Assembly (NCBI GenBank): GCA_023133415.1
Contig: JAGLWM010000006.1
Location: 1-51,436, forward strand
Reading direction: 5' to 3'
Length of the DNA: 51,436 nt
From: Candidatus Pacearchaeota archaeon
Lineage (GTDB): Archaea > Nanobdellota > Nanobdellia > Pacearchaeales > GW2011-AR1
A program made the translations under genes and the position numbers. Under the pieces are notes generated by a model, which saw only the letters and a program-made list of their open reading frames with translations, had not been told where the DNA came from and made no database searches. Positions 1-51,436 of this stretch are shown here, in pieces. Within the stretch, counting starts at the first letter, position 1, and the number at the start of each line of letters is the position of its first letter.

Positions 1-2180
1 TGCTGAACCATCACAAAATTATCATCCCAAACCCCTGTAGCATTCTCCTGATTTGACGCCCCCGCATTCCCATAATACATATTAATAACCGTATCACTAA
101 CATTAGACAAAGTCGGAATCCTAACCCACGCAACTAATCTTCCGTCTGTCCCGTTGAAGTATTCTATTTCATGGTCTAATTGGATGCCAGTGGAGTTTGT
201 GAAAACAATATCATCACCATTAGACAAAGCGTCATCTCTTAGGTCTGTGTCGGTTAGGTTGATTAGGACTGGGAAATTAACTTGACTTCCGTTTACTTTT
301 GAGTGGTTTATTGTTATGTCTTTTTTGTAAGTCCAAGAAGAATTAAACCAATCACTCGCCAAATTATGCGCACTCGCATTAATACCCCCAAAATCAAACA
401 ACTGGTCATGTATCCCCGGAGTCAAAACTTTAACAGTATAATATCCAGTTGAGTTACAAGAATAATTCTCCACAAAAATGGATTTTACTCCCAATGACTT
501 ATTCAAAGTTTCATTCAGTTTTACAAAAGAATCATTCTCCAAAATCAAATAAACATTTTCATCGTCGACCAAACCATATTTATCAAACAAAGTTTCATCT
601 CCGCACCTTAACTCCAAAATTTCCAAATCATCCTGCGTCGCTTCATTATCATCATAAACTTCGGTATAACTCGTCCCATTAACCGCGCTAACCGTCAAAT
701 TCGCCTCACCCGTCGTATTAAACCCGACCGTCCAATTCCCCCCGACAGTCGGATAACTCTGCACATTCAAAATCGTAATAGAAACCTCATAAACCTGCGC
801 CGACAAATGCGGAACAACCCACTCAATATAATCCACATAACCATCAGCATCAAAATCATAAGAAACAAACGCAACCTCACTCCTAACCCCACTAGACCCA
901 TTCGCCAACAACTCCGCAACCTCACCCTCCAAATCCTCTGTCAAATTTTCTTCATCAACCGATTCAAAATGATAAAGCTTAAGACGCGAATCATTCATCT
1001 TAACCCTCTGCTCAATCAAAGTATAAGCCAAAATCTCACTATAATTCAATTCACTAGGAGCCGAAACAACAATCCTCTTACCACCAACCAACTCACTCTC
1101 ATTCGCAACCGGCGCCTCCGTATAATACTCAACCGCAACCTCACTCGCATTCGTCTCCTCGACAATCTCCCCAACCTCAACAACCATCACACTATCCATC
1201 TCCACAATCACCTCATCCACAATCAACTCTTCCTCCAAAACAACCTCACCAGTAATAGTAAAACCAATCAACCAATTCCAAATCCTAGTCAACAAACCCT
1301 CGCCCTCCCTAATATCCAAAGCAACATTCCCAGTCAACAACACACCCTCACTCATCTCCTCACGATCCGCAACCTCAACCACCTCCTCAAAATCCTCAGC
1401 CTCAGTCAAAGCCTTCCCAACTTCCTCATCAGTCAAAACCGAAATATTAACAGCATCCCTCGGAATCTCAATCGACAAATTTTTCCCATCACTAATATTC
1501 ACACTCTTAATCCACTTAACTGGCCGACCAATCACAGCCCTATACTGCAAAGTCGAAACCTCACTCACATTAATTTCTGTAATATTTTCAAGGGTTACAT
1601 TTACTTCTGTTATATTTTCAAGGGTTACATTTACCTCTGTGATGTTTTCAAGGGTTACATTAACCTCTGTGATGTTTTCAAGAGTTACATTTATTTCCGT
1701 AATATTTTCAAGAGTTACGTTTACTTCTGTGATGTTTTCAAGGGTTACGTTAACCAAAGTCTCATTAACAAGAGTTATATTTACCTCCTCAATTACCTCC
1801 GTCTCATTAACAACTTCCTCAACCACTTCATCCAACACCTCAATTCCATTTACATCAACAACAGCCTCTTCAACTTCAACTTCTTCAACCTCAACCTCTT
1901 CAACCTCAACCTCTTCAACCTCAACCTCAGGCTCCTCCTCCAGTTCTGGCTCCGGCTCCACAACCTCTTCAACCTCTTCCACTACTAATCCAGTTACTCC
2001 ACCATACATCTTAACAAAAGATTCCTTCAAATCAGAAAAAAAATCACCCAGCTCCTCACTTTCAATTTGATCATAAACAACAACGCTAAAAACAACTATC
2101 AAAGACATCAAACAAAGAACCACAATACTAAATATTCTAATAATTCCTACTTGAGCTATTTTATCTTTTAAACAAAGCAT
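1..2180 (-). CDS. Large acidic cell-surface protein with DUF2341-like domain (runs off window; absent from ORF track)
   Basis: Manual translation from ATG at 2180 gives MLCLKDKIAQVGIIRIFSIVVLCLMSLIVVFSVVV (hydrophobic N-terminus), a Glu/Val-rich stalk, DYIEWVVPHLS, then WFNSSWTYKKDITINHSKV..NFPVLINL..NGDDIVF..LDHEIE..AWVRIP..MYYGN (DUF2341-like). Frame is open to position 1. Confidence 0.85.
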   Translation of the reverse strand, partial: MLCLKDKIAQVGIIRIFSIVVLCLMSLIVVFSVVVYDQIESEELGDFFSDLKESFVKMYGGVTGLVVEEVEEVVEPEPELEEEPEVEVEEVEVEEVEVEEVEVEEAVVDVNGIEVLDEVVEEVVNETEVIEEVNITLVNETLVNVTLENITEVNVTLENITEINVTLENITEVNVTLENITEVNVTLENITEVNVTLENITEINVSEVSTLQYRAVIGRPVKWIKSVNISDGKNLSIEIPRDAVNISVLTDEEVGKALTEAEDFEEVVEVADREEMSEGVLLTGNVALDIREGEGLLTRIWNWLIGFTITGEVVLEEELIVDEVIVEMDSVMVVEVGEIVEETNASEVAVEYYTEAPVANESELVGGKRIVVSAPSELNYSEILAYTLIEQRVKMNDSRLKLYHFESVDEENLTEDLEGEVAELLANGSSGVRSEVAFVSYDFDADGYVDYIEWVVPHLSAQVYEVSITILNVQSYPTVGGNWTVGFNTTGEANLTVSAVNGTSYTEVYDDNEATQDDLEILELRCGDETLFDKYGLVDDENVYLILENDSFVKLNETLNKSLGVKSIFVENYSCNSTGYYTVKVLTPGIHDQLFDFGGINASAHNLASDWFNSSWTYKKDITINHSKVNGSQVNFPVLINLTDTDLRDDALSNGDDIVFTNSTGIQLDHEIEYFNGTDGRLVAWVRIPTLSNVSDTVINMYYGNAGASNQENATGVWDDNFVMVQ
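1567..1752 (-). repeat. 30-bp coding tandem repeat, about 6 copies, encoding (V/I)NVTLENITE
   Basis: 30-nt periodicity seen directly; each unit has two N-x-T sequons. Confidence 0.9.
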
Positions 2181-5100
2181 AACGATGCTCCATTCGAACC
2201 AACTATACAATCGCTTACTGTTACATTATTAAACTGAGGATTAGATGTTGTAGTTAAATGTTGACCTGTATTATATTCTAATTGACTATCTCCAACTCCA
2301 TCCGCTGTCACATTAAATTGCGTTCCAGTTAAAGTTATTCCATTCCCAGCCGCATAAGTTGTGTCATCATCCGTCTCACAAGCAAAGTCATTTCCATTTA
2401 TGTATAAATGATTTCCTGCTCCGCAAGTCGTTGTTAAACCTAATTTACTTTCATCTATTTCGTCGGCGTCTATTACTGTATCTAAATCTAAACTTGCATT
2501 CCAATAATCTGATTTATCTGCTGACCAGTTTCCAATACTTGAAACTACATTTGCTATTGAAGTATAACCTAATCCAATTACAAAATCATAAATTTCATCT
2601 GCAAGACTGAGATGAGTTATGTCTCCGTTTGAAGGTGTTGCGTGAGGTATTCCTGTTATGTTATCCCAGGCTGTAAATATTGGGTCTGTTTCAGTTAAAG
2701 TCAAATCTGTCAATTGAGAACCATTCCCATAAATTAATCCAGTAAAATTCCCATCCCCTACAACATTTAATTTATTTTGAGGAGAGGTTGTGCCGATGCC
2801 GATGTTGCCGTTTTTCGCAGTAAAAACTTCTAACCCAATTCCATAATCCCAAATTCCAAATTGGTCACTACTACTTTTTGCGAAAAAAGCAAATGAAGAG
2901 GTCGGATTTGTCAATTTGAAAACAGCGTCATCATTCGTTGATTCTATTTCCAGTCTTACATTTCCTGCACCATAAAGATGTAATTTTTCTTGTGGACTAT
3001 CCGTCCCAATCCCCACATATCCCGTATTACTATCCACAAATAAATCAGAAGTTCCGACGCTGAAATTATTATCGCCTAAATCCAAATTGGTATCTGCTCC
3101 TGTATAAGGAACATAAGAACTTTGATTTCCAGACCAAAGAGGTTCATCTATTGTAGAGAATATTCCATCTGCATAGGTCTTATTCCAATCGTCTCCGTAA
3201 TTAATTGGAGCATAAACTCCTGAAATATCATCACAGTTTCCTTCACCATCTAAGTAAGTTGTTGAACCTGAACAAGCAGTTGAAGCGTTTGTGTCTATGT
3301 AGGAAGTGATATAGCCAGGGCTATTTGTGAAATTAATTAAATCAGTATAACCACGATTTCCTAAATCGTCTGTAAAATCAGATAACAAAGTTGGAGTATT
3401 AATTAAATCATTATAATCTTTATCCCAAGCAGAGAAGTTTCCTAAGCTATCTACCTTTATGTTTGTAGCATAGTCATTAATATTAAAGTCTGAAGCATTA
3501 TAATAACCAAAGCCATTTATCTGTGCAGATGTATAATAATCTGTGATTACAAAGTCTGTCGCATTGTAATAATTATATCCAGATAAAATTGTAGAAGTTA
3601 CATAGTCATTAATATCAAAGTCAGAACTATTATAATAGTTAAATGCTAAGACTTCGGCAGAAGTAAAATAATCTGAGATGTCAAAGTCACTTGAATTATA
3701 ATAGTCAAAACCAAGAATATCTGCTTTAGTAAAATAATCTGTTATAACGAAATCAGAACTATTATAATATCCAAATGCAATTATCTCTGCAGTTGTTGAA
3801 TAAGAAGATTGGTTAGCTGTCCATAAGGGATCCGTTTCTGTGTAAGATGTTAAAACTTCAATTCCTTCTGAATAAATTTTTCCACTCGCATTAACAATTC
3901 CAACAACTTCCAAGCTATCATTTATTACTAATTTAGTCCCATTATAAACACTAATCTCTGGTTGATGATTCTTTGTTTCCACTACAATATAATTATTATA
4001 TTCGCTGTTTGCCTTAAAACCCAATGGAGAATTTTTTCCTAACATTGTCATCATGTGGTTATCCTTTTCATAATTAAGAGTTCCTGAATACGTATCATCA
4101 GCCCTGAAAGAAATACCCACATCATAAACATTAGAACTTTCAAAATAAATAAACTTTCCACCCTCTCTTTTTATTGTCGGTCTGTTTAAAATATTCTTAA
4201 CTAATAAATAATCGTCTGCATCTCCTCCTGCTATAATGTTAATGCTATTCCCATCGGTAGCATAAATATCATGCACATAGGTAATATTAGAAACATTTAT
4301 CGTATTGATGTTATTTATATCATTATCTTCCATGTCTAAATCTCCAGTCATAGTATCACCATCTACATTAACGTAAAGAGAATCTGCATGAGATTCATTC
4401 CAAGAACTATTATCACTAGTTACAGAAATGTCAGCATATAAAGTATCCGCATAAGTTTTATTAAAACTAGCAGAAGCATCATTCCAATAACCAGCATCGT
4501 TAGTAAAATTTAAATTACTTGTATATCCTCTATCTCCTAAATCATCTGTAAAATTAGTTAGATGAGTATATGTTGTGTCTGTATCTGTTAATGTGCAAAG
4601 ATTTGATGTTGCTCCAGTTATATTTCCACAATAAGGTGTAGTTAAATTTGCCAACGGTAAGTCTATTAATTCAACATATTGGTCATCAAGAGCATCATTA
4701 TCAAGAACAATATTATCATAAGTTCCAGAAACCTCTCCGCCGAAACCAGTAACATCTGTTAAATAATTTCCTATTGTTTGGTAGATTGTATCAAAGAAAG
4801 ATTTAACTGAAGTCATATTAATTGCAAATTCTGTCCCCGTTAGACTCAAATTAGAACCAACCGTATAAGTTGTATCTGAATCTCTTGAATCAATAGTTTG
4901 ATTTAAAACAGTTTCATTAAATAAAAGATTAGCTGTTCCAGAATCCACTCCACCAGTCAAATATTTCCCAGCCGTATTTATACCATTTATATCTCCACCA
5001 CCAGCTAATCCAGTTAATTGAGAACCATCCCCAAGATAATAAGAGGCAGTTATGTTGTTAGTCAAATTAATTGTATCCGCATAAACTCTATCAAAAATTT

Positions 5101-5410
5101 GACTAGATAGACGGTGCGTCATTCTTAAGACTCCATTTTTATATTCACACAAATAACTTGGAATTGAAGAGATCCCAGAAATATTTATATCAATAAATCC
5201 GACTCCATCCTTCCCCGTCGTTATAATTGAAGAATTTGACAAGATAATCTCTGAACAACCAACATCACTAGTAAAATTAAATGTATAGTTAAAAGCTGTA
5301 TTCGGTTGCAAATTTCCAGAATCGCTCACGGGCTTAACATAAATTGGCAGAGCTACGACATTCGTCACTAAAGTCACAAATAAAAACACTAAAATCAACT
5401 CTCTGTTCAT
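2168..5410 (-). CDS. Secreted 1080-aa fibre/adhesin-like surface protein
   Basis: Signal peptide; tail-fibre-like motifs (GYVGIGTDSP, GNIGIGTTSPQNKLNVVG, ETDP, G(D/N)GSQLT, TYAAGNGITL); five ~22-aa YYNxSDFxIxDY-type repeats; many N-x-S/T sequons. Confidence 0.75.
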   Translation of the reverse strand: MNRELILVFLFVTLVTNVVALPIYVKPVSDSGNLQPNTAFNYTFNFTSDVGCSEIILSNSSIITTGKDGVGFIDINISGISSIPSYLCEYKNGVLRMTHRLSSQIFDRVYADTINLTNNITASYYLGDGSQLTGLAGGGDINGINTAGKYLTGGVDSGTANLLFNETVLNQTIDSRDSDTTYTVGSNLSLTGTEFAINMTSVKSFFDTIYQTIGNYLTDVTGFGGEVSGTYDNIVLDNDALDDQYVELIDLPLANLTTPYCGNITGATSNLCTLTDTDTTYTHLTNFTDDLGDRGYTSNLNFTNDAGYWNDASASFNKTYADTLYADISVTSDNSSWNESHADSLYVNVDGDTMTGDLDMEDNDINNINTINVSNITYVHDIYATDGNSINIIAGGDADDYLLVKNILNRPTIKREGGKFIYFESSNVYDVGISFRADDTYSGTLNYEKDNHMMTMLGKNSPLGFKANSEYNNYIVVETKNHQPEISVYNGTKLVINDSLEVVGIVNASGKIYSEGIEVLTSYTETDPLWTANQSSYSTTAEIIAFGYYNSSDFVITDYFTKADILGFDYYNSSDFDISDYFTSAEVLAFNYYNSSDFDINDYVTSTILSGYNYYNATDFVITDYYTSAQINGFGYYNASDFNINDYATNIKVDSLGNFSAWDKDYNDLINTPTLLSDFTDDLGNRGYTDLINFTNSPGYITSYIDTNASTACSGSTTYLDGEGNCDDISGVYAPINYGDDWNKTYADGIFSTIDEPLWSGNQSSYVPYTGADTNLDLGDNNFSVGTSDLFVDSNTGYVGIGTDSPQEKLHLYGAGNVRLEIESTNDDAVFKLTNPTSSFAFFAKSSSDQFGIWDYGIGLEVFTAKNGNIGIGTTSPQNKLNVVGDGNFTGLIYGNGSQLTDLTLTETDPIFTAWDNITGIPHATPSNGDITHLSLADEIYDFVIGLGYTSIANVVSSIGNWSADKSDYWNASLDLDTVIDADEIDESKLGLTTTCGAGNHLYINGNDFACETDDDTTYAAGNGITLTGTQFNVTADGVGDSQLEYNTGQHLTTTSNPQFNNVTVSDCIVGSNGASLCFV

Positions 5411-5476
5411 ATTTTCTATTACTTCTGAATGTTTATATATCTAACTCATTAATAAAATCCACACAACCAATTCAAA

Positions 5477-5485
5477 ACTAAAATC
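5477..5485 (+). repeat. Left target-site duplication ACTAAAATC
   Basis: Identical to 8605-8613; abuts the left inverted repeat. Confidence 0.9.
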
Positions 5486-5564
5486 GACACAGTCCGAGAA
5501 GTGTTAATGTGTCCGAGAAGCAATCTCTTGTTGCGAAAAGTGTCCGAATAAATATTGCACAACT

Positions 5565-5783
5565 TTAAACTAATTTAACAACACTATATGGTCTACCATT
5601 TTTTTTACTTTTCTCATATCTTACTGTTTTGACAATCCCAAGGTATTCTAACTCTGCAACATGCCTTTTTATTACCCTGTCAGAAGTATCTACTTTCCTT
5701 TCCATCTCACTTATTACCTGGGGTCCTTTTTTCAACGCGTTAATTATTCGTTTTTTTATATCTAATCCGCTTCTATATGCCAT
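5565..5783 (-). CDS. Small winged-HTH protein (ArsR-like)
   Basis: KRIINALKKGPQVISEM..VIKRHVAELEYLGIV..GRPYSV wHTH pattern. Confidence 0.75.
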   Translation of the reverse strand: MAYRSGLDIKKRIINALKKGPQVISEMERKVDTSDRVIKRHVAELEYLGIVKTVRYEKSKKNGRPYSVVKLV

Positions 5784-5819
5784 ACCTCAAATTAGGGGTA
5801 AGGTTTATATATACGAATC

Positions 5820-5833
5820 CCAACAATTGTTGG
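5820..5833. promoter_or_regulatory. Perfect 14-bp palindrome CCAACAATTGTTGG, candidate operator
   Basis: Lies between TATA-like TTTATATATA (5804-5813) and ATG 5835, in the divergent region upstream of the wHTH gene. Confidence 0.45.
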
Positions 5834-5834
5834 T

Positions 5835-5969
5835 ATGGCAAATCTGGATAGAAAAATAAAATATTGTAAGAACTGCTAAAAGAAAACCGAACATATTAGA
5901 CGAGGCTTTGGAACTCCTGGTGGATTATGTGGAAACGCCAGATGGGAATGTTTAGAATGCAAAGATTAG
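5835..5969 (+). pseudogene. 44-codon zinc-ribbon microprotein with internal TAA
   Basis: MANLDRKIKYCKNC*KKTEHIRRGFGTPGGLCGNARWECLECKD: two CxxC motifs in one frame, stop at 5877-5879. Confidence 0.6.
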
Positions 5970-6137
5970 ATTCTCAAACCTTTTCTAATAATTAGAACAA
6001 GCTAAAACTTCTGTTTAACAAAAATTTAAATACAGGTAATACTTTCATACTTTATGAAAATGGAGGTGCGTTTGGTTCTATTGGTTGGTAGTCATTTTCT
6101 TAAGTAGAATTTAAAAAGAACCTTTCGATAAAAATAT

Positions 6138-6425
6138 ATGGCAGAAGAAAAACCAAGTTTTGAGGACGCAAGAACTATAATAGATATGGTTAGGACCCAT
6201 TTTTATTCTCAAAATCCTCAAATGGGATATTTAATGTTTAGAGTTGATTCCATCAAGAAGAATGGATCTGATGGTGTTTGGGTAGTTATTTGTAGCTATT
6301 TGGAATCCTTCGGATCCAATAAGAGAATTTATTATAAACTTAAAGTCAATTTGAATAATGGTTCTTTTGGAGACAACAATATAATTGAAGAAGTTGATGC
6401 AAAAAAAGAAATATCTGGTTCTTGA
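6138..6425 (+). CDS. Hypothetical protein, coupled to downstream PIN gene
   Basis: 95-aa ORF ending 1 nt before the PIN-gene ATG. Confidence 0.7.
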   Translation: MAEEKPSFEDARTIIDMVRTHFYSQNPQMGYLMFRVDSIKKNGSDGVWVVICSYLESFGSNKRIYYKLKVNLNNGSFGDNNIIEEVDAKKEISGS

Positions 6426-6426
6426 T

Positions 6427-6972
6427 ATGATATTTAATTGCGATGAAAAAAGTATATGCAAATACTCATGTTTCTTAAGAAATGGATTGCTTCTAGATAC
6501 TTCTGTACTTATGATATATTTCCTGGGAGAATATGATTATAAAAACAATACGAATTATCTCAAACAATGGACAAACGATGGCATTCCTTATTCGGAATTA
6601 GATTATCAATCATTAAAAAGATTTATTGACAGGGCATCCTTTTCTAAGTTATACATCACTCCACATATTTTTCATGAATTTTATAAACACGCACAAAAAA
6701 TTCTAAAAGAGAATTTAGATCCTTTCTTCAAGAACAGTATGGAAAAATTAATAAGAATTAATGAAGAGAATGTTGATAAAAATGATATATTAGCCCATAA
6801 GTATTTTGATAAATTAGAAATTGGAGAGCACTCATTGTATATTTTAAAGGAGAGTATTCATTCCGCAATTTTAACTGACGATGAAAGAAAAACTATCCCA
6901 TTATTTTGTGAAGATAAAAAATTATTATTAATACCAATTCGAGAAGCTATTAAGTTTACTCTTAATTCATAA
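6427..6972 (+). CDS. PIN-domain ribonuclease-like protein
   Basis: LLLDTSVL, ITPHIFHE, LEIGE and ILTDD acidic motifs in PIN spacing; start placed at ATG 6427. Confidence 0.75.
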   Translation: MIFNCDEKSICKYSCFLRNGLLLDTSVLMIYFLGEYDYKNNTNYLKQWTNDGIPYSELDYQSLKRFIDRASFSKLYITPHIFHEFYKHAQKILKENLDPFFKNSMEKLIRINEENVDKNDILAHKYFDKLEIGEHSLYILKESIHSAILTDDERKTIPLFCEDKKLLLIPIREAIKFTLNS

Positions 6973-7248
6973 TTAATCAAAATCTACCGTCCAGGTCCTC
7001 TTACTGCATGATCTTATTTTCTTTTTTTTGCCATTAAATTCCCTATCATATTTTCTGAATCCCTCACACCTATCTTTAACATACCCACTCTTCTTCAAGT
7101 TATCTAGCCTGGGTTTTATCGAAGAATCACTTAGTCCAACTTTTTTTGCTATTTGTCTTCCAGATAATCCTCTCTTAATTTTAACAAGATTCCTTAGAAT
7201 TTCTTTGTCTGTCCCGTCGAGTATTCTTTTTTTTCTAATTGCCATCAT
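6973..7248 (-). CDS. Winged-HTH regulator
   Basis: LDGTDKEIL..LSGRQIAKKVGLSDSSIKPRLDNLKKSGYV. Confidence 0.8.
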   Translation of the reverse strand: MMAIRKKRILDGTDKEILRNLVKIKRGLSGRQIAKKVGLSDSSIKPRLDNLKKSGYVKDRCEGFRKYDREFNGKKKKIRSCSKRTWTVDFD

Positions 7249-7445
7249 TCTATCTCCAGGTTTATTTTACGGGTTTTAACATCGACGAACCAACGTATTT
7301 TTTGACTTTTATTTACCTTAAGCTCTTTGATTATTTCTTTTGGGATTCTTGTTAAAAGAGTTTTACCATCGCTACTTATCTTGCTAATTTTTTCTATATC
7401 TGCATTTATCTCAAGCAACTTGTCCAAATCCTCTTTTTTCACCAT
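7245..7445 (-). CDS. AbrB/MazE/SpoVT-like DNA-binding protein
   Basis: GKTLLTRIPKEIIKELKV..KIRW swapped-hairpin signature; 4-nt overlap with the HTH gene. Confidence 0.7.
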   Translation of the reverse strand: MVKKEDLDKLLEINADIEKISKISSDGKTLLTRIPKEIIKELKVNKSQKIRWFVDVKTRKINLEIE

Positions 7446-7639
7446 TACTATTTTAGGTAAGTGTACTATTTAAATGTATCTCCTATTTTCTGTTTAGAAT
7501 AATAAAACGTACATTATTACAGTGTACACTATCAGAAGATAGAAAGATTTAAAAGGTAACTATATTCTATGATTGTACACTAAGCTTAAACAGGACATTT
7601 TAAGTTTAGGAATATGGGAAGCACTATGCTCTGCTTTTC

Positions 7640-7663
7640 GGCGGTCGGTATGGGACGACCGCC
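7640..7663. promoter_or_regulatory. GC-rich hairpin in transposase leader
   Basis: GGCGGTCG-8nt-CGACCGCC perfect 8-bp stem upstream of an AGGAG RBS and ATG 7685. Confidence 0.5.
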
Positions 7664-7684
7664 CTTAAATTCACAGGAGAGAAA

Positions 7685-8602
7685 ATGGAACAAATATATA
7701 AGAAAAATTCACTGCAAGAAGAAAAAACAGATTTTCTGAAAGCTACTTGTAACTTTTTAGATACTCTTGAGTTCGAGGAAGAACAGGTCAATGGAAGACC
7801 AAAAGCAGATCAAAGAGAAATCCTAAAACATTTATTGGTCATGTCATACAATGCTACAAGCTATAGAAGATCTCTCAGTGACATAAAGATATTATGCGAT
7901 CAGGGATTTGTTAAAAAAATAATTCCGAGAAGCACATTGAATGATTATGCAAATGATTCAAAAATAATAATATTGCTAGAAAGATTAATACAAATTTCAG
8001 CAACTTTTTTTAAAGAAATAGAGGACACTTTAATTGTTGATTCTAGCTGGTTTGGAGAAAAGATGTACGTTGGTGGATGTGGGCAAGTTCATGCTAATAA
8101 GCAGGGACTTTTTAATACAAGAAAGATACATGTTGGAATATTAAAAATATCAGGAGTTATCTGTTATGCAAAGGCAACTCATGGGACAAGACACGACTGC
8201 CCAATCTTTAAAGACATTTTAATAGAATCTTCCAATATATTTAATCTAAAATATTGCCTGGGAGATAAAGGATATTGTTCTAAAGAAAATTATATATTAT
8301 GTGAAGAAAAAAATATTACCGCATTCTTAGATTTTAAAAAGAACATGAAATCGTCTGGTGGAAAAAGTGCAATGTGGAAAGATCAAATTGATGTATGGAG
8401 AAATAATTCAGAACTTTGGCACAAATCATACAATTATAGAGTTTTGGTTGAAAGTGTATTCTCAAGAATAAAGAAAAAGCACAATAATTACTTAAGGTCT
8501 AGAAAAGCCGATTCAAGGGACATTGAAATGCTATTAAAATGTCTAGTTTATAATTTGACGTTGATTGGCAAGAGTTTCAAATCGGACAGTTCTCGGACTT
8601 AG
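7685..8602 (+). CDS. DDE transposase (IS4/IS5 superfamily, DDE_Tnp_1-like)
   Basis: LIVDSS, GDKGY and exact Y-2-R-3-E-6-K motif (YNYRVLVESVFSRIK); stop codon lies inside the right inverted repeat. Confidence 0.9.
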   Translation: MEQIYKKNSLQEEKTDFLKATCNFLDTLEFEEEQVNGRPKADQREILKHLLVMSYNATSYRRSLSDIKILCDQGFVKKIIPRSTLNDYANDSKIIILLERLIQISATFFKEIEDTLIVDSSWFGEKMYVGGCGQVHANKQGLFNTRKIHVGILKISGVICYAKATHGTRHDCPIFKDILIESSNIFNLKYCLGDKGYCSKENYILCEEKNITAFLDFKKNMKSSGGKSAMWKDQIDVWRNNSELWHKSYNYRVLVESVFSRIKKKHNNYLRSRKADSRDIEMLLKCLVYNLTLIGKSFKSDSSRT

Positions 8603-8604
8603 TC

Positions 8605-8613
8605 ACTAAAATC
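8605..8613 (+). repeat. Right target-site duplication ACTAAAATC
   Basis: Identical to 5477-5485. Confidence 0.9.
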
Positions 8614-8648
8614 AAAGAATTTATAAAATATAATATATAACTGGATAC

Positions 8649-9899
8649 ATGAAAAAAGTTTTAATAATTGGAATAGTATTTCTTATGGTTGTTGTAGTTA
8701 CAGCAACAGCAGTATTATTTCTTTCTCCCTATCAACCAGACCAGCCCCCATTAGCAGATGATGCTGGTTCAACACAACAGGGAATTCAACAGGTAGTAAA
8801 TGCTAATAATCAATTTGCTTTTGAACTCTATTCGGAATTAAATAAAGCTGAAAATGGTAATATTTTTTATTCTCCTTATAGCATTTCTACTGCTTTCGCA
8901 ATGACTTATGAGGGCGCAAGGGGACAAACAGCAAATGAAATGAAATCTGTTTTTCATTTTCCGGAAAATAATATCTTAAGACTAAATTTTGCTGCAATTT
9001 ATAATGAAATAAATAAAGGAACTAAAACTTATGAATTAAGGACAGGGAATGCTTTATGGGTTCAGCAAGATTATCCTTTTCTTGAAGATTACACAAGCAG
9101 GGTTGAAAAATACTATGGGGGGAAAGTAGCAAATTTAGATTTTGTTTCTGAAACTGAAAAATCAAGACAGACAATTAACGCATTTATTGAAGAACAAACT
9201 AACAATAAAATTAAAGATTTAATCCCTAAAGGCGTTCTTAATGCCATGACAAAACTTGTTCTTACGAACGCGATTTATTTTAAGGGAACTTGGGAATGGG
9301 AATTTGATAAATCTGATACTCGCGAACAAGATTTTAAAATTACAGAAAACGATATTGTCCAAGTCCCAATAATGTTCATGGATCCTGACAAAGCAACTTT
9401 TAATTATGCTGATATTGGAGATTTACAAATCTTAGAGCTACCCTACAAAGGTGAAGAAATTTCTATGTTAATCTTATTACCAACAGAAAATCTTGAAAGT
9501 ATAGAATCAACATTAACCATAGAAAAACTTAATGAATACAAATCACAAATGCAGGAAACAAAATTAGATGCAATCTATTTACCTAAATTTGAATTTGATT
9601 CAAAATACTTTATGAAAGAGACATTAAGCGTTTTGGGAATGCCAATCGCTTTCGGCAACGCAGACTTTTCTGGAATGACGGGGAACAAAGACTTATTTAT
9701 TAGCCAAGTAATCCATCAGGCTTATGTTAAAGTTGATGAAAAAGGGACAGAAGCCGCTGCTGTAACTGCTGTTATAATGGAGAAATTTATAGCAATGCCA
9801 AGAAATATCTTTAGAGCAGACCATCCATTTATCTTTATAATTCAGGAAAAAGAAACAGGAAATATTTTATTTATGGGAAGGGTTGTTGATCCTCGATAA
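8649..9899 (+). CDS. Serpin (serine protease inhibitor), secreted or membrane-anchored
   Basis: NIFYSPYSI, NAIYFKGTW, hinge EKGTEAAAVT, FRADHPFIF; hydrophobic N-terminus. Confidence 0.95.
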   Translation: MKKVLIIGIVFLMVVVVTATAVLFLSPYQPDQPPLADDAGSTQQGIQQVVNANNQFAFELYSELNKAENGNIFYSPYSISTAFAMTYEGARGQTANEMKSVFHFPENNILRLNFAAIYNEINKGTKTYELRTGNALWVQQDYPFLEDYTSRVEKYYGGKVANLDFVSETEKSRQTINAFIEEQTNNKIKDLIPKGVLNAMTKLVLTNAIYFKGTWEWEFDKSDTREQDFKITENDIVQVPIMFMDPDKATFNYADIGDLQILELPYKGEEISMLILLPTENLESIESTLTIEKLNEYKSQMQETKLDAIYLPKFEFDSKYFMKETLSVLGMPIAFGNADFSGMTGNKDLFISQVIHQAYVKVDEKGTEAAAVTAVIMEKFIAMPRNIFRADHPFIFIIQEKETGNILFMGRVVDPR

Positions 9900-9917
9900 A
9901 TTAAATCATAACAATAC

Positions 9918-10490
9918 TCAAAAAATCCTAATAAACCAATTCGGAAAAAATCCCGTATCCCCACAATGATAAACCTTATGAAAAATCTGATTCCAAATTA
10001 AATCAACTTCCATCTCATCCCGAATCCAATTATTCTCTTTCCCCAAAACTAACTGCCCCGGTTTAAATTTCATCGGCCTAAATCCAAAACACTCTTCAAA
10101 AATATCAATACCCTCATTAAAATATTCCTCACCTCTAAAAACTTCAAACTCACGATACGTATGATAAACCCCATGCATCTCTAATTTCTTTTCTCTCTTT
10201 AAAATCTCATTACACCATTCCTCATCAATAGAAACATTTTCAAATTTCGGAATCACATAATAAACATCTGCCAACTCCATCAAATCCTCCTCACAAAAAA
10301 CATTAGGTGAAACGTCATCAAGTTGACTAGGTAGAACCAATCTAATAAAAAACAAACCAACAATCAAAATAGCAACAGTTACACAAGCCGCGCGAAAACA
10401 TGCCCCAGTACTCCGCAATTGGGGGTATGCAAAACTGCGAAGCGCAACATTCCACCTACTACCTACTCCCTCGCGAAGCCACCATTTCAT
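9918..10490 (-). CDS. DUF2334/polysaccharide deacetylase-like protein
   Basis: QLDDVSP and MHGVYH motifs after a TM segment. Confidence 0.65.
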   Translation of the reverse strand: MKWWLREGVGSRWNVALRSFAYPQLRSTGACFRAACVTVAILIVGLFFIRLVLPSQLDDVSPNVFCEEDLMELADVYYVIPKFENVSIDEEWCNEILKREKKLEMHGVYHTYREFEVFRGEEYFNEGIDIFEECFGFRPMKFKPGQLVLGKENNWIRDEMEVDLIWNQIFHKVYHCGDTGFFPNWFIRIF

Positions 10491-10540
10491 AAAAAAACCA
10501 AATCACCAAACTTTTAAAATCCTTTTAACTAGCTAATTTT

Positions 10541-11110
10541 ATGGAAAACGCCAATACTCAACATCCAACCATTTCAGAAACCACAGCTTTGGAAATAGAA
10601 ACCGAATTCGAAACAAACGAAACTCAAGCCCAAGAAAAAGTAGAAGCCGCACTCTTCATCGCCGGCAGATTCCTAACCCTCCAAGAGCTAATCATGCTGA
10701 CCGACATCAACCCAATCATGCTAAAATCAATTCTCCATAACCTCGAAAAAAAATATTCTCACGGCACGCTCCGAATCATCCGAAGAGACGAATCTTACAA
10801 AATGGACATCGCAGAAAAATACCACTATCTTATTAATAAACTCGCAACAGGATCGACCGAATTCACAAAAGCCGAACAAGAAACTCTCGCAATCATCGCC
10901 TACAAACAACCAATAAAGCAGTCCGTCGTAATCAAAATCCGTGGCAACAAATCATATGAACACATCAAAAAGTTTCGTCAACTCGGACTCGTCATGACAA
11001 AACGCGAAGGCCACACCCTAACACTCTCCCTCTCCGAAGAATTTTACGAATACTTCAATGTAACCAAATCTAACAGCCAACAACAAAATAAAGAGAACCA
11101 AATTAAATGA
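10541..11110 (+). CDS. scpB: SMC-Scp complex subunit ScpB
   Basis: VEAALF, ETLAIIAYKQPI..IRG motifs. Confidence 0.92.
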   Translation: MENANTQHPTISETTALEIETEFETNETQAQEKVEAALFIAGRFLTLQELIMLTDINPIMLKSILHNLEKKYSHGTLRIIRRDESYKMDIAEKYHYLINKLATGSTEFTKAEQETLAIIAYKQPIKQSVVIKIRGNKSYEHIKKFRQLGLVMTKREGHTLTLSLSEEFYEYFNVTKSNSQQQNKENQIK

Positions 11111-11138
11111 AATTAGCAAAGTTGCCCAAGTCGTACCA

Positions 11139-11167
11139 CCAACTACCAACTACCAACTACCAACTAC
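11139..11167 (+). repeat. Heptamer tandem repeat (CCAACTA)x4
   Basis: Seen directly, intergenic. Confidence 0.85.
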
Positions 11168-11180
11168 AAGATTATTAAAA

Positions 11181-12413
11181 ATGGAATTTTTAACAATCCT
11201 ATATCTAACCTATACATTCATCGCATTTTACTTCCTAATGATCTACATTTTAGTCTACACCCAAAACCGGAAACAAATCTACGAAACAATTTCCCCAGAC
11301 AAAACAAGATCCCTATCAATCATCATCCCCTGTTTCAACGCAGAAGAAAACATCGCAAAAACCATCCAAGCACACCTAAATTCAGACTACAAAGGACTAA
11401 AAAAAATAATAGTAGTAGACGACTGCTCAACCGACAATTCTGCTACCATAATAAAACAACTCGCCAAAAAACACAAAAAAGTAATGTATGTAAAGACACC
11501 AAAAAACACAGGCAACGCAGCAGGCGCAAAAAACTACGGAAGTAAATTCGTAAAAACGAAGCTAATAGGATTCAGCGACGACGATTCTATGCCAAAGAAA
11601 AATGCAGTCTCAAAAATGGTAGGATTCTTCAACGACGAAAAAGTCGGAGCCGTGACATCTCGAGTCCTCATCAAAGGCAAGCAAAACTTCCTAACAAAAT
11701 CCCAAGCAATCGAATACAAAATTATCGCCTTCACTCGAAAACTCCTAGGATTCCTAGAATCAATCTACGTCACAAATGGACCCCTTAGTATTTACAGGAA
11801 AAAAGCATTCGATCAAGTCGGCGGCTTCGACCAAAAAAATCTAACCGAAGACATAGAGATAACATGGCACTTCGTATCAAAAGGCTGGAAAGTTCACATG
11901 GTAATCCCAGCAATAGTCTACACTTATCCTCCCACAACAATCAAGTCATGGTTTCATCAAAGAATCCGTTGGAACGTAGGCGGAATCCAAACAGTAGCAA
12001 AATACAGAAAAAAATTCTTCCAATGTGGAATGCTGGGATTATTCATCATGCCCTTCTTTATCCTCTCATGGTTTCTCGGAATCACCGGACTTTTCTTCTT
12101 AGCATACCGTTTCACAAAACACATCATGGTTAAATATCTCGTAGCAAAATATTCCGTAGCAGCAAATGTAGCCCTCATCACAATGAACGATATATCTCTA
12201 AACCCAAGCATCCTCTTCTTCTTCGGAATGCTCCTCTTTGCCCTCGGCCTAATCTATACAATCACCGCCCTCACCTACTCAAAAGAATCAGGAAAATTAA
12301 TCGGCCACAAAATCCGCGACATATTTATATATTCAATTTTCTATCTTCTCATGTACCCTCCACTATTAATAGTATCATTCTACAAGTACATGCGAGGCTA
12401 CAATACATGGTAA
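11181..12413 (+). CDS. Processive membrane GT2 glycosyltransferase
   Basis: VVDDCSTD, SDDD, TED and QRIRW (QxxRW) motifs; TM helices at both ends. Confidence 0.92.
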   Translation: MEFLTILYLTYTFIAFYFLMIYILVYTQNRKQIYETISPDKTRSLSIIIPCFNAEENIAKTIQAHLNSDYKGLKKIIVVDDCSTDNSATIIKQLAKKHKKVMYVKTPKNTGNAAGAKNYGSKFVKTKLIGFSDDDSMPKKNAVSKMVGFFNDEKVGAVTSRVLIKGKQNFLTKSQAIEYKIIAFTRKLLGFLESIYVTNGPLSIYRKKAFDQVGGFDQKNLTEDIEITWHFVSKGWKVHMVIPAIVYTYPPTTIKSWFHQRIRWNVGGIQTVAKYRKKFFQCGMLGLFIMPFFILSWFLGITGLFFLAYRFTKHIMVKYLVAKYSVAANVALITMNDISLNPSILFFFGMLLFALGLIYTITALTYSKESGKLIGHKIRDIFIYSIFYLLMYPPLLIVSFYKYMRGYNTW

Positions 12414-12414
12414 A

Positions 12415-13065
12415 ATGTTAAAGTCAAAAAAACACGTATTTTGGGAAGCACTCATAATCACAATAGTAATATTTCTCGCCGGCCTTTTCTTGGGAATGCT
12501 AATCGAAACAAGCAACTCAAACAAAATCTCAAACCTTTACCTTCAATCCGAAATCAGCCTAACTGATGCTATGGCCTCATCCAGACTTTTCGAAGACACA
12601 AATCTAAATTGCGACGCAATAAAAAATAACAATATCAAGCTCGCAGACCAAATATACGAAGAAGCAAAACTCTTGGAGCAATATGAAGAAGTAGGAAAAC
12701 TAACAGATAGTATGTTTTTTCTTCACAAAAAATACGATCTCTTACGAACACTCCTATGGACTTCAAACCAAAAATCCCTAAAAAGATGTAATAACTACAA
12801 TCTAGTTGTCTATCTTTACGAATATGAAACAGAAGACACAAAAATCAAAGCAATACAAAATGTCTGGTCAAAAATGCTCTTAGATATCAAAGAACAAAAC
12901 TACGACATCTTACTTCTTCCAATCGCAGCCGACCAAAATTTAACCTCACTAAATCTCCTAATGGAAGAACATCAAATTAAAAAGTTCCCAGCCCTCATAA
13001 TTAATAATGACGAAATCCTCTACGAGCTAAAAAACACAAGTTCAGTCTACCGCCTTCTAAACTAA
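12415..13065 (+). CDS. Membrane-anchored hypothetical protein, possible C-terminal thioredoxin-like fold
   Basis: N-terminal TM; C-terminal IKKFPALIIN; coupled to the GT2 gene. Confidence 0.6.
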   Translation: MLKSKKHVFWEALIITIVIFLAGLFLGMLIETSNSNKISNLYLQSEISLTDAMASSRLFEDTNLNCDAIKNNNIKLADQIYEEAKLLEQYEEVGKLTDSMFFLHKKYDLLRTLLWTSNQKSLKRCNNYNLVVYLYEYETEDTKIKAIQNVWSKMLLDIKEQNYDILLLPIAADQNLTSLNLLMEEHQIKKFPALIINNDEILYELKNTSSVYRLLN

Positions 13066-13230
13066 CGTATATACCCAACCACATATTTCTTTAAAAAATA
13101 AAATTTCCTATCTTAATCATGGAACTAAATCAAAATGCAGTTTTGGAATCTAAGTTTCTCTACTTGCGAGAAATTATGCCCTCATCAGAGGGTACTCCGG
13201 CGGAGCACCTTTTCTAAAGAGAAAGAAATC

Positions 13231-14010
13231 ATGGGAATCTGCATAATATGTAAAAAATCTTCCGAAGAAACAAAACTCTACCCGGGAATCCTAGAAGCCG
13301 AAATAATCAACATTTGCGAAGAATGTGCCGAAGATCAAAAAATTCCAATCATCAAAAAACCCTCCGAATCCCAGCTAAACCAAGCAGACAAAACCTACTC
13401 CGTTAGAGAACGTCTCGACAGAATGGCAGGACGGCGTGACATAACTCAAATTTCCAACGACCAAATCACAACCCAACGAAATCTCGCAAAACTCAAAATG
13501 CCAAAACCAAAACAACACCATCCAGATGTCTTAGACAACTACTATTGGACGCTAAATATGGCAAGACGACGAGCCAAAATGACGATATCCCAACTCGCAA
13601 AAAAAATAGACACAACACCCTACATAATCCAAGATATAGAAAAAGGCATCCTTTCAAAAGATTTCAAAGAAATATTCCTAAAACTCGAAGCCCTCTTCGG
13701 AATCAAACTTCTAAAGACTCACAAACCCCAAATCAATTTCACAAGAAAACATCGTAATCAAGAACAAGAAATATTGAAAGCGGTAGAGGAAAAAATGAAA
13801 AATCCAGAAGGCACACTAGAAGAAGACGAAGAAATAGAGGCAATCCATGAAAAAATAGAACGCGAGGAGATAAGGCTCTCAAAAAGAGAAGATTTACAAA
13901 ACATAACATTAAACGATCTAGTCGACAGAAAAAGAACGCGAGAAAAACGAAAACTTCAAGCAAAACAAAACGAAATGCTCGGCGATGACATAGATATTAA
14001 AGAACTCTAA
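13231..14010 (+). CDS. aMBF1-like zinc-ribbon + HTH protein with acidic C-terminal extension
   Basis: CIIC..ICEEC, then ARRRAKMTISQLAKKI..IQDIEKG HTH; start placed at ATG 13231. Confidence 0.75.
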   Translation: MGICIICKKSSEETKLYPGILEAEIINICEECAEDQKIPIIKKPSESQLNQADKTYSVRERLDRMAGRRDITQISNDQITTQRNLAKLKMPKPKQHHPDVLDNYYWTLNMARRRAKMTISQLAKKIDTTPYIIQDIEKGILSKDFKEIFLKLEALFGIKLLKTHKPQINFTRKHRNQEQEILKAVEEKMKNPEGTLEEDEEIEAIHEKIEREEIRLSKREDLQNITLNDLVDRKRTREKRKLQAKQNEMLGDDIDIKEL

Positions 14011-14108
14011 AAAACCTTTATCAAAACCAAAATATGAAACAACAATGTTACTATTCTCCCGACTAGCTGACAACTGATTACTGACAGCGAAGCGTACTGC
14101 AGGCGAAG

Positions 14109-14735
14109 TTATCCAAGATAACGAAGCCTACCCGGACGCGGCTCATAAACCAATCCCTCTTCCAACAATTTCTTAACCTCACCCTCAATCGCCTCAGGAC
14201 TAGCCTCAACATCCATAACCAAAACATCCCTGTCAATCCCACCATCACTTTCCTTTTCCTTAATCTTATCCAAAATCTGATTCTTCAAACTATTATCCCC
14301 TTTCTCATCAACAACCAAATCCTTCCGAGCATTCTGAATCTCCAACTTCCGAACCAACAGCCACCGAGCATCAACCTTCTTCACAATCTCCGGAATCATA
14401 TAAATCTCCCCGTTCCATTCCCTCATATTCCCAATAATCTGCAAAGTTTCCCCCTGCATAATATTTTTCACTCGATCAATATCCTCACCAAAAACCTTCA
14501 ACTTCAACTGCCCCGAAGCATCATCCACGGTCAAAGAAGCAAAACTCTTCTCACCCTCCTGCACAAACTTATCAACACAATTAGCCAACAAATTAACCCG
14601 CACAACCTTCCTATCTCCCAACTCCAAAAACAGAAATTTCCCCTCATTCATCATCGGCACACCCTTCAGAATATCACCAATTCGCAACTTATACGCAACA
14701 TTTCTTTTCCGAATCTCACCCGTATTTTCAACCAT
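14109..14735 (-). CDS. OB-fold + winged-helix protein (RPA32-like)
   Basis: RNVAYKLRI, VDDASG, C-terminal LLEEGLVYEPRPG. Confidence 0.8.
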   Translation of the reverse strand: MVENTGEIRKRNVAYKLRIGDILKGVPMMNEGKFLFLELGDRKVVRVNLLANCVDKFVQEGEKSFASLTVDDASGQLKLKVFGEDIDRVKNIMQGETLQIIGNMREWNGEIYMIPEIVKKVDARWLLVRKLEIQNARKDLVVDEKGDNSLKNQILDKIKEKESDGGIDRDVLVMDVEASPEAIEGEVKKLLEEGLVYEPRPGRLRYLG

Positions 14736-14766
14736 ATTTGGAAATGTTAATATGACTTTATAAGGA

Positions 14767-14886
14767 TTATTGGGATTGAGTTGATGAGTTGCTTTCCATC
14801 GCCTCTAATCGCTGAATAGAAGTCTCCAAATAATCTTTCTCAATATCTATCCCAACATATTTCCGCCCAAGCTCGACACAAACAAC
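14767..14886 (-). pseudogene. C-terminal remnant of a beta-class N6/N4 DNA methyltransferase
   Basis: Manual translation VVCVELGRKYVGIDIEKDYLETSIQRLE.. matches the segment following the F-x-G-x-G-T-T motif; no start codon. Confidence 0.65.
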
Positions 14887-14892
14887 CTAAAC

Positions 14893-15054
14893 TTAAATAT
14901 TTCTAATCTTTGAATCCCAAGTGACCATCCATTCAATGTCGTTTAAATTAAACCCTTTCTCTATAAGCCAAGGCTCATAATCCCCAAATTTTCGATCCTC
15001 TACATCTCCCATATAAACACTCCCATCACAGTAATTCAAAATAATTATCCTCAT
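14893..15054 (-). CDS. Small hypothetical protein (53 aa)
   Basis: ORF from MRIIILNYCD; no recognisable motif. Confidence 0.45.
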   Translation of the reverse strand: MRIIILNYCDGSVYMGDVEDRKFGDYEPWLIEKGFNLNDIEWMVTWDSKIRNI

Positions 15055-15103
15055 AAATAAAGATAAAAAACATTCTTTATAATAATGATCCAAAACTATC
15101 CAG

Positions 15104-15874
15104 TTACAACAAAAACTCATATCTACCATTCCCACAGAAACTCAAAACCTTATTGTCTCTAAGCACTTGCAACTGCTGCCTAATCTTTGCATGTATATTA
15201 TTATTCATAGGATGCAATTCTTTCAAATATCTGTCATATTTGTAAATTTCCCTTAAATCAAATTTGTTATCTAATTCTTCAACACATTTCAAGACATCAC
15301 TAGCCCAGCCCCTAAACTCAGGTTTTTTAGAATTCATAAAAAACATTTTTTTCCAAACCTTATTTATTTTGTTTCTTTCTATAATCTTTTCATCTTTCAC
15401 AATTTGAATTTTTCCTTCTTCTGGAAGTCTATCTAGCAAAAAATTACAACCAACCCACCCAGCCCTTTTTGCATTCTTACTTAAGGGATTCCTTTTCTCT
15501 ATCATAGAAACACTAATAAAAAACTTAGGAATCAAAAACAAACTTTTAATAGTCCAATTAGCGTTCTCATAATTCATCAGAAAAAAATTCGGAGAACTAT
15601 CTCTAGAAATTATATTCATCATTGTATTATATTCTCCATCAACAACTTTTCTCTTAAACTCATTTTTAGAAGCCTTCAATTGAAATTCATTTTTACATTT
15701 CTCACAAAAGAAGTCACTTCCCTTTTGATTATTTGGAAAATCATCAACACCTTCATTCAAACAACACGGGCAATACATCTCACGACTAAACCAATTCTCA
15801 GTCAAAATTCTAGCAATTTGAGAATTGCTTTTATAATTTTGTAGAACCTCTTTTTGATACATTGACAAATCCAT
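15104..15874 (-). CDS. DpnI-like / Dam-replacing methyl-directed restriction endonuclease
   Basis: SQIARILTENW, YCPCC, DFFCEKC..EFQLK, RAGWVGCN and C-terminal HPxNNNIxAKIRQQLQVLRD winged helix. Confidence 0.9.
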   Translation of the reverse strand: MDLSMYQKEVLQNYKSNSQIARILTENWFSREMYCPCCLNEGVDDFPNNQKGSDFFCEKCKNEFQLKASKNEFKRKVVDGEYNTMMNIISRDSSPNFFLMNYENANWTIKSLFLIPKFFISVSMIEKRNPLSKNAKRAGWVGCNFLLDRLPEEGKIQIVKDEKIIERNKINKVWKKMFFMNSKKPEFRGWASDVLKCVEELDNKFDLREIYKYDRYLKELHPMNNNIHAKIRQQLQVLRDNKVLSFCGNGRYEFLL

Positions 15875-15913
15875 ACCAATCTTTGTTAAACCTAATATAT
15901 AAGTTAAACGATT

Positions 15914-16135
15914 TCAAAAAAATAAAGTATAAACATTAACGAGATCTTCATTAACATCTGATAAAAATATTTTTTTAGGTTTATATTTTTTTATCAAATA
16001 AAATGCAACCGCACCTCCCCCAACAAAAGGCTCGAAATATCTATTAATTTTTTTAGGAAACAAAGGCCCCAATTGAGGCAAGAGTTGTCTTTTCCCCCCA
16101 GCCCACTTCACAATAGCCACATCTTTTTTCCCCAT
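15914..16135 (-). pseudogene. Truncated Dam-family (D12) adenine methyltransferase, N-terminal 73 aa only
   Basis: KWAGGK, YFEPFVGGGAV, SDVN present; no DPPY motif. Confidence 0.85.
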
Positions 16136-16198
16136 TCAGCAACAAATCAGAAAGTCTTTTTATACCTTCCCACAAGCGCGAACAAACCACAACCAACT

Positions 16199-16307
16199 CG
16201 CCAAACCCCCAGCGAAGCTGAACTTTTCCACAAACAAAGTTTGTGAACCTCTCCATCGACAAAGTCGATGAACCTTTCCAGAAAACCAAAGTTTTCTGAA
16301 CTTTTCC
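16199..16307. repeat. Array of four variable hairpins with AACYTYTC linkers
   Basis: CGCCAAACCCC, then CAGC-GAA-GCTG, CACAAAC-AAA-GTTTGTG, CATCGAC-AAA-GTCGATG, CAGAAAAC-CAAA-GTTTTCTG, each followed by the linker. Confidence 0.9.
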
Positions 16308-16313
16308 AAAAAA

Positions 16314-18365
16314 TCACATCCTCTGAACAAACCCCCTCCTCGGCCTAAACAAATCCCCCGACTTCAACAGTTTCCCAATCGCCTCATCAACCTCACTCCC
16401 TTTCATCCTTCCCTCCAACGCCTTCGACACCTCCTCCAACGGAATCAACTTCCCCATCTTCTTCTCAAGCTCCTCAATCGTATCAACAACAACTACAATC
16501 TTATTCCTCGCCGACGCCGAATTCCCAGTAATCCTATCCACATCAAAAGTCTTCGTATCCTTATCATATCCAACCTGTAACAAATAACTCTTCACCAAAT
16601 CAATCGCCGCAATCGCATCCTTCACCCCAACCTCCTCACTCAACCTCATCCTCGCATGCGCCTCCGCCAACCGAACAATTGCCTCAAGCTGCCGCGCCCC
16701 AATCGGAATCGGCTTACTCGGCCCGTCTCCAATCTGCGGCATATTTCTAAGTCCAACATAAAACTCCTTCATCACACCAATCGCCTCGTCGGTCAACTTA
16801 GGATTATACTTCTGCTTAGCATATGAAATATATTTCTTCAACAAATCGTTATCAATCACATCATGCTTCGCCTCCTGCTTATGCTCCATCAAAACATGCG
16901 TCGCAATCGCCTCATCATTCTCACGACTAGGAATATCCCTAATAATAAAAATCGCATCAAACCTCGAAAGCAAACTCGGCATCAAATTAACCTGCTTCGG
17001 AATCGACTGCAACGGATCAAACCGCCCAAACTTAGGATTCGCCGCCGCAAGAACCGAAGTTTGAGAACGAAGCGTAGCCTGAACAGTCGCCTTAGAAATC
17101 GTAACCGTTTGCTGCTCCATCGCCTCATGCATCGTCGACCGATCTTCCTCATCCATCTTATCAAACTCATCAATACAAACAATTCCCTTATTCGCCAAAA
17201 CCATTGCACCGGCTTCCAAACCCCAACCTTTCAAAATATCATCCTTCACAACAGTCGCCGTCAAACCAGCTCCCGTCGCCGACTTACCCGAAACATACCG
17301 AGCTTTCGGCGCAACTCCACTAATAAACCCAAGCATCACCGACTTCGCAACACCTGGATCCCCAACTAACAAGACATGAACATCCCCCCTCATCTTCGTC
17401 CCATCACTACGCGTCTTCTTCACCCCACCGAACAACTGAAACGCCAAAGCTTTCTTTACTTCACGATGTCCCCAAATCGATGGTGCAATACTATCAACCA
17501 TCTTATCAACCAACTTAGGATCAGCCGCCAACTCCCGAATCGTCCTTTCATCTTCCTCATTAATGTCAACATCCTCAAAACTCTCCTCCATTGGAATAAT
17601 ATTATTCGACTCAACGGCCAAATCAAACCGGGTCAGCATCGCCCCACTCCCAGTCGTAATCGCAATCTCTTTCAAAATCCCAATAATCTTAACCCGGCTC
17701 CCAGGCGTCGTCCTCATCTCCATTGTAGGATCAACCAAATCCTCCTTCAAAAAAATCGTCATTCTCTTCGGCTGCTCCCCCCCGTGCAAATTATCACTAG
17801 CTTCCTCAATCGTCAGAACCTGCGCATCAACCATATCCTTCGCAATTTCCTTAAACCCACCTCGACGACCACAGCTACACCTACTCGGCTCCTTAAATTT
17901 CTTATCAATCTGCAAAACAGAAATAAGCGTCCCACAACTTGGACACTCAAACTTAGCATTCGTAACGAGTGGCCTAACTTCACTCGCCTGCCTAACCACA
18001 CCTTCCATTCCAATCATCTTCCCCAAATGCTTCGACCTAATATGCCGAATAAACAACTCCTGCCCCTTCGAAATACTATTAAACCTAACTCTCGCATCCG
18101 AAGGCGCCCACTCAAGCTCCTCAAGCGCAACCTCCAATAACTGCACCGTCTCCTCAGGTCTATCAATCAAATTACCAGCAAGCTCTGGCGAATGCGCCGA
18201 AAACTCCTCGAAATCAACACAAACAACCTTATTCTCTCCACTCATCCTCCGCACAATCTCCTTCCTATTCACTTCAAAAAACTCCTTCGCCTCTGTCAAA
18301 AACTCATCCTGATTAATCGCATCAGTATCAACGCTTTTTTTATTCGCCTCGCTATTTCCTTCCAT
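16314..18365 (-). CDS. mcm: MCM replicative helicase
   Basis: Zn finger CPSC..CSC, GDPGVAKS, CIDEFDKM, LLSRFD. Confidence 0.98.
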   Translation of the reverse strand: MEGNSEANKKSVDTDAINQDEFLTEAKEFFEVNRKEIVRRMSGENKVVCVDFEEFSAHSPELAGNLIDRPEETVQLLEVALEELEWAPSDARVRFNSISKGQELFIRHIRSKHLGKMIGMEGVVRQASEVRPLVTNAKFECPSCGTLISVLQIDKKFKEPSRCSCGRRGGFKEIAKDMVDAQVLTIEEASDNLHGGEQPKRMTIFLKEDLVDPTMEMRTTPGSRVKIIGILKEIAITTGSGAMLTRFDLAVESNNIIPMEESFEDVDINEEDERTIRELAADPKLVDKMVDSIAPSIWGHREVKKALAFQLFGGVKKTRSDGTKMRGDVHVLLVGDPGVAKSVMLGFISGVAPKARYVSGKSATGAGLTATVVKDDILKGWGLEAGAMVLANKGIVCIDEFDKMDEEDRSTMHEAMEQQTVTISKATVQATLRSQTSVLAAANPKFGRFDPLQSIPKQVNLMPSLLSRFDAIFIIRDIPSRENDEAIATHVLMEHKQEAKHDVIDNDLLKKYISYAKQKYNPKLTDEAIGVMKEFYVGLRNMPQIGDGPSKPIPIGARQLEAIVRLAEAHARMRLSEEVGVKDAIAAIDLVKSYLLQVGYDKDTKTFDVDRITGNSASARNKIVVVVDTIEELEKKMGKLIPLEEVSKALEGRMKGSEVDEAIGKLLKSGDLFRPRRGFVQRM

Positions 18366-18389
18366 AATAAAATCAAGAAAACTCCACTT

Positions 18390-18441
18390 AAAAATAAATC
18401 TATCTTCTAAAATATATATCAGTTAAATACAAACTCGCTTC
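18390..18441 (+). repeat. 52-bp direct repeat, copy 1 (duplicate of truB 3' end and downstream DNA)
   Basis: Identical to 20027-20078. Confidence 0.92.
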
Positions 18442-18469
18442 GTACAAGGATGTCAGGAGAATATCCCTG

Positions 18470-18961
18470 TTAATCTTTTTTTAACGAACTTTCCAAGATT
18501 TCAGAAGCAGCCTGCTCAATTTTTCCAACAAGGTCTTTGGGACTTTTTTCTGAATTTTCTGTTAGCGGGAAATAAAGAATATAATGTTGGGGACAGTTCT
18601 GTGTCTTATACTTTCCTCCTTGGGATGCAATATAACCCTCTTCTCTGCTTTCTTTCCCATAACGACGCCAAGTAAGTTGGAGTTTTTTTGCCAGTCTATC
18701 TGCGAAAGTATCAGCATTTAATTGACTTTTTTGGCTTTTCACAATAATATTTATTTTAGTCCATACTGCAGGCGCACTATATGTTTTATCAAGTTCTAAT
18801 AATACATTTTCAAAATTGTTTTTAGTTTCTTCATCTTTTTGTTTTTGTTCTTCTTTTTTTTGCCTTTCTTCAAGGTCAGAACTATAACCACCACATCCAG
18901 TATAGTTATTCATTCTTTGGCATTGTTCTACCATCCAAACATTTTCACTTGTATGACTCAT
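18470..18961 (-). CDS. Hypothetical protein
   Basis: 163-aa ORF divergent from the Lrp gene. Confidence 0.65.
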   Translation of the reverse strand: MSHTSENVWMVEQCQRMNNYTGCGGYSSDLEERQKKEEQKQKDEETKNNFENVLLELDKTYSAPAVWTKINIIVKSQKSQLNADTFADRLAKKLQLTWRRYGKESREEGYIASQGGKYKTQNCPQHYILYFPLTENSEKSPKDLVGKIEQAASEILESSLKKD

Positions 18962-19055
18962 ACTATTTTATAGGAATAACATGTATTTATTACTTTCGCT
19001 TGAAAAACAGTATAAAACAGTAAAATTTATAAAATACATACTACAATACATCACT

Positions 19056-20027
19056 ATGACAAATTTAACTTTAAGAGATTATAAAATCCTTGCGGAATTA
19101 GATAAAAATGCAAAAGCATCATTTAATCAGATTGGAAGAAAACTTAGACTATCTTCTTCGGTCGTAGAAAGAAGGATAAAAAATCTTTTGCAGAAAGGAA
19201 TAATTAAAGAATTCAAAACAATTATTAATTATAAAAAATTAGGCTGGACATATTATGGTATTTATGTTAGATTACAAAACATTACAAAAAACAAAAGAAT
19301 TGAAATTTTAAATTATCTTGAAAGACACCCACTATCTGGTCAGATATTGCAGTGTGATGGCAGGTGGCATTTGATTTATGGCTTTTTTGTAAAAGACATT
19401 TTCCAATTGGACAAAGAATTAAAAAAATTTGAAAATAAATTTGGGGAATATGTAAAAGAAACAGAAAAAATTGTTCACATTGGAAGTCATCATTATCGCA
19501 GAGGGTATTTACTTGACAAAAAATCTCCTTACTTGAAAGAACCTTTTTTAGGAGGATATGAGATTTTTGCGAAGTTGGATAAAGCAAGTTTTGAACTATT
19601 GAATTTTATAAGATCGCATGCGAGAGTAAATATTATTGAGATGTCTGAAAAATTAAAGGTGAGTGTAGACCAAATTAGATATAAGATAAAAAGATTAACT
19701 GAGAAAAATATTATTCTTGGACATTGGCTTCATCTTAATCCTGAAAAATTTGGGTTGCACTTTTATAGAGTTTTATTGAAATTAAAAAATTTGAACGAGA
19801 AAAATGAGGCGTCTTTACTTAGATATTTAAATTATGAAAAAAATGTTATAAGAGCCAATAAGGTTTTCGGCTCATGGGATTATTTTGTTGATTTAGAAAT
19901 AAACACAAAAGACTTTAGAAAATTTATGGATGAATTTACAAAAATATTTTCCAACAATATTCAGGAATATGAAATATTAATTATTTACGACGAAGTTAAG
20001 TTTACTTTTAGTCCTGTGTTTTATTGA
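19056..20027 (+). CDS. Tandem (double) Lrp/AsnC-family regulator
   Basis: Two HTH+RAM units (DYKILAELDKNAKAS.. and LLNFIRSHAR..; GRWHL and GSWDY); start placed at ATG 19056. Confidence 0.9.
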   Translation: MTNLTLRDYKILAELDKNAKASFNQIGRKLRLSSSVVERRIKNLLQKGIIKEFKTIINYKKLGWTYYGIYVRLQNITKNKRIEILNYLERHPLSGQILQCDGRWHLIYGFFVKDIFQLDKELKKFENKFGEYVKETEKIVHIGSHHYRRGYLLDKKSPYLKEPFLGGYEIFAKLDKASFELLNFIRSHARVNIIEMSEKLKVSVDQIRYKIKRLTEKNIILGHWLHLNPEKFGLHFYRVLLKLKNLNEKNEASLLRYLNYEKNVIRANKVFGSWDYFVDLEINTKDFRKFMDEFTKIFSNNIQEYEILIIYDEVKFTFSPVFY

Positions 20028-20078
20028 AAAATAAATCTATCTTCTAAAATATATATCAGTTAAATACAAACTCGCTTC
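20027..20078 (+). repeat. 52-bp direct repeat, copy 2
   Basis: Identical to 18390-18441; includes the last truB codons (SEFVFN*). Confidence 0.92.
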
Positions 20079-20940
20079 TGCCGAAAATTATCTCTTCAGT
20101 CGTTCTCCGATAAATTCCTACAAACTGCTTCCCACAAAACACTGCAAACCTATCATCAGTTTTAATTCCTTTAACGTTGCTGGTGATATTATCTCTAAAC
20201 AACGGTCTTCCAATATGAAGTGATTTAATCGCCTTTTTTTCAACCTCAACAACAGGCAAAACTTTCCGAATAGCATCTTCAGCAGGAACAACCATTCTTC
20301 TCAAATCCCCTTCATCTCCATTTTTCCACCTATCAACAGCAGATTCAAAATTATCTAGACTAACCAAATCACTCTCATCAAAAATCCCAGCCTCAATCCT
20401 TCTCAACTCTCCCATATGCGCCCCGCCAATCATCTCACCCAAATCAGAACAAAGCTTCCTAACATAAGTCCCACCCTCAACCCGACACTCAAATAAAAAA
20501 GACCTACCCTTGTTACCCAAGTCTTCCTCTTCTGATTCCTGACACCTACCACCTGACACCTCGAGAAGTTTCCAGTAGTAAACTTCTCGTTCCCTCTCTT
20601 CTCTCTTAACAGCCGCTCGATGTGGCGGCGTCTGCTTAATCTTTCCAACAAAATTCGCATCAATCAACTTTTGCAACTCCTCTAAATCACACCCCTGATG
20701 CGTCTCCAAAATCCCAACATAACTCTTATCATGCCGAATAAAATAACCAGCCAACTTACAAGCCCGCCCCAAAGTAATCGGCAAAACTCCAGTCACCTTC
20801 GGATCAAGCGTTCCCATATGCGACGTCTTCTTCAACCCCAACGCCCTCTTTACAAACTCACTCACCGAATACGACGTCGGCCCCGCTGGCTTATCAATAT
20901 TAATCAAACCAAAATTCAATAAATCATTCATATCTTTCAT
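20056..20940 (-). CDS. truB: Pseudouridine synthase Cbf5/TruB
   Basis: IDKPAGPTS, HMGTLDPKVTG, GTYVRKL, MGELRR, PUA domain. Confidence 0.95.
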   Translation of the reverse strand: MKDMNDLLNFGLINIDKPAGPTSYSVSEFVKRALGLKKTSHMGTLDPKVTGVLPITLGRACKLAGYFIRHDKSYVGILETHQGCDLEELQKLIDANFVGKIKQTPPHRAAVKREEREREVYYWKLLEVSGGRCQESEEEDLGNKGRSFLFECRVEGGTYVRKLCSDLGEMIGGAHMGELRRIEAGIFDESDLVSLDNFESAVDRWKNGDEGDLRRMVVPAEDAIRKVLPVVEVEKKAIKSLHIGRPLFRDNITSNVKGIKTDDRFAVFCGKQFVGIYRRTTEEIIFGRSEFVFN

Positions 20941-21641
20941 ATATTACCCAATAACCACTTCTTTCTTAAATCTTCCTCAAACCTTTCAATCGCATACCGC
21001 AAAGTCGTCCGCGGCAACTCATCATAATTCGCCCTCAAAAAATCTTCCAACACTCCACTGTCCTTCTTTCCAACTTCTCTCAACATCCACCCCACAGCCT
21101 TATGAATCAAATCCTCCGAATCCCCAAGCAAGCTCTTCGAAATTCTCAACGTATCATCCAACTCCCCTCTCCTAATAAACGCAAACGTCGACACAATCCC
21201 AATCCGCCTCTCCCATAAATTCTCCGAAACAGCCAACCTATGCAAAACACTCCTATCTTCCCTATCTAACAACCAATTCCCAACAATTTTCCACGCCGAC
21301 AGATCAACCAAATCCCAATTATTAACAAGCTTCGCATTCTCCAAATAAAAATTAAACAAATTTTCTCTATCTCCCTTGTGTCCGCGATTATACTTCTCAA
21401 CCAAAATTAACAACGCAACCAGCCTCTTATCATGGATATCAGAACGAAGCAACTTTTCAACTCCAGAAATATCAATTCTCCTCCAATGCTTCTTTGCAAT
21501 CCGCCTCAATTCCCCATTACGAATTCCCAAAAAAATATCCCCCTCGCCATAATCTCCTTTCCCCGTCCTAAAAAAACTCGCAGAAATCTTCGCCCTCCCA
21601 CAATTCGCAACCTTTTCCAAATCCTTATTAATTAATTCCAT
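20937..21641 (-). CDS. DNA alkylation repair protein (AlkD-like)
   Basis: NNWDLVD, LWERR, KAVGWMLRE, RTTLRYAIE. Confidence 0.9.
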   Translation of the reverse strand: MELINKDLEKVANCGRAKISASFFRTGKGDYGEGDIFLGIRNGELRRIAKKHWRRIDISGVEKLLRSDIHDKRLVALLILVEKYNRGHKGDRENLFNFYLENAKLVNNWDLVDLSAWKIVGNWLLDREDRSVLHRLAVSENLWERRIGIVSTFAFIRRGELDDTLRISKSLLGDSEDLIHKAVGWMLREVGKKDSGVLEDFLRANYDELPRTTLRYAIERFEEDLRKKWLLGNI

Positions 21642-21719
21642 AAATCAAACACATCGACCCAAAGTTAAAAAACTATCTCAAATTATTTACCAAATTTCTT
21701 ATAATAAAATCCCTAATCC

Positions 21720-22478
21720 CTACTTCTTCAAACTTTTCCGAACAGGAGTCGTCTTCTTCAGATGCTTTCCTTCAGCCGTATGCTTCAACTCCTTAGCCTT
21801 CCCTTTCGCAACCATAGCCGCCTTCTCAGCCTCAGCTTTCTCATCTTCCTTCTCCTCAACCTTATCATCAACCCCATCCTTATCCTTATCCGCAACCTCT
21901 TCTTTCTTAACAGCCTTAACATCCTTCTTCCCACCCTCAGCTATAGCTTTCATTTTAGCCTCTCGAGCCATCTTAAACCTCACAACTTCAGGAACATCAG
22001 CCAATTCAACATAAACAATCTCACCAACCTTCTTCGCTAAAACCTTAATCTTATTCAAAGGTTTCTTAATTCCCCTAAACCAAATCTCATTATTCAAATG
22101 AATATCAACCTTAACCTTTCTCAAATCCCCATCCCGAACATTCATATGCCTCACCATAAACTCCTTCAAAACTTTTACAGCCTTCTTCGCCCTACGATAC
22201 TGCGGAACATTTAAACTTCCCTTCCTCAACGGCACAACATATTCCCTTTCAAGCTCAACCTTCTTCTCCTTTTCCTTTTTCTTCTCAACTTTAGCAATCG
22301 CAGGCTTAGATTCTTTTTTCACCTCTTCAACTTTTTTAACATCCCCAATTTTCTCAGTTGCACCAATCCCTGACTCCTGACTCCTGACATCTGACTTCTT
22401 GTTTTCAATCCCAACTTTCTCAGTTGCACCAATCCCTGACTCCTGACTCCTGACATCTGACTTCTTGTTTTCAACCAT
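21720..22478 (-). CDS. rpl31e: Ribosomal protein eL31 with long N- and C-terminal extensions
   Basis: EREYVVPL..RRAKKAV..LNNEIWFRGI core. Confidence 0.92.
   Translation of the reverse strand: MVENKKSDVRSQESGIGATEKVGIENKKSDVRSQESGIGATEKIGDVKKVEEVKKESKPAIAKVEKKKEKEKKVELEREYVVPLRKGSLNVPQYRRAKKAVKVLKEFMVRHMNVRDGDLRKVKVDIHLNNEIWFRGIKKPLNKIKVLAKKVGEIVYVELADVPEVVRFKMAREAKMKAIAEGGKKDVKAVKKEEVADKDKDGVDDKVEEKEDEKAEAEKAAMVAKGKAKELKHTAEGKHLKKTTPVRKSLKK
22350..22474. repeat. 59-bp identical direct repeat (66-bp period) within rpl31e N-terminus
   Basis: 22350-22408 = 22416-22474; encodes ENKKSDVRSQESGIGATEK twice. Confidence 0.92.
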
Positions 22479-22693
22479 TATCCTAAATGCTTCTTAGCCA
22501 TCTTCCTCGGTTTAATTTTCAAACTCGTCCTACTCCAACTTCTCTTAATATGCGTAATCTTCGATGGATGAATTTTCTTTCCCTTCCCAAACTTCTTTAT
22601 CACGGTCCAAAACGGCGCCCACTTTGTCTGCCTCTTCGCTTTATCCAAATGCCTTTTCTTACTACTCGCAGCCTTAGCTTTTCTACTTACCAT
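22478..22693 (-). CDS. rpl39e: Ribosomal protein eL39
   Basis: KRQTKWAPFW..KRSWSRTSLK; upstream of rpl31e as usual in archaea. Confidence 0.85.
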   Translation of the reverse strand: MVSRKAKAASSKKRHLDKAKRQTKWAPFWTVIKKFGKGKKIHPSKITHIKRSWSRTSLKIKPRKMAKKHLG

Positions 22694-23288
22694 CCTTCTC
22701 TACCTCTTCATCTTTAACTTTAACATTTTCCTTCTCTACCTCTTCCTCAACTTCCTTCTCTACCTCTTCGTTCTCCTCAACCTTATCCTCTCCCTCTACC
22801 ACAGGCTGTTCACCATAGACTGTTTTAACAATCCAATCTTCACTATTAATTGCAAGCTGTTTGCCATCCTCAACATCAATCGAATCCAAAAAATCTCGTC
22901 CCTGCTGCGTCAACCTTCTCCCATGCTGCATTCTCATAATCTTCTCAACTAAACCTGCCGCTTCAGCCTGCTGCAAAATAACTCGAATTATCTTTCCACC
23001 CGACTTGAAAAACTTATCTGGCTTACCGCCACGATCCTTTCGCGAACCATACCGAGTTCTCAACTTCCCAACACCAACAACACCCCTAATATACAACTGC
23101 CTCAAAACACTAGCCGCACGAACATACCAAAAATCCTCACTCATAGGTGGCCTCTCTCTCGAAACTCCACTCTTAACATACATCGCCCACTCAGGAACCA
23201 CAAACTCAGGCACACTCTTCAAAGCCTCAGCCAAAGCTGAAACATACTTTTCCGGATTCTGCGCAAATATCGTTTTTGCCATTTTCAT
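22683..23288 (-). CDS. rps19e: Ribosomal protein eS19 with acidic tail
   Basis: PEWAMYVKSG..FWYVRAASVLRQLY..YGSRKDRG. Confidence 0.95.
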   Translation of the reverse strand: MKMAKTIFAQNPEKYVSALAEALKSVPEFVVPEWAMYVKSGVSRERPPMSEDFWYVRAASVLRQLYIRGVVGVGKLRTRYGSRKDRGGKPDKFFKSGGKIIRVILQQAEAAGLVEKIMRMQHGRRLTQQGRDFLDSIDVEDGKQLAINSEDWIVKTVYGEQPVVEGEDKVEENEEVEKEVEEEVEKENVKVKDEEVEKDGK

Positions 23289-23379
23289 TTTCAGGCTCTT
23301 CTCTCGAAGATAGATAAGCTCATGCTCATTAACCTAATATTCTGTTAGAAATTTGATTTATAAACTTACCGCTGATTCT

Positions 23380-23682
23380 TTAAGAATTGTAAAGCATATC
23401 TTCCAATTCTCTTATCCTTGCCTTAGCTAATGCCCACCCAAATTCTTTTATAGGCACAAAAGGATTTTCTGTTTCATAATCAATTCCTCTAAGATTAAAA
23501 TAACACAATCTAATTTCTGTAATGCTGGCGGTTGCCCAGTTACTCATTATTCCTCTATTAAGAAAAATATGATTTTCTCCAATAATAACATCATGTTCAT
23601 CAACACCATTCACGGATTTATGGATTCGAATATTCCCATCATTATGTAATTTCTTGCCCCCTAAAATATAATCATCAACCAT
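23380..23682 (-). CDS. Hypothetical protein
   Basis: ORF with a TATA-like tract about 25 nt upstream of ATG 23682. Confidence 0.55.
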   Translation of the reverse strand: MVDDYILGGKKLHNDGNIRIHKSVNGVDEHDVIIGENHIFLNRGIMSNWATASITEIRLCYFNLRGIDYETENPFVPIKEFGWALAKARIRELEDMLYNS

Positions 23683-23762
23683 AACATCAAATATCAAAAC
23701 TCATTTATAAAAATTTATATTCTGCAAAACTACCTTTGCGCCTTCCGGTTATTACATCTACC

Positions 23763-23783
23763 ACAATTGTTCCAAGCATTTTA
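23763..23783 (+). repeat. 21-bp direct repeat, copy 1
   Basis: ACAATTGTTCCAAGCATTTTA; 20/21 identical to 26165-26185. Confidence 0.8.
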
Positions 23784-24055
23784 AGTTATTGAAGAAATTA
23801 TTAAATTTGTAAAAATCACCCAACCCCATGAGAAACTAGCAACTCTTTCCCAACTTCAAAATATCCCATCCTTTACCTCAATTTTATCCTGTTTTCTAGA
23901 TAATGTTTCCGTAGGCTTTGTATGAGCTTGCAACCTTTGTTTCGATTTATATATTTTTTGAGCTTATTTGGAGAGTAAGCCAAAGCCAAAAAATAGTAAA
24001 TATTTATATAGGACCGAGCCCGATATTAAGCAATTAAAAGGAGGCAAAAAAAAGA

Positions 24056-24364
24056 ATGAAGACTATACAAAGTTTGGTAAGAAATAGCTTACTAATAGGT
24101 TTTGGAACCGCAGCACTCACAAAAGAAAAAGCTGAAAAGTTTGTAAAAGAAATAACGAAGAATCAAAAAATCAATTCAACAGAAGGGAAAAAATTGGTTA
24201 ATGATTTATTGATTCAATCAAAGAAGCAAGGAGAAAAATTACAAACAATAGTTAACAAAGAAGTTCAGCGAACAATAAATAAAATTGGTATTGCAACAAA
24301 AAAAGATCTAAAAGTTTTAGAGAAAAAAATAAGTAACTTATCCAAGAAGAAAAAGAAAAGATAA
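24056..24364 (+). CDS. Phasin-like protein (PHA-granule-associated family)
   Basis: LIGFGTAALTKEKAEKFVKE..EGKKLVNDL..GIATKKDLKVLEKKI; AGGAGG RBS; type often found next to ABC1/UbiB genes. Confidence 0.75.
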   Translation: MKTIQSLVRNSLLIGFGTAALTKEKAEKFVKEITKNQKINSTEGKKLVNDLLIQSKKQGEKLQTIVNKEVQRTINKIGIATKKDLKVLEKKISNLSKKKKKR

Positions 24365-24445
24365 ATTATCCAAAAAGACTATAAGGCCGGTTAATAAAGA
24401 TTTATCAGAGGTAGCTATAAATTAAATATATAACGAATAGAAAAT

Positions 24446-26125
24446 ATGGTTTTTAATAAATTCAATGGACTTACGGATATTAAGAGGCTGAAACGAATAA
24501 TCTCTGTATTAACCGGGCAAGGTTTTGGTTATTTTATTGAAGAATTAGATCTCAAGCATTATATTCCCTTTAGTGAACGAACAAAACTGAAAAAAGCAAA
24601 AAGAGAAAAAAAATCAGCACCACTAAGATTAAGACTGGCATTTGAGGAACTTGGTCCAACATTTGTTAAGTTTGGTCAATTAATGAGCACACGACCAGAC
24701 CTTTTGCCAGAAGAATTTATTACAGAGTTAAGCAAACTACAAGATAAAGTTCCCTCCTTTAGTCACAGACAGGTAAAAGAACAAATTGAAAAAGAATTAG
24801 GCAAACCAATAAATCATATTTTTTCTTATTTCAGCAAAGATCCAATAGCTTCAGCATCTATAGGTCAGGTTCATAAAGCAAAACTAAAGAATGGGAAAAA
24901 AGTGGCCGTAAAAATTCAAAGACCAAATATAGAAAAAACTATTGATGAGGATTTGGATATCCTAACATTTTTTGCAAATCTCATAGATAAATATATTCCT
25001 AGCCTCGAAATTTATAACCCCAAAGGTCTTGTAGAAGAATTTGAAAAAACAATTAAAAAAGAATTAAATTACGAAATTGAAGGAAATAATATTTTAAGAT
25101 TTCATCAAAATTTTAAAGATAGTGAAACAGTTGTCGTCCCAAAAATTTATCAGGATTACTCAACAAAAAAAATTCTTACCATGAGTTTTATAGAAGGAAC
25201 TAAAATAAGTGAACTCTGGAGAATTAAAGGAAAATGGCTAAACAAAAAAACCATAGCTCAAAATGGTATAGATGCCTTTTTTAAGCAAATATTAATATAT
25301 GGATTTTTCCATGCAGATCCTCATCCCGGAAATATTTTCGTATTAAAAAATAACGTCCTTGCCTTTTTAGATTTTGGAATGATGGGACATGTTGACAAAG
25401 AGTTAATGCAAAAACTAACTAATTTATTTACAGCAACTATCAATAAAGATATAGATAAAATTGTTGAGGAATTTGTAAATCTTAGTTTAGTTGGTGGTGA
25501 GATTGATGCCGAATCATTTAAATCTGATGTCTCGGATATTGTTGACGAATATTATGGGATTTCTCTTAAAAAAATAGAAATGGGCAAAATGATTAATCAG
25601 ATAATAAGTATTGGTGGCAAATACCATATAATCTTTCCTGCAAATTTTGTACTATTGATTAAAGCATTAACTACTATAGAAAGTATAGGTGCAAAACTGG
25701 ACCCAGATTTTAATATAATGGAAGCTTCGAAACCATTTATTAAAAAAATAGCAAAAAGAAAAATGAGTCCAAAATATATATTTAATAATTTTGTAGAAAA
25801 TTTATCTAAGACTAAGGATTCTATGATTGTCTTGCCTCAGAAGATTAATGCTATTCTTAACGAACTACAAAGTGGCAAATTAAAAACAAAAATAGAACAA
25901 GAAGAATTTGAAGAATTAGAATCTAGAATTGATAAATCAAGTAGCAAGATTTCAATTAGTTTGATAACAGCCGCAATTATTATAAGTTCAACAGTAATTC
26001 TACAAATTGATAAGGGACCCTCTCTTTTTGGAATTTCCATTTTTGCACTAATCGGTTTTTCAATTGCCGCATTTTTAATAGTATGGTTAATATTTTCTAT
26101 AATAATTTCCAAGATATTTGGATAA
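24446..26125 (+). CDS. ABC1/UbiB(AarF)-family atypical kinase
   Basis: LGPTFVKFGQ, ASASIGQVH, VAVKIQRP, FFHADPHPGN, LDFGM; two C-terminal TMs. Confidence 0.95.
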   Translation: MVFNKFNGLTDIKRLKRIISVLTGQGFGYFIEELDLKHYIPFSERTKLKKAKREKKSAPLRLRLAFEELGPTFVKFGQLMSTRPDLLPEEFITELSKLQDKVPSFSHRQVKEQIEKELGKPINHIFSYFSKDPIASASIGQVHKAKLKNGKKVAVKIQRPNIEKTIDEDLDILTFFANLIDKYIPSLEIYNPKGLVEEFEKTIKKELNYEIEGNNILRFHQNFKDSETVVVPKIYQDYSTKKILTMSFIEGTKISELWRIKGKWLNKKTIAQNGIDAFFKQILIYGFFHADPHPGNIFVLKNNVLAFLDFGMMGHVDKELMQKLTNLFTATINKDIDKIVEEFVNLSLVGGEIDAESFKSDVSDIVDEYYGISLKKIEMGKMINQIISIGGKYHIIFPANFVLLIKALTTIESIGAKLDPDFNIMEASKPFIKKIAKRKMSPKYIFNNFVENLSKTKDSMIVLPQKINAILNELQSGKLKTKIEQEEFEELESRIDKSSSKISISLITAAIIISSTVILQIDKGPSLFGISIFALIGFSIAAFLIVWLIFSIIISKIFG

Positions 26126-26164
26126 TTGGGGCTTTATGAGTCTAGGAGTAAATTGTCAGCCATT

Positions 26165-26185
26165 ACAATTGTCCCAAGCATTTTA
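26165..26185 (+). repeat. 21-bp direct repeat, copy 2
   Basis: ACAATTGTCCCAAGCATTTTA. Confidence 0.8.
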
Positions 26186-26260
26186 GTTTTAGTTGAAAAA
26201 GATAAAATTAAAAATTTAAACCACAGAAAAGATTAAATATTAAAAAAATTTATAATTTAG

Positions 26261-26932
26261 ATGTGTTTCACACCATATATTTCACTTTCAACGTTTGTTA
26301 TAGAATTTGTATTAGCTATATTCTTTTTAGCAAAAAATCCTAAAGACAACCTGAACAGAATTATTTCCTTAATTTCTTTTTTGTTAGGAGTTTACCAGCT
26401 TAATGAATTTTTTATTTGTGTTACAGATATTAGTCTATTTACTAAATTTGCAATGATGACTACTACAATTCTTCCAGCCCTAGCAATATCATATGCATTA
26501 ATTATATTCAGGAAAAAAATAAAAATTTATTGGCATATGCTCATATACATACCATCGATATTTTTTATTTTAATGTTTGCACTTTCTAATTATTTTAAGC
26601 AATCTGCCATTTGTGCGACCGTTTTTATAGAATACCCTGCAATGGGATTATTAGGAAAGTTTTTTGGACTATATTATATTCTGTATTTGGTTGTAGCGAT
26701 TATTTTATTTTATCTTGCTTCATTTAAAGCAAAATCAAAACACGAAAGAACTTTATCAGTATTAGGAGTGATGGGAATTTTTATATCTACTTTGCCTACT
26801 TTTATATTCTTATTATTCCTTCCAGCTTTACATATCAAATTTCCCAGTGTCCTTTGTGAATTTGCATTACTTCTTGCAATTGAATTCATAATTGTCTTAT
26901 GGTATAAAGACAAACATAAATTACATTATTAA
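26261..26932 (+). CDS. Polytopic (~7 TM) membrane protein
   Basis: Alternating hydrophobic segments; MCF start, YQLNEF and FPSVLC motifs. Confidence 0.75.
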   Translation: MCFTPYISLSTFVIEFVLAIFFLAKNPKDNLNRIISLISFLLGVYQLNEFFICVTDISLFTKFAMMTTTILPALAISYALIIFRKKIKIYWHMLIYIPSIFFILMFALSNYFKQSAICATVFIEYPAMGLLGKFFGLYYILYLVVAIILFYLASFKAKSKHERTLSVLGVMGIFISTLPTFIFLLFLPALHIKFPSVLCEFALLLAIEFIIVLWYKDKHKLHY

Positions 26933-27003
26933 TTTTGGAATTAATTTGAATCAATAAAAAGATTTAAATACTTTTTATGTTTTACATTTTAGTAAAAAGT
27001 AAA

Positions 27004-27531
27004 ATGGAAAAAAAGAGTGAAACAAATACAAAGAAAATATTATCCTCATTCGGGAGAATATCAAAACAATGGGGATTGGGAGAGTCTGTTGGAAGGGTAT
27101 GGGGTTTTTTATTGTTTAAATCAATACCAATAACACAAAAAGAAATAGAGAAGGGCACAAGTTATAGTCGAGGATTAGTCAGCAGAAGTTTAAACAAATT
27201 AAAAGATTTGGATATAATCTCCGCAACAAGAAAGGGTAAGGAATTTTATTATTCTACTAATGCATCTTTAATTAAAGGATTCAATAAGGTAACAAAAAAT
27301 TTTCTTGAAACTGAAATAAAACCATTAATTGAATCTTTATCTAAAAATTTAGATGAAATAAAAGATATTACTATTAAAAAAAATATTAGTAGAATGATAA
27401 ATGAATATAAAAAATTAAATTTAGGAATTTTAATATTTTCGAAAACCATGGAAAGTCTTGCTTTATTGAACACGAAAAGTCTTACAGAAATTACTAAAAA
27501 ATATTCAAAAAAAAGAGAAGGAGGTGAATAA
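27004..27531 (+). CDS. GbsR/MarR-family regulator
   Basis: WGLGESVGRVWGFL..PITQKEI..SRGLVSRSL. Confidence 0.85.
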   Translation: MEKKSETNTKKILSSFGRISKQWGLGESVGRVWGFLLFKSIPITQKEIEKGTSYSRGLVSRSLNKLKDLDIISATRKGKEFYYSTNASLIKGFNKVTKNFLETEIKPLIESLSKNLDEIKDITIKKNISRMINEYKKLNLGILIFSKTMESLALLNTKSLTEITKKYSKKREGGE

Positions 27532-27533
27532 AA

Positions 27534-27659
27534 ATGGTTGTACCTGAAATAGCTGGAGTAGGTTTAACTAATCCTTGGGCAATAGGTGTAGCAGTTGTTG
27601 TGGTTGTAGCAATTGCTGCCGGAGTACTTTGGTGGCTACGTAAAGAAGGAAAGATTTAA
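27534..27659 (+). CDS. 41-aa single-pass membrane microprotein (not in ORF track)
   Basis: MVVPEIAGVGLTNPWAIGVAVVVVVAIAAGVLWWLRKEGKI; strong AGGAGGTG RBS; followed by T-rich tract. Confidence 0.75.
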   Translation: MVVPEIAGVGLTNPWAIGVAVVVVVAIAAGVLWWLRKEGKI

Positions 27660-27778
27660 ATCTATATTAACAATTTTATTTTTTTATTTTTTTATTTAAA
27701 TGGGATGACAGGTATTTACGATATGCTTGCACAGGCGGTTATTATTAAAACCAGTAATTACACAAAGGAAGATAAAGA

Positions 27779-28597
27779 ATGGATAAAAACAAACTAAAAA
27801 TTGGAATTGCATTAGGCTCAGGCGGAGCAAGAGGACTATCTCATATAGGAGTATTAAAAGTGTTAGAAAAAAATAATATTCCTATAGATTATATAGTGGG
27901 GTGCAGTATGGGCGCAATAATTGGAGCCAATTATGCCCTTAATCCCAATATCAAAGAAGAAGAAGAAAAAGTTCTTTCTTTAACAAAAAGAGATTTATTC
28001 AAGTTAGTTGATTTAGTTTTTCCGAAAAAAGCTTTAATTTCTGGAAAGAAGATTAAAAAGTTTATTAAAAAATTAATTAATGATAAATCTTTTTCAGACA
28101 CAAAAATCCCTTTAAGAATTATTGCTACTGATTTAGAATCTGGTAAAGAAGTGAGAATTAGCAAAGGAAAATTGGCAGACGCTGTAAGGGCGAGCATCAG
28201 TACCCCCGGAATATTTTTACCTGTGAGATTTGGTAAAAGATTATTAATTGACGGAGGGCTTGTAAATCCCACTCCTATCGATGTGGTTAAAACAATGGGT
28301 GCAGATATTATAATTGGTGTAGATTTGACTACGCAACCCAAAACAAAATTTAAAAACCCATCCATCGGCGAAACACTAATACAATCATTCAGGGTGCTCA
28401 GAGCACAAACAGTTAAGTCTAATTTATATAATTCTAAAAATACCATCATCATAAAACCTTGCCTTTCAAGTATCGATTCTTATAAATTTTATAATGCACA
28501 AAAATTTATAGAGGAAGGAGAAAGAGCTACAAAAAAAGCTTTACCCAAAATTAAGAAATTAATAAAAGAGAATTCAAAAAATAAAATATTGAAATAA
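27779..28597 (+). CDS. Patatin-like phospholipase/esterase (RssA-like)
   Basis: GSGGARG, GCSMG (GxSxG), DGG. Confidence 0.93.
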   Translation: MDKNKLKIGIALGSGGARGLSHIGVLKVLEKNNIPIDYIVGCSMGAIIGANYALNPNIKEEEEKVLSLTKRDLFKLVDLVFPKKALISGKKIKKFIKKLINDKSFSDTKIPLRIIATDLESGKEVRISKGKLADAVRASISTPGIFLPVRFGKRLLIDGGLVNPTPIDVVKTMGADIIIGVDLTTQPKTKFKNPSIGETLIQSFRVLRAQTVKSNLYNSKNTIIIKPCLSSIDSYKFYNAQKFIEEGERATKKALPKIKKLIKENSKNKILK

Positions 28598-28598
28598 A

Positions 28599-28844
28599 TC
28601 ACCGTTGCGCCTTTCTAAATTTCACAACCGTCAAAACATATCCCAGCAACTTAAACCCATATTTCGCCCCCAACTTCCCAACCAACTCCTCACCAATCCG
28701 TCTAGCCTCTTCCTTATCACGACAAGCCGACTTCAAAATCGAAATCTTCAAAACCTTTTCATTCTCAAAAATCTGCCGAACCTGTCCAACAAACGCATCA
28801 CTAAGTCCTGCCTTCCCAAGCTGCAATTGTTTCATTGGTCTCAT
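28599..28844 (-). CDS. YhbY/CRM RNA-binding protein
   Basis: QLGKAGLS..VLKISIL..LGYVL. Confidence 0.8.
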   Translation of the reverse strand: MRPMKQLQLGKAGLSDAFVGQVRQIFENEKVLKISILKSACRDKEEARRIGEELVGKLGAKYGFKLLGYVLTVVKFRKAQR

Positions 28845-29242
28845 TCTCCTAATGCAATCCCCTCACTTCTTAAAACTTTCTCAAACTTCAAAATATCCTC
28901 ACTCTTTACCCTCATCTTATCCTGTTTCTTAACACTCCAACTCCCCTCCTTCGCCCGCTTATCTTTCACCATATCCTTCCGCAAAAAAACATTCACAACA
29001 ACATCCCTCTTCGAGTTTCTCCAATCCTGAGAAAACTTTGCACAAAAAACCGCAGCCTCCTTAATATCGCTCTTAGAAGCCGAACTTCCAACATTCACAA
29101 ACGGACTTCCCGGCGCAGACGTATGCAACAAAACATCGCTAGGCTTCGCGGCCCAAACCAATTCATCATTATTTTCGGAATTCTTCCCACCCAAAACACG
29201 CAATCCAGAACTTGTCACAAATTCCCTGAAATTTACCATCAT
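28841..29242 (-). CDS. NFACT RNA-binding (DUF814) domain protein
   Basis: GGKNSENNDEL..LHTSAPGSPF..EAAVFCAKFSQDW. Confidence 0.85.
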   Translation of the reverse strand: MMVNFREFVTSSGLRVLGGKNSENNDELVWAAKPSDVLLHTSAPGSPFVNVGSSASKSDIKEAAVFCAKFSQDWRNSKRDVVVNVFLRKDMVKDKRAKEGSWSVKKQDKMRVKSEDILKFEKVLRSEGIALGE

Positions 29243-29275
29243 AAAACAAAGAATATAGACTTTAAAAAATGTAGC

Positions 29276-29596
29276 TTAATCCGTCGAAGTCAGTTCTAAC
29301 CTGCCACGATTTCTCAACATATAGTCGGCAACCGCCACAGTAAAGCAGCCCTGAACCGGAATTCCCTCTGCATAATCCAGACCAGCCTCTCTAAAAAACT
29401 CCCTATCATACCCCATAGTCATAGGCAACATAGTTCCAATATCACTAGCCCATTCCGGCAACTCCGAATTTGCCCTCTCAAGAATAGAATCCCAATTTTG
29501 TTGCATATTCAAAACCCTTTGGACATTTCGAGCTATTCCAACATAATCATCAAAATCAAACCCAAGCCGCACAACTTCAATAGGAATAGAATTCAT
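29276..29596 (-). CDS. Hypothetical protein
   Basis: ORF in operon context; no motif recognised. Confidence 0.55.
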   Translation of the reverse strand: MNSIPIEVVRLGFDFDDYVGIARNVQRVLNMQQNWDSILERANSELPEWASDIGTMLPMTMGYDREFFREAGLDYAEGIPVQGCFTVAVADYMLRNRGRLELTSTD

Positions 29597-29597
29597 C

Positions 29598-30020
29598 TCA
29601 CAAAACCTCCACAATCTTAATCTTAAAAACCAAAACCTTCCCAGCCATAGGATGATTCATATCAATCGTTACTTCCTTCTCATCAATCTTCGTAATCTTC
29701 GCCGGAATCTGTTGCCCATTCGGTAACGGCACCCCAATCATCATCCCTTCCTTCGCCCCTGCCGGAAACTTATCTTTCGGAACCTTCTGAATAGCCCGCT
29801 CATCCGGCATTCCATAAGCCTCTTTGGGTTTAAGTGTAACTTCTTTCTCCTCACCGACTTCCATCCCAATAACAGCCGCATCAAAACCAGAAACAACCAT
29901 TCCGGCTCCAACTTCAAACTCTAAGGGTTGCCCATGCCTATCACTCGCATCAAAAACCTCGCCAGACTCAAAACTTCCACTATACTCAACCTTAATCCGA
30001 TCTCCAGTTTTGATTTTCAT
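29598..30020 (-). CDS. FKBP-type peptidyl-prolyl isomerase (SlyD-like)
   Basis: GEVFDAS, PLEFEVG, EAYG, DMNHPMAGKVL. Confidence 0.93.
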   Translation of the reverse strand: MKIKTGDRIKVEYSGSFESGEVFDASDRHGQPLEFEVGAGMVVSGFDAAVIGMEVGEEKEVTLKPKEAYGMPDERAIQKVPKDKFPAGAKEGMMIGVPLPNGQQIPAKITKIDEKEVTIDMNHPMAGKVLVFKIKIVEVL

Positions 30021-30166
30021 ATAAAACACCACAAACCTCCCTTTTTAAGATTTACTAAATGTAAAACTTTAAATATTAATCATAAAATAGCAACAACATG
30101 GAAAGTAAATCACCAGAAAAAGAATTCTAATTTCTTTATTTATACAAATTACATAATATTCCTTTT

Positions 30167-30778
30167 CTAAAACTCACTCTCTTCCGTCGCCCTCTTCTTC
30201 TCCATCTCCTTAATCCTCCTCAAAGCCGCCCTCACATTCTTATTCAACTGAACCATTGAATCATCCAACTGCGCTTTATTCTTCGTCCCCGTACAAACCA
30301 GCTTCCCATTACTAAAAAGCAAAAAAGTAGCAGTAGGATCTTCCAACTTGTAAACCAATCCAGGAAACTGCTCCGGCTCATATTCAGTATTTTCCAATTC
30401 CAATGACAACGTATTCAAATTCAAATCCAAATCAATCGCCCCACTCGCAACAATATTCTGCACCGTAATCTTCGGCTTAATCTTTACATTCACTCCAATC
30501 TTCCTCAATTGCTTAATCACCTGCTGCACAACATTCCTAACCTGTGCAACCGATTTCGTCCCCGTACAAACCAAATTCCCAGAACTAAAAACCAAAACCG
30601 CACTCTTAGGCTCCTTAACTCTCAAAACCAAACCAGGAAAAGTATCCGGATTATACTCCGTATTCGGCTGCGTCCGAGCCAACTTCGTCAGACTAACTTC
30701 CTTCTCAAGCGAAGTTGTCGCAACAATATTCTGCACCTTCAATTGCGTCTTTTTAGAAACCTTTTTTGCCACTGCCAT
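30167..30778 (-). CDS. tbp: TATA-box binding protein
   Basis: Two repeats QNIVA..EYxPxxFPGLV..LxFSxGxLVCTG. Confidence 0.98.
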   Translation of the reverse strand: MAVAKKVSKKTQLKVQNIVATTSLEKEVSLTKLARTQPNTEYNPDTFPGLVLRVKEPKSAVLVFSSGNLVCTGTKSVAQVRNVVQQVIKQLRKIGVNVKIKPKITVQNIVASGAIDLDLNLNTLSLELENTEYEPEQFPGLVYKLEDPTATFLLFSNGKLVCTGTKNKAQLDDSMVQLNKNVRAALRRIKEMEKKRATEESEF

Positions 30779-30833
30779 AAAAGAATATAACGATTTTCCT
30801 TTATAAAGGCTTTGATTGTGCCGACGAGCAAAT

Positions 30834-31367
30834 TTATCTTCCTAATTCAAATTCCTTACAAATTCCCCATCTACCACTTTTATTTTGGAAAATGGCAATA
30901 CTATCAAATTCAAATTCAAAATAAGGCTTTTCACTAGAAAGAAATTTCATAATATTTTCAAATTGCCAATCATTTTTTGCCCTTGCTAAAGTACTATGAA
31001 AATTATCCTCGATTAAATCATATTTATCAAACTCTATCCAGCTAATTTTTTTTAATTCATTATTTAGTCCTCTAAAAGTCTGCAATGCTTCAGGAGAAAA
31101 ACCACCTTTCAAATAAATAACCCTTCTATGAAAATTACCAATACCATCAATTTTAATACGAGACCTTTTTTCTTTAAGAGAAAATTTCTTAAGCAATTTT
31201 TTAATAGAATCAATATGTTTTGCCTCAAAAGGAGCTTTCAACGTAAAATGCGCAGGGATATGTTCATTTAAATTTCTAACACCAAAATTCTTCGAAATTT
31301 TATCTATCAATTTCTCCTGATATTTTTTAACATCCCCCTTAATTAAACATCCAATAAAATATTTCAT
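30834..31367 (-). CDS. 2H phosphoesterase (2'-5' RNA ligase family)
   Basis: Two HxT motifs (HFTL, HSTL). Confidence 0.85.
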   Translation of the reverse strand: MKYFIGCLIKGDVKKYQEKLIDKISKNFGVRNLNEHIPAHFTLKAPFEAKHIDSIKKLLKKFSLKEKRSRIKIDGIGNFHRRVIYLKGGFSPEALQTFRGLNNELKKISWIEFDKYDLIEDNFHSTLARAKNDWQFENIMKFLSSEKPYFEFEFDSIAIFQNKSGRWGICKEFELGR

Positions 31368-33061
31368 GAGCCAGCTTCCTTCTCAACTTCTCCAACCGTC
31401 GCAATATCTCCAACCCCACGATCTGGCCTCAATCTCAAAATCCGCGGAAATCTCAACGCAAACCCACTCAAATTCGTCGGACTTCTCTGCACATTCTGAA
31501 ACTGCACCGAAATAATAACCTCTGGCTTAACATTGACATGCCTCCCCTCGACCTTCAAAACCAACTTCTCTAAAATATCCGTCATCTCCCCAAAACTAAG
31601 CCCCTCATCCTGCAACTCCTTCAAACCCGTAGAAACCTTACCAATACTAAGTAGCTTTCCCTCGACCTCCGATTCCCGACACGCAATATCAAAACTAGTC
31701 AACCACCCAGCCCTTTTTCCCGTCCCCCACTCAGCCCCGGTAATCACCAAATCAAAATCCGCATCCTCCGGCTTCAACTTCACAGCATGCCCGATCCGAG
31801 CCCCAGGTTTATACGGCGCGTCAAGTCGCTTCCCCATCAATCCCTCCTGATTATCATCCAAAGCCTCATCATAAAACCTCTCAACCTCATCACTATCCGA
31901 AGTCACAATCTGCTTCGCCAAAACAATCTTCTTATCTTCCTCCCTAACAATCCTCTCAACCGTCTTCCGCCTCTCCTTAAAAGCTGTTTCAATCAAACTA
32001 TTTCCATCCAAATAAACAACATCGAAAACAACCAACTCAACTGGTAACTCCTGCCTCATCTCACTAATCCCATACTTCCTCCGAATCCTCTGACTAATTG
32101 CCTGAAAATCCGTATACTCGCCCGTCTTAGCATCAAACCCAACCGCTTCACAATCCAAAATAAAATTCTCCCCTCTAACATGACTTTCAACATATTCAAC
32201 AATCTCCGGAAACTGCTTCGTAACATTTTCCAAAGCCCGAGTAAAAATTTTAACCTCACCACTCTCCGCCTTATTCACCATTACCCGAAACCCATCATAC
32301 TTATACTCAAACGCAGCCGGCCGACCAACAATCCGAAACGCATCCTCAACATCCTTTGCCTTCGGAAATAACATAACCTTCAACGGCTTTCCCGGCAAAA
32401 GCTTAATTTTCTCCAACTCATTACTACAAGCCCTCTCAAAAACCTCTCTCATATCAGTCGCCTTATCATACGCCTCTTGCACAGCCTTAACACAAACCTT
32501 CTTATCCTCCAAATCCTTCGGCTCAAAACAATACATCACAATCGCATCCCTCAAAATCCCAGTTCCAACCCCAACCTTCAAATCCCCAAGAACAGTCCGC
32601 ACAACATACTTCGCCTCCGCAGCCGACGCCGAATGCAACAAATCAACAACATAACCAATCTTCAAATCAACAGTCCCCTTTCCCTCCAACTCCGGCAACT
32701 TCCGCAAATTCTCCAACACCTTTTCAACACTAAGCCTCTCCTCAAACAAACCCTTCTGTTTCTTCTTCCCGCCCAAAACTTTCTCAGCAACAGATCCCAA
32801 ATCCCCAAGCTCCTTAAACTCGTCCACAACTTTCGCCTCCGAAATCCCAGCCGCCCGCGAAATCGCTTTAATTATCAACTGATGTGAAACCCCAAGCTCC
32901 CGATTATCATAATCCGCAAATAACTTCCCACGCAACAAATAAATAAACTCAGGATTACTACGAATCTCCCCCAAAAATCTCGCCAAAATATCTGTCTTTT
33001 CAAGTCCCTTACTCGTTCCCTCAAGCGCAGTATAAACCTCACAAATCCTCGAATAATCCAT
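31364..33061 (-). CDS. lig: ATP-dependent DNA ligase
   Basis: EYKYDGFR, EGLMGK, LRFPR; start placed at ATG 33061. Confidence 0.97.
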   Translation of the reverse strand: MDYSRICEVYTALEGTSKGLEKTDILARFLGEIRSNPEFIYLLRGKLFADYDNRELGVSHQLIIKAISRAAGISEAKVVDEFKELGDLGSVAEKVLGGKKKQKGLFEERLSVEKVLENLRKLPELEGKGTVDLKIGYVVDLLHSASAAEAKYVVRTVLGDLKVGVGTGILRDAIVMYCFEPKDLEDKKVCVKAVQEAYDKATDMREVFERACSNELEKIKLLPGKPLKVMLFPKAKDVEDAFRIVGRPAAFEYKYDGFRVMVNKAESGEVKIFTRALENVTKQFPEIVEYVESHVRGENFILDCEAVGFDAKTGEYTDFQAISQRIRRKYGISEMRQELPVELVVFDVVYLDGNSLIETAFKERRKTVERIVREEDKKIVLAKQIVTSDSDEVERFYDEALDDNQEGLMGKRLDAPYKPGARIGHAVKLKPEDADFDLVITGAEWGTGKRAGWLTSFDIACRESEVEGKLLSIGKVSTGLKELQDEGLSFGEMTDILEKLVLKVEGRHVNVKPEVIISVQFQNVQRSPTNLSGFALRFPRILRLRPDRGVGDIATVGEVEKEAGS

Positions 33062-33132
33062 CAGCAAAAAACTTTAGTTTTTTGATCCGCGAGAACCCTG
33101 TCATTGCATAATCTAAAACATCTTTTCTCCAT
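33061..33132 (-). other. 23-codon upstream ORF overlapping the lig start (TGATG)
   Basis: MEKRCFRLCNDRVLADQKTKVFC*; 33085-33137 is 47/53 identical to 46468-46520. Confidence 0.55.
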
Positions 33133-33544
33133 TTTATATGCGACAAAAGAATTAAATTTATTTAAACCTTCGTTAAAACTGTGTTTTTATTTGTTATTTT
33201 ATCTGGATTGTTAGTTTAATATTCATTATACACATGAATTACATTGTTATTCCCTACACTTTGAATATTATTATTTCCAATAATGTTTCGTTCAAAAGAG
33301 GGTTCATCAGAGATTGACTCAAGAATTAATCCCACGAATAAAGGTAATATAATTCCCGTTAAGACCACATAGTAAATCTTTTTTTCTTCATCAATTTATA
33401 GATTAGATAAATCTTTATATAAATCTTTTTAATTTCTGGACTAAAGCACAACTCTAACCGCGATTTAACGGTTTCGCTCGGTTGCACCTCGCTCCACCCA
33501 AATCACTCCCTTTAATCGTGACTTCTCCAAGCCCAATATCAACT

Positions 33545-34378
33545 TCAACTTTTCCAAAAAGCCCAATTAAAATGTGGCACACTCAACTTAGACAAAAATA
33601 TAGACACAACATAAATAGAAGATATTATCAAAACAATTATTGGCCCAGTCGCAAAGTTAAGATAATAAGAAATACATAATCCAGTAATAGCCGCAAACAA
33701 AGTAATCATCGAAGCAGTTATCATAATTTTTTTAACAGTTTTATGAAATAGCTGAGCAGTTGCAGCAGGAATAGTCAAAATAGCTATCATCAAAACAACA
33801 CCAACAACTCTAATAGTCGCAACAATTGTCAATGCTATCAATCCGAATAAAATAACATTTACAATGGTAATAGGTATATTCCTTGTTTCAGAATGCTCCT
33901 CATCAAATAGAACTGAAAGAAATGAATTATACATTAAAAATACAATAGCCAAAATCACAATATCCAACACCCCAATCATTATAATATCCATCTTTGAAAC
34001 AAGTAGAATATTTCCAAACAAATAAGTAAACAGGTCTGTTGCATAACCAGGAGTCAAAAAGATAAACACCAATCCTATAGCCATCCCCGTTGCCCATAAA
34101 AAGCTAAGCAAAGTATCAAGCCTATTGCCAGCCTTTTTCTTGAAAATAGCAATGGTCATGGCAGAAACCAAACTGAATACCACTCCGCCAATAAGAGGAT
34201 TTGCATTCAGAAAATAGCTTATCCCCAATCCTCCAAACGCAGCATGGGCTATACTTCCCGAGATTAAAGACATCCTTTTTACTACAATATAAGTTCCAAT
34301 TATCCCTGCCGCAAGTGATGCAAATATTGCAACAATCAGAGCATTCTGGAAAAATTGATATTGTAAAGCCTCAATCAT
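33545..34378 (-). CDS. znuB: Zn/Mn ABC transporter permease
   Basis: SIAHAAFGG, YLFGNIL, IRVVGVVL..IPAA. Confidence 0.9.
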   Translation of the reverse strand: MIEALQYQFFQNALIVAIFASLAAGIIGTYIVVKRMSLISGSIAHAAFGGLGISYFLNANPLIGGVVFSLVSAMTIAIFKKKAGNRLDTLLSFLWATGMAIGLVFIFLTPGYATDLFTYLFGNILLVSKMDIIMIGVLDIVILAIVFLMYNSFLSVLFDEEHSETRNIPITIVNVILFGLIALTIVATIRVVGVVLMIAILTIPAATAQLFHKTVKKIMITASMITLFAAITGLCISYYLNFATGPIIVLIISSIYVVSIFLSKLSVPHFNWAFWKS

Positions 34379-35075
34379 GGGATATTTCCTTCATCTTGAT
34401 TTTACCCACATCATGATACCTGATTGTATGAGTATCACATTTATTGACACAGACAATCTCTTTAGCATATTTAGAAAGCATCTCTAAATTATGGTCAACA
34501 ATGACAATCGCAATTTTTTTATTTAATTTTTTCAAAATCTCATAGAACTCTTCCTGAATATGTATATCAAGATTTAACATTGGCTCATCTAGCAAAAGAA
34601 TTTTAGGGTCATTAGCCAACGCTCTCGCAACAAATACTCTCTGCTTTTCCCCACCCGAAAGCTCATTAAGTTTCTTATCCCTTAAATTCCAAATTCCCAA
34701 GCTCTTAAGTGCTTTTTCAGCTGCCTGCCTATCTTGTTTACTGTATCGCTTAAATAACTTTTTTCCTACTCTGCTTAGCATTACAATTTCAAGTGCCGTT
34801 ATCGGAAAATCAAAATCAATATCCTTAAATTGAGAAAGATAGCCTATTGGTTCCCTACCCACTCTAGGCGTATCTCCAAAAACAGATATTTTTCCTTTTT
34901 TCGGATTTAATAATCCAAGAATAAGCTTCAAAAGAGTTGTTTTACCACCACCATTAGGACCTATTATTCCCAAAAAATCATCTTCATATATTGAAAGATT
35001 AATATTTTTAAGAAATTCCTCGTTGGTGTAGCTGAATGATACATCCTCTAATTTGATTATCTCTTTTCTTTTCAT
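34371..35075 (-). CDS. znuC: Zn/Mn ABC transporter ATPase
   Basis: GPNGGGKT, LSGGEKQR, LLLDEP. Confidence 0.9.
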   Translation of the reverse strand: MKRKEIIKLEDVSFSYTNEEFLKNINLSIYEDDFLGIIGPNGGGKTTLLKLILGLLNPKKGKISVFGDTPRVGREPIGYLSQFKDIDFDFPITALEIVMLSRVGKKLFKRYSKQDRQAAEKALKSLGIWNLRDKKLNELSGGEKQRVFVARALANDPKILLLDEPMLNLDIHIQEEFYEILKKLNKKIAIVIVDHNLEMLSKYAKEIVCVNKCDTHTIRYHDVGKIKMKEISHD

Positions 35076-35093
35076 ACCAATCAACAAATGCAA

Positions 35094-35969
35094 TTATTTA
35101 TTTAAATGTTCTGTAATAGTCGTCGCTATATTTCTAAGATTATTTACATAATCATCAGACAGAGGATTTATGGGAACAACTACAGCATCAAGCTCATCTG
35201 CAATAGACTCAGCAATTGCCCTATTGAATTGTGACTGGATAAAAATAACCCTAATATTTTCTTCCCTTGCCGCATCTATCAAATACTGCAACTGCTTTAC
35301 TGTTGGCTCTTTCCCGTCATGCTCTATCGCTATCTGCTCTAAACCATATTCATCTGTAAAATAACCCCATGCAGGATGGAACACCATAAGCTTATCCGTC
35401 TTTAATTCTCTAAACTTTAATTCCAATTCATCATGCAAGTCATCCATTTCTTTTTTGAAATCCTCTGCATTTTTCATATACTCATCAGTATTTCCTGGGT
35501 CAATTTCTGAAAGTGATTCCGCAATTATGTCGACCTGTTTTTTAACCTGCATTGGAGAAAGCCACACATGTGGGTCAACGGCTTCTCCAAAGTATCTTAA
35601 CTCCACGTTTACCGAAGTATCTATTATCTCCAAGTTTGGATTCAGACTTGCAAATTTATCAGCATGAGACTTCTCAAATGGAATATATCCAACTCTAAAG
35701 TAAATATCAGCTTTTTCCACATTTACCAAGTCGCTTGGTTTAGGTTCATACGTTGCAGGACTTCCACCAGGAGGAATCAATTCCTTCACATTTACATGCT
35801 CGCCACCAACTGCCTTTACAAAAGCCTTTTGCGGTAGAATACTAACAATTACATCTAATTTATCCTGATTTCGAGTTACAACTTCCTTTTGATAACCAGC
35901 TAAAAACACAGCTAAGATTAGAATCGCAATAATTATTATTGAATATTTTATTTTCACGAATATCACCAC
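35094..35969 (-). CDS. znuA: Zn/Mn ABC transporter substrate-binding protein
   Basis: SPATYEP, DPHVWL, FHPAWGYF, GKEP. Confidence 0.88.
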   Translation of the reverse strand: MVIFVKIKYSIIIIAILILAVFLAGYQKEVVTRNQDKLDVIVSILPQKAFVKAVGGEHVNVKELIPPGGSPATYEPKPSDLVNVEKADIYFRVGYIPFEKSHADKFASLNPNLEIIDTSVNVELRYFGEAVDPHVWLSPMQVKKQVDIIAESLSEIDPGNTDEYMKNAEDFKKEMDDLHDELELKFRELKTDKLMVFHPAWGYFTDEYGLEQIAIEHDGKEPTVKQLQYLIDAAREENIRVIFIQSQFNRAIAESIADELDAVVVPINPLSDDYVNNLRNIATTITEHLNK

Positions 35970-36105
35970 AGATAATAAACAATTGCAATATTTATAATTA
36001 TTACTGATTTCTACTTTCAGTCGTCGTAAAACTTAACAAGAATTTAAAAAAAATCCCTGCAGGATTTTATCCAAATTTGATTTAGCTCAACTTCTTTAAA
36101 CCTTA

Positions 36106-36675
36106 TTATTTGATGGCTGGTGAAACAATTTCATAGAATAATTTCTCTACTGTATCCATCTCTTTATGAGTATCAACTGTAAACCGAACTTGATATAAAC
36201 CATTTTTTTTATCTATTGATATATCTCTATTTCTAACAAAAGGTAACTGTTTATAAAAACACTCTCCAATTAATGGGATATATTCGGCTTGTTTATATGC
36301 ATTCATTCTATCGATTTCTTCATTAGCAATAGTTTCAATATCCCATTTACCCATTTCTTGATGGTACCTTACTTTTGGAGAGTTAGCAACTATTAAATCA
36401 TCAGATTGGAAATCTTCAATATCTTGTTTAAATCTATCAATAACATTTTGTAATTGTTTTACTAAATCTCCTTCTTTATTTTTTTCAGGTATTGAAACCC
36501 AATAGTCAAGTTCATCATAATGAAAATCCCCACCTAGCTGAATACCTTTTTCATAATTACGAGCAAATAACCCATAAATATTAAGTGATTTAAAGCCAAC
36601 AGAGATTATTCTTCTATATATCTCCATAACATTTCTAAAGTTAATTCTTCCTTCAAATTCAAATTCTTTATCCAT
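36106..36675 (-). CDS. Hypothetical protein
   Basis: 189-aa AT-rich ORF. Confidence 0.65.
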   Translation of the reverse strand: MDKEFEFEGRINFRNVMEIYRRIISVGFKSLNIYGLFARNYEKGIQLGGDFHYDELDYWVSIPEKNKEGDLVKQLQNVIDRFKQDIEDFQSDDLIVANSPKVRYHQEMGKWDIETIANEEIDRMNAYKQAEYIPLIGECFYKQLPFVRNRDISIDKKNGLYQVRFTVDTHKEMDTVEKLFYEIVSPAIK

Positions 36676-36841
36676 TATTAACTTTAGAATAATAACTACT
36701 TATATAATTTTCTCCTGCCCTCTATGTCATCTGTGTTTCCGCTACCTCCGCTCAAATTGTTCCCAGCATATAATCCAAATACCATATTCTCCAACATCCA
36801 ACATCCCAAACCTTTATAAAAAAATCAATCTTAAACCATCC

Positions 36842-37165
36842 ATGGAACTAGACGTAACAGATACAAACTTCCAAAAAGAAGTAATAGAAAAATCAAACGA
36901 AATCCCAGTCCTAGTCGACTTCTGGGCAACCTGGTGCGGACCCTGTGTGATGTTAAAACCAACACTTCAAAAAATTGCAAAAGAATACGAAGGCAAATTC
37001 ATTCTAGCAAAAGCCGCAACAGACGATAATTCTGACGCAGCATCCAAATTTGGAATAATGTCAATTCCAGCAGTAAAGCTTTTCAAAAACGGAAAAGTCG
37101 TAGACGAATTCGTCGGCGCACAACCAGAAGCCACAATCAAGCAGTGGCTAAACCAAAAATTATAA
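36842..37165 (+). CDS. trxA: Thioredoxin
   Basis: VDFWATWCGPC, SIP. Confidence 0.96.
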   Translation: MELDVTDTNFQKEVIEKSNEIPVLVDFWATWCGPCVMLKPTLQKIAKEYEGKFILAKAATDDNSDAASKFGIMSIPAVKLFKNGKVVDEFVGAQPEATIKQWLNQKL

Positions 37166-37225
37166 TTATTTTTAAAATTTAATCGAAATTCGCATCATCC
37201 AAAGCATAAAGCGATTAGCACATCT

Positions 37226-37423
37226 TTATTTCCTCGGCATAATAATCCACATAATCAAATACCCAAAAAACCCAATCCCAAAACTAAAAATCGTTATCAG
37301 AACCCAAAATAATCTTACCAACGTCGGATCAATCTCAAAATATTCAGCAATACCAGCACAAACTCCACCAATCATCGAGTCCCTCTCCGCCGCCCGATAC
37401 AACCGCTTAATCTTCCTAGCCAT
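37226..37423 (-). CDS. PspC domain protein
   Basis: RLYR..MIGGVCAGIAEYFEIDPTLVRL..YLIMWIIMP. Confidence 0.92.
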   Translation of the reverse strand: MARKIKRLYRAAERDSMIGGVCAGIAEYFEIDPTLVRLFWVLITIFSFGIGFFGYLIMWIIMPRK

Positions 37424-37445
37424 GATAATGACATACAAATGCCTT

Positions 37446-38069
37446 TTATAAAATTTTCCCCACATCTTCCCGAATCATTTCAATAATCTCTGGAAACTCA
37501 CTAATATCAAAATGCCCACCCTTACTGTCATAAACAATAATTTTAGAGTTACTCAATTTCTCCTTGTATTTATCAGCGCTATCAACTAAAACACAATCAT
37601 CATCTTTAGAAAACATCAACGTCACATTGTCACAATTCTCCTCAATCAAACTCAAATCCTCTCCCAGCTCAAACCCACCAACTAAATCTTCCCCACTAAC
37701 TAACTCATCATTAAATGGAGCAGCAATTAAATAAGTAGCCAAGATTTTTTTATCAATCCGATTTTCACTTAAATACTTAGACAAAAAAATACCGCCAAGC
37801 GAACTTCCAATCAAAATAACATCATCACCTACCACATCCAAATAATTTTCAAAAACAATCTTCCACTCCTCATAACTAGCATTGTCCTGCAATGGCATCC
37901 TCGGCTTAATAATATGAAAATCTTCACCTAGCTCAGTCCTCAAGTGCTTTCCATGCCAACGAACCTTCTCATTTAATCGAACATCTTTGTTCCTCAAATA
38001 ATCCAAATAATCTTCCCGATTCTTAAAAGTCATTCCTCCATGAACATATAAAATTTGAAATTTTTTCAT
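37446..38069 (-). CDS. Alpha/beta hydrolase (RBBP9/YdeN-like)
   Basis: VHGG, GSSLG, SKDD, GHF. Confidence 0.85.
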   Translation of the reverse strand: MKKFQILYVHGGMTFKNREDYLDYLRNKDVRLNEKVRWHGKHLRTELGEDFHIIKPRMPLQDNASYEEWKIVFENYLDVVGDDVILIGSSLGGIFLSKYLSENRIDKKILATYLIAAPFNDELVSGEDLVGGFELGEDLSLIEENCDNVTLMFSKDDDCVLVDSADKYKEKLSNSKIIVYDSKGGHFDISEFPEIIEMIREDVGKIL

Positions 38070-38114
38070 ACAAAATAAATGTTAATATCTTTTATAAAAT
38101 TATTCCTCAAAATC

Positions 38115-38210
38115 CGCCAAGCCCCGTGCAAAGCACAACCACCATTATTCAAAGAATAATAACCACCATTTTTGAAAAAAATAACCACCGACACCCTCGT
38201 GTCAACCACC
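38115..38210. repeat. Array of four variable hairpins with invariant AACCACC linkers
   Basis: CGCCAAGCCCC, then GTGC-AAA-GCAC, ATTATTC-AAA-GAATAAT, ATTTTT-GAA-AAAAAT, GACAC-CCTC-GTGTC, each followed by AACCACC. Confidence 0.92.
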
Positions 38211-38215
38211 GCCAA

Positions 38216-38782
38216 CTAATTTCCTCTTCTCTTATTCGCTCTCAAACTTGGGAAAGCCTTTGGAACTTTCTCTCTAGAATTTCTCTGCCCTCTAGCCTTT
38301 TTCCCAGCCGAAGTCAATCCTCTCAAAGCCCTCTTCTTCGGAGCCTTAACAAATTCCCCTAACTGCTTATCATTCAAAATCCCGGCATCTTTTCTATCAA
38401 CCAGAATAATCTCATAAAAATAATTCATCCCATCTTTACCAATCCAATACGAACCCAAAACTTCCATATTAACATACTTCCTTGCAACCCTATTCTCCGC
38501 AATCTCTTTATAATTCATCCTCAAATTTTTTCTAATATGCAACCTCTTCGTTCTCCTCGCTTTATTCGGCCGACTCCTCTTATGCCCACCTCTCTTAATC
38601 TTAACACGAACAACAACAACACCCTTCTTCGCCTTATATCCAAGAGACCTCGCTCTATCAAGCCTCAATGGTCTCTCAACACGAGTAATCGCACCATCCT
38701 TCCGCCACTCAATCATTCTCTCTCTAAGCAATTTCACATCCGGCTTTTTCCATGCTTCCCTTAAATACTTCACAATTCCCAT
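38216..38782 (-). CDS. rpl15e: Ribosomal protein eL15
   Basis: RLDRARSLGYKAKKG, SYWIGKDG, RGLTSAGKK. Confidence 0.97.
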   Translation of the reverse strand: MGIVKYLREAWKKPDVKLLRERMIEWRKDGAITRVERPLRLDRARSLGYKAKKGVVVVRVKIKRGGHKRSRPNKARRTKRLHIRKNLRMNYKEIAENRVARKYVNMEVLGSYWIGKDGMNYFYEIILVDRKDAGILNDKQLGEFVKAPKKRALRGLTSAGKKARGQRNSREKVPKAFPSLRANKRRGN

Positions 38783-38891
38783 ATTGTCTCTATCAAAAAT
38801 TCCTTTTTAAAGTTAATCATTCTCCCAAGGTTTTTATAGCATCTCAAAACTATTTCTTAACGCTGTTCGAATTTGGAGCCGGATAACTCTA

Positions 38892-39290
38892 TCATCGATA
38901 AGCAGGAAACCATTTTTTCTTAGTCAAATATGTTTTCAAGTCATCTATCAAAACAATTCTAGGAATATAAATAGTTCCATACGGATCAGGATAGCCAGGC
39001 ATCACATCAGGCCTATTTTTTTCCATCTGGCAAAGTAATGGAACACCAACTAAATTATGTCCCTTTGCTCTTGTATGCCCACCGTCCTTTTTACGTCCGT
39101 CAGTTGTGTCTACATAATGCCTGCCAACAATCGAAAATTCCAATTCACTAATTTGATAAACAAAAACAGGTGGAAACTTATCCTTTACTCTAATACCTCG
39201 AATTATGGCATCAACCGCTTGCTTACTTCTTTTATCTTCCCATCCCCATAGTGTATGTTTATTCCAATCAAAATAAAATTGCTTGTCCAT
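38892..39290 (-). CDS. Hypothetical protein, possibly ParB/Srx-like
   Basis: FPPVFV..DGGHTR loosely resembles the ParB-N GxxR motif. Confidence 0.5.
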   Translation of the reverse strand: MDKQFYFDWNKHTLWGWEDKRSKQAVDAIIRGIRVKDKFPPVFVYQISELEFSIVGRHYVDTTDGRKKDGGHTRAKGHNLVGVPLLCQMEKNRPDVMPGYPDPYGTIYIPRIVLIDDLKTYLTKKKWFPAYR

Positions 39291-39388
39291 AATAAATCGT
39301 ATTTTATTTACATTTAAAAATACTTCACCTCCAAAGTTTTTTAACCAATTTTGAATATATCAAGATTTAGAAAATTAAATAATAGCTA

Positions 39389-39703
39389 TTACTCTATAGC
39401 CTCTTCGCACTTCTTTTCTAAATCATCAAGAAAACCTTCGCTAAAAAAGTTGCAAGTTTTATCTCTTATAGTGAGAGGAATGTAACGAACTTCATGTATC
39501 CCTCGTAGTAAATTAGAAGCACTTTCTTCGTTAGGGTTATTTACAAATTCTTTCCAAGTTTCTACACAAGTTAACGTAGCAATCAAATAATCTGCTACTT
39601 TCCTATGGGAACTATAAAGTATATTTCCTTCATCATCATATAGATTTGATCTCATAATTTCTTTTCTGTTTCTTATTATATAAATTTTTCTATCTGTTAC
39701 CAT
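39389..39703 (-). CDS. Hypothetical protein
   Basis: 104-aa AT-rich ORF. Confidence 0.55.
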   Translation of the reverse strand: MVTDRKIYIIRNRKEIMRSNLYDDEGNILYSSHRKVADYLIATLTCVETWKEFVNNPNEESASNLLRGIHEVRYIPLTIRDKTCNFFSEGFLDDLEKKCEEAIE

Positions 39704-39830
39704 TTCTAAATTACTTCAATTTTCCAAATCCCACAGAACTATCCCGTTCCCAAAACCACAAATGAAGCTCCAAAACGAAAATCTTTACTTATAAAAACAT
39801 CAAACGAGGGAAAAATCAAATATTATTTTT

Positions 39831-40069
39831 TTAGACTGAAAAATCCACATCAGTTAATATTACTTCAATATTTGCTTTTGGATGTGTTGATGATCTATCC
39901 AATGAATTGTCGAACTTTCAAAACCCTATATACTTTCCCATCCCCTATGCAATAAGTTTCATTTTCTCTAGGCAAATCTTGATATTCTACCTTATCATAT
40001 ATTTCCCTTGCTACAAATTGCAGGTTTTCTTCATTTTTTTTCTATTATTTTAAGTTTATATGTTTTCAT
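39831..40069 (-). pseudogene. Frameshifted small hypothetical gene downstream of tRNA-Ile
   Basis: GGAGGAG RBS + MKTYKLKIIEK; a plausible reading continues after removing one A from an A8 run and again after a second +1 shift. Confidence 0.4.
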
Positions 40070-40140
40070 TTGTTTATACTCCTCCACATTCCTCAAAGCG
40101 TTTTCCTCGCACAGGACAGTTCTGTTCTCAAAACCACAAA

Positions 40141-40214
40141 TGAGCCCGCTGTGATTTGAACACAGGACCTCTGCCTTATCAGAGCAGCGCGCTACCTGGC
40201 TGCGCCACGGGCTC
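40141..40214 (-). tRNA. tRNA-Ile(GAT)
   Basis: Cloverleaf: GAGCCCG/CGGGCTC acceptor, GCGC D-stem, CTGCT-CTGATAA-GGCAG anticodon arm, CTGTG-TTCAAAT-CACAG T-arm; no intron, CCA not encoded. Confidence 0.97.
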
Positions 40215-40266
40215 ATTTAGTCATTAACAAAATTCCGATTTATAAAACTAACCATTCACCCCAACA

Positions 40267-40308
40267 CTGACACCTGATTGCTGCCACCTGATCTCTGTCC
40301 CCTGACCC
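40267..40308 (+). repeat. Degenerate heptamer tract (CTGNNNN)x6
   Basis: CTGACAC CTGATTG CTGCCAC CTGATCT CTGTCCC CTGACCC, abutting the stop codon at 40309. Confidence 0.75.
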
Positions 40309-40920
40309 CTATCCCTTCATCTCAACCATCACCCTCTCTCCCTCAACCCGCCATCCCAAAATCTCAACCTTCAATGGAATCACCTTTACATAACACCTAT
40401 CCTTCGAATACGCCCGAATCTCAATTCCAGTTTCTAACTCCGTCATAACAATATCTTCCTCCCTCTGAACACCCGGCGCTTCAATCTCATATATAATAAC
40501 ATCTCCAAGTCTCCTCACCTTAGACTCTGCCTTAACCTTTTTCAACTTCGCTCTCCTCTCACGCTCCTCATGAGAAATTTTCATAACCTCCAACTTTTTC
40601 GGCGACTCCTTTTTCATAACCTGCCCCGTCGGCAATTGACCAATCTGAATTTTAAATCCCTTCGGTATCCCCTGCTTCCCTTCAAAATCCATATTTCCCA
40701 TTTGTCTCTCAAGTTGTTTAACCAAAGAATTCACAATCTTATTAACCCCAAAAGGTAACTTCAAACTTTCCTGAACTTTCCCTGCATCATCAGAACCCAA
40801 CATCCCAAGATCCCCTTGCGAACCAATCTTCGAACCCCGAACACCAGCTCCACACCAAGGACAATAATTGAATTTCCTATTAATCTTCTCGGCACACGCT
40901 TTACACTTTCTTTCAAACAT
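40309..40920 (-). CDS. Zinc-ribbon + Hsp20-like domain protein
   Basis: CKAC..CPWCG; C-terminal IYEIEAPGV..IEIRA. Confidence 0.65.
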   Translation of the reverse strand: MFERKCKACAEKINRKFNYCPWCGAGVRGSKIGSQGDLGMLGSDDAGKVQESLKLPFGVNKIVNSLVKQLERQMGNMDFEGKQGIPKGFKIQIGQLPTGQVMKKESPKKLEVMKISHEERERRAKLKKVKAESKVRRLGDVIIYEIEAPGVQREEDIVMTELETGIEIRAYSKDRCYVKVIPLKVEILGWRVEGERVMVEMKG

Positions 40921-40950
40921 AATTCCTTGATGGCGCCCTCCTTCTTAAAT

Positions 40951-42408
40951 TTAACTATTTTTATGGAGCCCATTCTCACCAGCCTCGACATAATGCTCTA
41001 CAGTCTCAACCAAATGCTCCAAGTGATGAATCTCTCTCACAGCACCCTGCACCGGCGCAAACTCCTTGACTAAATAATTCGAAGAAAACTTCTTCACATG
41101 CCGAACCTCATGTAAAAGCTTCAACCCAAATATCGAAACCATCCCACGCCCAAACATAGAAATCGCAAAGATAAACAATATGGGGTTCATAAACGAAACA
41201 TCGGCCCAAGCCAAAAGAGTCCCAAAACTTGCCCCAACAAAAACTCCAAATCCAACCATTAAGTTCATATATGTCAAGCCAAAACTCCGCTTCCCAGAGC
41301 CCACTGCATCATAAACATAATTATTCACAGCCAAATTATAGCCAGCCCAACCAAACCCACTAATAATAGAAGGGACCAATAATAAATATAATTTAACCCC
41401 TAAATCACTCTCAATAAAAACAGACATAATCCAAAGCAAAGGCGTCGCTGCAACCAACCAAGAGCAGATCCGCATCAACTCAACATTCCCGAATCTATCC
41501 GACATCTTCCCGAGCAATGGCAAAAACACCAACTGAAAGACAACGGCACTAACGGTAATTGCCATATACCATATATAAGAAAGCCCCAAATCTCTCAACA
41601 TATAAACAACCCAAAACGGACCAGCCACACCAACAACAAAACTAAAAAACAATCGAAACAAACAAAACCTTCCAAACGGAGTAGTCCTAGCTTTACTTAA
41701 AAATTGTCTAAATGTAAAATAATCTTTCTTCCTAACTTTAAGTCGCGGTTCATATTGTTTTTTCAATAAAGTCCAAGACCAAAATTTCGAAATCGTCGAA
41801 AATACAAAAAGCAAACCAAATCCAAACAATGTAAACCCAATCACATCTCCAAAATTTGCTCCAACCTTCTTCGCTGTATCAAGAATAAGAGCAGCAACAA
41901 TCATAGTCACGATACCAAAAAATCCAGCAATCCTATTCCTTTTAGAAAAATATTTCCCTCTCTTGTGCTCCGGAGCAAGCGAACCCATCCACGAAAACCA
42001 CGCCGGATTCGCAATCGCAGCCAAACTATAAGCCAACCCAATCAAAACAATCAAAACCCACGACATATAAGGCACTCCAAAATAAAATAAAACTCCAGTC
42101 AGAATAATTGGAACCCCAAGAAACATTCTCCACATAACAGCATTCAAAACAATCCGCCTTCTAGAAAATTTCCTAATCAACGTAGATGCCTTCAACTGCA
42201 CAAGACTTGGTAACAAACTAATAACCGCATGCAAAATTCCCATCTGTGTTGCAGTAGCATTCAAAAGCAAAGCAAACGGCGCAAAATACGACATCCCAAA
42301 ACCAGCCGAAATCGAAGCAAACGACCCCTCCCTCACACTCAATTTCAAACTTCGCTCAATCTTCTTCTTTACAATAGGATGACTAGCCCCAACCACTCTC
42401 TTTCTCAT
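40951..42408 (-). CDS. MFS transporter
   Basis: About 12 TM; GKMSDRFG, RGKYFSKRN. Confidence 0.88.
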   Translation of the reverse strand: MRKRVVGASHPIVKKKIERSLKLSVREGSFASISAGFGMSYFAPFALLLNATATQMGILHAVISLLPSLVQLKASTLIRKFSRRRIVLNAVMWRMFLGVPIILTGVLFYFGVPYMSWVLIVLIGLAYSLAAIANPAWFSWMGSLAPEHKRGKYFSKRNRIAGFFGIVTMIVAALILDTAKKVGANFGDVIGFTLFGFGLLFVFSTISKFWSWTLLKKQYEPRLKVRKKDYFTFRQFLSKARTTPFGRFCLFRLFFSFVVGVAGPFWVVYMLRDLGLSYIWYMAITVSAVVFQLVFLPLLGKMSDRFGNVELMRICSWLVAATPLLWIMSVFIESDLGVKLYLLLVPSIISGFGWAGYNLAVNNYVYDAVGSGKRSFGLTYMNLMVGFGVFVGASFGTLLAWADVSFMNPILFIFAISMFGRGMVSIFGLKLLHEVRHVKKFSSNYLVKEFAPVQGAVREIHHLEHLVETVEHYVEAGENGLHKNS

Positions 42409-42581
42409 AAAATAAACCAATCAAAAGAATATAAAAATATAACTATATTAAAAATAACAAGCACAATCCTAAAACTAAACCAGAATCTCAAATTTAGAAA
42501 ACTCATATACAAACTATTGTACTGTACATATACAAAATATAAAACAATAAACTTTAATAATCTTTCTTCAAACCAAATTAC

Positions 42582-44384
42582 ATGACACAAAAATTTTACA
42601 TCACAACAGCAATCGACTACGTCAACGCAAAACCCCACATAGGTCACGCTTTCGAAAAAATTCTAGCCGATGTTTTAGCCCGATGGCATAGACTTCAAGG
42701 CGATAAAACATTCTTATTAACAGGCACTGATGAAAACGCACAAAAAAACGCTGAAGTCGCAAAACAAGAAGGAATTCCGACACAAGAATTCGTTGACAGA
42801 AACTCAAAATACTTCACAAAGTTATGCGAAGTCCTAAACGTAAAATATGACAGATTCATCCGAACAACTGAGGAAAAACACAAGAAAAAATCCCAAGAAA
42901 TATTCAAAACAGTATTTGATAAAGGCGACATCTACAAAGGAGAATACGAAGGACTATATTGCAAAGGTTGTGAAGCATTCTTGACAGAAAGAGATTTAGT
43001 TGATGGAAAGTGCCCAGAGCACAATAAAGAACCCGAACAAATTTCAGAAGAGGCATACTTTTTCAAATTATCAAAGTACAAAGACCAGCTAATAAAATTC
43101 ATCGAAAACTACATAGTCCCAAAATCCAAAAAAAACGAAATACTCTCAAGATTAAAAGAAGAAAAGCTTCGAGACTTATGTGTATCAAGAACAAATTTAG
43201 ACTGGGGAATCGATTCACCAATAGACAACAAGTTCAAAATCTACGTATGGTTCGACGCACTAATCAACTATATCTCAGGAGCCTCAGGAAATTGGCCAGC
43301 AGACGTTCACGTAGTAGGAAAAGGAATAAATTGGTTCCACTCAGTAATATGGCCAGCAATGCTAATGTCAGCAGAAATCGAACTACCAAAAAAACTCTTA
43401 GTACACGGATATCTAACAATCGACGGACAAAAAATCTCAAAATCCCTAAGCAACGCAATTGATCCAGTTGAACTCGCAAAAAAATATCCAGTCGACACAA
43501 TTCGATACAATCTCCTAAGAGGTTCTACATTCGAAGATTTTGATTTCTCAGAATCCGAACTCATCGAACGCCACAACAACGAACTAGCAAACAAACTCGG
43601 CAACCTAATTTCCAGAACCTCAGCTCTAGCCGAAAAATACGGAATCGAAAAAAGGGCCTGCCCCAGACAAAATAAATTTAGTATTTACGAGGGTGCACAG
43701 AACAATCTACTAAAAAAACTAAACCTAAAACAAATCGAGACACACTTCGACAACTTCCGAATCGACAAAGCATTAAGCGAAATCTTCGCATTTATCGACC
43801 ACTGCAACGAATTTATTCAATCGCAAAAACCATGGGAAACCCACGACAAAAAAGTTCTATACCAACTAGTCGAAGCAATCCGAGAAATAGCTAAACTCCT
43901 TTCACCTTTCATCCCAGAATCTGCAGAAAAAATCTCCCAAATATTCAAAACCAACAAAATAAAAAAAGCCCCAATACTTTTCCAAAAAATCGAAATACCA
44001 AAACAAAACATTAATAAAAAAGAGATCCTTAATAAAACAATGGAAAACGTAACAACAATTCAATTCGAAGACTTCGCAAAACTCGACCTCAGAGTAGCAG
44101 AAATACAAAATGTAGACGATATCCCAGGTGCCGACAAACTCTACAAACTTTCCCTATCAGTAGGAGAACTAGGAGAACGAACAATCTGCGCTGGAATAAA
44201 ACAATTCTACAATCACGATGACCTCAAAGGCAAAAAAATCATAATCATCGCAAACCTCGAACCACGGAAGCTCCGCGGAATCGAATCTCAAGGAATGCTT
44301 CTTGCCGCTTCAACAAAAGACAAAAAAACCGTTTCATTAATTTCTCCAGACCAAGATATTGAAGTTGGAAGCGTCGTTGGCTAA
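42582..44384 (+). CDS. metG: Methionyl-tRNA synthetase with C-terminal tRNA-binding domain
   Basis: HIGH, KISKS, YVWFDAL, Zn knuckle, C-terminal RGIESQGM OB domain. Confidence 0.97.
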   Translation: MTQKFYITTAIDYVNAKPHIGHAFEKILADVLARWHRLQGDKTFLLTGTDENAQKNAEVAKQEGIPTQEFVDRNSKYFTKLCEVLNVKYDRFIRTTEEKHKKKSQEIFKTVFDKGDIYKGEYEGLYCKGCEAFLTERDLVDGKCPEHNKEPEQISEEAYFFKLSKYKDQLIKFIENYIVPKSKKNEILSRLKEEKLRDLCVSRTNLDWGIDSPIDNKFKIYVWFDALINYISGASGNWPADVHVVGKGINWFHSVIWPAMLMSAEIELPKKLLVHGYLTIDGQKISKSLSNAIDPVELAKKYPVDTIRYNLLRGSTFEDFDFSESELIERHNNELANKLGNLISRTSALAEKYGIEKRACPRQNKFSIYEGAQNNLLKKLNLKQIETHFDNFRIDKALSEIFAFIDHCNEFIQSQKPWETHDKKVLYQLVEAIREIAKLLSPFIPESAEKISQIFKTNKIKKAPILFQKIEIPKQNINKKEILNKTMENVTTIQFEDFAKLDLRVAEIQNVDDIPGADKLYKLSLSVGELGERTICAGIKQFYNHDDLKGKKIIIIANLEPRKLRGIESQGMLLAASTKDKKTVSLISPDQDIEVGSVVG

Positions 44385-44423
44385 ACCAAAATAATTTAAC
44401 AAGAATCTTTATGTAGTTATACT

Positions 44424-44760
44424 TTACCCAGTAATTTTAGAAGTACACAATTTCATTAGAGGTTTAACTAGTCCTTCAGGAGATTCTCTCTCTGTATTCA
44501 CGCCGAATTCTCTATCTTCTATTTCTACAGAACCACTTGGAGAAAAAGAATTTACTGCTACACTATATAGTTTTAATTCCAGTACTAATATTTTTGTTAA
44601 CATTTCAGCGCCTACTTTCACACAACTATATGGTTCAAAACCAACAGTTGCCCTTTTTCCTAAATTTGAAGAAATATTGATTATTTTTCCAGATTTCCGC
44701 CTCCCCACTACCTTCCCAATTTCTTTTTCATAAATTGTTAATAGTATTTCTTTATTCAAA
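44424..44760 (-). pseudogene. C-terminal fragment of a short-chain dehydrogenase/reductase
   Basis: GKIINISS..YSCVK..VAVNSFSP; Rossmann N-terminus absent; ORF-track start lies inside minD. Confidence 0.65.
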
Positions 44761-44763
44761 TCT

Positions 44764-45516
44764 TTACAACCCCAACAACCGTTCAAAAAATCCCCTATTC
44801 TCCTCAACCATCTCCCCATTTATCTTCCGCGCAATCTCTAAATACTTCTTCGCAACCTTATTTCTAGGATGAGTATGACTAACAGCATCCCTCAAATTCA
44901 GCGCTTCCTTAACAACTTTATCCTCAGGAACAACCCCAATAATCTGTGACTCAAGCATCGATTTAATTGAACTCAACGGCATCTCATACTTTGCATCATT
45001 ATGTCGCGTCACAATCACCCCATTAATCTCCTTGCCCATCCCTCGCGCGACCTTCACAGCCTTCAACGCATCAGTCACAGCCGGCATCTCAGGATTCGTC
45101 ACAATAACAATCTCGTCCGCAGCCTCTAAAGCCGCTATAACTTCCTCACCAAAACCAGCAGCAGAATCCACAATCACATAATCACAAAGCTCACTCAACT
45201 TACTCATAATCCCGGGTAACTTCTTAACATTAAATTTAGTCAACTCCTTAATTGATAATGATGATGGCACAATCTTCACCCCAGAACAATGCTCATAAAT
45301 CGCATCCTCAATTGCAGCCTTCCCCTTCAAAACATGATTCAAAGTAATAGGAACAACCGGCGCACCAAGTTGTAACCCAATATTCGGCGTATTCAAATTC
45401 GCATCCACAATAATAACTTCCTTATTCAACTTATTTAAACTAGCACCTAAATTAATTGCTGTAGTAGTCTTACCGACGCCACCTTTCCCCGAATTTATAA
45501 CTATTATTCTTGCCAT
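44764..45516 (-). CDS. minD: MinD-family ATPase
   Basis: SGKGGVGKTT, VDSAAG, VTNPEMPAVTDA. Confidence 0.93.
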   Translation of the reverse strand: MARIIVINSGKGGVGKTTTAINLGASLNKLNKEVIIVDANLNTPNIGLQLGAPVVPITLNHVLKGKAAIEDAIYEHCSGVKIVPSSLSIKELTKFNVKKLPGIMSKLSELCDYVIVDSAAGFGEEVIAALEAADEIVIVTNPEMPAVTDALKAVKVARGMGKEINGVIVTRHNDAKYEMPLSSIKSMLESQIIGVVPEDKVVKEALNLRDAVSHTHPRNKVAKKYLEIARKINGEMVEENRGFFERLLGL

Positions 45517-45568
45517 GTTAACAAATGCATATCTATCAGAAAAAATCGCTTTATAAATTTTATTAGAA

Positions 45569-46030
45569 CTAATTCGCTAATATCTTTCTTACTTCTTCAA
45601 TAAATTTCTCAACAATATCATAATACTCACCCAACTTCTCCATATTAATATCAACAACCCTAGTCGGGCCTACCTTCACCTTCAAATTCACATTTTTCCG
45701 AAATTCTCCACTTCGCGTCTTATTCAAATCCGGCACCCTCTTAAAAAAAATGTAAAGCGGCACAACATTCTGGATTGCTTCGTTCTTCGCAAAATACTTC
45801 TTAATAAATTCAATCCTCTGTTTCGGTGTTGCATGTATGCACGGAATCTTCCCCTCTTCACACCTCTTCTTCAAAATAGCATCAAAAGAAATCTCAATCA
45901 AACTCTTCCATCGTGCCAACAAATTCAAAATCACATCACAAGTCTTCGTATACTTTAAACTAACATACATTAGATGATCAGCACTAGTTTTTTCCTTAAT
46001 AATCTCTTCATCCATAATATTACGCTCCAA
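45569..46030 (-). CDS. Conserved archaeal hypothetical protein
   Basis: ADHLMYVSLKYTKT motif; host codon style. Confidence 0.75.
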   Translation of the reverse strand: MERNIMDEEIIKEKTSADHLMYVSLKYTKTCDVILNLLARWKSLIEISFDAILKKRCEEGKIPCIHATPKQRIEFIKKYFAKNEAIQNVVPLYIFFKRVPDLNKTRSGEFRKNVNLKVKVGPTRVVDINMEKLGEYYDIVEKFIEEVRKILAN

Positions 46031-46050
46031 GTGCGATAAAATCAGGGCAA

Positions 46051-46515
46051 TTACCTTTTTATATCTGTCGGAAATTTATCAACAGCATAATTAACAGAAT
46101 CAAGAAACTCTCTTAATCTCGAAACTTTCAAAACCTTCCATCTTCCATCAACCAACAATAAAATCTTATCATTCTTCACAAATTCAACCTTCGACATCCT
46201 CTGCGCACGCTCTATCTCCAAAATCTTCACCAAATTCTCAACCGTCTTTTCATCCAAATATTTAAGCGCAATCTTCCTCAAGAAAACATCCAAGTTCCCC
46301 GTCATTCCCTCCCTAATTAAGAATGCACGGACCAACTTTCTAACAGCTCGCCCCCCTTCCCGAATTATCCCAACCAAAATCCTTTTCTCTGGAAATTCAT
46401 CATAAGTCTCAAGCATTCTTCTGGCTACACTCAAATGATATCTAGCCTCAAAAAAATCCGCTCTCCAATCCGCAAGGACTTTGTCATTGCATAACCCAAA
46501 ACATCTTTTCTCCAT
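46051..46515 (-). CDS. Hypothetical protein
   Basis: Host codon style; start placed at MEKRC. Confidence 0.7.
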   Translation of the reverse strand: MEKRCFGLCNDKVLADWRADFFEARYHLSVARRMLETYDEFPEKRILVGIIREGGRAVRKLVRAFLIREGMTGNLDVFLRKIALKYLDEKTVENLVKILEIERAQRMSKVEFVKNDKILLLVDGRWKVLKVSRLREFLDSVNYAVDKFPTDIKR

Positions 46516-46567
46516 TTTATTTCTAGCAAAAAAATAGAACATTCTTTATATTAATTATTACACTCCA

Positions 46568-46894
46568 CTATCTCAGCGATATAATCGCCTCAGCAATATC
46601 CCCACCACTCTTCTCCAAAGCCTCTCTAACCTCTCCAATCTCTTTTCCTGTCTGCCCCATTACCATCTCCAAATCCTCATTCGAAAAAACTTCCGCCTCT
46701 TCTTCAACAGCATCTCCGGTCACCTGAAAACTCTCCTGCCCCTGCATTTTAATTCTCATAACATTCGGATTATCAACAACCAAATTCCCATCATCCATCT
46801 CAAAAACAACTCGCCTCACAGGAAGCTCCTCCTGACTAATTCCCATCTTCTTCATCATCCCCTTCATCTGCGCCGGATTCACTCCACCAAACAT
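46568..46894 (-). CDS. nac: Nascent polypeptide-associated complex protein
   Basis: MMKKMGI..MQGQESFQVTG; UBA-like GDIAEAI. Confidence 0.93.
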   Translation of the reverse strand: MFGGVNPAQMKGMMKKMGISQEELPVRRVVFEMDDGNLVVDNPNVMRIKMQGQESFQVTGDAVEEEAEVFSNEDLEMVMGQTGKEIGEVREALEKSGGDIAEAIISLR

Positions 46895-46895
46895 C

Positions 46896-47051
46896 TTAAT
46901 AAAACATCCTTAGACCTACAACCAAAACAATCGTCACAATAATCATTCCAACAACCGTCCCAGGTCCAAACTTAAATTTAGAATCATACTCTTCCTTATA
47001 CCGCATTAACCCACCGAACCCCGCCGGCATTGCCATTGAATTGTCAGTCAT
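46896..47051 (-). CDS. Preprotein translocase subunit Sec61beta
   Basis: GGLMRYKEE..P + single TM. Confidence 0.88.
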   Translation of the reverse strand: MTDNSMAMPAGFGGLMRYKEEYDSKFKFGPGTVVGMIIVTIVLVVGLRMFY

Positions 47052-47189
47052 ACAAAAAAGAACAATACTTGCTTTATAAATTTTCCGAAGTCCAAGTTCT
47101 TCCCCTCGACAAACTCTTTTCAAAATAGAAATATTTATATATCAAATTCCCGACAACATAATAACTATAATAGGGAGAAGGAGGTAAAA

Positions 47190-47624
47190 ATGTATAAAAA
47201 AAGAGGACAAGCAGCTCTAGAATTCTTAATGACATATGGCTGGGCAATTCTTTCAGCAATCATCGTCATTGGTGCTCTGGGTTCATATTTCTACTTTAGT
47301 CAAGAAGGAAGCAGTTCTATCTTTGTAAGTGCGCCATTTTATGGTGTTGCAGCAAGTGCGACAGAAGATACAGTAAAACTGGAAATTGCAAACAAAGGAG
47401 GAGAAACCCTAAGTTCGGTAACAGTTAATGTAACAGGACAAGGATGTACTCAAGATACTACGAATTTTGATGGTTCACTTAGTACTCCGCAGATTATAAC
47501 GTTAACATGTACAGGGGCAGATTCAGGAGAAACCTTTTCTGGAGATATTGTTGTGACATATCTGCGACCAGGAAGTGCGCTTCCATTAACATCCACAGGA
47601 TCCATCTCGACACCTGTAGCATAA
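47190..47624 (+). CDS. Archaeal type IV pilin (class III signal peptide)
   Basis: KKRGQAALEFLMTYGWAIL; AGGAGG RBS. Confidence 0.9.
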   Translation: MYKKRGQAALEFLMTYGWAILSAIIVIGALGSYFYFSQEGSSSIFVSAPFYGVAASATEDTVKLEIANKGGETLSSVTVNVTGQGCTQDTTNFDGSLSTPQIITLTCTGADSGETFSGDIVVTYLRPGSALPLTSTGSISTPVA

Positions 47625-47671
47625 AACCAAATTTTATTTTTTATTTTTTTAAATTTTCTTATAAAAGAATT

Positions 47672-48466
47672 TCAAACCGTCTTAAAATTATCCAAATTTC
47701 CAGAATAAGGTTTGGATGAAATACTTATCCCACTAGCTGCGCGAATATTATACGAAAACATATCCGTCGAATGATCCGTCCCCCTCATTTTATAAACTTC
47801 CAAAAAACGCTCCCTCTTTCTTTTAATCCGAGTAAAATAAAGAAAAATCAATGAATCTGCTTCAAATTCTAAAACCCTAGAAGAACGCTTCTTATCAATC
47901 AATGGATCCCTCTCATAAATCAAAAGTGAAGTGCATGTCCAGCTCCGAAGTAACGAAAACAAAGCCAACGTCTTCTCTCTCATTTCAACATCATCATCAA
48001 ACAACATAACAAAAGTCGTAATACTATCCATCGCAATCCTCTGAATCTTCTTATTCAAAACAATCGTTTCAATATCACCCCCACCCTCTTCAAGCAGCGT
48101 CCTAATTTTATCCGGCGTATACGGCAAAAAGAAAAACTTCCCTGACTTCTCAAGCTTATTCAAATCCCAACCAAATTCCAACATATTAGCATAAAACCCA
48201 GCCTTCTCTTCTTCAAACGCAACATACAAAACATTCTCCCCCCTCTTAATTCCATCCATCAAAAATTGTATCGCAAAAATCGATTTCCCAGTCCCGCTCC
48301 CACCAACAATCAAATTCGTAGAATTCTTCTCAAATCCACCCTCAATAATCTTATCCAAATTTCGAATCCCACTAGGCACTTTCTTGACAACACCCTTACT
48401 TTTCAAAGACTTATATTTGACACTCACAGACTTCACCTTTTTTTTCACAACTTTCTTCCCAGCCAT
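47672..48466 (-). CDS. KaiC/RAD55-like single-domain RecA-fold ATPase
   Basis: GGSGTGKS, FEE, MDS, KMRGT. Confidence 0.9.
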   Translation of the reverse strand: MAGKKVVKKKVKSVSVKYKSLKSKGVVKKVPSGIRNLDKIIEGGFEKNSTNLIVGGSGTGKSIFAIQFLMDGIKRGENVLYVAFEEEKAGFYANMLEFGWDLNKLEKSGKFFFLPYTPDKIRTLLEEGGGDIETIVLNKKIQRIAMDSITTFVMLFDDDVEMREKTLALFSLLRSWTCTSLLIYERDPLIDKKRSSRVLEFEADSLIFLYFTRIKRKRERFLEVYKMRGTDHSTDMFSYNIRAASGISISSKPYSGNLDNFKTV

Positions 48467-48510
48467 ACAACCATCTAATTAACTACATATAAAAACATTG
48501 TGCCAACACC

Positions 48511-49437
48511 TCATCCAACAAGCCCTGCCATAGTCCCAGACAAAACATAACCCAATATGAAAAATATCCCCAAACTTAAAATCAACATAATCGGCAAATA
48601 TCGCAACCCCTCCCTCTCACTCCCCTTACTGACCAAGCCCAAAACAAGCGCCGCCATAACATCCATCACAATAATAAACAAAATCGAAAAATAATAAATA
48701 AAACTTACCGAAATACTCACAGACGAAAAAGAAACCGGAATATTTTGAGGCAAAGAATCGGGGCTTACTCCACCCATCAAATTCGTCATAGTCTCAACCA
48801 AAATACCAGACAACGCAAACAGCCCCGGCGCAAAAATTGCAACGGCCAAGAAAATAAAAATAGTATACATCAAAACCTGCGATGCTGCCTTCTTCTCGAT
48901 AAAATCCCGCTGCCTCATACTTCGCGAAGTCTCCTCTAACAAAATCGCCAAATTACCACCAGCTCGAATCCCCGACAAAATAATCGAAAGCGTCTTATCA
49001 ACCTTCTCAGAATCAATTCTCTTAGACATCATCTTCAATGCAAACCCAACCGGCTTTCCCGTCGAAATATCCCGGCCCGCTTGCAAAATTTCCTTATCAA
49101 GTGGCGCAAACTCAGGACGAGCGCCAAGAAGCATCGCATGGTCCACAGTCATCCCAGCCCTCAAATTACTTGCGACCAACTGCAAAAAATCAGGGAAAAC
49201 ATCTTCAATCTTTTTTATCCGAGCAGCCTTCTTAAGAGAATTCATAAACTTCGAAGTTGAAAAAACAACAAAAAATCCAACAAAAAACCCAATAGCCGTA
49301 GAAATAAAATTCCCATAAATAAGATATACAACAACCCCAATTAAAAGCGCCACCATACCAGAAAACATTCCCCATCTTCTTTCCGCCAAAACCTTTTCCC
49401 TATCTACCTTTACCAGTAACTTCTTTTTTCTCTTCAT
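48511..49437 (-). CDS. Type IV pilus/T2SS F-family membrane platform protein (TadC-like)
   Basis: FPDFLQLVASNLRAGM..GGNLAILLE + TMs. Confidence 0.9.
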   Translation of the reverse strand: MKRKKKLLVKVDREKVLAERRWGMFSGMVALLIGVVVYLIYGNFISTAIGFFVGFFVVFSTSKFMNSLKKAARIKKIEDVFPDFLQLVASNLRAGMTVDHAMLLGARPEFAPLDKEILQAGRDISTGKPVGFALKMMSKRIDSEKVDKTLSIILSGIRAGGNLAILLEETSRSMRQRDFIEKKAASQVLMYTIFIFLAVAIFAPGLFALSGILVETMTNLMGGVSPDSLPQNIPVSFSSVSISVSFIYYFSILFIIVMDVMAALVLGLVSKGSEREGLRYLPIMLILSLGIFFILGYVLSGTMAGLVG

Positions 49438-50315
49438 AGCAAGCTCGGCCTCTTCGATTTAATCATTCCCAAAAACATTATCTGAAAAAATACAACCAAA
49501 ACAAAAAGCCCAATAAACGCCCCCTTCGTAAGATTTTCTTCAAGCCCAATCATCGACGCAATCACCGTCATAAAACTAACCGACAACGCCGGGATAATCA
49601 CCGAAATTAACATATACATCATAATCAGCGGATTCAACTTATTTCCATAATTCTGAATCTGAATCATTTGTTCCTCGTTCAAAGTCTTGATATTATCCTG
49701 AATAATCATCGACATATCACTTCCCGCATTCAACCCATTACTAATTTGCCAAAGAGTCCTCTTAAAAAAAACCGAATGACTATTAGCGCTCAAATCCGCC
49801 AAAACCTCAGCCTCGGGCTCACCCGAACCAATCCGCTTAACCGCCTTCTTAAATTCCACACTCAACTCCCCATAATTCGAATTAGAAACATTTGTCAAAA
49901 TATCAAACAACGGAATCCCAGAATTTAACTGAATCGAAATATCCTCCAAAGCAAAAATTAAATTCTTTTCAATGTCCTTTTCCTTCTTCGAAACAAATAC
50001 TTTAGGATAGGCTAATTGACTGAATGAAACAAATCCTGCAAAAACCGCCGCCAACCCAGCCCCAATTAAATAAAAAAATCCAACCCCAACAATCATAAAA
50101 ACAATACTAAAAATAATAAATAGAATCAAGAACAGATTAACATACGACCAAAGCACGATTCCCAAATAGTTTTCACGACTCAAATTAACATCAACCCATT
50201 TCAAATAACCCTCCAAAGACGAATCCTTCTTATGTCGAAACCACGAAGAAAATGGCCGAGACCGAGACCTCAGTTTCTCAATACCCGAAGACGTAAAAGG
50301 AATCCTAAATCCCAT
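49434..50315 (-). CDS. Type IV pilus/T2SS F-family membrane platform protein (TadB/C-like)
   Basis: QLNSGIPLF..YGELSVEF..QISNG. Confidence 0.9.
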   Translation of the reverse strand: MGFRIPFTSSGIEKLRSRSRPFSSWFRHKKDSSLEGYLKWVDVNLSRENYLGIVLWSYVNLFLILFIIFSIVFMIVGVGFFYLIGAGLAAVFAGFVSFSQLAYPKVFVSKKEKDIEKNLIFALEDISIQLNSGIPLFDILTNVSNSNYGELSVEFKKAVKRIGSGEPEAEVLADLSANSHSVFFKRTLWQISNGLNAGSDMSMIIQDNIKTLNEEQMIQIQNYGNKLNPLIMMYMLISVIIPALSVSFMTVIASMIGLEENLTKGAFIGLFVLVVFFQIMFLGMIKSKRPSLL

Positions 50316-50398
50316 CCACCTTTCCCATAAATTTACATTTCATTTTATCCTCTCATAAGTTTAACTCGTAGCTCACAGATACAATAACCCTCAAACAT

Positions 50399-51436
50399 TT
50401 ACCGCTTAGCCTCAGCCAATTTAAACAACTTTACATTGTTCTGCTTAATTTCCTTCAGCAAAAGATATTTATCTGAATAATAATAATTCATAACCTTCCC
50501 GAACTCCTTCAAGCTCCGAATCCCATTCTTTATCAACCACATCAAAATTCCTTTCTTTTCCTCAAGATTTTTATTAACTTCATCTTGCGTCATCCCAGTA
50601 TTCCGCGAAATATCTTCAAAAAACTTCGAGCTCTGCGCATGCCTAATAATTTTATCTCCTTCCTTAATCCACCGATAAAGAATATTTGCATCTGTTCTAT
50701 CCCCCTTCACATTGAACTCCGCAACTTGCAAAACTCTCCTAATCCCTCTCCGCCGATCCCGAAACATCACAACATTCAAATTCACAGCACCAAGCAAATT
50801 AGCAGGAACACTTAAAGGAGGATTAATCAATCTAGAAATAGTTTCTGATGCCGAATTTGCATGCATTGTAGCATAAACCGAATGACCAGTATGCATAGCC
50901 TCAAACAAAACCATTGCCTCTTCCTTTCGCCTCATCTCACCCAAAACAATTCGATCAGGTCTCATCCTCAGAGAGTTCACCAAAAGATCAAGCATCGTAA
51001 TCGCACCCTTCCCCTCAGGATTAGCACTCCGAGTCACAAGCGGCGTCCAATACAAAAACTCTGGTAACATTAACTCCCTAGTATCCTCAACACTAATTAC
51101 CCGATGATTCGGAGGAACAAATGGCATACACGCATTCAAAATCACAGTCTTTCCCGAAGCTGTTCCACCCGAAACAATTACATTCATTTCATATTCAACT
51201 GCTAACCACAACAACGTCGCGACCTCAATACTGCACGTCTTATTTCCAATCAAATCAATAATTGTATAAGGATCCCTCGCAAAACGCCTAATAGTAATAG
51301 TATTCCCCTTGGTGGAAATCGGATAAAGCACCGCATTCACCCTATCTCCAGAAACCAAATGCGCATCCAGCAAAGGGCTCAAAACCGTAATTTGCCGTCC
51401 AACTCGCCGAGCAATAATATTAGAATAATTAATAAT
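50399..51436 (-). CDS. CpaF/TadA-family pilus assembly ATPase (5' end outside window)
   Basis: GGTASGKT, VEDTREL, LRMRPDRIVLGEMR, TGH..TMHA. Confidence 0.95.
   Translation of the reverse strand: MINYSNIIARRVGRQITVLSPLLDAHLVSGDRVNAVLYPISTKGNTITIRRFARDPYTIIDLIGNKTCSIEVATLLWLAVEYEMNVIVSGGTASGKTVILNACMPFVPPNHRVISVEDTRELMLPEFLYWTPLVTRSANPEGKGAITMLDLLVNSLRMRPDRIVLGEMRRKEEAMVLFEAMHTGHSVYATMHANSASETISRLINPPLSVPANLLGAVNLNVVMFRDRRRGIRRVLQVAEFNVKGDRTDANILYRWIKEGDKIIRHAQSSKFFEDISRNTGMTQDEVNKNLEEKKGILMWLIKNGIRSLKEFGKVMNYYYSDKYLLLKEIKQNNVKLFKLAEAKR

Follow-up and report, generated by a model that had tools for sequence, protein, structure and literature searches.

A four-hairpin array behind rpl15e of a Pacearchaeota archaeon as a candidate member of a modular, structure-maintained repeat family

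The stretch of 51,436 nucleotides analysed here (the window; contig JAGLWM010000006.1 of the Candidatus Pacearchaeota archaeon assembly GCA_023133415.1) carries, directly behind the ribosomal protein gene rpl15e, an array of four hairpins joined by a constant seven-base linker. We put the probability at about 50% that this array is a copy of a modular repeat which is confined to a lineage of DPANN-type archaea and maintained in its structure, and which is spread by copy-choice and has at most a passive role at the 3' end of its gene. A family of such arrays exists, and its hairpins keep pairing through compensatory change. Its copies either follow stop codons directly, on the G-rich sense strand, or occupy in-frame positions within genes; no RAYT was found in the three array-bearing genomes searched. 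Throughout, G000 denotes the genome of the window (836 kb), whereas G041 (a congener), G003 and G061 are the relatives relevant to the arrays.

Read in the sense of rpl15e (minus strand), the TAG stop codon is followed by TTGGC, by four rounds of GGTGGTT plus a perfect hairpin, and then by GGGGCTTGGCGG. The linkers and hairpins listed below were read in the sequence.

38216 to 38782, minus strand: rpl15e (Pfam Ribosomal_L15e, E 9e-58), upstream of the array in the reading direction, with its stop codon TAG at 38216-38218
38209 to 38215, minus strand: TTGGCGG, which repeats the final 7 nt of the end box in direct orientation and overlaps linker 1 by 2 nt
38204 to 38210, minus strand: linker 1, GGTGGTT
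38190 to 38203, minus strand: hairpin 1, GACAC-GAGG-GTGTC, 5 bp
38183 to 38189, minus strand: linker 2, GGTGGTT
38168 to 38182, minus strand: hairpin 2, ATTTTT-TTC-AAAAAT, 6 bp, including a T7 run
38161 to 38167, minus strand: linker 3, GGTGGTT
38144 to 38160, minus strand: hairpin 3, ATTATTC-TTT-GAATAAT, 7 bp
38137 to 38143, minus strand: linker 4, GGTGGTT
38126 to 38136, minus strand: terminal hairpin, GTGC-TTT-GCAC, 4 bp
38114 to 38125, minus strand: end box GGGGCTTGGCGG, which recurs at other arrays and at hairpin-plus-heptamer elements
38090 to 38099, minus strand: putative TATA-like box TTTTATAAAA, by reading, about 25 nt before the ATG of the next gene (hyd)
37446 to 38069, minus strand: hyd, a serine-hydrolase-like gene of 207 aa (Pfam Ser_hydrolase, E 4e-5), just downstream of the array

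Read on the plus strand, the linker AACCACC starts at 38137, 38161, 38183 and 38204, with a spacing of 24, 22 and 21 nt, and the last copy stands 5 nt from the rpl15e stop codon. All four spacers (38126-38203) are perfect palindromes with stems of 4, 7, 6 and 5 bp. The sequence-only reading had described precisely this arrangement of four perfect hairpins joined by an invariant AACCACC next to rpl15e, and the description was confirmed in the sequence, far beyond chance. The heptamer matches 8 times in the whole 51-kb window, and 4 of these matches are the linkers of the array; with both strands counted, the 836-kb genome contains 111 exact copies. Folding the minus strand as single-stranded DNA reproduces these four hairpins and nothing else (z -4.21, with 0 of 200 shuffles as good), and the plus strand as RNA reaches a z of -4.19. 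For the spacers, we used viral contigs with the same triple-linker pattern as a control, in which 80 loci examined among at least 121 stretches listed yielded none with a palindromic spacer; an end-anchored stem of at least 4 bp was present in 11/13 archaeal-array spacers, compared with 0/173 viral spacers of 11-17 nt flanked by GGTGGTT. 

The copies of CCGCCAA noted at both ends of the array are indeed present (38114-38120 and 38209-38215), but this repeat alone is not beyond chance, because some direct repeat of at least 7 nt occurs in 85% of 1500 random 210-nt segments of the genome (at least 9 nt in 21.5%). A target-site duplication was likewise considered and rejected, the border repeats (TTGGCGG here, TTGATTAA in locus L035, 9-mers elsewhere) being no commoner than in the 1500 random segments. 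The end box GGGGCTTGGCGG has 37 genome matches with at most 2 mismatches, about seven of them attached to arrays by reading, and an identical 12-mer stands in the G041 locus L036. Contigs of four DNA runs from two studies were compared, one of these runs being possibly the source. In the three further metagenome runs the window array is unaltered, with neither indels nor a gain or loss of units, so that unit turnover was not seen at this array; the sole variant was 38211 G>A (C>T on the minus strand), in run X2. No Rfam family matched the array: at gathering thresholds tRNA alone matched, and the E-value mode gave one chance-level match (E 1.9).

The proposal that the array represents a repeat family in which structure rather than stem sequence is kept was borne out by further copies beyond chance, by covarying stems and by compensatory changes between orthologous arrays. 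By reading, G000 contains about nine multi-hairpin arrays, all G-rich on the sense strand of the upstream gene; G041 contains at least six with GGTGGTT-type linkers, and more occur in G061. These copy numbers were taken from reading because neither census scan was clean: the census of perfect-stem chains has a high background, and the linker-restricted census, which returned 1 and 2 arrays (0 in shuffles), misses arrays whose stems extend by T-G/T-A pairs into the linker. A blind scan for hairpin chains with similar linkers returned 10 in G000 versus 0-1 in 4 shuffles, and 5 of these 10 are family arrays. Among 49 genus genomes, the triple-linker pattern was confined to G000 and G041, with zero matches to a reversed control pattern; across 401 genomes of the order, two more genomes match, with spacers that are not palindromic.

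The second GGTGGTT array of G000 is an in-frame part of the final 45 codons of an Aminotran_5 gene and reads as repeated GGS plus five residues. The four triple-linker loci of G041 are in frame in RtcB, in frame in a PP-loop ATPase, directly behind rps10 and directly behind MscS, and two more G041 arrays are located upstream of hyd and 3' of gyrB. The frames of the G041 RtcB and PP-loop ATPase genes stay open and align on both sides of the array, and in the coding copies only the GGS from the linker recurs while the five residues between vary. Related arrays, in which a GARRGGTT linker is followed by a C-stem-TTY-stem-G hairpin (GGTTCA-type), are found in G000 and G061, and one further family array lies within the window itself.

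16198 to 16298, minus strand: second family array in the window, 3' of MCM, with four GARAGGTT-type linkers, terminal hairpin CAGC-TTC-GCTG and end box GGGGTTTGGCGA

Some sister arrays have G-poor linkers such as GAAAAGTT. The commonest terminal module is GGTT-CAGC-TTC-GCTG-GGGG, and a scan of 185,579 species genomes for it gave 19 matches, 4 archaeal and 15 bacterial. The three archaeal matches read (L250, L255 and L256, of four) all have family context, in records labelled Nanoarchaeota or Woesearchaeota archaeon, and the two bacterial matches read (L239 and L246, of 15) showed no family context.

Evidence on the maintenance of the stems comes from the gene on the other side of the window array. 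Orthologues of hyd were found in only 3/49 genus genomes (G000, G041 and G003), and an array 3' of rpl15e was found in 0/31 relatives. The gene order in G041 and G003 is p489, p203, hyd, rpl15e, and that in G000 is p489, p203, tRNA-Ile, two orphan ORFs, rpl15e, array, hyd. G041 has an array between p203 and hyd, whereas G003 is without one there. Because the G041 array is collinear with the window array, the array has travelled with hyd, and its place behind rpl15e is secondary; the notion that it marks a rearrangement junction was revised in view of this orthologous array. The local rearrangement in G000 covers window positions 36842-40920 (compared with L070 of G041 and L069/L002 of G003) and contains tRNA-Ile at 40140-40215 and the orphan ORFs at 39389-39703 and 38892-39290, neither with a Pfam match. 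In G000 pspC follows hyd, the hyd stop overlapping the pspC start by 20 nt. The G003 hyd orthologue (G003:C18:19141-19743, L069) has an in-frame TAG and no upstream array, and may be a pseudogene.

The G041 array beside hyd starts with a first hairpin on the p203 stop codon, followed by GGGGGTT [GTTTCGC-TTT-GCGAAAC], GGTGGTT [ATTTTTC-TTT-GAAAAAT], GGTGGTT [ATCGTTC-TTT-GAATGAT], GGAGGTA [GCGC-TCAT-GCGC] and GAGGCTTGGCTA. Aligned with the window array, the orthologue of hairpin 2 (ATTTTTC-TTT-GAAAAAT) has an inner C-G pair present in one genome only, that of hairpin 3 (ATCGTTC-TTT-GAATGAT) has one compensated pair and one G-T, and that of the terminal hairpin (GCGC-TCAT-GCGC) has one compensated pair. 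The alignable hairpins thus differ by two T-A to C-G double changes and one A-T to G-T change, with zero disruptive changes, and the remaining hairpin was wholly replaced yet is perfect in both genomes. Three of the four linkers are nearly unchanged, the spacer to the start codon is unalignable, and a TATA-like box similar to TTTTATAAAA also precedes the G041 hyd gene. Compensatory stem changes between orthologous loci, named in the sequence-only reading as something to look for, are therefore present. Its statement that the four stems share no sequence stands insofar as the stems differ and all pair, but the window stems are not wholly unrelated to everything else, since orthologues of three of the four hairpins are recognisable in G041. 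In 19 units of the 7-3-7 type, drawn from three genomes and preselected for pairing, all 7 stem pairs covary, with 52 doubly changed cells compared with 14.7 in shuffles; because the copies are related, neither these cells nor the four-linker counts given below are independent events.

G-rich heptamer repeats form a class spread over the whole genome, and the linker of the window array is one of its members. Among tandem periods in G000, 7 is the most frequent (292 of 1469 TRF rows), with units of the GGNNGTC or GGTGGTY type. Behind gyrB in G000, a hairpin is followed by (GGTGGTC)x4 and then GGTGCTTGGCTG, that is, by the word and the box of the window array without interleaved hairpins; G041 also has an element 3' of gyrB, with different contents, and G003 and G001 are without one. 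Among 184 skewed heptamer arrays of G000 and G041, four copies is the mode (69, versus 36 with 3 and 48 with 2), a peak that is absent from periods 6, 8 and 9, and four linkers were counted by reading in 11/14 hairpin arrays. At least 4 GG tracts are present in 97/184 heptamer arrays, 22 of which have at least 4 GGG tracts. Of heptamer arrays at most 60 nt 3' of a called gene, 27/28 are G-rich in sense. By a rough gene call, the G-rich strand carries 573/628 genes in G000 and 627/649 in G041; gene sense can hence not be told apart from replication strand, as more than 90% of called genes share that strand and no array adjoins a minority-strand gene.

Several observations accompany this class. 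Strand asymmetry in G000 and G041 is extreme, with 172,451 G versus 92,223 C on the sense strand (crude gene set), and whole G041 contigs have a GC skew of +0.40 or of -0.30 to -0.39. Behind the p203 stop (window 40287-40308, minus strand), G000 has six NNNTCAG-type heptamers at the place where G041 has its hairpin array. G-rich heptamer arrays also lie in frame in the G000 RtcB gene (G000:C8:15853-15886, a 22-residue insert at a site that differs from that of the G041 array) and in the G000 PP-loop ATPase gene (G000:C3:10123-10164, at the same site as the G041 hairpin array). Within the window, heptamer arrays were noted at 11138-11167 (ACCAACT x4.3), at 20538-20561 (CCTGACA x3.4) and, inside a 66-nt tandem duplication (22344-22474), twice as CCTGACT x4 (22369-22396 and 22435-22462).

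Traces of copying are visible between sites. Over its final 52 nt, the Aminotran_5 array of G000 shares 90% identity with the array in the G041 PP-loop ATPase gene, which argues that multi-unit segments are copied between unrelated sites. Empty sites were found at rps10 and at the RtcB position in G000, and 3' of rpl15e in the 31 relatives. First hairpins are formed between the final codons or the stop codon of a gene (GyrB, S10, MscS or p203) and an exact inverted copy of 2-12 bp, and the empty rps10 end of G000 has the same codons with the inverted copy absent. Genome-wide in G000, a perfect hairpin of at least 7 bp is centred on the stop codon in 28/872 genes versus 2/307 mid-gene controls, and about 11 of these 28 have G-rich heptamers or linkers after them. 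Two G000 genes (C12:2381-3406 and 7449-15308) share an identical 9-bp hairpin at their stop codons, AGTTAGTCC-GGAG-GGACTAACT, with G-rich heptamers after it, and a reverse transcriptase gene (C12:5237-5824) lies between them. RVT_1 was detected in 19/49 genus genomes and was absent from G041, without correlation with the arrays. The balance of G-T versus A-C mismatches was tried as an RNA signature and abandoned, both kinds occurring in the coding copies in numbers too small to use.

On this basis, we propose a model of the family to which we give nearly even odds, in which arrays are spread and remodelled by replication-linked copy-choice rather than by a transposase and survive only where they are harmless. 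Copying may proceed by template switching, fold-back copying or slippage. A full module would start with an optional hairpin formed on the end of the gene upstream; then would come four G-rich linkers of seven or eight bases, each with a free-stem hairpin, the last of them a short GC hairpin, and the end box GGGGCTTGGCGG. On a single strand, the spacers would fold out as hairpins and bring the four linkers side by side, so that in structure the array may be equivalent to the heptamer repeats of four units that are common in this genome. At the window site, the effect would be at most that of a folded block which ends or protects the rpl15e transcript ahead of the hyd promoter. Against copy-choice, the stems always stop at the linkers, which would not be expected from simple fold-back copying. 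Retention beside hyd in two genomes, through a local rearrangement and with three of four linkers nearly constant, also suits a selected function.

Such a function is the substance of the foremost alternative, which is possible although we consider it unlikely: a signal selected by the host, in which four G-rich words, held by looped-out hairpins and read on the sense single strand, would form a quadruplex-hairpin hybrid or a protein platform that terminates, insulates or stabilises the upstream transcript, or acts on the lagging-strand template. Consistent with this, the orthologous array beside hyd was kept with pairing-preserving changes, four units are preferred in plain heptamer arrays as well as in hairpin arrays, and arrays lie within a few nucleotides of stop codons on the sense strand. 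The part of Rehm et al. 2015 (PMC4692102) drawn on here describes the same placement at stop codons and the same four-unit bias for the GGGNATC repeats of Xanthomonas and Nostoc, which form quadruplexes and are mostly transcribed. In G000 and G041, the plain heptamer arrays resemble these repeats in their preference for four copies, their proximity to stop codons and their G-rich sense strand, whereas the four units of the window array are non-tandem and separated by hairpins, the tracts are GG instead of GGG, and the lineage is archaeal. The window array also holds one match to a terminator consensus, made of hairpin 1 extended by G-T pairs and then GGTTATTTTT, in the T run of hairpin 2. However, the array is absent 3' of rpl15e in the 31 relatives and upstream of hyd in G003, sister copies lie in frame in RtcB, the PP-loop ATPase and the Aminotran_5 tail, where a terminator would harm, linkers such as GAAAAGTT are too poor in G to form a quadruplex, and the sense-strand RNA folds no better than shuffles (z only -0.31 to -1.29). 

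Both ideas might be joined, in a combination that seems rather unlikely to us, if the arrays were products of an undescribed, transposase-free writing at gene ends whose finished four-word, hairpin-looped fold is a strand-specific signal on single-stranded DNA or RNA. Replication-coupled copy-choice (or an unrecognised enzyme) would build a hairpin from the last codons of the gene, G-rich seven-base words and further fold-back hairpins would then be added up to a set of four, and the finished fold could be a quadruplex-hairpin hybrid in these extremely strand-skewed DPANN genomes.

Movement by a dedicated enzyme is a further explanation, which we regard as improbable. The arrays would then be non-autonomous mobile elements handled by an unrecognised protein that reads single-stranded hairpins, a functional analogue of RAYT, IS200/IS605 TnpA or an integron integrase from another protein family. 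The constant 3' end box with its terminal hairpin would suit such an enzyme, as would the patchy presence among close relatives, the near-identical segments at non-orthologous sites and an orientation fixed on the G-rich strand, which, provided that it is the leading strand, would correspond to the sequence of the lagging-strand template. Against it, no gene emerged as a candidate, the arrays lack a fixed 5' end and show no target duplication beyond chance, the module order varies between copies, and the first hairpins are made of local sequence. The arrays also differ from MITEs, in that the two ends of an array (optional local hairpin and end box) are not inverted copies of each other and no fixed-length duplication flanks them, flanking direct repeats of 7-9 nt being as frequent in random segments.

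The specific proposal of the sequence-only reading, an HUH substrate of the REP/RAYT kind, did not hold up. BIMEs are mosaic, intergenic arrays of hairpins with short conserved motifs between them. According to the sections of Di Nocera et al. 2013 (PMC3733652) consulted here, REPs are small, clustered palindromic units found mostly downstream of genes (co-oriented or convergent) and sometimes inside them, replication genes included; they have been proposed as terminators or mRNA stabilisers, carry an unpaired GTAG or CGTC tag at one end of a palindrome of conserved sequence, and in the CGTC class lack a dedicated transposase. The archaeal arrays share with REPs and BIMEs small palindromic units that cluster, with short conserved motifs separating them, mostly 3' of genes and now and then within genes, and this likeness is what favours mobilisation of a REP/BIME-type element by a RAYT (Y1 HUH transposase). 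That reading is largely refuted and now very improbable: Pfam Y1_Tnp (PF01797) was found in 0/3 array-bearing genomes (G000, G041 and G061), and the same search was positive in 6/14 control genomes, although, with completeness of 85.6%, 83% and 69%, respectively, an enzyme may have been missed. The archaeal arrays moreover keep the linker and leave the stem sequence free, the reverse of REPs; no GTAG or CGTC tag stands beside the window stems, which have GGTGGTT on both sides; all units share one orientation, whereas REP units are often paired in opposite orientation; about nine arrays occur per genome versus hundreds of REPs; and the host is archaeal, with first hairpins built from the host gene's own end. 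That the stretch has no identity of its own, as a chance cluster or as a small gene in the 49-codon open frame that spans it (38066-38215), has a negligible probability, chance being excluded by the heptamer counts, the single-strand DNA fold and the palindromic-spacer control, and coding by the periods of 21, 22 and 24 nt, which put the linkers in three different frames.

The closest known kinds are REP/BIME elements, the Rickettsia palindromic elements that occur in frame, and the G-rich heptamer repeats with four units described from Xanthomonas and Nostoc. Heptamer repeats of the STRR type are also known from cyanobacteria. In the portion of the source used here (PMC10969869), Rickettsia palindromic elements are about 150 bp long and sit in frame in unrelated housekeeping genes, without breaking them, where they encode a conserved peptide. 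The sister copies in RtcB, the PP-loop ATPase and the Aminotran_5 tail are likewise in frame without disruption; unlike in those elements, the one constant part of the encoded sequence is the Gly-Gly-Ser read from the linker, and the copy behind rpl15e is non-coding. The likeness to CRISPR is limited to the alternation of a constant and a variable part, and the earlier label "reverse of CRISPR" is merely descriptive: the repeat is 7 nt long and unstructured, the spacers are palindromes of 11-17 nt, there are four units, and there is no leader; with such an anatomy, cas genes would not be expected. A literature search on such hairpin arrays in archaea found nothing of the kind, in agreement with the initial impression that the family has not been described there.

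To our knowledge, small structured repeats (REP, BIME, RPE and heptamer repeats) are known almost only from bacteria, the spread of many of them is unsolved, and DPANN terminators are uncharacterised. Here, an archaeal lineage with very small genomes carries a family of reversed logic, with a constant linker and a free but always paired stem, for which no RAYT was found in three genomes, which takes hairpins from the ends of host genes and which occurs, tolerated, within essential genes such as RtcB. Such a compact system provides a test case for the origin of transposase-less palindromic repeats, for whether the four-unit rule of G-rich heptamer repeats reflects a folded structure, and for how DPANN archaea mark gene ends. 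The arrays also matter for annotation, because they lengthen open frames and insert Gly-Gly-Ser-rich loops into conserved proteins.

Two minor observations concern neighbouring features. A gene of 120 aa with a 23S_rRNA_IVP (four-helix-bundle) domain (G000:C16:19801-20437, L039) has five-hairpin arrays on both sides, and a gene similar to 23S_rRNA_IVP comes after the array in locus L256; a tie between the arrays and this gene was considered and rejected, as other arrays adjoin unrelated genes. Elsewhere in the window, positions 1567-1788 hold a tandem repeat of 30/90 nt in about six copies with 86% identity, in an apparently coding region.
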